Assembly: GCA_964507075.1 (NCBI GenBank)
Contig: CAZDOL010000014.1
Coordinates: 5,094-12,108 of the forward strand
Reading direction: 5' to 3'
Length of the DNA stretch: 7,015 nucleotides
DNA from: an uncultured Gammaproteobacteria bacterium
Lineage (GTDB): Bacteria; Patescibacteriota; Patescibacteriia; UBA2591; UBA6264
The translations under genes and the position numbers were made by a program. Below the pieces are notes generated by a model. It was not told where the DNA came from and ran no database searches. It worked only from the letters and a program-made list of their open reading frames with translations. Shown here piece after piece: positions 1 to 7,015 of the stretch; the stretch's first letter is position 1, and each line of letters begins with the position of its first letter.

Positions 1-36
1 TCGCTTTTTTATTTGGAGATAAAATTATTGATTTTT

Positions 37-555
37 ATGTTTAATAAGAAATATTCCAATAGCAAGGCTTTCACTATTATAGAAATGATGGTAGTTTTAG
101 GCATTACAGGTCTTCTGGCCGCTCTGTTAATAGCTAATATGCATTCTGGAGGAGAGGGAATGGATTTGACTTCTGAGGCGCAGAAATTAGGAGTGGTTAT
201 TCGCCAAGCCCAGATGATGGCATTGGCTGGTAAGCAAATTAATTTGAGCCGCCCGGCTTATGGTTACGGTGTTTACATTGCTTCCATGTCTTATAAGCTT
301 TTTGCGAATGATTATGATGGGGCTTCTTATTTATATGATGATGGTGATGATACAATCATTCAGTCTTTTTCTTTTCCCGATAATATAGAAATGAAGGTTC
401 CTGCAGCTGCTTTCTCTATTATTTTTACACCTCCATTAGGCGAGATAGAAGCTTCTGTTGCTCTTCCACTATATGTTACACTAACCCATGTGCCAATTAA
501 TTTAAGTAGATTTCTAAAAATTACTTCTTATGGAGAAGTTGATATTTATAAATAA
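37..555 (+). CDS. Prepilin-type N-terminal cleavage/methylation protein; GspH/FimT-FimU-like minor (pseudo)pilin
   Basis: The ORF track gives 13..555 from a TTG. The first ATG, at 37, yields MFNKKYSNSKA|FTIIEMMVVLGITGLLAALL: a short basic leader, F at +1, E at +5 and a ~20-aa hydrophobic helix, which is a class III (prepilin) signal. It has Ala rather than the usual Gly at -1. The following LTSEAQKLGVVIRQAQMMAL resembles the GspH/FimT helix. Stop is TAA at 553-555. The start is ambiguous (13 or 37). Confidence 0.8.
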   Translation: MFNKKYSNSKAFTIIEMMVVLGITGLLAALLIANMHSGGEGMDLTSEAQKLGVVIRQAQMMALAGKQINLSRPAYGYGVYIASMSYKLFANDYDGASYLYDDGDDTIIQSFSFPDNIEMKVPAAAFSIIFTPPLGEIEASVALPLYVTLTHVPINLSRFLKITSYGEVDIYK

Positions 556-1090
556 AAAAGGTCAGAGTTTAATTGAATCAGTGGTAGCTATTTCTATTGT
601 GGTTATTGCCGTGGTAGGCATTATGTCTGTTGGGTTAACCAGCATGAGTTTAGGTGGACAATCAGAGGAAAGGGTTGTGGCTATTAATTTAGCGCGAGAA
701 GGCATAGAAATTGTTTCTGCCACTCGTAATAGCAATCTTTTGGACCCAGAACAATCTTGGCCTTATGGATTAACCATTGGTTCATATAGGGTTGGATTTG
801 ATCTAGCTGGTTTAGTTATGGGTGCGGATGCTGAATTTGATGGAGGCACTACTGTGGAATATTGCACCAATTGTCGCCTTTGTCAGGATGCTGCTGCTGA
901 ATATTATTATCACAATGATAGTTGCTCTACATGGAGTCCTTTTTATAGATTAGTTGTTATTTCTGCTGGTGATGATTTGGGCGGGAATTGTGATGATTGC
1001 GAAAAAAAGATTATTTCTTCTGTTTATTGGGAAGAGAGGGGCAAAGCGCATACCATTAGCTTTGAAACTCGTTTTACTGATTGGAGATAG
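530..1090 (+). CDS. Prepilin-type minor pilin, PilV/GspI-like, Cys-rich C-terminal half
   Basis: MEKLIFINKKG|QSLIESVVAISIVVIAVVGI has G at -1, E at +5 and a hydrophobic helix. It overlaps the upstream gene by 26 nt, suggesting operon coupling. VVAINLAREGIEIV resembles PilV-type minor pilins. Six Cys lie at aa 112-157 (CxxCxxC...C...CxxC). Stop is TAG at 1088-1090. Confidence 0.8.
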   Translation: MEKLIFINKKGQSLIESVVAISIVVIAVVGIMSVGLTSMSLGGQSEERVVAINLAREGIEIVSATRNSNLLDPEQSWPYGLTIGSYRVGFDLAGLVMGADAEFDGGTTVEYCTNCRLCQDAAAEYYYHNDSCSTWSPFYRLVVISAGDDLGGNCDDCEKKIISSVYWEERGKAHTISFETRFTDWR

Positions 1091-1092
1091 AG

Positions 1093-1135
1093 ATTGGGTA
1101 ATTGGGTACCTAGGTGCTCGGGTAATCAGGTAATT
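1093..1135. repeat. G-rich repeat arm, copy 1 (attgggta x2 followed by gggtacctaggtgctcgggtaatcaggtaatt)
   Basis: Positions 1104-1135 are 30/32 identical to 2133-2164. Positions 1096-1122 are 22/27 complementary (ungapped) to 1513-1539. The arm lies between the ORF2 stop (1090) and the ORF3 ATG (1143). Confidence 0.85.
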
Positions 1136-1142
1136 AAAAATT

Positions 1143-2129
1143 ATGTCAACAGGTTTAGATAATTTAGAAATATATAAATTAGCTGAGAAGCTGGAAGTTT
1201 TTATTTATAAACTGAGTAAAAAATTTCCAGATGACGAAAAATATCGCACAGTTGACCAACTAAACAGATCATCTTCTGCTGTTTCTAACAACATTGCTGA
1301 AGGATATGGTAGATATTCTTTTCAAGATAAAATAAATAAATTTTATATTGCTCGAGGCGAAGCTGAAGAAACGCGGAAAGGTATAAACAAAAGCCATAAG
1401 AAAGGTTTTGTTTCTGTAAAAGAAGCTGATTTGTGTGATAAAAATTATACACAATTGATAAAACAGATTAATGCTTATATTAATTTTTTACGTCGTCAGC
1501 AAAATCCCAATCCCCAAGTACCCAAGTACCCAAGTACCCACAATAAGGGTTTCACCCTTATTGAACTTATGGTTTCTTTGGGTATTTTGGTTGTGGTTAT
1601 TCTTTCGGCTATGGGTATTTATTTGCGGGTAATTGGAACCAGAGAGCAATCTTTGGGAGACCTTAATATTCAAGAAGAAGGGCAATATATTATGGGTTTG
1701 ATAGTTAAGGATATTCGGGCTGGGCAGATTGATTATAGTTCTTATGTGGGGGATTTGGATGAGCCCGAAGATGATCTTATGCTTCTGGATTCTTCTAGCG
1801 ATGAGATTAGATACAAGAGTGATTTGGCTGGTAGTGGAAGTTGTACTCAAAATAGGTGTGTTTTAAAAAAATGCAAAGGACTGATTGTTGATGATTATTG
1901 TGACGATGATAATAATTATGAAGACATTACTATGACTGACATTAGTATTGAACGATTGGATTTTTATATCAACCCAACAAGCAATCCTTTCACAGCCGGT
2001 TCGGAAAGCTATAATCATCCCCATGTCACTATTATTTTAGAGCTTAAATCTTTAGTAGCAAAAAGTGCCACTACAGCTGAAGTCGTTCTTCAGCAAACGG
2101 TTTCCCAAAGATACACAAAAAGAAAATAA
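1143..2129 (+). CDS. In-frame fusion: four-helix-bundle protein (23S rRNA intervening-sequence protein / Avd-like family) + PilW/GspJ-like prepilin
   Basis: aa 1-~120 carry hallmarks of the four-helix-bundle family and its normal full length (LEIYKLAEKL..., SSSAVSNNIAEGYGRYSFQDKINKFYIARGEAEE, ...QINAYINFLRR). No stop follows. aa 121-135 (NPNPQVPKYPSTHNK) are encoded by a nucleotide repeat. Then comes G136|F137TLIELMVSLGILVVVILSAMGI, a textbook prepilin cleavage/methylation motif with E at +5, followed by QEEGQYIMGLIVKDIRAGQ (PilW/GspJ-like). No in-frame ATG/GTG/TTG exists between 1488 and 1551. Confidence 0.75.
   Translation: MSTGLDNLEIYKLAEKLEVFIYKLSKKFPDDEKYRTVDQLNRSSSAVSNNIAEGYGRYSFQDKINKFYIARGEAEETRKGINKSHKKGFVSVKEADLCDKNYTQLIKQINAYINFLRRQQNPNPQVPKYPSTHNKGFTLIELMVSLGILVVVILSAMGIYLRVIGTREQSLGDLNIQEEGQYIMGLIVKDIRAGQIDYSSYVGDLDEPEDDLMLLDSSSDEIRYKSDLAGSGSCTQNRCVLKKCKGLIVDDYCDDDNNYEDITMTDISIERLDFYINPTSNPFTAGSESYNHPHVTIILELKSLVAKSATTAEVVLQQTVSQRYTKRK
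1502..1540. repeat. C-rich repeat arm, copy 1 (aaatcccaatcccc + cccaagta x3.5)
   Basis: Its first 23 nt (aaatcccaatccccaagtaccca) are identical to 2236-2258. An 8-nt unit cccaagta is tandemly repeated at 1513-1520, 1521-1528 and 1529-1536, with a partial copy at 1537-1540. It is the approximate reverse complement of the G-rich arm. It is translated as NPNPQVPKYPST inside ORF3. Confidence 0.85.
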
Positions 2130-2132
2130 GTC

Positions 2133-2164
2133 GGGTACTTAGGTACTCGGGTAATCAGGTAATT
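2133..2164. repeat. G-rich repeat arm, copy 2
   Basis: gggtacttaggtactcgggtaatcaggtaatt is 30/32 identical to 1104-1135. It starts 4 nt after the ORF3 stop. Confidence 0.85.
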
Positions 2165-2205
2165 AGTTATTTATTAGAATAATTAGAATAATTTTACTAT
2201 GTCAT

Positions 2206-2967
2206 ATGTTATTAGATATATTTTTAAAAAAATTTAAATCCCAATCCCCAAGTACCCAATCCCCAAGCAACCAGTCTATCTCTTTAATTATCACAGTTCT
2301 TATTATTTCTTCTATTTTGGTTAGCACTATTACTGTTGGAGATGTTATGATTAGACATAGTCAAACAGTGAAAAGCTCTGAGGTTTCAGAAATTGCTTAT
2401 TTTGCTGCGGAAAGCGCTTTAGAAAAAGCGAGTTATGGAATTTTAAAGAATTACGATAATGTTTCTTCTTATACTTTAAGTGGCAGTATGACCAACACCG
2501 CGAAATACGAGGTTACTGATGTTAGTTTAGACAACAGGACTCCTTTAATTCCTTTTGAAGTGACCTTAGGAGCAGGCGAATCTTTTGAATTAGCATTAGA
2601 TTTTAATGGCACAAATATTTATCCACTAATTTTAAACATTGACCAAACAGCTTCTGTTTCAACAGATTTAATCATTTATGAATGTCTGACCATTGCTGTG
2701 CCTCCGCCTCCTCGTGTTTGCGATTCAGGATATACTCAGACATTTGTTTCTTCCTTGCCTTATAATTTAAGCATTTCAGAAGAGACAAAATATTATAAAA
2801 TTCGCATCAATAACTTGGATGCATCTGATTCAGAAACATATACCTTAACCCCAAGCGCGGACAATATTCCCGTAGGAGTTGACATCACTGCAAAAGGGGT
2901 TTATGGGGGATATGAAAGGCAAGCTAAGAGCAGTTTTCCCAAATGGCAGACTTTTGGAACTGACTAA
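2206..2967 (+). CDS. PilX/GspK-like pilus assembly protein (N-terminal TM helix, no Glu5)
   Basis: MLLDIFLKKFKSQSPSTQSPSNQS-ISLIITVLIISSILVSTITVG is a basic leader plus one hydrophobic helix lacking E at +5, as in GspK/PilX. The later SEIAYFAAESALEKASYGI resembles the conserved A-x-x-AE-x-G/A helix of PilX N-terminal domains. It is fourth in an H-I-J-K-like gene order. Stop is TAA at 2965-2967. The ATG lies inside the AT-rich spacer of a repeat pair. Confidence 0.7.
   Translation: MLLDIFLKKFKSQSPSTQSPSNQSISLIITVLIISSILVSTITVGDVMIRHSQTVKSSEVSEIAYFAAESALEKASYGILKNYDNVSSYTLSGSMTNTAKYEVTDVSLDNRTPLIPFEVTLGAGESFELALDFNGTNIYPLILNIDQTASVSTDLIIYECLTIAVPPPPRVCDSGYTQTFVSSLPYNLSISEETKYYKIRINNLDASDSETYTLTPSADNIPVGVDITAKGVYGGYERQAKSSFPKWQTFGTD
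2236..2268. repeat. C-rich repeat arm, copy 2
   Basis: aaatcccaatccccaagtacccaatccccaagc shares a 23-nt identical core with 1502-1524. aagtaccc (2250-2257) is the perfect complement of gggtactt (2133-2140). It is translated in ORF4 as KSQSPSTQSPS, a different reading frame from copy 1. Confidence 0.85.
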
Positions 2968-2996
2968 TAAAACTGCTGTTATTTTTGTTGTTTTTC

Positions 2997-3005
2997 TGAT
3001 ATAAT
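2997..3005 (+). promoter_or_regulatory. Extended -10 promoter-like box (TGaTATAAT) upstream of the small ORF
   Basis: ctgatataat matches TGnTATAAT exactly and lies 34 nt upstream of ATG 3039. There is no good -35. In an AT-rich genome such boxes also occur by chance. Confidence 0.3.
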
Positions 3006-3038
3006 AATGTTATTATATAAACATAATAGAGAAATAAT

Positions 3039-3338
3039 ATGTCTTTGCCTGGATTTTTACAATCATGTTTTTGGGATGTGGATTTTGATAAGCTGAACCC
3101 CCAAGAATATCCTTATTTTGTCATAGAAAGAATTTTAGAATATGGAAATAAAAAAGACATAGGTTGGTTGGCTAAGAATTTCCCTAAAAACACAGTTAAA
3201 GAGACAATTATTAGTTCTCGTTTTCTTAGCCCCAAAAGCACTAATTTTTGGGCTTTGGTTCTTAATTTAGATAGAGATAAGGTTTTATGTTTGAAAAAGT
3301 CATCAACGAAAAAACAAAACAAAATTTGGTCACATTAA
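3039..3338 (+). CDS. Small conserved hypothetical protein (99 aa)
   Basis: A clean ORF with its own upstream TGnTATAAT box and a downstream hairpin. The N-terminal FWDVDFDKLNPQEYPYFVIERILEYGNKKDIGWL...SRFLSPKSTNFWALVL looks to me like a widespread small protein family of unknown function. I recall it being catalogued as a DUF (possibly DUF6922) but cannot verify that here. The antisense ORF 3113..3322 is its shadow. Confidence 0.6.
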   Translation: MSLPGFLQSCFWDVDFDKLNPQEYPYFVIERILEYGNKKDIGWLAKNFPKNTVKETIISSRFLSPKSTNFWALVLNLDRDKVLCLKKSSTKKQNKIWSH

Positions 3339-3346
3339 CTAATCAG

Positions 3347-3378
3347 TGAAGTGTTGAAGTCAGACTTCAACAACTTTA
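3347..3378 (+). terminator. Stem-loop 9 nt downstream of the small ORF (possible terminator or processing site)
   Basis: gttgaagtc-a-gacttcaac (3353-3371) is a perfect palindrome. It is extendable, with one bulge, to 3347-3378 (~14 pairs). Only a short T tract (ttt) lies at its 3' side, so it is not a classical intrinsic terminator. Confidence 0.3.
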
Positions 3379-3396
3379 CGCAAATTACTTAGTTTT

Positions 3397-3451
3397 GGGC
3401 GATTTTTTGCCAAATCGGAAAATTGCCCTTAAAACCCACACGAGCAAGGGC
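3397..3451 (+). promoter_or_regulatory. Two mutually exclusive hairpins in the leader of the fibre gene
   Basis: Hairpin A pairs gggcgatttt (3397-3406) with aaaattgccc (3419-3428): 9 Watson-Crick pairs plus 1 G-T, with a 12-nt loop. Hairpin B pairs gccctt (3425-3430) with aagggc (3446-3451). A and B share 3425-3428, so they cannot form together. Confidence 0.3.
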
Positions 3452-3477
3452 TTTCAGAGCGTCACTTTTGGGGGACA

Positions 3478-3507
3478 GTCCCCTTTAATAAAGTCCCCTT
3501 TAATAAA
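3478..3507. repeat. 15-nt perfect tandem duplication (gtcccctttaataaa x2)
   Basis: Direct reading shows 3478-3492 identical to 3493-3507, ending 7 nt before the ATG at 3515. It is preceded by the palindrome ggggac-a-gtcccc (3471-3483). Confidence 0.9.
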
Positions 3508-3514
3508 AAGATTT

Positions 3515-6013
3515 ATGAATAACTCGCAAAATATAAAATCTTTGTTTTCTGAATTTAGTCGAGTTTGTTTTAAGTCAAAGTTTAACTTTTGGCTTTTTTT
3601 CTTTATTTTCCTTTTTTTATGTTCCAATGTTCCAATGTTCCAATGTTCTAATGTTTTAGCTTGGACTCCGCCACAAAGTCCTCCGCCTCAAGATAATGTT
3701 CCTCAGCCTTTGAACACAGGACCAACCGCGCAAGGCAAAACAGGCAGTTTGGGTATTGGCACAGATACTCCAACAGTAAAATTAGATGTTTTGGGGATTA
3801 TAGAATCTACTGGAGCTATTACCAGCGGAGGACGAATTACTGGTACTGAATTTTATGATTATCTAGGCGGTTATCTTGACCCTGGTTCTAGTGGTATATC
3901 TCTCTATGTTCTAGGTTCAATTACTGCCACTGGAACAACTGATGATAATTATTTTTTGGGTAACTTGGGAATTGGGACCACAGTTCCAGACACACTTTTA
4001 ACAATAGCCAATGATAATTGGATATCAGCAAAAGATAATGCTGGTACAAGCTATGTAAATATGTTTAAAGTTAATGCTTCTGATGAAATAGATGTAGGAG
4101 GAACTTTAAATGTTGGACCCATAGATTTAGCAGAAGATTCAGGAGCAATTACTCTTGTTAATCTGCCTGTGAGCTCAACTCCAAGTGATGGAGATATTGA
4201 AAGTTATGGTTTTAGCATTGATTCAAATCCCGTTTTAACAATTTATGGATTAGCAGATGGAATAGGAGGTGCTGACACGCATAGAATAGGTATTGGAACA
4301 ACGTCTCCGCAACACAAATTAGATGTTCGCGGTGAGGTTGCTGTTGGCGTGGCTGGCGCGACAAATCAAATTCATTTTGTTGCCGATCCTACTGCCGACA
4401 CAGACGTGGCAACAAAGGGATATGTTGATGGCGCGGGATATTGGGGAGTAACTGGCTCTTATCTTTATCCAACTAATCTTAATTATTTGGTTGGCATAGG
4501 CATTGCTACCCCGAGCGCTAAATTAGAAATTGATGGTGGTGTTCGCGCTTCAGAAGATATTATGACTGATACAGAATTAAAAGTTGGGGCGAATACATGG
4601 ATTGGCACTTTAAGTGCTCAGATTGTAGGGAATTTAGGATTGATAGATTCGGGTGATTTAACTGTAGCGGGTGAGGGTTTTTTTGATGGCGAAGGGGACA
4701 GTTATTTTTTGGGTAATTTGGGAATTGGGATTAGCGCGCCAACAAAGGGCAAATTAGAGGTAGATGGCAATATTGCTATTGGCGGTTCTAATAATGAATT
4801 AAGATTTTATGAAGGAGTAAATTATGTAGGTTTTGAGGCGCCCGCTTTAACAGCTGATAAAATATGGGTTTTACCAAGCATAGATGGCTCAAGTGGACAG
4901 GTAATAAAAACCGATGGCGCTGGAAATTTAAGTTGGATTAGCCATAATGGCTTAGATGGATTGGACGGCGGGACCACTAATGAATATTATCATCTTGATA
5001 ACACCGATTATACTGCTTTAAGTGACGCCAATGCTCAATTAGGAGATTTACAAACAGACGGTTCTCCAAGTTTTAATGGTTTAACAATTGGTACATTATC
5101 TGGGGTTTTAAAAGCAACAACGGGTGTTGTGTCTGGTAGTGCCACGATGGATGATATTGATGACGGGACAACTTATGTCAGAAGCCATAACGACTTCACA
5201 GATATTTATAAAGGATATTTAAACCAGGGAGTAAGAGATATTGATGACCCGATTTTTGCGGGGTTAACTGTTGATACTGATACTATTTATGTTGATAGTA
5301 CAAATCATTTCGTCGGTATCGGAACGACGGAGCCAGGGTATGAATTAGATGTTCAGGGGACGATTTATACTACAGGCTTTTATTTAAATGATGGTAATGC
5401 CACCGCAGGCAAAGTTTTGGTGTCCGCTAATACATCAGGGCTTGCCTATTGGCAAGCCCTTGGTACAATCTCTGGCATCACATGTGATGAGGCTGGCAGT
5501 TGTAGTTCAAATTATATTCCCAAATTTATTACTTCAAGCACTGTCAATGATAGTATAATTTACGAATCTGGTGGGCAAATTGGCATCGGGACTGTGATTC
5601 CACAAGCAAAATTACATGTTGACGGAAGCATTAAATCTACCAGTTTAGAAACAGGCGGACTTAAAGTAACAGATAGCCCAGGTCTTAATAAAGTTTTAAC
5701 TGATTTAGATGGAGCAGGCACAGCAGTTTGGACAGATGTTTCAGGTGGCGCTGATAACGATTGGGTAATAGTAGGCACAGATTATATATATAATTACGAT
5801 TCATTAAATAGAAGCGTTGGAATTGGGACAACGAATCCGGGAACTGCTAAACTGGCTGTTATGAACGGCAACGTCGGTATTGGCACGACAACTCCAAACG
5901 CAAAACTACAGGTGAAAGCTGCCGTTGCAGAGGCAATTGTTGAATTTACAGATGATGACGGCACTGATGTAATGCAAATTGATGCCAACGGCAATGTTAT
6001 AATTTCGTTATAG
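3515..6013 (+). CDS. Large secreted tail-fibre-like repeat protein (putative surface fibre/adhesin)
   Basis: The ORF is open from TTG 3395. ATG 3515 gives MNNSQNIKSLFSEFSRVCFKSKFNFWLFFFIFLFL...VLA|W, a signal-peptide-like N-terminus, then a Pro-rich linker (TPPQSPPPQDNVPQP). Nine copies of the motif (L/V)GIG(T/I)xxPxxKLxVxG follow, at ORF-track aa 119, 191, 297, 365, 441, 639, 728, 807 and 826. Three copies of G-x-V-(L/I)-x-x-D/N-x-x-G-x-x-x-W are also present (SGQVIKTDGAGNLSW, AGKVLVSANTSGLAYW, NKVLTDLDGAGTAVW). This composition is typical of phage tail-fibre-like and bacterial fibre proteins. Stop is TAG at 6011-6013. Confidence 0.85.
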   Translation: MNNSQNIKSLFSEFSRVCFKSKFNFWLFFFIFLFLCSNVPMFQCSNVLAWTPPQSPPPQDNVPQPLNTGPTAQGKTGSLGIGTDTPTVKLDVLGIIESTGAITSGGRITGTEFYDYLGGYLDPGSSGISLYVLGSITATGTTDDNYFLGNLGIGTTVPDTLLTIANDNWISAKDNAGTSYVNMFKVNASDEIDVGGTLNVGPIDLAEDSGAITLVNLPVSSTPSDGDIESYGFSIDSNPVLTIYGLADGIGGADTHRIGIGTTSPQHKLDVRGEVAVGVAGATNQIHFVADPTADTDVATKGYVDGAGYWGVTGSYLYPTNLNYLVGIGIATPSAKLEIDGGVRASEDIMTDTELKVGANTWIGTLSAQIVGNLGLIDSGDLTVAGEGFFDGEGDSYFLGNLGIGISAPTKGKLEVDGNIAIGGSNNELRFYEGVNYVGFEAPALTADKIWVLPSIDGSSGQVIKTDGAGNLSWISHNGLDGLDGGTTNEYYHLDNTDYTALSDANAQLGDLQTDGSPSFNGLTIGTLSGVLKATTGVVSGSATMDDIDDGTTYVRSHNDFTDIYKGYLNQGVRDIDDPIFAGLTVDTDTIYVDSTNHFVGIGTTEPGYELDVQGTIYTTGFYLNDGNATAGKVLVSANTSGLAYWQALGTISGITCDEAGSCSSNYIPKFITSSTVNDSIIYESGGQIGIGTVIPQAKLHVDGSIKSTSLETGGLKVTDSPGLNKVLTDLDGAGTAVWTDVSGGADNDWVIVGTDYIYNYDSLNRSVGIGTTNPGTAKLAVMNGNVGIGTTTPNAKLQVKAAVAEAIVEFTDDDGTDVMQIDANGNVIISL
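3619..3658. repeat. 8-nt tandem array (atgttcca x3, then atgttcta, atgtttta) inside the signal-peptide coding region of the fibre gene
   Basis: Units lie at 3619, 3627, 3635, 3643 and 3651. They encode CSNVPMFQCSNVL. The unit length is not a multiple of 3, and each unit carries an ATG, so ATGs fall in all three frames. Confidence 0.9.
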
Positions 6014-6032
6014 AAAAATAAAAAAACTGAAG

Positions 6033-6089
6033 TTGACCTCTAACGTTAACCCTAGAGGTTAACTAATCTAAGAGGTTAACTAATCTAAG
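6033..6089. repeat. REP-like hairpin element upstream of the RAYT gene plus 17-nt tandem duplication
   Basis: ttgacctctaacgttaaccctagaggttaac (6033-6063) forms a stem of acctcta (6036-6042) with tagaggt (6053-6059), plus a G-T pair 6035/6060 and a 10-nt loop. gaggttaactaatctaa is repeated at 6056-6072 and 6073-6089. The 18-nt core ttgacctctaacgttaac recurs at 6807-6824. Confidence 0.85.
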
Positions 6090-6107
6090 ATAAATTAGTG
6101 AGTTAGT

Positions 6108-6830
6108 ATGCGAAAAGAACAAATTTTAATAGATGATTTAGTTCATGTCTACAATCGCGGTAGTCGTAAAATGCCTATTGTTTATGATGAGGCTGATAAA
6201 TGGAGGTTTTTAAAAAGTTTATATTATCTCAATGACGAATATGCTCCTGCGAATATTTTTCAACATTTAAAATCGAATATACAACTTGGGAAATATCGCA
6301 ATTTTGAGAGACCAAAAGACTGGCCAGCTTCACGACCATTGGTTAAAATTTTGTCTTATTGTTTAATACCTAATCATTTCCATCTACTTTTAAGGAAAAT
6401 TACAGAAAATGGAATTAGTAAATTTATGGCAAGATTTAGCAATAGTTTTACAAAATATATTAATATTAAGCACGATATGTCTGGTAGATTGTTTCAATGT
6501 TCTTATCAGTCAAAGTTGGTAAAAACCGAAAAAATGTTATGGTACACAGATGCGTATATTCAAGTTTTTAACCCATTTGAACTTTATCCTGGCGGTTTGG
6601 AAAAAGCGACAAAAGAATTTGATAAAGCTTTTAAATTTGCTTTAGAATATCCGTTTTGTAGCTTAGGTGAAAGTTTTGGCAAAAGAAATTTGCATATTAT
6701 TGACAGAGATGTTTTGGGCAAGGTATGGTCTAATATAGCAGAGTATAAAGAATTTGCGCAAGAAGTTATAATATATTACAGTAATAGTAATAGAAAAGTT
6801 TGCAAATTGACCTCTAACGTTAACGTCTAA
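6108..6830 (+). CDS. HUH / Y1 single-strand DNA transposase-like protein (RAYT, REP-associated tyrosine transposase / IS200-like TnpA)
   Basis: It carries HVYNRG near the N-terminus and an HUH motif in YCLIPNHFHLLL (H90-F-H92, nt 6375-6383). It also has GRLFQCSYQSKLV and a catalytic-Tyr motif AYIQVFNP (Y150, nt 6555-6557). These are the conserved blocks of the COG1943/Y1_Tnp family. The stop (TAA 6828-6830) and the last ~8 codons (KLTSNVNV) lie inside the right flanking repeat. Confidence 0.85.
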   Translation: MRKEQILIDDLVHVYNRGSRKMPIVYDEADKWRFLKSLYYLNDEYAPANIFQHLKSNIQLGKYRNFERPKDWPASRPLVKILSYCLIPNHFHLLLRKITENGISKFMARFSNSFTKYINIKHDMSGRLFQCSYQSKLVKTEKMLWYTDAYIQVFNPFELYPGGLEKATKEFDKAFKFALEYPFCSLGESFGKRNLHIIDRDVLGKVWSNIAEYKEFAQEVIIYYSNSNRKVCKLTSNVNV

Positions 6831-6850
6831 GGTTAACCCTAGAGGTTAAC
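6807..6850. repeat. REP-like hairpin element at the 3' end of the RAYT gene
   Basis: ttgacctctaacgttaac-gtctaaggttaac-cctagaggttaac is the same element as 6033-6063 with a 13-nt internal insertion, in the same orientation. It contains the 10-bp palindrome acgttaacgt (6817-6826) and the 8-bp palindrome ggttaacc (6831-6838). The outer stem is 6809-6816 with 6840-6847. Confidence 0.85.
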
Positions 6851-6856
6851 TTCAAA

Positions 6857-6884
6857 ATGTATAATAAAATGTATAATGTATAAT
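6857..6884 (+). promoter_or_regulatory. Cluster of three -10-like boxes (gtataat x3) upstream of the truncated last gene
   Basis: atgtataataaaatgtataatgtataat has tataat hexamers at 6860-6865, 6872-6877 and 6879-6884, 3-23 nt upstream of ATG 6888. This is low-complexity AT sequence, so the call is weak. Confidence 0.2.
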
Positions 6885-6887
6885 AAT

Positions 6888-7015
6888 ATGAAGAATAAGA
6901 AAAAGGTATTTATAACAGTTTTAATTTTAGGGCTATTAGCTGGTGGAGGATTAATATCTAACGCACTGAAACAATCTTCAGTAAGCGAGGGAGGATTGGT
7001 TGGCTATTGGACTTT
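6888..7015 (+). CDS. 5' end of a secreted/membrane-anchored protein, possibly LamG (concanavalin-like) domain protein; truncated by window end
   Basis: ATG at 6888 gives MKNKKKVFITVLILGLLAGGGLISNALKQSSVSEGGLVGYWT..., a basic n-region plus a hydrophobic helix. GLVGYW is the motif that commonly opens LamG-type domains (LVGYWxFDE). It is open to the window end and not in the ORF track because it is incomplete. Confidence 0.5.
   Translation, partial: MKNKKKVFITVLILGLLAGGGLISNALKQSSVSEGGLVGYWT

What the first reader, a model, noticed from the sequence alone, without database searches (positions are those of the whole stretch)
37..6013. Minor-pilin quartet (H-I-J-K order) followed by a tail-fibre-like giant protein in the PilY1 position
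Seen directly: four consecutive pilin-like genes are present. The first three have F/Q at +1 and Glu at +5. The fourth has a TM helix without Glu5. Their post-helix motifs resemble GspH/FimT, GspI/PilV, GspJ/PilW and GspK/PilX respectively. The first two genes overlap; short repeat-filled gaps separate the others. Downstream on the same strand is an ~830-aa secreted fibre protein. Established knowledge: in the Pseudomonas fimU-pilVWXY1E operon and in type II secretion gspHIJK, this quartet forms the tip/priming complex. In type IV pili it presents the large non-pilin adhesin PilY1. Inference: the tail-fibre-like protein, with no visible resemblance to PilY1, may be a non-homologous replacement serving as tip-displayed adhesin. 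That would be attractive for an episymbiotic CPR-type organism that must attach to host cells. No ATPase, platform or secretin genes are in the window, so this is context only.
Basis: partly seen in the sequence, partly recalled or inferred. Interest (0 to 1): 0.7.

Follow-up and report, generated by a model that had tools for sequence, protein, structure and literature searches.

The report
Minor-pilin operon with linked adhesin fibre
A candidate-phyla-radiation (Patescibacteria) bacterium keeps four pilus-tip "minor pilin" genes next to a long secreted fibre that is probably the pilus's sticky end, and one pilin gene has a selfish four-helix-bundle gene fused in frame to its disposable leader.

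Summary
The window holds the 3' end of pilD, then four distinct pilin-like genes, then an 832-aa secreted fibre. P1-P3 have a cleavage site with F/Q at +1 and Glu at +5. P4 is a helix-anchored protein without Glu5. Gene 3 is one 328-aa ORF in which a 23S-rRNA-IVS-type four-helix-bundle domain is fused in frame to the prepilin. A DUF6922 gene and an AbiEii stub lie between P4 and the fibre. The "repeat-filled gaps" are the inverted termini of that inserted element.

The order pilD-P1-P2-P3-P4-fibre recurs in about 22 contigs (P4 identity 41-83%). All linked fibres share a near-invariant N-terminal module that non-linked homologues lack. In one relative the fibre's C-terminus is a diversity-generating-retroelement (DGR) variable region, which marks it as a ligand binder. 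A deeper clade lacks the fibre.

H-I-J-K homology is only partly supported: H moderately, I and J weakly, K by position and missing Glu5 only, because its fold is a helix plus a beta-sandwich. Tip display of the fibre is plausible but untested.

Verdict: a new variant of the minor-pilin/tip-adhesin theme. The more novel side finding is selfish ORFs living inside prepilin leaders.

The parts
1..44 (+). 3' end of pilD (prepilin peptidase). Its stop at 42-44 overlaps the P1 start codon.
   Evidence: translation AFLFGDKIIDFYV*; in L002, L003 and L005 the full 250-aa gene (A24_N_bact + Peptidase_A24) ends here.
37..555 (+). P1, a GspH/FimT-like minor pilin (172 aa; KA|FTIIE)
   Evidence: N_methyl E 3e-6. 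TIGR01708 GspH E 5.9e-7, below cutoff. PF12019 GspH in 5 of 15 orthologues.
530..1090 (+). P2, a minor pilin (186 aa; G|QSLIE; 6 Cys). It sits in the GspI/PilV position and overlaps P1 by 26 nt.
   Evidence: N_methyl E 0.007. PilV TIGR02523 E 1.9e-4 and ComGE, both over the N-terminal helix only. Orthologues in all related loci.
1095..1136 (+). L terminus of the IVP element: 8-nt-period repeat (GGGTAMTY)n with stops in all frames, followed by AGGTAATTAAAAATT-ATG
   Evidence: (D3, I2). It pairs with R in the predicted RNA fold.
1143..1502 (+). IVP (23S rRNA intervening-sequence protein / four-helix-bundle, Avd-like) domain. It has no stop codon and is in frame with P3.
   Evidence: PF05635 E 2e-26. 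TIGR02436 E 1.6e-25. PHROG Avd E 2e-5. dN/dS 0.05-0.08. Absent from the P3 orthologues of L007, L013 and L015.
1502..1541 (+). R terminus of the IVP element: (AAGTACCC)n, open in all three frames, translated as QNPNPQVPKYPST within the leader
   Evidence: (D4, I2)
1551..2129 (+). Mature P3 minor pilin (FTLIE...; 4 Cys), in the GspJ/PilW/ComGF position
   Evidence: N_methyl E 2e-7. AF2 pLDDT 92: helix plus 6-stranded sheet. Best Foldseek hit is a chain of the XcpGHIJK pseudopilus model, E 0.19, TM 0.45.
2133..2274 (+). 'Solo' L-ATG-R unit without IVP. It carries the start codon (2206) and the leader of P4.
   Evidence: The same R DNA is read in another frame (KSQSPSTQSPSNQ). A full IVP sits at this site in L020.
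2206..2967 (+). P4, the Glu5-less cap-position pilin-like protein (253 aa; NQS|ISLIITVL)
   Evidence: AF2 pLDDT 88.8: helix 23-81 plus an all-beta sandwich. No Pfam, NCBIfam or PDB family match. 30 homologues, all Patescibacteria where named.
3039..3338 (+). DUF6922 gene, the antitoxin-side partner of AbiEii in related loci
   Evidence: PF21956 E 2e-17. Paired with AbiEii in L015, L026, L027, L030, L036, L038 and L050.
3287..3349 (+). Remnant (20 codons) of the AbiEii toxin gene
   Evidence: 15 of 18 residues identical to the start of the L026 AbiEii.
3515..6013 (+). Fibre protein, 832 aa. It has seven (L/I/V)G(I/V)G(T/I)xxPxxx(L)x(V/I) repeats and a conserved C-terminal end (..DANGNVIISL).
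   Evidence: PHROG tail-fibre families, E 1e-13 to 1e-15. 703 homologues, many with Peptidase_S74 or T7 tail-fibre domains. Motif map and C-termini.
3515..3661 (+). Sec-type signal peptide of the fibre (49 aa, cleavage VLA|W)
   Evidence: Read from the sequence. The AxA|W/Y site is conserved in all linked fibres.
3612..3655 (+). 8-nt tandem repeat (ATGTTCCA/GTTCCAAT), about 4 copies, inside the signal-peptide c-region
   Evidence: D1. There is one copy in L007, so the window carries +24 nt in frame. The same repeat occurs in the pilin leaders of relatives.
3662..3763 (+). Conserved N-terminal module of the mature fibre (WTPPQSPPPQDNVPQPLNTGPTAQGKTGSLGIGT), the candidate pilus-coupling adaptor
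   Evidence: 62-85% identical over 40 aa where P4 is only 41-47% identical. Present in 11 of the 120 best homologues, and every one with context is next to P4.
6027..6851 (+). IS200/RAYT-like Y1 transposase gene (6108-6830) flanked by hairpin-forming direct repeats (6027-6064, 6801-6851)
   Evidence: Y1_Tnp E 5.5e-6. REP_Tyr_transpos E 1.3e-6, below cutoff. Repeats D5, D13, I1, I10.
6888..7015 (+). Start of a 936-aa Laminin_G_3 surface protein; beyond it lies a DGR cassette
   Evidence: Laminin_G_3 E 1.6e-32. DGR TR/VR in L001.

Best explanation
The window is the minor-pilin (priming/tip) operon of a Patescibacteria type IV pilus, with its linked adhesin.

- pilD is translationally coupled to four distinct minor pilins: P1 (GspH/FimT-like), P2 (GspI/PilV position), P3 (GspJ/PilW/ComGF position) and P4.
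- P4 lacks Glu5 and consists of a long N-terminal helix carrying a beta-sandwich, so it can only sit at the very tip.
- Downstream, in a clade-conserved position equivalent to pilY1, lies a Sec-secreted modular fibre.
- After signal-peptidase cleavage the fibre exposes an almost invariant ~30-residue N-terminal module: (W/Y)T(P/E)Pxx(P/S)PPxxN(V/A)xxP(L/I)NxGxxxQxKxGxLGIG. I infer that this module couples the fibre to the P1-P4 complex, most likely to P4.
- The repeat-built shaft and the variable C-terminal end reach out and bind the target cell.

Shown: gene content, order and conservation; the exclusivity of the N-terminal module; high-confidence pilin-type models for P3 and P4; and DGR diversification of the fibre's C-terminus in a relative.

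Inferred: physical display at the pilus tip, and which end docks.

Superimposed on this, a mobile IVS-type element encoding a four-helix-bundle protein has inserted at the 5' end of P3. P3 is now made as an IVP::prepilin fusion that PilD presumably cuts.
For: - Pilin signatures and the adjacent pilD.
- The four genes are distinct families with orthologues in every related locus. They resemble each other only in the N-terminal helix.
- Synteny: pilD-P1-P2-P3-P4-(optional DUF6922/AbiEii)-fibre holds in about 22 distinct contigs with P4 identity 41-83%, with no counterexample where more than 0.5 kb follows P4.
- Fibres range from 603 to 2886 aa and are otherwise barely alignable, yet the first ~30 mature residues are near-invariant.
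- Only 11 of the 120 best fibre homologues carry that module. All of those with context sit next to P4.
- In L054 the linked fibre ends in an FGE-sulfatase/CLec domain that is a DGR variable region. 13 of 15 TR/VR mismatches fall at template adenines, and bAvd and RT follow. That is the hallmark of a ligand-binding tip.
- In a deeper clade without the fibre, P1 itself carries DUF2341/LamG adhesin-type domains (734 aa). This shows that this pilin set is used to present adhesins.
- P3 model pLDDT 92, P4 model pLDDT 88.8.
- PilY1 plus four minor pilins form a priming/tip complex in M. xanthus (PMC7541494).
- Large-domain PilX1/PilX2 are proposed tip adhesins in Saccharibacteria (PMC11623550).
Against: - There is no direct evidence of a fibre-pilin interaction.
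- P4 shows no detectable similarity to GspK or PilX. P2 and P3 match I/J families only over the N-terminal helix.
- P4 and the fibre are separated by 70-200 nt, and often by a toxin-antitoxin module, so tight translational coupling is not required.
- A deeper clade (P4 identity 34-40%) has housekeeping-looking genes after P4 and no fibre.
- The extreme C-terminus of the fibre is also conserved in two types, so which end anchors is open.
- The neighbourhood is rich in other surface proteins (LamG giants, DGR targets), so co-location in an 'attachment island' could explain the linkage without physical attachment.
Confidence: 0.55

Rival explanations
1. The fibre is an independent cell-surface or host-contact fibre. 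It is held on the envelope by its conserved N- or C-terminal end. It sits next to the minor pilins only because surface and attachment genes cluster in one variable island (pilins, fibre, LamG giants, DGR targets, mobile elements).
For: - The island character is clear. Y1 transposase, TnpB, a toxin-antitoxin module, IVP elements, LamG proteins and a DGR all lie within 14 kb.
- There are 70-200 nt or a TA module between P4 and the fibre.
- The deeper clade has the quartet without the fibre.
Against: - Strict adjacency and order persist in about 22 contigs despite heavy mobile-element traffic.
- The N-terminal module is found only in pilin-linked fibres.
- The fibre has a cleavable signal peptide, and no LPXTG, lipobox or C-terminal transmembrane anchor was seen when reading its sequence. 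It therefore needs a partner to stay on the cell.
Confidence: 0.27
2. P1-P4 form a short pseudopilus, T2SS- or Com-like. Its job is to push or assemble the fibre through the cell wall or S-layer. The fibre would then be a substrate rather than a tip-displayed passenger.
For: - P1 matches T2SS GspH models, and the best structural hit of P3 is a T2SS pseudopilus model.
- The operon contains no major pilin.
- Conserved linkage of the fibre to the pilin set.
Against: - No dedicated ATPase, platform or secretin lies within +/-10 kb in any locus (regex).
- Two small N_methyl pilins, likely major pilins, lie 4 kb upstream in the 658-kb contig.
- The conserved module is at the mature N-terminus, as expected for a docking adaptor. 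T2SS substrates have no such linear signal (established knowledge).
Confidence: 0.1
3. The fibre gene is part of a prophage or phage-derived tail module and is unrelated to the pilins.
For: PHROG tail-fibre profile matches (E 1e-13). Homologues carry Peptidase_S74 and T7 tail-fibre domains.
Against: - No phage structural, packaging or integration genes appear in any of about 40 loci.
- Only two weak hits among 50,697 phage genomes.
- The window's fibre has a Sec signal peptide and no S74 chaperone domain.
Confidence: 0.02
4. The operon is decaying. The IVP insertion has inactivated P3 and the repeats have disrupted P4 and the fibre, so nothing functional is assembled.
For: Dense mobile-element load. 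The native P3 start codon has been lost.
Against: - All ORFs are intact and in frame.
- IVP::pilin fusions recur independently and stay in frame even after internal deletion of IVP.
- All repeat expansions preserve frame.
- Six sampled contigs are at least 99.98% identical.
Confidence: 0.04

Closest known systems
FimU-PilV-PilW-PilX-PilY1 of Pseudomonas / Myxococcus type IVa pili (priming and tip complex; PMC7541494)
   Same: Four different minor pilins in one operon, the last lacking the usual Glu5. They are followed by a large Sec-secreted non-pilin protein with a presumed adhesin role.
   Different: The fibre has no PilY1/PilC beta-propeller or vWA domain (no Pfam match). It is a repeat-built, tail-fibre-like rod of 0.6-2.9 kaa. 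P4 is a helix plus a beta-sandwich with no detectable PilX or GspK similarity. pilD heads the operon. The organism is presumably a monoderm CPR bacterium with no secretin.
Type II secretion GspH-I-J-K pseudopilins and ComGD-GE-GF-GG of Gram-positive competence pili
   Same: Order and sizes match. P1 matches GspH models. P2 and P3 match ComGE, ComGF, GspI and GspJ over the N-terminal helix. The last member lacks Glu5.
   Different: No match passes any curated cutoff. The globular domains of P2-P4 are unrecognisable by sequence. There is no GspK alpha-domain.
Saccharibacteria (TM7x) T4P minor pilins PilX1 and PilX2 (PMC11623550)
   Same: A CPR pilus in which a bulky protein encoded with the minor pilins is the proposed tip adhesin. 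PilX1 is described as carrying a beta-jelly-roll domain, like the P4 model here.
   Different: There the adhesin domain is part of a pilin-like protein. Here a separate Sec-secreted fibre with its own adaptor module follows the pilins. No sequence or structure comparison with PilX1 or PilX2 was possible.
Modular pilins of Streptococcus sanguinis (PilB, PMC8179133) and tapirins of Caldicellulosiruptor (bioRxiv 10.1101/359786)
   Same: In these presumably monoderm bacteria (my knowledge), adhesin function is either grafted onto a pilin or supplied by a non-pilin protein encoded beside the T4P locus. The 734-aa P1 with LamG domains in L044/L045 is a modular pilin of this kind.
   Different: Tapirins and PilB domains are unrelated in sequence to the fibre. 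The fibre has a dedicated conserved N-terminal module.
Phage tail fibres and DGR variable proteins (Mtd-type logic)
   Same: A repeat shaft shared with PHROG tail-fibre families. The N-terminal attachment / C-terminal receptor-binding logic is the same. In L054 the C-terminal CLec domain is diversified by a DGR.
   Different: The gene is cellular, has a signal peptide and is pilin-linked. There is no phage context.
23S/16S rRNA intervening sequences of CPR that encode 23S_rRNA_IVP or GIY-YIG ORFs (bioRxiv 10.1101/2024.02.27.582315)
   Same: The same two ORF families occur. The ORF is bracketed by complementary termini that close a long RNA stem.
   Different: Here the host site is the 5' end of prepilin genes, and the ORF is translationally fused to the host protein.

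Membership tests
Type IV pilin / pseudopilin (class III signal peptide) | Short leader, small residue at -1, F (or other) at +1, Glu at +5, ~20-residue hydrophobic helix | tested here: met
   P1 KA|FTIIE, P2 G|QSLIE, P3 G|FTLIE. N_methyl E 3e-6, 0.007 and 2e-7. 20 of 20 P3 orthologues and 15 of 15 P1 orthologues match. P4 has the helix and a small -1 residue but Ile at +5.
Type IV pilin / pseudopilin (class III signal peptide) | A cognate prepilin peptidase is available | tested here: met
   pilD (A24_N_bact + Peptidase_A24) lies immediately upstream and overlaps the P1 start.
Type IV pilin / pseudopilin (class III signal peptide) | Pilin fold: long alpha-1 helix packed on an antiparallel beta-sheet | tested here: met
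   P3 model pLDDT 92: helix 9-63 plus 6 strands. P4 model pLDDT 88.8: helix 23-81 plus a larger beta-sandwich. P1 and P2 were not modelled.
GspH / FimT / FimU | GspH globular domain (PF12019, TIGR01708) | tested here: inconclusive
   Window P1: TIGR01708 E 5.9e-7 over residues 11-64 only, 29.6 bits against a cutoff of 80. PF12019 hits 5 of 15 orthologues, best E 2e-4.
GspI / PilV / ComGE | Family-specific globular domain | tested here: inconclusive
   P2: PilV E 1.9e-4, ComGE E 6e-4, GspI E 0.08, all over the N-terminal helix and below cutoffs. The profile search against PDB found nothing.
GspJ / PilW / ComGF | GspJ-type fold or family profile match | tested here: inconclusive
   ComGF in 18 of 20 orthologues and gspJ in 7 of 20, N-terminal region only. 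The Foldseek top hit is a chain of the XcpGHIJK model, E 0.19, TM 0.45. The GspJ crystal structures 3nje and 5bw0 are not among the hits.
GspK / PilX / ComGG | No Glu5; last gene of the quartet | tested here: met
   NQS|ISLIITVL in the window. An E5-less helix is conserved in 22 orthologues.
GspK / PilX / ComGG | T2SSK / PilX_N / ComGG profile match, or a GspK fold (pilin fold with alpha-helical insert) | tested here: not met
   No Pfam or NCBIfam hit in 22 members. No PDB profile hit. Foldseek best hits are CBM4, GOLD and Asp jelly-rolls, all above E 1e-3.
PilY1 / PilC tip adhesin | C-terminal PilY1/PilC beta-propeller domain | tested here: not met
   No Pfam family matches the fibre at E <= 1. 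None matches six related fibres, except one Sortilin/BNR insert.
PilY1 / PilC tip adhesin | Sec signal peptide; encoded directly after the Glu5-less minor pilin | tested here: met
   A 49-aa signal peptide with an AxA|W site. Adjacency holds in about 22 contigs.
PilY1 / PilC tip adhesin | Physical association with the minor pilins and the pilus | not testable with these tools
   No multimer prediction was available, and there are no experimental data.
Phage tail fibre | Sequence relationship to tail-fibre families | tested here: met
   phrog_9942 E 1.1e-13, phrog_3269 E 2.6e-12. Homologues carry Peptidase_S74 and Phage_T7_tail domains. The similarity is at the level of repeats.
Phage tail fibre | Encoded in a phage or prophage structural module | tested here: not met
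   No phage genes in any locus. Only two weak hits in the phage genome collection.
23S rRNA IVS-type element | Encodes a PF05635 four-helix-bundle ORF bracketed by complementary ends that close a stem | tested here: met
   PF05635 E 2e-26. Inverted repeat I2 has 28-nt arms, 82% complementary. L pairs with R in both the MFE and the centroid fold, z -5.1.
23S rRNA IVS-type element | Located in an rRNA gene and removed by RNase III | tested here: not met
   It lies between P2 and P3 of a protein-coding operon. RNA processing is not testable here.
Diversity-generating retroelement (context) | RT + Avd + TR/VR pair with adenine-specific mismatches in a CLec/FGE-sulfatase C-terminus | tested here: met
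   L001: TR 12432-12555, VR 10705-10828, 15 of 16 mismatches at A. L054: the VR lies in the fibre itself, 13 of 15 at A. Both lie outside the window.
AbiEii / DUF6922 toxin-antitoxin pair | Both partners intact | tested here: not met
   DUF6922 is intact. AbiEii is reduced to 20 codons in the window. Both are intact in L015, L026, L027, L030 and L050.

The most novel reading that the evidence does not exclude
IVS-type selfish elements, the same 23S_rRNA_IVP and GIY-YIG ORF families that interrupt CPR rRNA genes, also colonise the 5' ends of prepilin genes. They do so in a way that keeps the host gene working.

- The element brings stops in all frames, a ribosome-binding site and its own ORF at its left end.
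- At its right end it has an 8-nt-period linker that is open in all three frames. In a second family that linker carries an ATG in all three frames.
- The pilin is therefore translated as a selfish-protein::prepilin fusion.
- The host's own prepilin peptidase then cuts the passenger off on the cytoplasmic side. This would be a protein-level equivalent of IVS excision or intein splicing, with the disposable leader peptide as a safe harbour.
Probability: 0.45. Interest if true: 0.8.

Novelty: new variant of a known kind. Interest (0 to 1): 0.62.

Why it matters
How ultrasmall CPR episymbionts recognise and hold their hosts is an open question. Type IV pili are the only appendage with genetic support, and that comes from Saccharibacteria alone.

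This locus offers a concrete, testable architecture for another CPR lineage. It consists of a conserved four-pilin tip set, plus an exchangeable fibre that carries a fixed ~30-residue adaptor and a freely varying distal end, which is DGR-diversified in one relative. If correct, host range could be re-tooled by swapping or mutating the fibre while the pilus machine stays constant, much as phages swap tail fibres.

Separately, the in-frame IVP and GIY-YIG insertions suggest a previously undescribed niche for selfish genes: cleavable leader peptides. They also imply that prepilin peptidases tolerate 100-150-residue folded leaders. That is directly testable in E. coli.

Tried and rejected
- **Concatenated query.** A P1+P2+P3+P4 query to the search for homologous proteins returned nothing and cost one search.
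- **Family profiles against PDB sequences** gave only N-terminal-helix matches for P1 and P3, and nothing for P2 and P4.
- **pilD-anchored scan of GTDB genomes** gave only two close loci, both on short contigs labelled 'Gammaproteobacteria'.
- **Phase variation at the 8-nt repeats.** Six independent contigs of this population are identical there, so it is not supported.
- **Promoter and terminator scan:** no more sites than in shuffled sequence.
- **Rfam and tRNA scans:** nothing.
- **Phage genome search with the fibre:** two marginal hits, so the prophage idea is rejected.
- **Cluster look-up for organism names:** none held.
- **Literature search** for IVP-prepilin fusions, or for a fibre in the PilY1 position in CPR: nothing found in the held library. 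This is absence in that library only.
- **A leader-internal alternative start for P3** was considered and rejected. There is no ATG, GTG or TTG between codon 105 (TTG at 1455, no Shine-Dalgarno sequence) and the cleavage site.

Full report
**1. What is in the window**

All genes of interest lie on the + strand.

- The window opens inside pilD. Codons 3-44 read AFLFGDKIIDFYV*. In longer contigs of the same population the full 250-aa gene carries A24_N_bact and Peptidase_A24. Its stop overlaps the ATG of P1 at 37.
- P1 (37-555) has KA|FTIIE, P2 (530-1090) has G|QSLIE, and P3 has G|FTLIE. The Pfam N_methyl model matches all three (E 3e-6, 0.007, 2e-7).
- P1 and P2 overlap by 26 nt.
- P4 (2206-2967) has a small residue followed by ISLIITVLIISSILV, with Ile rather than Glu at +5.
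- The four proteins resemble each other only in the N-terminal helix. Each has its own orthologue series in related loci. They are four families, not paralogues of one major pilin.
- An 832-aa protein (3515-6013) follows. It has a 49-residue Sec-type signal peptide ending VLA|W.

**2.

- There is no start codon between 1143 and the P3 cleavage site. Gene 3 is one 328-aa ORF whose first ~120 residues are a 23S_rRNA_IVP / four-helix-bundle domain (PF05635 E 2e-26; TIGR02436 E 1.6e-25; PHROG 'Avd' E 2e-5).
- The 'repeat-filled gaps' are two blocks with an 8-nt period that are inverse complements of each other. L lies at 1095-1136 and 2133-2165. R lies at 1502-1541 and 2236-2274. R is translated as part of the leaders of P3 and P4.
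- A DUF6922 gene (3039-3338, E 2e-17) and a 20-codon stub of an AbiEii toxin gene (3287-3349) lie between P4 and the fibre.
- After the fibre comes an IS200/RAYT-like Y1 transposase gene flanked by hairpin repeats. The start of a 936-aa Laminin_G_3 protein follows.

**3. Source and wider context**

- An exact-protein look-up found 21 contigs of the same population. The six that were read are at least 99.98% identical to the window.
- Upstream of pilD are glycosyltransferases and radical-SAM enzymes.
- Downstream are the LamG protein, a 301-aa FGE-sulfatase protein, a reverse transcriptase, bAvd and a NYN protein.
- I confirmed a working-looking DGR there. The TR is at 12432-12555 and the VR at 10705-10828 of L001, with 15 of 16 mismatches at template adenines.
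- NCBI names four P4 homologues 'Patescibacteria group bacterium', which supports the CPR guess.
- No pilB/pilC-type gene lies within 10 kb in any locus. In a 658-kb contig two small N_methyl pilins and a Wzy_C gene lie 4 kb upstream.

**4.

- A scan of metagenome contigs with a P4 alignment returned 36 loci with P4 identity 32-83%. I mapped all ORFs against the window's proteins. Context look-ups for fibre and P4 homologues added more loci.
- In every contig of the clade with P4 identity >= 41% that has more than ~0.5 kb after P4, the order is pilD-P1-P2-P3-P4-[DUF6922, or DUF6922+AbiEii, optional]-fibre. That is about 22 distinct contigs. L013 shows the clean form with nothing between P4 and the fibre.
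- In a deeper clade (P4 identity 34-40%; L041-L047) P4 is followed by what I read as housekeeping genes: pth, a CvpA-like protein, NrdD and a methyltransferase. These assignments are my reading and were not tested. There is no fibre.
- In part of that deeper clade P1 itself is a 734-aa modular pilin with DUF2341/LamG-type sequence.
- The fibre linkage is therefore conserved but clade-specific.

**5. The fibre**

- Pfam finds nothing in it.
- PHROG tail-fibre families match at E 1e-12 to 1e-15. Among 703 homologues many carry Peptidase_S74, Phage_T7_tail or DUF4183. The shared unit is the (L/I/V)G(I/V)GTxxPxxxLxV repeat, seven copies here.
- No locus has phage genes, and a search of 50,697 phage genomes gave two marginal hits. 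The protein is tail-fibre-like in build, not a prophage gene.
- Linked fibres range from 603 to 2886 aa and are largely unalignable with one another. All of them nevertheless begin, right after an AxA| cleavage site, with (W/Y)T(P/E)Pxx(P/S)PPxxN(V/A)xxP(L/I)NxGxxxQxKxGxLGIG. This 40-residue stretch is 62-85% identical to the window's, even where P4 is only 41-47% identical.
- Only 11 of the 120 best fibre homologues have the module. Every one whose context could be read sits beside P4.
- The extreme C-termini fall into a few conserved types.
- In L054, from the same sample series, the linked fibre ends in an FGE-sulfatase/CLec domain that is itself a DGR variable region. The VR is at 3231-3350 and the TR at 3818-3937, with 13 of 15 mismatches at adenines, and bAvd and RT follow. 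DGR targets are ligand-binding surfaces, so this marks the C-terminal end as the binding end. It leaves the invariant N-terminal module as the likely attachment end, the same polarity as a phage tail fibre.

**6. Are the pilins H, I, J and K?**

- P1: the TIGR01708 GspH model matches residues 11-64 (E 5.9e-7, below cutoff). The Pfam GspH globular-domain model matches 5 of 15 orthologues (best E 2e-4). H-like is reasonably supported.
- P2: only helix-level matches to PilV, ComGE and GspI. The profile search against PDB found nothing.
- P3: helix-level matches to ComGE, ComGF, HpsC, GspI and GspJ. A high-confidence model (pLDDT 92) has the pilin architecture. Its only pilin-type Foldseek hit is a chain of the XcpGHIJK pseudopilus model (E 0.19, TM 0.45). 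I could not establish which Xcp subunit that chain is.
- P4: no family match in 22 members. The model (pLDDT 88.8) is a 59-residue helix carrying an all-beta sandwich. Its best PDB matches are CBM4, GOLD and Asp-type jelly-rolls, all above E 1e-3, with no GspK or PilX.
- The quartet therefore works like H-I-J-K in number, order, sizes and a Glu5-less last member. Membership of the I, J and K families is unproven, and for the GspK fold it is not met.
- The description of TM7x PilX1 (a beta-jelly-roll minor pilin proposed as a tip protein; PMC11623550) is the nearest published analogue of P4. I could not compare the two directly.

**7. Most likely mechanism**

- PilD processes P1-P3, and probably P4.
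- By analogy with the PilY1/minor-pilin complex (PMC7541494), the four assemble as the priming complex that ends up at the pilus tip. Glu5-less P4 would sit on top.
- The fibre is exported by Sec, loses its signal peptide and, I infer, is captured through its N-terminal module by the P4 beta-sandwich or the P3-P4 surface. Pilus extension would then carry a long, exchangeable, sometimes DGR-diversified binding rod away from the cell.
- Shown: anatomy, conservation, exclusivity of the module, and DGR targeting.
- Inferred: the docking.
- I put 0.55 on this. I put 0.27 on an unattached surface fibre that merely shares an attachment island, 0.10 on a pseudopilus that exports the fibre, and little on the prophage or decay readings.

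**8. The inserted element (inside the finding's coordinates)**

*Lineage-specific insertion.* P3 orthologues in L007, L013, L015 and L026 have ordinary 12-30-residue leaders and no IVP. The IVP in the window is therefore a lineage-specific insertion.

*Recurrent in-frame fusions.*
- The same IVP is fused to P3 in L023 and L052.
- It is fused to P4 in L020 (94% aa identity), and in L031 and P0149.
- A distant IVP (36% identity) is fused to P3 in L048.
- A GIY-YIG domain is fused to P3 in L044-46.
- Internally deleted IVP remnants remain in frame in L034 and P0153.
- An exhaustive search found at least 12 further 50%-identity cluster representatives that are IVP::prepilin fusions with P1-type, P3-type, P4-type and other pilins. 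All of them keep (G/A/S)|FT(L/I/M)(I/V)E at the junction. This protein search only sees fused cases, so it says nothing about frequency.

*Evidence for mobility and function.*
- The element in the window (P3 site) is 92.9% identical in DNA to the one in L020 (P4 site), while the flanking pilin genes are 76-80% identical.
- IVP has dN/dS 0.05-0.08.
- In the predicted RNA fold of the element the L and R termini close a long stem (z -5.1), as in rRNA intervening sequences.

*Architecture.*
- L has stop codons in all three frames followed by AGGTAATTAAAAATT-ATG.
- R, (AAGTACCC)n, is open in all frames and lacks an ATG, which forces read-through into the pilin.
- A second element family uses (ATGTTCCA)n, which supplies an ATG in every frame. 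There the IVP has its own stop (L037) or is a pseudogene (L026).
- 'Solo' L-ATG-R units without IVP sit before P3 in L022 and before P4 in the window. In the window the same R DNA is read in another frame.
- The same repeat appears, expanded by 24 nt in frame, in the fibre's signal peptide.
- These repeats occasionally occur in loops of other membrane proteins.

*Link to known elements.* A published survey reports that 23S_rRNA_IVP and GIY-YIG ORFs occupy non-intron insertions in CPR rRNA genes (10.1101/2024.02.27.582315).

*Reading, inferred only.* These are the same kind of element using the prepilin leader as a safe harbour. PilD cleavage on the cytoplasmic face would remove the passenger. 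A 135-residue folded leader is topologically compatible with prepilin insertion (established knowledge of N-in prepilin topology) but far longer than known leaders.

**9. Comparison, novelty and scores**

- The locus is a member of the broad type IV pilin / minor-pilin kind. The tail-fibre-like protein with a dedicated adaptor module in the PilY1 position is a new variant.
- I found no description of it in the held literature. That does not exclude one elsewhere.
- It makes a long-standing question, how non-Saccharibacteria CPR cells grip hosts, more testable, but it rests on context.
- The leader-embedded selfish ORFs are the more unusual observation.
- Overall interest is 0.62.

Noticed in passing
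L001:9919-13126 (downstream of the window end): A complete DGR: a 301-aa FGE-sulfatase target with VR 10705-10828, TR 12432-12555 (15 of 16 mismatches at template A), RT on the minus strand, and bAvd. A 46-nt palindromic element is repeated after the VR and near the RT.
   Followed up: partly
L054:349-4678: In a relative from the same sample series the pilin-linked fibre (999 aa) carries a C-terminal CLec/FGE-sulfatase DGR variable region (VR 3231-3350, TR 3818-3937). bAvd and RT follow directly.
   Followed up: yes
window 6027-6851: A Y1 (IS200/RAYT-like) transposase gene is bracketed by direct repeats that contain GTTAACC..GGTTAAC hairpins. A 72%-identical copy sits after the fibre in L012, and other copies lie upstream of pilD in L018, L035, L048 and L052.
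   Followed up: partly
window 3039-3349; L015, L026, L027, L030, L036, L038, L050: A DUF6922-AbiEii pair, apparently a toxin-antitoxin module, is repeatedly lodged between P4 and the fibre. In the window the toxin gene is cut to 20 codons while DUF6922 is intact. L007 and L053 have truncated DUF6922.
   Followed up: partly
L044:4268-6472, L045:6244-8448, L046:2982-5032: In the deeper clade P1 is a 734-aa modular pilin with DUF2341/LamG-type C-terminal domains. In L046 the same gene is split into a 273-aa pilin and a 395-aa LamG ORF.
   Followed up: no
L044:7086-7964 (= P0177): A GIY-YIG nuclease-like domain (~90 aa) is fused in frame upstream of the P3 cleavage site (..RKSGAG|FTLIELL). This parallels the IVP fusions.
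   Followed up: partly
L022:233-264 and L033:6899-6914: The same 8-nt-period repeat (AAGTACCC)n is inserted in frame inside a Wzy_C-like membrane protein (..LVPKYPSTQVPKYPRA..) and a GT2 glycosyltransferase. The repeat can therefore spread on its own into coding regions.
   Followed up: no
L015:1194-2405: An IS605 OrfB/TnpB (Cas12f-like) gene is inserted on the minus strand between P3 and P4 in one relative. This is another mobile element tolerated inside the operon.
   Followed up: no
L022:17287-20714, L026:17023-18214, L013:7830-9035: A second fibre-like gene often follows the first. It has a signal peptide, then ..ARDFKVQ..FFFIEGDNGRVGIST.., and it lacks the WTPP module.
   Followed up: no
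L007, L008 (GTDB records CAZTWG010000055.1, CAZNIO010000026.1): The only close genome-collection hits are titled 'uncultured Gammaproteobacteria bacterium'. Their gene content matches Patescibacteria-named homologues, so the titles are probably mislabelled bins.
   Followed up: no
window 530-1090 (P2): P2 has six cysteines including CTNCRLC and CDDC motifs, conserved in orthologues (C112 and C115 invariant). This suggests disulfides or a metal site in the globular domain.
   Followed up: no
P0160, P0166, P0255: Other CPR P3-type prepilins have 45-130-residue leaders of unknown origin with recurring ..GGSALG..-like strings. These may be translated repeats or another inserted element.
   Followed up: no

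What the first reader, a model, noticed from the sequence alone, without database searches (positions are those of the whole stretch)
1093..2268. The same G-rich/C-rich inverted arm pair occurs twice: once enclosing the four-helix-bundle ORF, once 'empty'
Seen directly: G-rich arm copies 1104-1135 and 2133-2164 are 30/32 identical. C-rich arm copies 1502-1524 and 2236-2258 share 23 identical nt. In pair 1 the arms (1096-1122 vs 1513-1539) are 22/27 complementary and enclose the four-helix-bundle ORF (1143-~1500). In pair 2 the arms enclose only a 71-nt AT-rich spacer (2165-2235), which contains the ATG (2206) of the PilX-like gene. Their complementarity is weaker: a perfect 8-bp core (2133-2140 with 2250-2257), then patchy. 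The C-rich arm is translated in two different frames (NPNPQVP in ORF3, KSQSPST in ORF4), so conservation is at the nucleotide level, not the protein level. Both pairs start within 5 nt of the preceding gene's stop and supply the start codon and leader of the next pilin gene. Established knowledge: rRNA intervening sequences carrying this ORF family are bounded by complementary arms that form an RNase III-cleaved stem. Inference: this is an IVS-like cassette family living in mRNA/intergenic context, seen here in loaded and empty (MITE-like or excised) states. Alternatively the arms are RNA processing sites that segment the pilin polycistron.
Basis: partly seen in the sequence, partly recalled or inferred. 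Interest (0 to 1): 0.8.

Follow-up and report, generated by a model that had tools for sequence, protein, structure and literature searches.

The report
IVS-type four-helix-bundle cassette in pilin leaders
A small promoterless hairpin cassette, of the kind known from ribosomal RNA genes and carrying a four-helix-bundle gene, sits in the leader region of two pilin genes of an uncultured Patescibacteria bacterium. One copy is intact and fused in frame to the pilin, the other has lost its gene, and the 8-base repeats in its arms set the pilin's reading frame.

Summary
Both arm pairs exist and each arm is a short tandem array of 8-nt units.

Pair 1 encloses a PF05635 four-helix-bundle (4HB) gene. 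That gene has no stop codon. It reads through the C-rich arm into a type IV prepilin with a KG|FTLIE cleavage site.

Pair 2 is an ORF-less copy. A close relative (L069) carries a full cassette at the same junction, fused to the PilX-like gene.

Homologous 4HB genes across Patescibacteria sit at junctions of co-oriented operon genes such as pheS|pheT and nusG|rplK. They are flanked by complementary periodic arms of different sequence. ORF-less hairpins with the same arms lie nearby. At least 15 protein clusters are 4HB-pilin fusions, and a series of decayed copies exists.

One near-identical strain (L169) differs by exactly one octamer, which uncouples the pilin from its only start codon.

The rRNA-IVS analogy holds for architecture. 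RNase III cleavage is untested, and mismatch statistics give no sign of RNA-level selection on the stem. The mobility mechanism is unknown.

This is a new variant of a known kind. Interest is about 0.7.

The parts
1093..1136 (+). G-rich 5' arm of cassette 1. It is a tandem array of 8-nt units (ATTGGGTA / GGGTACCT / AGGTGCTC / GGGTAATC / AGGTAATT) and starts 5 nt after the pilin2 stop at 1088-1090.
1143..1502 (+). Four-helix-bundle (PF05635 / TIGR02436) coding part of cassette 1. It has no stop codon of its own.
   Evidence: Pfam E = 2e-26 over aa 7-111. TIGR02436 E = 1.6e-25. Closest solved structure is 2GSC. dN/dS is 0.07-0.14 against the fused relatives.
1502..1541 (+). C-rich 3' arm of cassette 1 (AAATCCCAATC + CCCAAGTA x3.5). 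It is translated as the linker NPNPQVPKYPST. One 8-nt unit is missing in strain variant L169.
1143..2129 (+). The 328-aa 4HB-prepilin fusion ORF. The predicted prepilin-peptidase site is KG|FTLIELMV, with GGT at 1548-1550 and TTC at 1551-1553. The mature minor pilin ('pilin3') spans 1551-2126.
   Evidence: ORF. N_methyl domain at aa 133-156. The prepilin peptidase gene lies directly upstream of the pilin genes in L001, L003 and L005. At least 15 fusion clusters exist.
2131..2165 (+). G-rich 5' arm of cassette 2. It starts 3 nt after the pilin3 stop at 2127-2129 and matches the G arm of the loaded cassette at the same junction in L069 at 35 of 36 positions (read by eye).
2166..2235 (+). AT-rich filler of the ORF-less cassette 2. 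It holds a 9-nt tandem ATTAGAATA at 2173-2193. A remnant resembling the 4HB start lies at 2199-2235 (ATGTCA..GTTATTAGATATATTT, compared with ATGTCAACAGGTTTAGATAATTT in cassette 1). The start codon now used by the PilX-like gene is at 2206.
   Evidence: comparison with L065 and L069
2236..2274 (+). C-rich 3' arm of cassette 2. It is translated in another frame as KSQSPSTQSPSNQ, part of the leader of the PilX-like protein.
2206..2967 (+). PilX-like minor pilin ('pilin4'). Its leader MLLDIFLKKFKSQSPSTQSPSNQ|SISLII is built from filler plus C arm 2. The L069 ortholog is fused to a full 4HB (366 aa).
3612..3663 (+). Orphan array of a second arm family, (ATGTTCCA) x4.6, in the signal-peptide region of the 832-aa surface protein. 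Each unit carries an ATG. The same array type encodes pilin leaders (..CSNVPMFQCSN..) in L014, L015 and L179. In L179 it pairs with an upstream (GTAACATG)n array.

Best explanation
The two arm pairs are two copies of a promoterless hairpin cassette of the rRNA-IVS type. Its layout is a 5' array of 7-9-nt units, then an optional four-helix-bundle (S23p/Avd-like, PF05635) ORF in the loop, then a 3' array that is the reverse complement of the first. In Patescibacteria this cassette family occupies junctions between co-oriented genes of transcribed operons rather than rRNA helices.

In this type IV pilus operon the cassettes have landed in the one place where an N-terminal extension does little harm: the cleavable prepilin leader.

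- **Cassette 1 (1093-1541)** is intact. Its 4HB gene has lost its stop codon, and the pilin behind it has no start codon of its own. The only way to make pilin3 is therefore as a 4HB-linker-prepilin precursor. The adjacent prepilin peptidase would cut this at KG|F into a free cytoplasmic 4HB protein and a mature pilin. The cleavage step is inferred.
- **Cassette 2 (2131-2274)** is a copy that has lost the ORF. Its filler supplies a new ATG and its C arm encodes the leader of the PilX-like pilin.
- **Spread.** Copies move among pilin 5' ends, most likely by recombination or gene conversion that uses the arms as portable homology. This is inferred from three observations: the different occupied junctions in relatives, the near-identity of arms within a genome, and a lower synonymous divergence of the cassette than of its flanks.
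- **Frame switching.** The arm unit is 8 nt, not a multiple of 3, and the C arm is coding here. Gain or loss of one unit therefore couples or uncouples the pilin from its start codon. One such variant is observed. Whether the cell exploits this as phase variation is inferred.
- **RNA stem.** Whether the arms also form an RNase III-cleaved stem in the transcript, as in rRNA IVSs, is plausible by analogy but not shown.
For: **Identity and anatomy.**

**Family architecture outside rRNA.**
- 4HB genes lie at pheS|pheT (L007/L018, L011, L024, L026, L033, L038) and nusG|rplK (L009, L034).
- Others lie before rpsN (L023), before rpmG (L036) and in a PrgI-containing, possibly type IV secretion, locus (L012, L021, L028).
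- All are co-oriented with their neighbours and flanked by complementary periodic arms.
- None is in rRNA.
- Cognate arms pair better than non-cognate arms (mean -41.2 vs -32.8 kcal/mol, p = 5e-5) and better than the reversed-arm control in 25 of 26 loci.

**ORF-less hairpins.** They carry near-identical arms and lie beside loaded cassettes (L025: 33/34 and 19/20 identical).

**Independent lineage.** L178 has the same operon layout with heptamer arms (GGAATTT)n/(AAATTCC)n. It is loaded at pilin3 and empty at pilin1 and pilin4.

**Occupancy differs among relatives.** Pilin2 is occupied in L014 and L016, pilin3 in the window and L015, and pilin4 in L069.

**Decay series.** L014 3978-4715 keeps a 4HB 3' remnant. 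P0069 is an internal deletion. P0105 is another remnant. Many pilin3 orthologs have leaders encoded by an arm only.

**The fusion is real and expressed.**
- There is no alternative start codon.
- dN/dS is 0.07-0.14 for 4HB and 0.11 for the pilin parts.
- At least 15 fusion clusters have leaders of 134-218 aa ending in G, S or A before FTLIE or QSLIE.
- The peptidase gene is adjacent.

**Mobility.** Cassette dS is 0.37 between window@pilin3 and L069@pilin4, against 0.77-1.03 in the flanks.

**Frame switch.** L169 matches the window over 3,504 nt except for 1 SNP and the loss of exactly one 8-nt unit. This gives a 131-aa 4HB ending at a TAA and leaves the pilin without a start codon. Two Logan contigs end inside the arrays.

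**Precedent.** The Coxiella IVS has variable tandem heptamers in the arm upstream of S23p, and RNase III cuts at the first repeat (PMC4990558).
Against: - No RNA end data exist, so cleavage is untested.
- Arm mismatches show no excess of sense-strand G.U over A.C (26 vs 46 overall; 24 vs 28 without the pilin loci). A stem under RNA-level selection should show such an excess.
- Non-cognate arms also cross-pair well, so part of the 'covariation' is a shared octamer vocabulary.
- The pair 2 stem is weak. In a long transcript the four arms can pair in other combinations.
- RNase III cutting in the C arm would destroy the fusion mRNA. This conflicts with the evidence that the fusion is translated.
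- Only one copy-number variant was found among roughly 23 contigs, and none in L097 vs L016.
- The lower dS of the cassette could reflect sequence constraint rather than recent movement. It rests on 120 codons.
- No mobility enzyme is encoded in the cassette.
- A folded prepilin leader of about 135 aa has no precedent that I know of.
Confidence: 0.6

Rival explanations
1. The arms are primarily host-serving RNA elements. They would be intercistronic stems cut by RNase III, as in phage T7 early mRNA, or stems that sequester the start region. Either way they would segment or tune the polycistronic pilin mRNA, and the 4HB gene would be an incidental passenger.
For: - The hairpins sit exactly between the stop and start codons of co-oriented genes, and the downstream ATG lies in or just after the 3' arm.
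- The minimum-energy fold pairs the arms of cassette 1 (z = -5.5).
- There is no terminator-like or above-chance promoter signal.
- rRNA IVS stems are RNase III substrates (PMC4990558).
- The 5' arm often ends in an AGGA or TAGG Shine-Dalgarno-like motif before the 4HB ATG.
Against: - There is no G.U enrichment among mismatches.
- Cleavage in the C arm would separate the pilin from its only start codon, yet the fusion is conserved under purifying selection.
- Many orthologous pilins have plain short leaders with no arms, so the operon does not need them.
- The pair 2 stem is weak.
Confidence: 0.25
2. The arrays are first of all a phase-variation (contingency) device. Non-triplet tandem repeats at the 5' end of each minor pilin and surface-protein gene would switch them on and off by slipped-strand mispairing. 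The inverted arrangement and the 4HB gene would be secondary.
For: - Units are 8 nt or 7 nt.
- The L169 variant differs by exactly one unit in an otherwise 99.97% identical 3.5 kb, and this uncouples the pilin.
- Arrays also lie in the signal peptide of the 832-aa surface protein and in many pilin leaders.
- Contigs break inside the arrays.
Against: - The same periodic arms flank 4HB genes in non-coding junctions of housekeeping operons, where reading frame is irrelevant.
- The arrays are short (2-4 units), which gives low slippage rates.
- Only one variant was seen.
- ATGTTCCA-type arrays carry an ATG in every unit, which buffers frame changes rather than exploiting them.
- L009 has 9-nt units.
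Confidence: 0.2
3. There is no mobile element. The two pairs would result from local duplication or gene conversion between the 5' regions of neighbouring paralogous pilin genes.
For: - Both pairs lie in one operon about 1 kb apart.
- No further copy exists in the roughly 21 kb known for this organism.
- Arms are near-identical within a genome but differ between genomes, as concerted evolution would give.
Against: - The same arm-ORF-arm architecture occurs at unrelated junctions across Patescibacteria, such as pheS|pheT, ribosomal protein operons and the por operon.
- Homology between pairs 1 and 2 ends sharply at the arm borders.
- The upstream flanks are the 3' ends of unrelated pilins.
Confidence: 0.1
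4. The 4HB gene is the Avd accessory factor of a diversity-generating retroelement (DGR), supplied in trans to the reverse transcriptase gene about 9 kb downstream.
For: - PF05635 is homologous to Avd (PMC10053308). Some relatives also hit PF22296 bAvd.
- An RVT_1 gene and an FGE-sulfatase-domain gene lie downstream in L002.
Against: - No template/variable repeat pair was found near the RT. The only repeats there are 46-nt palindromic units.
- The homologous cassettes shown have no RT among their called neighbours.
- The 4HB is not adjacent to the RT.
Confidence: 0.05

Closest known systems
23S/16S rRNA intervening sequences (IVS) carrying the S23p / '23S rRNA-intervening sequence protein' ORF (Leptospira, Coxiella burnetii; also reported in CPR rRNA genes)
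   Same: - A PF05635 four-helix-bundle ORF lies in the loop of a long stem made by inverted arms.
- The arms contain short tandem repeats of variable number (GACAGAT heptamers in Coxiella).
- The element has no promoter of its own and rides on a highly expressed host transcript.
- ORF-bearing and ORF-less versions coexist.
(PMC4990558; PMC11270868.)
   Different: - The host site is an mRNA operon junction or prepilin leader, not an rRNA helix (Rfam 0 hits).
- The ORF is under strong purifying selection and is translated as a fusion, whereas Coxiella S23p is decaying and probably untranslated.
- RNase III excision is not shown, and it would be incompatible with the fusion.
Simple-sequence contingency loci (slipped-strand phase variation of surface and pilus genes, e.g. 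Neisseria and Haemophilus; from my own knowledge)
   Same: Non-triplet tandem repeats lie in the 5' coding region of pilus and surface genes. A one-unit length polymorphism between near-identical strains switches the reading frame.
   Different: Units are 8 nt and the arrays have only 2-4 units. Each array is one arm of an inverted pair belonging to a cassette. Reversible high-frequency switching is not shown.
Class III (type IV prepilin) signal peptides cleaved by prepilin peptidase (PilD)
   Same: A canonical (K/N)G|FTLIE(L/M) site with an N_methyl domain, and a peptidase gene in the operon.
   Different: The leader is 134-154 aa and contains a folded 4HB domain, instead of the usual roughly 5-30 residues (from my own knowledge).
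MITE and REP/BIME-type intergenic palindromic repeats, and integron attC cassettes
   Same: - Small ORF-less palindromic copies lie in operon junctions.
- Structure is conserved while sequence is variable.
- The cassettes are promoterless and co-oriented with the host operon.
   Different: - No target-site duplication was noticed by eye; there was no systematic search.
- No conserved terminal sequence.
- No transposase or integrase in or next to the cassette.
- The arms are tandem arrays.
- The nearby RAYT gene (6108-6830) has its own, different palindromes.
Avd of diversity-generating retroelements
   Same: A homologous pentamer-forming four-helix-bundle fold (PMC10053308; 2GSC hit).
   Different: No TR/VR pair was found, and the 4HB gene is not adjacent to the RT gene about 9 kb downstream. 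The genomic context is operon junctions.

Membership tests
PF05635 / TIGR02436 four-helix-bundle (S23p, IVS protein) family | Sequence match above the curated cut-off | tested here: met
   Pfam 92.7 bits against a cut-off of 33.8, covering the whole model (2-106 of 106). TIGR02436 89.4 bits against 24. 2GSC E = 4e-10.
rRNA intervening sequence (IVS) | Inserted in a helix of a 16S or 23S rRNA gene | tested here: not met
   No rRNA or any other Rfam family in the window or in 19 homologous loci. The flanks are protein-coding genes.
rRNA intervening sequence (IVS) | Inverted arms that form a long stem enclosing the ORF or a short loop | tested here: met
   28 nt at 82% complementarity, and the minimum-energy fold pairs the arms (z = -5.5). 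Across 26 loci cognate arms beat non-cognate arms (p = 5e-5).
rRNA intervening sequence (IVS) | Excision from the transcript by RNase III without re-ligation | not testable with these tools
   This needs RNA-end mapping or an in-vitro cleavage assay. Indirect evidence is not favourable: there is no G.U excess, and the fusion ORF spans the C arm.
Type IV prepilin | N-terminal methylation/cleavage motif G|FxxxE followed by a hydrophobic helix | tested here: met
   PF07963 E = 2e-7 at aa 133-156. TIGR02532 23.8 bits against a cut-off of 16.3. The sequence reads KG|FTLIELMVSLGILVVVIL.
Type IV prepilin | Short (about 5-30 aa) basic leader | tested here: not met
   The leader is 135 aa and contains the 4HB domain. 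Orthologs show both short leaders and leaders of 134-218 aa.
Phase-variable simple-sequence contingency locus | Tandem repeat with a unit not divisible by 3, inside the ORF or its 5' end | tested here: met
   CCCAAGTA x3.5 at 1513-1540 inside ORF 1143-2129.
Phase-variable simple-sequence contingency locus | Unit-number polymorphism among otherwise identical genomes that changes the frame | tested here: met
   L169 has one unit fewer plus 1 SNP over 3,504 nt. The ORF splits into a 131-aa 4HB and a pilin with no start codon. This is a single variant, 1 of about 23 contigs.
Phase-variable simple-sequence contingency locus | Reversible, high-frequency switching within a clonal population | not testable with these tools
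   This needs read-level or culture data. Two contig ends inside the arrays are only suggestive.
MITE / transposon-derived element | Conserved terminal inverted repeats plus target-site duplication | tested here: not met
   Arm sequences differ between loci. No duplication was seen at the arm borders of the window or L023, judged by eye and not searched systematically.
DGR (Avd accessory gene) | Adjacent RT with a template/variable repeat pair | tested here: not met
   The RT gene is about 9 kb away. No TR/VR-like repeat exists in L002 9800-12129.

The most novel reading that the evidence does not exclude
IVSs are not an rRNA peculiarity. They would be one face of a general class of promoterless 'transcript-hitchhiker' hairpin cassettes encoding an Avd-like four-helix-bundle protein, which colonise junctions of highly expressed operons throughout Patescibacteria.

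In type IV pilus operons these cassettes have become in-frame, peptidase-removable pro-domains of prepilins. The non-triplet repeats in their arms would act as a slipped-strand switch that turns individual minor pilins on or off. That could let an episymbiont vary its pilus composition, and perhaps its host attachment.
Probability: 0.35. Interest if true: 0.85.

Novelty: new variant of a known kind. Interest (0 to 1): 0.72.

Why it matters
- **Origin of IVSs.** The function and mobility of rRNA IVSs and of the S23p/4HB family have been unexplained since about 1990. Finding the same arm-ORF-arm unit at mRNA operon junctions, under purifying selection, gives many natural 'insertions' for studying what the protein and the arms do.
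- **Odd pilin leaders.** It accounts for the long, low-complexity leaders of many Patescibacteria pilins and for the many 'four helix bundle protein' genes scattered through their operons.
- **A new kind of prepilin.** A prepilin whose leader is a folded 135-aa domain would widen what prepilin peptidases are thought to accept.
- **Possible phase variation in CPR bacteria.** If the octamer arrays act as switches, this may be a first phase-variation mechanism for CPR bacteria (I found no report of one), in the organelle they are thought to use for host contact and DNA uptake.

Tried and rejected
- **Chance or low complexity.** Rejected by shuffles.
- **Pair 2 as a clean deletion of pair 1.** A global alignment of 1080-1600 with 2110-2330 shows homology only in the arms. 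Only a short remnant of the 4HB start is arguable.
- **Further copies in this organism.** None in about 21 kb (L001, L002).
- **Metagenome scan with the C-arm 17-mer.** It returned 118+ hits, nearly all chance. Only L065, L069, L095/L104, L097 and L156 were relevant.
- **Rfam.** Nothing in the window or in 19 loci.
- **Viral contigs.** No relative of the 4HB.
- **Terminator or promoter role.** No terminator-like site, and promoter-like sites at chance level.
- **Cognate vs non-cognate arm pairing.** The first version was blurred because different loci share octamer motifs. It was resolved by a permutation test and a reversed-arm control.
- **G.U vs A.C test for an RNA-level stem.** The result was negative.
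- **DGR link.** No TR/VR pair.
- **Second unit-number variant.** None in L097 vs L016 or in contigs anchored on DUF6922.
- **Literature.** No paper in the library describes 4HB/IVS cassettes outside rRNA.


Full report
**1. The observation**

The window is a type IV pilus minor-pilin operon of an uncultured Patescibacteria (CPR) bacterium. The closest database proteins are annotated 'Patescibacteria group bacterium'.

The gene order is as follows:
- a prepilin peptidase gene, just upstream of the window, seen in L001, L003 and L005;
- pilin1 at 37-555;
- pilin2 at 530-1090;
- ORF 1143-2129;
- a PilX-like gene at 2206-2967;
- a DUF6922 gene;
- an 832-aa repeat protein;
- a RAYT-like Y1 transposase gene.

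All sequence statements in the finding are correct:
- The G-rich arm copies 1104-1136 and 2133-2165 differ at 2 of 33 positions.
- The C-rich arm copies 1502-1525 and 2236-2259 are identical over 24 nt.
- Neither arm is ever matched twice in 200 shuffles.
- Arms 1095-1122 and 1513-1540 are 82% complementary and pair in the minimum-energy fold (z = -5.5).
- Pair 2 has only the 8-bp core and a few more pairs (z = -1.6).
- The two C arms are read in different frames.
- Homology between the two pairs stops at the arm borders.

Three facts were missed.
- First, every arm is a tandem array with an 8-nt period.
- Second, the four-helix-bundle ORF (PF05635, E = 2e-26) has no stop codon. It runs through the C arm into a prepilin with a canonical KG|FTLIELMV site, giving a 328-aa fusion.
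- There is no in-frame ATG, GTG or TTG between the 4HB domain and the cleavage site.
- Third, the four arms can pair in other combinations. C arm 1 and G arm 2 are 90% complementary over 21 nt. A fold of 1080-2290 prefers G1:C2 plus C1:G2.

**2. What the comparative data show**

*(a) The architecture is general.*
- Homologs of the 4HB part are stand-alone proteins of 120-139 aa in Patescibacteria.
- In about 25 loci they lie between co-oriented genes of operons.
- Six are at pheS|pheT, and two at nusG|rplK.
- Others lie before rpsN and rpmG, in a PrgI-containing locus, or in a 2-oxoacid oxidoreductase operon.
- None is in rRNA.
- Almost all have a C-poor tandem array of 7-9-nt units directly after the upstream stop. 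The reverse-complementary G-poor array follows directly after the 4HB stop. The next gene's ATG lies in or just behind that 3' arm.
- Arm sequences differ between loci, for example GGGTACTT, TAGTTAAT, TTAGGGCT, GGAATTT and TTTTGGTT. Cognate arms nevertheless match in detail.
- Cognate duplex energy averages -41.2 kcal/mol, against -32.8 kcal/mol for permuted partners (p = 5e-5). Cognate pairing beats a reversed-arm control in 25 of 26 loci.
- Non-cognate arms also cross-pair to some degree because octamer motifs are shared.

*(b) ORF-less copies are common.*
- Hairpins made of the same kind of arms, with loops of only 9-50 nt, sit at other junctions in L019, L027, L028, L033, L036 and L038.
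- In L020 two such hairpins flank the 4HB gene.
- In L025 an empty hairpin lies one gene upstream of a loaded cassette. Their arms are 19/20 and 33/34 identical.

*(c) The pilin operon of relatives carries the cassette at different pilin genes.*
- L014 (4HB 84% identical) and L016 have it fused in frame to the pilin2 ortholog.
- L015 and the window have it fused to pilin3.
- L069, the closest relative recovered, has it fused to the PilX-like gene. That is exactly the junction that is 'empty' in the window, and its G arm is 35/36 identical to window 2131-2165.
- A more distant relative, L065, has only the C arm at that junction.

*(d) A decay series exists.*
- L014 pilin3 keeps a G arm, the last ~20 codons of the 4HB gene and a long C arm.
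- P0069 is an internal deletion (4HB helix 1 joined to the C arm), and P0105 is another remnant.
- Many pilin3 orthologs have leaders that are simply translated arm arrays, such as MLKNKCIQAPKHPSTQS| and ..KCSNVPMFQCSNDKG|.
- Others have ordinary short leaders, such as MKQG| and MIKKYSKKS|.
- In the window, 2199-2235 resembles the 4HB start.

*(e) Fusion is recurrent.*
- At least 15 protein clusters are 4HB-pilin fusions with leaders of 134-218 aa.
- One comes from an independent lineage, L178 (44% identity), in the same operon.
- Its arms are heptamers, (GGAATTT)n/(AAATTCC)n.
- Its pilin1 and pilin4 carry ORF-less modules with the same arms.

*(f) Both halves of the fusion are under purifying selection.* dN/dS is 0.07-0.14 for the 4HB and 0.11 for the pilin parts.

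*(g) The cassette looks younger than its flanks.* dS is 0.37 between window@pilin3 and L069@pilin4, against 0.77-1.03 for the flanking genes.

*(h) A natural frame variant exists.*
- L169, from another sample, matches the window over 3,504 nt except for one SNP and the loss of exactly one 8-nt unit of C arm 1.
- The 4HB ORF then ends at a TAA (131 aa) just before GGT TTC, and the pilin loses its only start codon.
- This state is seen on 1 contig. The fused state is on 10 to 22 contigs.
- Two Logan contigs end inside the arrays, at 1511 and at 3646/3648.

**3. How it most likely works**

*Shown:*
- The element is a cassette of arm, optional 4HB ORF and arm.
- It has no promoter or terminator signal of its own.
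- It is always co-oriented with the host operon.
- In this clade it sits in prepilin leader positions.
- The fusion is the only route to pilin3.
- The unit number of the C arm decides the reading frame.

*Inferred:*
- The 328-aa precursor is cut at G|F by the adjacent prepilin peptidase. This would release a cytoplasmic 4HB protein and a normal pilin. It would explain why insertions are tolerated and even fixed here.
- Copies spread among pilin 5' ends by recombination that uses the arms as homology. This explains the near-identity of arms within a genome, the different occupied sites in relatives, and the lower dS.
- ORF-less copies arise by deletion.
- Unit slippage may act as an on/off switch.

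*Open:* whether the arms form an RNase III substrate in the mRNA, as in rRNA IVSs.
- In the Coxiella IVS, RNase III cuts at the first of several tandem heptamers upstream of S23p (PMC4990558).
- The anatomy fits that precedent.
- Against it, arm mismatches show no excess of G.U over A.C (26 vs 46; 24 vs 28 without the pilin loci).
- Also against it, cleavage in the C arm would destroy the fusion mRNA.
- I therefore rank RNA processing as a rival rather than part of the core claim.

**4. Comparison with known systems**

The closest known system is the ORF-bearing rRNA IVS.
- Shared features: the same protein family, an ORF in the loop of a long stem, tandem short repeats in the arm, ORF-less relatives, and no promoter.
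- It fails the defining criterion of insertion in rRNA, and cleavage is untested. It therefore works like an IVS in architecture but is not one by definition.

Three further comparisons:
- It resembles contingency loci in the frame-switching repeat. One polymorphism was observed, and reversibility is untested.
- It is not a MITE, a REP element, an integron cassette or a DGR module by their defining features (see the membership table).
- Searches of the paper library found no description of 4HB/IVS cassettes outside rRNA, nor of 4HB-pilin fusions.

**5. Verdict**

The 'excised/MITE' and RNase III parts are not.

This is a new variant of a known kind. Two features are unexpected: a folded four-helix-bundle domain serving as a cleavable prepilin leader, and octamer arrays that set the pilin reading frame.

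Interest is 0.72. The main uncertainties are the mobility mechanism, the RNA-level role of the arms, and whether unit slippage is used biologically.

Noticed in passing
window 6027-6090, 6108-6830, 6801-6851: A RAYT-like IS200/Y1 transposase gene (PF01797; NF047646 REP-associated tyrosine transposase, below its cut-off) is bracketed by its own palindromic repeats, GTTGACCTCTAACGTTAACCCTAGAGGTTAAC. These are unrelated to the cassette arms. A second Y1_Tnp gene lies at L001 97-699.
   Followed up: partly
window 3612-3663: An (ATGTTCCA) x4.6 octamer array lies in the signal-peptide region of the 832-aa protein. Every unit carries an ATG, so a start codon exists in all three frames. Gene callers disagree between 792 and 832 aa. 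Two Logan contigs end inside the array.
   Followed up: partly
window 3515-6013; L069 1661-10321: The large protein with repeated 'VGIGTTxP' motifs has no Pfam or NCBIfam hit. It is 832 aa here but 2,886 aa in the close relative L069, a more than threefold length difference by repeat-module gain or loss.
   Followed up: no
window 3339-3515: A non-coding stretch of about 175 nt holds a perfect hairpin (GTGTTGAAGTCAGACTTCAACAAC, about 3350-3373) and a 15-nt tandem repeat (AGTCCCCTTTAATAA x2.1 at 3477-3507). No Rfam family matches.
   Followed up: no
L002 6876-12129: Downstream of the window lie a 940-aa LamG-domain protein, an FGE-sulfatase-domain protein, a probable GIY-YIG protein (motif read by eye) and an RVT_1 reverse transcriptase on the opposite strand. 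Three copies of a 46-nt perfect palindrome (CCCCGTGAGATAGCGAGCTCTGCGAGCTCTATCTCACGGGG) sit at 10834-11263. No TR/VR pair was found, so a DGR is not confirmed.
   Followed up: partly
L156 versus L014 2226-4322: A 1.4-kb metagenome contig joins the full 4HB cassette directly to pilin3 and skips pilin2. The join lies across the ~115-nt repeat shared by the two cassette copies. This is either recombination between cassette copies that deletes a pilin gene, or an assembly collapse.
   Followed up: no
L025 1624-3423: One 2-oxoacid:ferredoxin oxidoreductase-like operon (flanking genes named by eye) carries two different 4HB genes (1624-2019 and 3001-3372) plus an empty hairpin (2617-2686) at three successive gene junctions.
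   Followed up: partly
L007/L018, L011, L024, L026, L033, L038: The pheS|pheT junction holds a 4HB cassette in six different Patescibacteria genomes (including CPR2 and Falkowbacteria MAGs), each with different arm sequences. This is either an ancient vertically inherited insertion or a preferred target site.
   Followed up: partly
L179 940-1130, 2360-2440, 3120-3200: A REP-like element with the core CTTGTCATTGCGAGG...GCAATCT is inserted between the arms of ORF-less hairpins at several pilin junctions in this relative.
   Followed up: no
L015 1706-2212 and 3943-4140: L015 has an extra 168-aa ORF between pilin1 and pilin2. It also has a long purine-rich / pyrimidine-rich hairpin (GGAAAATGGAAAATAG... 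/ ...TTTCCAATCTCC) after the fused pilin3, followed by about 1 kb of small opposite-strand ORFs before the PilX-like gene.
   Followed up: no

What the first reader, a model, noticed from the sequence alone, without database searches (positions are those of the whole stretch)
1143..2129. A complete four-helix-bundle (23S rRNA-IVS / Avd-like) protein is translated as a 136-aa 'leader' of a prepilin
Seen directly: a full-length four-helix-bundle module (aa 1-~120, with NIAEG and IARG motifs) has no stop codon. It reads through a 15-aa repeat-encoded linker into KG|FTLIELMV, a canonical prepilin peptidase site with Glu at +5, and then into a PilW/GspJ-like pilin body. No in-frame ATG/GTG/TTG lies between nt 1488 and the cleavage site at 1551, so the pilin has no start of its own. 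Established knowledge: prepilin leaders are normally about 5-30 aa and sit on the cytoplasmic face. The four-helix-bundle family is otherwise known from ORFs inside 23S rRNA intervening sequences and as the Avd accessory protein of diversity-generating retroelements. Inference, option (a): this is a genuine fusion in which prepilin peptidase would release a soluble cytoplasmic four-helix-bundle protein stoichiometrically with pilin maturation. Option (b): a cassette insertion captured or replaced the pilin start. Option (c): the transcript is processed at the flanking arms. I know of no described pilin with a folded domain as leader.
Basis: partly seen in the sequence, partly recalled or inferred. 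Interest (0 to 1): 0.85.

Follow-up and report, generated by a model that had tools for sequence, protein, structure and literature searches.

The report
Pilin gene led by inserted cassette protein
In an uncultured ultra-small (Patescibacteria) bacterium, a small hairpin-flanked gene cassette replaced the start of a pilus-subunit gene, so the subunit is read with a whole 120-residue folded protein as its throw-away leader; this recurs in related bacteria and is about five times longer than any described pilin leader.

Summary
ORF 1143-2129 encodes 328 aa: a four-helix-bundle (4HB) domain (PF05635, E 2e-26), a 16-aa linker encoded by an 8-nt repeat arm, then KG|FTLIELMV (N_methyl) and a pilin body. 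It has no internal ATG/GTG/TTG after nt 1455.

It is not an assembly accident. The identical protein occurs on at least 21 contigs from independent assemblies.

Comparison explains it. An "empty" orthologous operon has a 15-aa leader (MYFENKKLKNRNKES|F). A 4HB cassette flanked by inverted 8-nt-repeat arms replaced that leader and start codon.

The same architecture recurs:
- on the orthologous pilin in relatives with 66-86% identical pilin bodies;
- on other pilins of the operon;
- as in-frame deletion remnants;
- in about 11 distant 50%-identity clusters with different 4HB classes and arms.

Both halves are under purifying selection (Ka/Ks 0.06-0.19). A prepilin peptidase gene lies three genes upstream. 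Cleavage releasing a free 4HB is the likely outcome, but it is inferred.

One near-identical contig has two instead of three repeat units. There the 4HB ends at a stop (131 aa) and the pilin has no start. This could be an on/off frame switch, but it rests on a single variant.

I found no published description. I rate it a new variant of known kinds.

The parts
1091..1137 (+). Left arm of the cassette. It has 8-nt periodicity (GGGTAATT GGGTACCT AGGTGCTC GGGTAATC AGGTAATT) and starts directly after the TAG stop of the upstream pilV-like gene. Its last unit may supply a weak ribosome-binding site (AGGT, 12 nt before the ATG).
   Evidence: (D3, I2). The RNA duplex with the right arm is -37.2 kcal/mol, z = -3.4 against shuffles.
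1143..1502 (+). Four-helix-bundle domain (aa 1-120) of the PF05635 / TIGR02436 family. Its ATG at 1143 is the only canonical start for the whole 328-aa ORF.
   Evidence: PDB 2gsc, E 1.6e-9; helices 9-27, 33-52, 60-81, 93-120. Ka/Ks is 0.06-0.14 between fused copies.
1500..1541 (+). Right arm, complementary to the left arm. It is free of stop codons in all three forward frames and is translated as the linker QNPNPQVPKYPST. It contains a perfect 8-nt array (1513-1540; CCAAGTAC x3) whose copy number sets the reading frame.
   Evidence: (D4, I2). The variant L096 with two units is shown.
1542..1550 (+). The last three leader codons, AAT AAG GGT (N-K-G). They are probably the only remnant of the native leader. 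Gly136 is the -1 residue of the predicted prepilin peptidase site.
   Evidence: (the native leader in L011 ends ...RNKES|F).
1551..2129 (+). Mature minor pilin (192 aa plus stop). It has FTLIELMV with Glu+5, a long alpha1 helix and a beta-sheet head. It is the third gene of a four-gene minor-pilin set, the position held by PilW/GspJ.
   Evidence: 56 orthologues, mostly 195-225 aa. One search gives pLDDT of about 88 for this half. One search is a weak Xcp pseudopilus match. Ka/Ks is 0.10-0.30.
37..555 (+). Minor pilin 1 (GspH/ComGC-like), leader MFNKKYSNSKA|FTIIEM. In another strain (L008) this gene is the one that carries the 4HB cassette.
530..1090 (+). Minor pilin 2 (PilV-like), leader MEKLIFINKKG|QSLIES. 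In L008 its orthologue has a left arm, a new ATG, the last 4HB helix and a (VPNPQ)n arm as its leader.
   Evidence: (P0095).
2130..2166 (+). A second left-arm-type repeat (94% identical to 1104-1136), with no 4HB gene behind it. It lies between the pilin stop and the next gene.
   Evidence: (D3, D8).
2206..2967 (+). PilX-like fourth gene. Codons 11-23 (KSQSPSTQSPSNQ; nt 2236-2274) are a right-arm-type repeat. They replace RIKLIYSDDKKA of the empty locus L011.
   Evidence: (D4). In another genome this gene carries a full 4HB fusion (P0100/L097).

Best explanation
What it is. A mobile or recombining '23S-rRNA-IVS-like' cassette has replaced the native 15-aa leader and start codon of the third minor prepilin of a Patescibacteria type IV pilus operon. 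The cassette consists of a left arm, a four-helix-bundle gene and a right arm. The arms are inverted tracts of 8-nt tandem repeats.

Why it fuses. This cassette's right arm has no stop codon in any frame, and its unit number (3) keeps the frame. The 4HB ORF therefore runs straight into ...NKG|FTLIELMV.

How it most likely works:
- Translation starts at the cassette's ATG (1143).
- The 4HB folds in the cytoplasm.
- The hydrophobic alpha1N segment inserts N-in/C-out, like any class III signal.
- The operon's own prepilin peptidase cuts after Gly136.
- This yields a normal mature minor pilin and a free 136-aa 4HB protein in 1:1 ratio.

Why it is tolerated. The leader is discarded anyway. That makes prepilin 5' ends a 'safe harbour' where such cassettes and their remnants accumulate.

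Shown versus inferred. Shown here: the insertion origin, the recurrence, frame maintenance, purifying selection on both halves, and the presence of the peptidase gene. Inferred: translation as one chain, cleavage of so long a leader, and any role of the released 4HB.
For: - Domain content and lack of an internal start.
- The exact sequence occurs in at least 21 independently assembled contigs.
- The empty orthologous operon L011/L012 has 8 nt between the pilV-like stop and its own ATG, and the leader MYFENKKLKNRNKES|F.
- The same fusion sits on the orthologous pilin in L007/P0002 (pilin body 86% identical) and L013 (66%).
- The 4HB Ka/Ks is 0.06-0.14 and the pilin Ka/Ks is 0.10-0.19. Ks values are of similar order (0.62 vs 0.78; 0.88 vs 1.35), consistent with joint inheritance.
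- In-frame deletion remnants still use the cassette ATG: P0037/L009, P0097 and P0095/L008 gene 2.
- A cassette 82% identical is fused to a different pilin (gene 1) in L008. A 4HB is fused to the gene-4 orthologue in L097.
- About 11 further 50%-identity representatives carry PF05635 + N_methyl + a pilin body. Their 4HB classes and arm sequences differ.
- Leader lengths of 122 class III proteins are bimodal: 91 are 20 aa or shorter and 12 are longer than 100 aa.
- In 80 genome loci with 4HB cassettes, the only open frame longer than 190 aa is a pilin fusion.
- The A24 prepilin peptidase gene is three genes upstream (L001 4942-5694).
- The AF2 model shows four helices, a disordered linker at 121-138, then a pilin alpha1 helix and beta-sheet.
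Against: - There is no direct evidence of translation, of cleavage, or that a prepilin peptidase accepts a 136-aa folded leader. Described leaders are 6-26 aa (PMC4471445).
- The 4HB half of the model has low confidence (pLDDT about 50).
- The conserved arm pairing would, if cut as in rRNA IVSs, destroy the fused message.
- A same-strain contig with two repeat units uncouples the ORFs, so the fused state is not universal.
- Internal initiation at TTG 1431/1455 cannot be excluded from sequence alone.
- Most 4HB cassettes are stand-alone: 120 of the 120 top profile hits listed and 79 of 80 genome loci.
Confidence: 0.68

Rival explanations
1. Repeat-number frame switch (phase variation). The perfect CCAAGTAC x3 tract in the leader-coding arm slips. 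With n = 0 mod 3 the pilin is ON, as a 4HB fusion. With other n the 4HB ends at a stop and the minor pilin is OFF. This would make the locus a contingency switch, like the CTCTT repeats in the leader-coding region of Neisseria opa genes (comparison from my own knowledge). It is compatible with the best explanation and adds a regulatory layer to it.
For: - L096 is the same strain (1 SNP in 3.5 kb) and differs by exactly one 8-nt unit. Its 4HB becomes a 131-aa ORF ending at TAA, and the pilin has no start before Met+7.
- The frame logic was computed for n = 0-6.
- Other non-triplet octamer tracts sit in leader or signal-peptide coding regions: TGTTCCAA x4.6 at 3619-3655, and arm-encoded leaders in many orthologues.
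Against: - Only one variant contig stands against at least 21 with three units.
- Predicted products for n = 0, 1, 4, 5 and 6 are absent from a collection of 15 billion proteins.
- Three units is a short tract for frequent slippage.
- Related fusions have degenerate or triplet-compatible (15-nt) repeats (L007, L008).
- The variant could be a fixed null allele or an assembly error.
Confidence: 0.25
2. Selected functional fusion. The 4HB (an Avd-like, probably nucleic-acid-binding protein) is tethered to minor pilins on purpose. It might be delivered to, or released at, the pilus or DNA-uptake machine. Alternatively it might hold the minor pilin back until PilD acts.
For: - Long persistence with strong purifying selection on the 4HB.
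- In one distant group (P0119, P0196, P0203, P0219, P0222) the fused 4HBs are 53-64% identical to each other. They are at most 49% identical to any stand-alone 4HB in hand, while their pilin bodies are only 36-47% identical. This suggests old, retained fusions.
- All fusions found are to pilins.
Against: - Closely related species do without it (L011/L012, L008 gene 3).
- Remnants show it is readily lost.
- Unrelated selfish-type genes occupy the same niche. P0118 has a GIY-YIG domain as leader. L013 has a PDDEXK_3 cassette between pilin genes.
- The stand-alone comparison set was biased toward the window's 4HB class.
- Purifying selection on the 4HB is also expected for an autonomous selfish cassette.
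Confidence: 0.2
3. RNA-level excision. The arms form an RNase III-type stem as in 23S rRNA intervening sequences. The transcript is cut there, and the 4HB and pilin are expressed from separate RNAs.
For: - The arms pair (28 nt, 82% complementary). The region folds at z = -6.0 and the duplex at z = -3.4.
- Every cassette examined has its own mutually complementary arms with a different sequence, which is covariation at the level of whole cassettes.
- The family is known from rRNA IVSs (PMC11270868).
Against: - After such a cut the pilin fragment has no start codon, canonical or near-cognate, between 1480 and 1551.
- The 4HB fragment would have no stop codon.
- L008 gene 1 and L013 have weak or rearranged stems yet keep the fusion.
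- No Rfam family matches.
Confidence: 0.07
4. Dead gene or artefact. The insertion inactivated the pilin, which is now a pseudogene. Alternatively the fused frame is an assembly error in an 8-nt repeat.
For: - One contig with a different unit count exists.
- The leader is far outside the described length range.
Against: - The pilin body Ka/Ks is 0.10-0.30 against five orthologues, fused and unfused.
- The orthologous fusions have different linkers.
- At least 21 independent contigs are identical through the repeat.
- The 24-nt repeat is much shorter than the reads or the k = 141 assembly k-mers (inference from contig names).
- The full operon is conserved around it.
Confidence: 0.04

Closest known systems
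23S rRNA intervening-sequence ORFs / 'four helix bundle protein' cassettes (PF05635, TIGR02436; PDB 2gsc)
   Same: - The domain is the same.
- The layout is the same: a roughly 120-aa ORF enclosed by two complementary arms that can form a long stem.
- The family is also found in rRNA insertions of CPR bacteria and has no known function (PMC11270868).
   Different: - It sits in a pilin operon, not in rRNA.
- The ORF has no stop codon and continues into a host gene.
- The right arm is translated.
- The arms are built of 7-8-nt tandem repeats.
Type IV prepilins / class III signal peptides processed by A24 prepilin peptidase (PilD)
   Same: - The site has Gly-1, Phe+1 and Glu+5, followed by a hydrophobic alpha1N segment of about 21 residues.
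- It matches the N_methyl models, and the predicted fold is a pilin fold.
- It lies in a minor-pilin operon next to PilD.
   Different: The leader is 136 aa with a folded domain, against 6-26 aa of hydrophilic peptide in described systems (PMC4471445). 'Modular pilins' described so far carry their extra modules at the C-terminus (PMC8179133, title and abstract), not in the leader.
Avd, the accessory four-helix-bundle protein of diversity-generating retroelements
   Same: - It belongs to the same fold superfamily.
- Some distant fused 4HBs also hit the bAvd-like model; P0119 scores 44 bits against a cutoff of 40.
- A DGR-like module lies about 8 kb downstream on the longer contig L002 (FGE-sulfatase/C-type-lectin target gene plus reverse transcriptase).
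   Different: - The window's 4HB does not hit the bAvd model at E < 0.01.
- It is not adjacent to the reverse transcriptase.
- No template or variable repeat link was examined.
Phase-variable surface-protein genes with non-triplet repeats in the leader-coding region (e.g. Neisseria opa CTCTT repeats; from my own knowledge)
   Same: - A non-triplet tandem repeat lies in the part of the gene that encodes a cleaved leader.
- The unit number decides whether the mature protein is in frame.
- One natural allele differs by one unit.
   Different: - There are only 3.5 units.
- Only one alternative allele was seen.
- The repeat is also one arm of a cassette hairpin.
- The 'off' state still yields a complete 4HB protein.
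Inteins / self-splicing introns as 'harmless' insertions in host genes
   Same: Conceptually similar. A selfish insert stays in an essential reading frame because it is removed after expression, and it recurs at conserved sites of a gene family.
   Different: Removal would be done by a host protease at a pre-existing signal-peptide site, not by the element itself. No homing nuclease activity is known for the 4HB. This is an analogy only.

Membership tests
PF05635 / TIGR02436 four-helix-bundle (23S rRNA IVS protein) family | Sequence match above the curated cutoffs | tested here: met
   PF05635 scores 92.7 bits against 33.8. TIGR02436 scores 89.4 bits against 24. PDB 2gsc matches at E 1.6e-9.
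PF05635 / TIGR02436 four-helix-bundle (23S rRNA IVS protein) family | Four-helix secondary structure | tested here: inconclusive
   The AF2 DSSP assignment gives four helices (9-27, 33-52, 60-81, 93-120). However, pLDDT for this half is only about 37-76.
PF05635 / TIGR02436 four-helix-bundle (23S rRNA IVS protein) family | Stand-alone ORF of about 110-140 aa with its own stop | tested here: not met
   There is no stop until 2129. All 120 listed top profile hits and 79 of 80 genome loci are stand-alone. The 2-unit allele L096 is stand-alone at 131 aa.
IVS-like cassette (ORF enclosed by complementary arms) | Inverted arms flanking the ORF that can form a long stem | tested here: met
   Arms 1095-1122 and 1513-1540 are 82% complementary. 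The duplex is -37 kcal/mol with z = -3.4. Nine stand-alone relatives and two distant fusions each have their own complementary arms.
IVS-like cassette (ORF enclosed by complementary arms) | Location inside an rRNA gene and excision by RNase III | tested here: not met
   The location is between two pilin genes, and there are no rRNA or Rfam hits. Processing itself is not testable with these tools.
Type IV prepilin (class III signal peptide) | Small residue at -1, Phe/Met at +1, Glu at +5, and a hydrophobic stretch of about 21 aa | tested here: met
   The sequence is KG|FTLIELMVSLGILVVVILSAMGIYL. N_methyl scores 30.7 bits against 21.2, and TIGR02532 scores 23.8 against 16.3.
Type IV prepilin (class III signal peptide) | Short hydrophilic leader (6-26 aa; up to about 30 in type IVb) | tested here: not met
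   The leader is 136 aa and contains a folded domain. Among the 122 class III proteins collected here, 91 have leaders of 20 aa or fewer.
Type IV prepilin (class III signal peptide) | Cognate A24 prepilin peptidase and other pilins in the locus | tested here: met
   Peptidase_A24 + A24_N_bact gene at L001 4942-5694. Three further pilin-like genes are present.
Type IV prepilin (class III signal peptide) | Actual cleavage and N-methylation at Phe+1 | not testable with these tools
   This needs proteomics or heterologous expression.
PilW / GspJ minor (pseudo)pilin | Family-model match or a clear fold match | tested here: inconclusive
   No equivalog model reached its cutoff. The Foldseek top hit is a chain of the XcpGHIJK pseudopilus model at E 0.057 and TM 0.29/0.45. 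Being third of four genes fits the position.
DGR accessory protein Avd | bAvd-like model match and adjacency to a DGR reverse transcriptase with template and variable repeats | tested here: not met
   The window protein has no bAvd hit. The reverse transcriptase and FGE-sulfatase genes lie about 8 kb away on L002. TR/VR were not examined.
Phase-variable contingency locus | Non-triplet tandem repeat within the coding region whose unit number toggles the frame | tested here: met
   A perfect 8-nt x 3.5 array. Only n = 0 mod 3 keeps the pilin in frame.
Phase-variable contingency locus | Multiple unit-number alleles within or between populations of one strain | tested here: inconclusive
   One 2-unit allele was found (L096). 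Products of n = 0, 1, 4, 5 and 6 are absent from the protein collection. Read-level data are not available.

The most novel reading that the evidence does not exclude
In Patescibacteria, prepilin leaders may be a dedicated landing site for hairpin-flanked selfish cassettes (4HB, GIY-YIG, PDDEXK_3). The host prepilin peptidase would then act as a protein-level 'splicing' enzyme: it frees an Avd-like cytoplasmic protein stoichiometrically with each minor pilin. The non-triplet repeat arm would double as a slip-strand switch. That switch toggles between 'free 4HB / pilin off' and 'fusion / pilin on', giving these episymbionts phase-variable pilus tips.
Probability: 0.2. Interest if true: 0.88.

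Novelty: new variant of a known kind. Interest (0 to 1): 0.72.

Why it matters
- Substrate rules. If the preprotein is made and cleaved as predicted, prepilin peptidases accept leaders about five times longer than any described, including a folded domain. That changes what counts as a class III signal peptide in annotation pipelines. It also suggests a natural design for releasing a cytoplasmic cargo on membrane insertion.
- The 4HB family. This very abundant family has no known function. Here it gains a second, well-defined genomic niche besides rRNA, and its expression is tied to a known promoter and operon.
- Genome evolution. The finding shows how streamlined CPR genomes tolerate selfish cassettes: they are parked in sequence that is thrown away after translation.
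- Pilus biology. Type IV pili are central to the episymbiotic lifestyle of Patescibacteria (PMC11623550, abstract). A repeat-controlled on/off state of a tip minor pilin would therefore matter biologically.

Tried and rejected
- Two scans of metagenome contigs aimed to count repeat-unit alleles. One used a variable-gap pattern across the arm and one an exact 33-mer downstream of it. Both returned nothing, so that collection evidently lacks these samples. This closed the allele-count route.
- Exact look-ups of the predicted products for 0, 1, 4, 5 and 6 repeat units were all absent.
- A broad 30-sequence 4HB alignment was too diverse for the search for related loci. A 12-sequence one worked.
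- The profile search with the 4HB alignment listed only stand-alone proteins, so it could not give a domain-architecture census.
- Rfam at a permissive E-value gave only chance-level eukaryotic hits.
- Promoter and terminator scans were at shuffle level, with no signal inside the cassette.
- The second arm pair (2130-2274) does not fold better than shuffles (z = -0.95). I first read its loop as donating the ATG of gene 4. I rejected that because the empty locus L011 has a similar N-terminus (MLNAFFKK...).
- Foldseek against PDB gave no significant match for either half.
- Four literature searches found no description of 4HB-pilin fusions or of the repeat arms.
Full report
**1. The observation**

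The window is AT-rich and carries a row of four pilin-like genes on the + strand: 37-555, 530-1090, 1143-2129 and 2206-2967.

ORF 1143-2129 encodes 328 aa. Its features are as follows.
- Pfam places 23S_rRNA_IVP (PF05635) at aa 7-111 (E 2e-26) and N_methyl (PF07963) at aa 133-156.
- NCBIfam gives TIGR02436 'four helix bundle protein' (E 1.6e-25) and TIGR02532.
- The cleavage motif reads KG|FTLIELMV, with Glu at +5.
- The last in-frame ATG/GTG/TTG before it is TTG at 1455. Nothing beyond ATT 1479 could start translation, even as a near-cognate codon.
- An AlphaFold model shows four helices (9-120), a disordered stretch (121-138), a 55-residue alpha1 helix and a beta-sheet head. The pilin half is confident (pLDDT about 88) and the 4HB half is not (about 50).

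**2. Not an artefact**

The identical 328-aa product is called on at least 21 contigs from separate ENA and JGI assemblies. It is also on record from NCBI, Logan and GEM. Six fetched contigs match the window at 99.99-100% over all 7015 nt, including every repeat tract.

On the longer contigs a prepilin peptidase gene (A24_N_bact + Peptidase_A24) lies three genes upstream. The gene order is PilD, pilin 1, pilin 2, [4HB-pilin 3], pilin 4.

**3. Anatomy of the insert**

The 4HB ORF is enclosed by two arms.
- Left arm, 1091-1137: five 8-nt units of the type GGGTAMYT. It starts immediately after the TAG of the upstream gene.
- Right arm, 1500-1541: its complement, including a perfect CCCAAGTA array of 3.5 copies.

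The arms pair over 28 nt at 82% complementarity. The 481-nt region folds with z = -6.0, and the arm duplex alone is -37 kcal/mol (z = -3.4). The right arm has no stop codon in any forward frame, whereas the left arm has several.

**4. What the neighbours show**

The pilin body has 56 relatives in the 90% clusters, nearly all 195-225 aa and from Patescibacteria.
- *Empty site.* L011/L012 (GCA_053986565.1, GCA_053985555.1) have the same operon. There, 8 nt separate the pilV-like stop from an ATG, and the leader is MYFENKKLKNRNKES|FTLIEL. In the window everything between that stop and the last three leader codons (NKG) has been replaced by arm-4HB-arm.
- *Same fusion in relatives.* L007/P0002 (pilin body 86% identical, 4HB 92%) and L013, a GTDB species representative (66% and 79%), each have a different linker.
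- *In-frame wrecks.* P0037/L009 keeps the left arm, the cassette ATG, 26 codons of 4HB helix 1 and a stub of the right arm, then S|FTLIEL. P0097 is similar. P0095/L008 gene 2 keeps the left arm, an ATG, the last 4HB helix and a (VPNPQ)n arm in front of the pilV-like pilin.
- *Other pilins of the operon.* In L008 a cassette 82% identical to the window's is fused to pilin 1 (332 aa), while that strain's pilin 3 has a short leader, MLNCYFVKLNKG|F. In L097 a 4HB is fused to the orthologue of pilin 4. A different, stand-alone 4HB sits in front of L097's pilin 3. That 4HB ends at a stop and is followed by a new ATG. The right arm then encodes the leader MKSKCYNVKMLHCYNSRCG|F.

**5. Breadth**

A full HMMER pass over 1.84 billion 50%-identity representatives with the 328-aa protein returned many further fusions. 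These include P0096, P0104, P0119, P0186, P0196, P0203, P0210, P0219, P0222, P0231 and P0100. Pfam confirms PF05635 in all 11, plus N_methyl in all but P0096 and P0100. P0100's partner is the PilX-like gene-4 orthologue.

Two of these were inspected at DNA level. L093 is from a JGI metagenome. L094 is from GCA_036171515.1, with the operon T2SSF, pilin, PilD, pilin, pilin, [4HB-pilin]. They have arms of entirely different sequence: AAAACCC-type 7-mers in one and GGATTTAG-type in the other. In both cases the arms are again mutually complementary (duplex z = -3.8 and -5.0).

Ninety-one have 20 aa or fewer and 12 have more than 100 aa. Eleven of those 12 are 4HB leaders.

One protein, P0118, uses a GIY-YIG domain as a 94-aa leader. 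L013 has a PDDEXK_3 cassette with its own repeats wedged between pilins 1 and 2.

Conversely, fusion is rare for the 4HB family as a whole. All 120 listed top profile hits are stand-alone. Of 80 genome loci with 4HB cassettes, only the pilin fusion L013 has an open frame longer than 190 aa. Nine stand-alone relatives all have complementary 8-nt-repeat arms. Most of their right arms contain TAA, which ends the ORF.

**6. Selection**

Nei-Gojobori estimates between fused copies:

| Region | Ka/Ks | Ks, window vs L007 | Ks, window vs L013 |
|---|---|---|---|
| 4HB domain | 0.06-0.14 | 0.62 | 0.88 |
| Pilin body | 0.10-0.19 | 0.78 | 1.35 |

Both halves have therefore been kept as working proteins over a substantial divergence. 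This excludes a decaying pseudogene. It is consistent with the fusion being inherited as a unit within this group.

The same 4HB lineage (62-83% identical) also sits on pilins 1, 3 and 4 in different genomes. So it also moves or is copied within the operon. A simple route, which I infer and did not test, is recombination anchored in the arms on one side and in the conserved FTLIE(L/M)-coding DNA on the other. That would also explain why the junction always falls a few codons before +1.

**7. A natural frame variant**

P0001 is a 186-aa 'pilin' that starts at Met+7. It led to contig L096 (JGI 3300005645). This contig is the same strain, with one SNP in 3.5 kb, but has two CCAAGTAC units instead of three. 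The 4HB then ends at TAA after ...QVPKYPQ (131 aa, P0356), and the pilin has no start and no cleavage site.

Computation for n = 0-6 units shows the pilin is in frame only when n is a multiple of 3. It does not meet the other half: a separate pilin start. It therefore argues that the fused frame is how this pilin is expressed.

Whether it is a phase-variation switch is open. There is one variant contig against at least 21, and products of the other unit numbers are absent from the protein collection. Read-level data could not be reached.

**8. Mechanism, with its status**

*Shown:*
- A cassette replaced the native leader and start.
- The pilin depends on the cassette's ATG and on frame continuity through the arm.
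- Both halves are conserved.
- A peptidase gene is present.

*Inferred from established type IV pilin biology (PMC4471445):*
- The leader stays cytoplasmic.
- Alpha1N inserts via SRP/Sec.
- PilD cuts after the small -1 residue on the cytoplasmic face.

A cytoplasmic domain N-terminal to such a segment is topologically unproblematic, so cleavage would release a free 4HB and a normal mature pilin. In this lineage the -1 residue is G, A or S, in native leaders as well.

*Unknown:* what the 4HB does. The family is uncharacterised (PMC11270868) apart from its relative Avd.

RNA cutting at the arms, as for rRNA intervening sequences, cannot produce either protein from this allele. It remains possible as a negative regulator.

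**9. Comparison and novelty**

The thing works like an ordinary prepilin with an extraordinary leader. It also looks like an rRNA-IVS cassette outside rRNA.
- It passes the sequence tests for both families.
- It fails the 'short leader' feature of prepilins.
- It fails the 'stand-alone ORF' and 'in rRNA' features of IVS proteins.
- It is not demonstrably an Avd: there is no bAvd hit and it is not next to the reverse transcriptase that lies about 8 kb downstream on L002.

I found no paper describing 4HB-pilin fusions, domain-sized prepilin leaders or these repeat arms. I rate it a new variant of known kinds, with fairly high interest because it is recurrent, conserved and directly testable.

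Noticed in passing
window 3619-3655 (tract 3604-3663): An 8-nt tandem repeat, ATGTTCCA x4.6, lies in the N-terminal, signal-peptide-like coding region (…FLFLCSNVPMFQCSNVLA|WTPP) of the large 792-872-aa repeat-rich surface protein (ORF to 6013). The same octamer encodes the leaders of orthologous pilins in other strains: CSNVPMFQCSN in P0006, P0011, P0024 and L013 gene 1, and CSNIQISPCSN in L011 gene 1. It resembles the right arm of the L097 cassette. It could be a cassette footprint or a second frame-switch tract. All seven same-strain contigs have the same count.
   Followed up: partly
window 2130-2166 and 2236-2274: This is a second pair of arm-type repeats without a 4HB gene. The left-type copy is intergenic. 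The right-type copy is translated as residues 11-23 of the PilX-like protein. The pair brackets that gene's ribosome-binding region and start codon but does not fold better than shuffles (z = -0.95).
   Followed up: partly
L096 2300-2346 (equivalent to window 1513-1540): A same-strain contig from another sample has two instead of three CCAAGTAC units. This separates a 131-aa 4HB from a start-less pilin.
   Followed up: yes
window 6108-6830, with repeats at 6027-6090 and 6801-6851: An IS200-like / REP-associated tyrosine transposase (Y1_Tnp) gene is enclosed by its own palindromic repeats (GTTGACCTCTAACGTTAACCCTAGAGGTTAAC). Similar Y1_Tnp genes flank the pilin operons in L001, L011 and L097 (two copies). 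A link to mobilisation of hairpin-flanked cassettes is conceivable but was not examined.
   Followed up: no
L002 9913-12129: A module resembling a diversity-generating retroelement lies about 8 kb downstream of the window's pilin. It has an FGE-sulfatase/C-type-lectin-fold protein (303 aa), a 90-aa ORF that looks GIY-YIG-like by eye (not scanned against Pfam), and a reverse transcriptase (RVT_1) on the opposite strand. No Avd gene was seen in the fetched part. Template and variable repeats were not searched.
   Followed up: no
P0118 / L099 4001-4879: This prepilin has a 94-aa leader that is a GIY-YIG nuclease domain (…KSGAG|FTLIELLV). It sits in the same operon position after PilD and two pilins. 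So a second kind of small selfish-type gene is used as a pilin leader.
   Followed up: partly
L013 1206-1712 and 1790-1895: A PDDEXK_3 (PD-(D/E)XK nuclease) cassette is inserted between pilin 1 and pilin 2. Its direct repeat of about 50 nt (…ATTCGTTGTATTCGCATGTTATTCGTAGATTCGCATTACAAT) encodes the leader MLFVDSHYNAQ|SLIETIV of pilin 2.
   Followed up: no
L013 2422-2483: Here a left arm is followed directly by a right-arm-type repeat, forming a local hairpin, before the 4HB ATG. A second right arm follows the 4HB, so right-arm repeats flank the 4HB in direct orientation. That is a substrate for deleting the gene by recombination.
   Followed up: no
window 3039-3338 and 3352-3375: A DUF6922 gene (99 aa) is followed by a perfect hairpin (GTGTTGAAGTCAGACTTCAACAAC) and then a 15-nt direct repeat (AGTCCCCTTTAATAA x2, 3477-3507). 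This region lies upstream of the large surface-protein gene.
   Followed up: no
window 3743-5913: The large surface protein contains a recurring roughly 47-nt / 16-aa motif (G-x-IGIGTxxPxxKLxV) at irregular spacing, with at least four copies. It has no Pfam or NCBIfam match.
   Followed up: no
P0195 (316 aa): This pilin orthologue has a 133-aa leader with no Pfam match, ending …KCSAG|FTIMETIM. It is either an unknown domain or a translated intergenic region.
   Followed up: no

What the first reader, a model, noticed from the sequence alone, without database searches (positions are those of the whole stretch)
1513..1546. 8-nt tandem repeat at the 4HB-pilin junction: a one-unit slip converts the fusion into a stand-alone 4HB protein
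Seen directly: cccaagta is repeated 3.5 times (1513-1540), exactly between the four-helix-bundle module and the prepilin motif. The unit is 8 nt, so gain or loss of one unit shifts the frame. Worked through by hand, deleting one unit brings TAA at 1544-1546 into frame (...cca caa taa). The four-helix-bundle protein then terminates immediately after the repeat and the pilin is not translated. Adding one unit gives a stop about 30 codons later, at 1630-1632. Only the observed count, or changes of three units, gives the fusion. Inference: this could be a slipped-strand ON/OFF switch for the PilW-like minor pilin. Alternatively, the observed count may be a sequencing or assembly artefact or a minority variant.
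Basis: partly seen in the sequence, partly recalled or inferred. Interest (0 to 1): 0.65.

Follow-up and report, generated by a model that had tools for sequence, protein, structure and literature searches.

The report
Slippery repeat joining selfish gene to pilin
The 8-base repeat is real and does slip in nature, but it is one end of a small selfish gene cassette lodged in the start of a pilus-subunit gene, so the subunit is made as a fusion that the cell's pilin-trimming enzyme probably cuts apart.

Summary
CCCAAGTA x3.5 lies at 1513-1540, between a PF05635/TIGR02436 four-helix-bundle (4HB, S23p/Avd-like) module and a prepilin G|FTLIE motif, in one 328-aa ORF.

The fused allele is on at least 21 independent contigs. 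One contig of the same strain (L011) carries exactly one unit less. It gives the predicted 131-aa stand-alone 4HB and a pilin with no start codon. A second 8-nt unit polymorphism occurs in a related array (L066/L068).

The repeat is not a dedicated switch. It is the right arm of an inverted pair of 8-nt-periodic arrays (1093-1136 and 1502-1541) that bracket the 4HB gene. This matches the anatomy of 23S rRNA intervening sequences. Such arms flank most 4HB genes examined in Patescibacteria.

In this clade the cassette has no stop codon and supplies the pilin's ATG. It is fused in frame to all four minor pilins in different relatives (11 of 11 distinct cassettes). Both halves are under purifying selection.

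Best reading: a selfish cassette sits in the prepilin leader, and the adjacent prepilin peptidase releases it. Slippage is a by-product that can switch the pilin off. Programmed phase variation is unproven.

The parts
1093..1136 (+). Left arm of 4HB cassette A. Five 8-nt-periodic units (ATTGGGTA ATTGGGTA CCTAGGTG CTCGGGTA ATCAGGTA), starting right after the stop of the upstream pilin gene. Stop codons in all three frames over 1088-1142 (counting the ORF2 stop at 1088), and an SD-like AGGT 11 nt before the ATG.
   Evidence: (I3: 28 nt, 82% complementary to 1513-1540; D3: 94% identical to 2133-2165).
1143..1502 (+). Four-helix-bundle (S23p / 23S_rRNA_IVP / Avd-like) module. It has no stop codon of its own. 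GC is 29% against 36-39% in neighbouring genes.
   Evidence: Pfam PF05635 E 2e-26 and TIGR02436 E 1.6e-25. PDB 2GSC E 4e-10. AF2 helices 7-25, 36-54, 60-86, 92-120 at pLDDT about 80-88. dN/dS 0.05-0.13. GC.
1502..1541 (+). Right arm of cassette A (AAATCCCAATCC plus CCCAAGTA x3.5). Open in all three frames. Encodes the disordered linker NPNPQVPKYPST.
   Evidence: D4: 1502-1525 is 100% identical to 2236-2259; pairs with the left arm in MFE and centroid, z -6.0; pLDDT below 50 at aa 123-133.
1513..1540 (+). The perfect 8-nt tandem array of the finding, CCCAAGTA x3.5. It is polymorphic in nature: x2.5 in L011.
1544..1546 (+). TAA that terminates the 4HB protein in the -1-unit (and +2-unit) allele. 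It is used in L011.
1545..1571 (+). Prepilin peptidase recognition motif K-G|F-T-L-I-E-L-M: Gly-1 at 1548-1550, Phe+1 at 1551-1553, Glu+5 at 1563-1565. ATG 1569 is the only start left to the pilin in the -1 allele.
   Evidence: Alignment A2 has invariant F137, L139, E141, L142. P0006.
1551..2129 (+). Mature minor (PilW-position) pilin. Long N-terminal helix followed by a beta domain.
   Evidence: dN/dS 0.11-0.22 among fused lineages.
1630..1632 (+). TAA that would terminate the +1-unit (and -2-unit) allele. This allele has not been observed.
2131..2165 (+). Left arm of cassette B, a decayed copy, right after the stop of ORF 1143-2129.
   Evidence: (D3, D8).
2166..2235 (+). AT-rich remnant in place of the 4HB ORF in cassette B. 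ATGTCA at 2199 equals the 4HB start ATGTCA at 1143. ATG 2206 is the start of the next pilin.
   Evidence: Relatives have an intact cassette here (L012, P0016) or a remnant keeping MLTGLDN (L017).
2236..2274 (+). Right arm of cassette B. Degenerate (no perfect tandem), open in all frames, and translated as the leader ...KSQSPSTQSPSNQ of ORF 2206-2967.
   Evidence: (D4).
2206..2967 (+). PilX-position minor pilin. Its start codon and leader come from cassette B.
   Evidence: P0016, P0059 and P0060 are 4HB fusions of its homologues.
37..555 (+). GspH/FimT-like minor pilin, first of the four.
   Evidence: Homologues fused to 4HB: P0042, P0043, P0049.
530..1090 (+). PilV-like minor pilin, second of the four.
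   Evidence: Homologues fused to 4HB: P0026, P0054.

Best explanation
The 8-nt repeat is the right-hand terminal array of a small selfish cassette. The cassette is a four-helix-bundle gene (S23p/PF05635, the protein of 23S rRNA intervening sequences) bracketed by two inverted, 8-nt-periodic tandem arrays.

In this Patescibacteria lineage the cassette sits in the 5' end of a minor-pilin gene, next to the prepilin peptidase gene. Its left arm stops incoming translation in every frame and carries the ribosome-binding site. The 4HB ORF supplies the only ATG. The ORF has no stop codon, and the right arm is open in all frames. Ribosomes therefore read from 4HB through a repeat-encoded, disordered P/Q/S/T linker straight into the prepilin (shown).

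The product is a prepilin with a 134-residue 'leader'. The leader stays in the cytoplasm. The A24 prepilin peptidase is expected to cut at G|F, releasing a normal mature pilin and a free 4HB protein (inferred). The insertion would then be harmless, much as RNase III excision makes the same kind of element harmless in rRNA.

Because the arm is a perfect non-triplet tandem repeat, it slips. A -1-unit allele exists that uncouples the two halves and leaves the pilin without a start codon (shown). Slippage is most likely a by-product of the cassette's architecture, kept in check by selection for the in-frame state. It is probably not an evolved ON/OFF device, although it can act as one.
For: Anatomy:
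- The arms 1095-1122 and 1513-1540 are 82% complementary. They pair in both the MFE and centroid folds of 1080-1560, z -6.0.
- A second copy of both arms lies at 2131-2165 and 2236-2274 around a 70-nt remnant.
- The left arms have stops in all frames and the right arms have none.

Generality:
- Of 36 4HB cassettes tested in Patescibacteria MAGs (35 loci plus the window), 28 have arms complementary beyond the shuffled 95th percentile.
- Own-arm score averages 13.6, against 8.7 for cross-locus pairs and 7.0 for shuffles. Unit sequences differ between loci, which is array-level covariation.

Fusion is selected:
- All 11 distinct cassettes with 4HB at least 70% identical are in frame with a pilin, and they cover all four paralogues.
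- Only 1 of 69 more distant 4HB genes reads into its neighbour.
- No linker contains Met.
- Decayed cassettes keep the 4HB ATG or an adjacent ATG in frame (L017, L018, window B).
- 4HB dN/dS is 0.05-0.13 and pilin dN/dS is 0.11-0.22.
- F+1, L+3, E+5 and L+6 are invariant.
- At least 11 further divergent 50%-identity clusters have the same PF05635+N_methyl architecture with canonical G|F.
- A GIY-YIG-prepilin fusion is built the same way.

Other support:
- The peptidase gene is directly upstream (L001 4942-5694).
- Leader peptides are cytoplasmic and are cut on the cytoplasmic face (PMC4471445).
- Foreign origin: GC is 29% against 36-39%, and 4HB dS is 0.38-0.61 against 1.14-1.15 for the pilin.
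- Slippage: L011 has -1 unit and L066/L068 differ by one unit.
- Precedent: the Coxiella IVS has tandem heptamers next to the S23p ORF, 3 copies in some strains and 2 in others (PMC4990558).
Against: - There is no direct evidence that the fusion is translated or cleaved.
- Known leader peptides are 6-26 aa. A folded, probably pentameric, 4HB domain might hinder membrane targeting or peptidase access.
- Many fusions have Ser or Ala rather than Gly at -1, although non-fused orthologues in this clade do too.
- If the arm stem forms in the mRNA and is cut by RNase III, as in rRNA IVSs, the ATG would be severed from the pilin coding part.
- The function of the 4HB protein and the way the cassette moves are unknown. 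No transposase and no target-site duplication were seen.
- The -1 allele shows that a population can carry the uncoupled state.
Confidence: 0.68

Rival explanations
1. Dedicated slipped-strand phase-variation switch. The perfect 8-nt tract is maintained because reversible gain or loss of units turns the PilW-position minor pilin, and hence piliation, ON and OFF within a population, while 4HB stays expressed.
For: - A non-triplet perfect repeat sits in the 5' part of a surface-structure gene.
- The frame consequences are as predicted.
- A natural -1 allele occurs in an otherwise clonal background, with 1 SNP in 3.5 kb.
- A second unit-number polymorphism occurs in a related array.
- Another 8-nt array (ATGTTCCA x4.6) lies in the signal peptide of the large surface protein.
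Against: - Only 1 contig is OFF against 21 ON, and no +1, -2 or +2 alleles occur among 15 billion proteins.
- There are only three full units.
- The tract is interrupted in relatives (L064 CCCAAGTACCCAAGCACCCAAGTA, L018) and in old remnants. Perfection therefore tracks cassette youth rather than selection for mutability.
- The same arrays flank 4HB genes in non-coding positions, for example upstream of rplK.
- The in-frame state is conserved 11 of 11 times.
- The ATGTTCCA array differs from its orthologues by exactly three units, so it is in frame.
Confidence: 0.2
2. The arms work at the RNA level like an rRNA intervening sequence. The stem formed by the two arrays is cut by RNase III, which excises a monocistronic 4HB mRNA. 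The 'fusion' ORF would then rarely be translated as such, and the pilin would be made by some other route. This reading overlaps in part with the best explanation.
For: - The arms pair in the MFE and centroid folds, z -6.0.
- The mini-cassette in L018 forms a -27 kcal/mol hairpin, z -3.3.
- Arm complementarity covaries across loci.
- RNase III excision is shown for the S23p-bearing Coxiella IVS.
- 23S_rRNA_IVP ORFs occur in CPR rRNA insertions.
Against: - Cutting the stem would leave the pilin coding part without an ATG or SD, yet the pilin is under purifying selection and its frame with 4HB is conserved.
- The element B fold is not significant, z -1.8.
- Only one G-U pair is present, so nothing distinguishes RNA pairing from DNA pairing.
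Confidence: 0.25
3. The 4HB is a functional pro-domain or chaperone of minor pilins, a genuine domain fusion rather than a selfish passenger.
For: Fusions recur with four pilin paralogues and in very divergent lineages. 4HB is strongly conserved.
Against: - The same family sits as stand-alone cassettes before rplK, pheT-like and other genes, is fused to RuvC once, and occurs in rRNA insertions.
- An unrelated GIY-YIG nuclease occupies the same position in another prepilin.
- Orthologous pilins without 4HB have ordinary 4-22-aa leaders.
- Cassettes decay by deletion.
- GC is lower and dS is younger than in the host gene.
Confidence: 0.08
4. The junction or its unit count is a sequencing or assembly artefact.
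For: Tandem repeats can be mis-assembled. The -1 allele rests on a single contig.
Against: - The 28-nt tract is far shorter than reads and than assembler k-mers.
- The sequence is identical in 10 of 10 fetched contigs from three independent assembly pipelines.
- L011 is otherwise near-identical.
- An independent 8-nt indel is seen in L066/L068.
Confidence: 0.03

Closest known systems
23S rRNA intervening sequences carrying an S23p ORF (Coxiella burnetii, Leptospira, Xanthomonas XCC0516 family; PF05635)
   Same: - Same protein family (PF05635; PDB 2GSC hit E 4e-10).
- The ORF is enclosed by inverted repeats predicted to form a long stem.
- Short tandem repeats (7 nt in Coxiella) abut the ORF, and their copy number differs between strains (3 vs 2).
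- GC is lower than in the host.
- It behaves as a selfish passenger whose insertion is neutralised by host processing (PMC4990558; CPR rRNA insertions).
   Different: - It sits in a protein-coding operon, not in rRNA.
- The ORF lacks a stop codon and is translationally fused to the downstream prepilin.
- The arms are made almost wholly of 8-nt-periodic units.
- The proposed neutralising step is proteolysis by the prepilin peptidase, not RNase III.
Slipped-strand (simple-sequence-repeat) contingency loci of surface structures (for example Neisseria pilC poly-G and opa CTCTT; Haemophilus tetranucleotide repeats). Comparison from general knowledge.
   Same: A non-triplet tandem repeat lies in the 5' coding part of a pilus gene. 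A change of unit number toggles the reading frame. A natural frame-shifted allele occurs in a clonal background.
   Different: - Only 3.5 units, with an 8-nt unit.
- The repeat is inherited from a mobile cassette's terminal array.
- The OFF allele is rare.
- The tract is not kept perfect in relatives.
- The upstream module is expressed in both states.
Type IV prepilins with class III signal peptides, processed by A24 prepilin peptidases
   Same: [G/A/S]|F-T-L-I-E motif, hydrophobic alpha1 helix, and a peptidase gene directly upstream of the pilin cluster.
   Different: The leader is 134 aa and holds a folded four-helix bundle. Described prepilins have 6-26 hydrophilic residues (PMC4471445).
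Avd, the accessory protein of diversity-generating retroelements (bAvd, PF22296)
   Same: Homologous four-helix-bundle fold. Some fused relatives also hit the bAvd model (P0020, P0129). A reverse transcriptase and an FGE-sulfatase-type protein lie about 9 kb downstream in L002.
   Different: No RT, TR or VR lies next to the 4HB gene. No TR/VR pair was found in the part of L002 held. The gene is bracketed by arrays and fused to a pilin.
Inteins and homing-endonuclease genes in self-splicing introns (analogy only)
   Same: A selfish ORF sits inside an essential gene and is tolerated because it is removed after transcription or translation.
   Different: There is no self-splicing chemistry. Removal would rely on a host protease that already processes the site.

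Membership tests
Slipped-strand phase-variable (contingency) locus | Perfect tandem repeat, with a unit that is not a multiple of 3, inside the coding region or promoter | tested here: met
   CCCAAGTA x3.5, 100% identity, inside ORF 1143-2129.
Slipped-strand phase-variable (contingency) locus | A unit-number change switches the product ON or OFF | tested here: met
   In silico, -1, +1, -2 and +2 units truncate the product and -3 or +3 units keep the fusion.
Slipped-strand phase-variable (contingency) locus | Unit-number differences between otherwise (near-)identical genomes | tested here: met
   L011 has x2.5 against x3.5, with 1 SNP in 3.5 kb. L066/L068 differ by one unit with 0 SNPs in 1.2 kb. 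At this locus there is only one variant contig against 21.
Slipped-strand phase-variable (contingency) locus | Reversible, high-frequency switching within a population (read-level heterogeneity) | not testable with these tools
   No read data are available. The +1, -2 and +2 products are absent from the protein collection.
Slipped-strand phase-variable (contingency) locus | The tract is long and is kept perfect across related strains or orthologues | tested here: not met
   Only three full units. The tract is interrupted in L064 and L018 and degenerate in window element B.
S23p-type intervening sequence (IVS) element | Encodes a PF05635 / S23p four-helix-bundle protein | tested here: met
   PF05635 E 2e-26, TIGR02436 E 1.6e-25, 2GSC E 4e-10, four helices in the AF2 model.
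S23p-type intervening sequence (IVS) element | The ORF is enclosed by inverted repeats able to form a stem | tested here: met
   28-nt arms, 82% complementary. They pair in the MFE and centroid folds, z -6.0. Own-arm against cross-locus control.
S23p-type intervening sequence (IVS) element | Inserted in a 23S (or 16S) rRNA helix | tested here: not met
   It lies between two pilin ORFs. There are no Rfam hits in the window.
S23p-type intervening sequence (IVS) element | Excised from the transcript by RNase III | not testable with these tools
   Needs RNA-end mapping.
Type IV prepilin (class III signal peptide) | [G]|F-x-x-x-E motif followed by about 20 hydrophobic residues | tested here: met
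   N_methyl E 2e-7, TIGR02532 E 2.7e-5. Invariant F, L, E, L in A2. Helix 139-192.
Type IV prepilin (class III signal peptide) | Short (6-26 aa) hydrophilic leader peptide | tested here: not met
   The leader is 134 aa and holds a folded domain. The norm is taken from PMC4471445.
Type IV prepilin (class III signal peptide) | A cognate A24 prepilin peptidase is encoded in the genome | tested here: met
   PF06750 + PF01478 gene directly upstream of the four pilins in L001, L003, L005, L008, L011.
Type IV prepilin (class III signal peptide) | Leader removed by the peptidase | not testable with these tools
   Inference only.
DGR accessory protein Avd | Encoded next to a DGR reverse transcriptase and TR/VR pair | tested here: not met
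   There is no RT in the window. The RT in L002 is about 9 kb away on the other strand, and no TR/VR repeat was found in L002 6800-12129.
Transposon or MITE with terminal inverted repeats | Terminal inverted repeats plus a target-site duplication and/or a cognate transposase | tested here: inconclusive
   Inverted arms are present. No direct duplication is visible at the borders (1088-1092 / 1542-1546, read). There is no transposase in the cassette. The Y1/RAYT-like gene at 6108-6830 has its own, different REP-like flanks.

The most novel reading that the evidence does not exclude
In Patescibacteria the leader peptide of type IV prepilins serves as a protein-level safe harbour for small selfish genes: S23p/Avd-like four-helix bundles, and at least one GIY-YIG nuclease. 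The passenger supplies the start codon, is translated as a giant 'leader', and is cut off in the cytoplasm by the host prepilin peptidase. This is the proteolytic counterpart of RNase III removal of the same elements from rRNA. The cassettes end in non-triplet tandem arrays, so each insertion also makes a minor pilin gene hypermutable for ON/OFF frame shifts and provides repeats for recombination between pilin genes.
Probability: 0.45. Interest if true: 0.8.

Novelty: new variant of a known kind. Interest (0 to 1): 0.66.

Why it matters
If the reading is right, it links three things that are usually treated separately.

- **A new way to tolerate selfish insertions.** The enigmatic S23p/Avd-like proteins of rRNA intervening sequences would be shown living inside protein-coding genes. 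Their insertion would be tolerated because an existing processing protease removes them.
- **A much longer prepilin leader.** The known range would extend from about 26 to more than 130 residues, including a folded domain. That is directly testable by co-expressing one fusion with its peptidase.
- **A source of pilus variation in episymbionts.** Cassette ends would create repeat-mediated ON/OFF variation, and possibly recombination, in the minor pilins that prime type IV pili. These are the organelles that CPR episymbionts need for host contact and DNA uptake.
- **An annotation problem.** These genes are currently named only 'four helix bundle protein'.

Tried and rejected
- A second word-indexed protein search, using the 131-aa stand-alone form, collected only 41 candidates. 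It returned neither the fusions nor L011's protein, so it gave no unbiased fused:unfused count.
An exact-sequence cluster look-up replaced it and showed the +1, -2 and +2 products absent.
- The metagenome scan did not return the window's own population, so it gave no extra unit-count variants for this strain.
- Rfam at gathering threshold gave no hit in the window. PADLOC gave no hit for the fusion, DUF6922 or the Y1 transposase-like protein.
- The promoter and terminator scan found no more than chance.
- DGR link: no TR/VR pair was found in L002 6800-12129, only a 46-nt palindromic repeat x3. 4HB as the Avd of that DGR was therefore not pursued.
- The element B fold is not significant, z -1.8.
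- Literature searches found no earlier description of PF05635 or GIY-YIG modules fused to prepilins, or of tandem-array-flanked 4HB cassettes in CPR. Absence from this library is not proof of novelty.
- The artefact reading was rejected.
Full report
**1. The observation**

The window carries a perfect tandem array CCCAAGTA x3.5 at 1513-1540 (TRF score 56). No dinucleotide-preserving shuffle contains anything like it. The array lies inside one ORF, 1143-2129 (328 aa).

The N-terminal 116 residues of that ORF match PF05635 (23S rRNA-intervening sequence protein, E 2e-26) and TIGR02436 ('four helix bundle protein', E 1.6e-25). Residues 133-156 match the prepilin N-methylation motif. The closest solved structure is the S23p-type pentamer XCC0516 (2GSC, E 4e-10).

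An AlphaFold model built on 13 sequences gives four confident helices (7-120), a disordered stretch (121-138, pLDDT below 50 at 123-133), the long pilin helix (139-192) and a beta domain. There is no in-frame ATG, GTG or TTG between the bundle and G|F.

One unit fewer stops at TAA 1544-1546 (131 aa). One unit more stops at TAA 1630-1632 (165 aa). Three units either way stays in frame.

**2. The repeat is one arm of a bracketed cassette**

The array is the reverse complement of a second 8-nt-periodic array at 1093-1136 (ATTGGGTA ATTGGGTA CCTAGGTG CTCGGGTA ATCAGGTA). That array starts right after the stop of the upstream pilin gene (I3: 28 nt, 82%).

Folding 1080-1560 pairs the two arms in both the MFE and the centroid structure, z -6.0. 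The left arm region (1088-1142, counting the ORF2 stop at 1088) has stop codons in all three frames and an AGGT 11 nt before the ATG. The right arm has no stop in any frame.

Both arms recur 1 kb downstream: 2131-2165 is 94% identical to the left arm, and 2236-2259 is 100% identical to 1502-1525. There they enclose only 70 AT-rich bases, which still begin ATGTCA like the 4HB gene. The next pilin (2206-2967) starts inside this remnant and is translated through its right arm.

The 4HB ORF has 29% GC against 36-39% for its neighbours.

**3. The locus and its population**

The exact fusion protein is encoded on 21 contigs from ENA, JGI and Logan assemblies. The ten I fetched are identical at both arms, so the unit count is not an artefact. 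These contigs show an A24 prepilin peptidase gene directly upstream of four minor-pilin genes.

One further contig, L011 from a different JGI sample, matches window 1-3504 except for C204T and an 8-nt deletion in the array (x2.5). Gene callers there find a 131-aa stand-alone 4HB ending at the predicted TAA, and a 186-aa pilin starting at the Met after Glu5.

An exact-sequence look-up in about 15 billion proteins finds the fused and the -1 products. It does not find the +1, -2 or +2 products.

A related cassette shows the same kind of event in an array upstream of its ATG. L066 and L068 are identical over 1208 nt apart from one 8-nt unit. These arrays therefore slip much faster than point mutations accumulate.

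**4. Relatives**

Protein and DNA searches show that this 4HB clade (C-terminus QINAYINFLRR) is fused in frame to homologues of all four minor pilins in different genomes:
- The third pilin: P0001-5, P0010, L017, L023, L064, L067.
- The fourth pilin: P0016/L012, P0059, P0060/L024.
- The second pilin: P0026/L022, P0054/L025.
- The first pilin: P0042/L066, P0043, P0049.

Every one of the 11 distinct cassettes with at least 70% 4HB identity found by 4HB-only DNA searches or context look-ups is in frame. Linkers are 14-45 residues long, P/Q/S/T-rich and repeat-encoded, and none contains Met. By contrast, only 1 of 69 more distant 4HB genes reads into its neighbour, and that one is a RuvC.

Decayed cassettes keep a start codon in frame:
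- L017's fourth pilin begins MLTGLDN, the 4HB N-terminus, joined directly to the pilin.
- L018's third pilin begins with left arm, ATG, five codons, right arm.
- P0022 keeps the 4HB C-terminus.

Orthologues without any cassette have ordinary 4-22-residue leaders with G, A or S at -1.

Both halves are under purifying selection in fused lineages: 4HB dN/dS is 0.05-0.13 and pilin dN/dS is 0.11-0.22. The synonymous divergence of the 4HB is a third to a half that of the pilin it is fused to. This fits with more recent spread or gene conversion of the cassette.

An exhaustive HMMER search adds at least 11 very divergent 50%-identity clusters with the same PF05635+N_methyl architecture and canonical G|F junctions. 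It also adds one prepilin whose N-terminal extension is a GIY-YIG nuclease bracketed by a 15-nt inverted repeat.

**5. The arrays are a general feature of these cassettes**

In 41 genome loci from Patescibacteria MAGs, most stand-alone 4HB genes (117-137 aa) are bracketed by inverted arrays of 7-8-nt units. The unit sequence differs from locus to locus (AAGTTTAT/ATAAACTT, CAGTTTAT/ATAAACTG, GGTACTTA/TAAGTACC and others).

Among the 36 cassettes tested (35 of those loci plus the window), own-arm complementarity averages 13.6, against 8.7 for cross-locus pairs and 7.0 for shuffles.

The right arm usually ends a few bases before the next gene's ATG. That gene is often rplK, which I recognised by its N-terminal sequence without a formal test.

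The literature gives the precedent. The Coxiella 23S IVS carries an S23p ORF within a stem cut by RNase III, preceded by tandem heptamers present in 3 or 2 copies depending on the strain (PMC4990558). 23S_rRNA_IVP ORFs also occur in CPR rRNA insertions (PMC11270868).

**6. How it most likely works**

Shown:
- The cassette provides the only start codon.
- Translation from it must run into the prepilin.
- The frame is conserved.
- The cleavage motif is conserved.
- The peptidase gene is adjacent.
- The tract slips.

Inferred from established pilin biology (leader cytoplasmic, cut on the cytoplasmic face; PMC4471445): the 4HB plus linker behaves as a 134-residue leader that the peptidase removes, yielding a normal pilin and a free cytoplasmic 4HB. 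This would make the insertion harmless, as RNase III does for the same element in rRNA.

In the -1 allele the pilin loses its start.

I rate an evolved phase-variation function as less likely (about 0.2), for these reasons:
- The tract is short.
- It is not kept perfect in relatives.
- It is rarely OFF.
- It is explained by cassette architecture.

The open conflict is that an RNase III cut in the arm stem would sever the ATG from the pilin.

**7. Comparison and novelty**

It works like an S23p intervening sequence combined with a simple-sequence contingency tract. It fails the defining location test for an IVS, because it is not in rRNA. It also fails the short-leader criterion of canonical prepilins.

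I found no description of 4HB or GIY-YIG modules in prepilin leaders. I class it as a new variant of known kinds. The strongest claim, peptidase-mediated release, is still untested.

Noticed in passing
window 3619-3655: A second 8-nt tandem array, ATGTTCCA x4.6, lies in the signal-peptide region of the 832-aa surface protein (3515-6013). Relative to the orthologues in L017 and L018 it is an in-frame expansion of exactly three units (extra CSNVPMFQ). The same unit occurs in pilin leaders of relatives (L017 ORF1 leader; P0009, P0024).
   Followed up: partly
window 6108-6830, with flanks 6027-6090 and 6801-6854: An IS200/Y1-type (REP-associated tyrosine transposase-like) ORF (PF01797 E 5.5e-6; NF047646 E 1.3e-6, below cutoff). 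It is bracketed by REP-like palindromic repeats containing GTTAACCCTAGAGGTTAAC, with 36-nt arms 86% complementary.
   Followed up: partly
L144 3001-3879 (P0128): A prepilin whose N-terminal extension is a GIY-YIG nuclease domain (PF01541 E 1.4e-15). The ORF is bracketed by a 15-nt inverted repeat, CCAGCGCCACTTTTA / TAAAAGTGGTGCTGG. The right arm encodes RKSGAG just before FTLIEL.
   Followed up: partly
L073 896-1756: A more distant 4HB (50% identity) reads through its repeat arm into a RuvC-like protein (…LQLKNFQTSKLQTVLGVDPGFDRVGVAV…). It is the only non-pilin read-through among 69 distant loci.
   Followed up: no
L065 vs L022 (L022 3301-3416 and 4014-4129): L065 equals an L022-like operon lacking about 713 nt (the second minor pilin gene) between two 116-nt direct repeats made of the 4HB C-terminus plus right arm. 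This is either a cassette-mediated deletion or an assembly chimera of a short contig.
   Followed up: partly
L002 9919-12129: About 9 kb downstream of the pilin cluster lie an FGE-sulfatase-domain protein and an RVT_1 reverse transcriptase on the opposite strand (DGR-like). A 46-nt palindromic repeat occurs three times (10834, 10879, 11218). No TR/VR pair was found in the part held.
   Followed up: partly
L037, L039, L043, L046 (downstream of the 4HB gene): Stand-alone 4HB cassettes in several Patescibacteria MAGs sit immediately upstream of the ribosomal protein L11 gene, which I recognised by its N-terminal sequence. Others precede a pheT-like gene (L047, L050, L058).
   Followed up: no
L142 3770-6180: In a genome with a different (bAvd-like) 4HB subfamily fused to the third pilin, the arms are built from 7-nt units (GGAATTT / AAATTCC). 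Two other pilin 5' ends inspected in that operon (ORF1 and ORF4) carry ORF-less mini-cassettes of left arm, ATG, a few codons and right arm.
   Followed up: partly
window 3477-3507 and 3039-3338: A 15-nt tandem AGTCCCCTTTAATAA x2 lies just upstream of the large surface-protein gene. A conserved DUF6922 ORF (PF21956 E 2e-17) follows the pilin cluster in all syntenic loci.
   Followed up: no
window 3515-6013: A large secreted protein with many copies of a G-I-G-T-x-x-P-x-x-K-L-x-V motif (direct repeat families D2, D6, D7, D9). It has no Pfam or NCBIfam match. The neighbouring proteins in L002 carry Laminin_G_3 domains.
   Followed up: no
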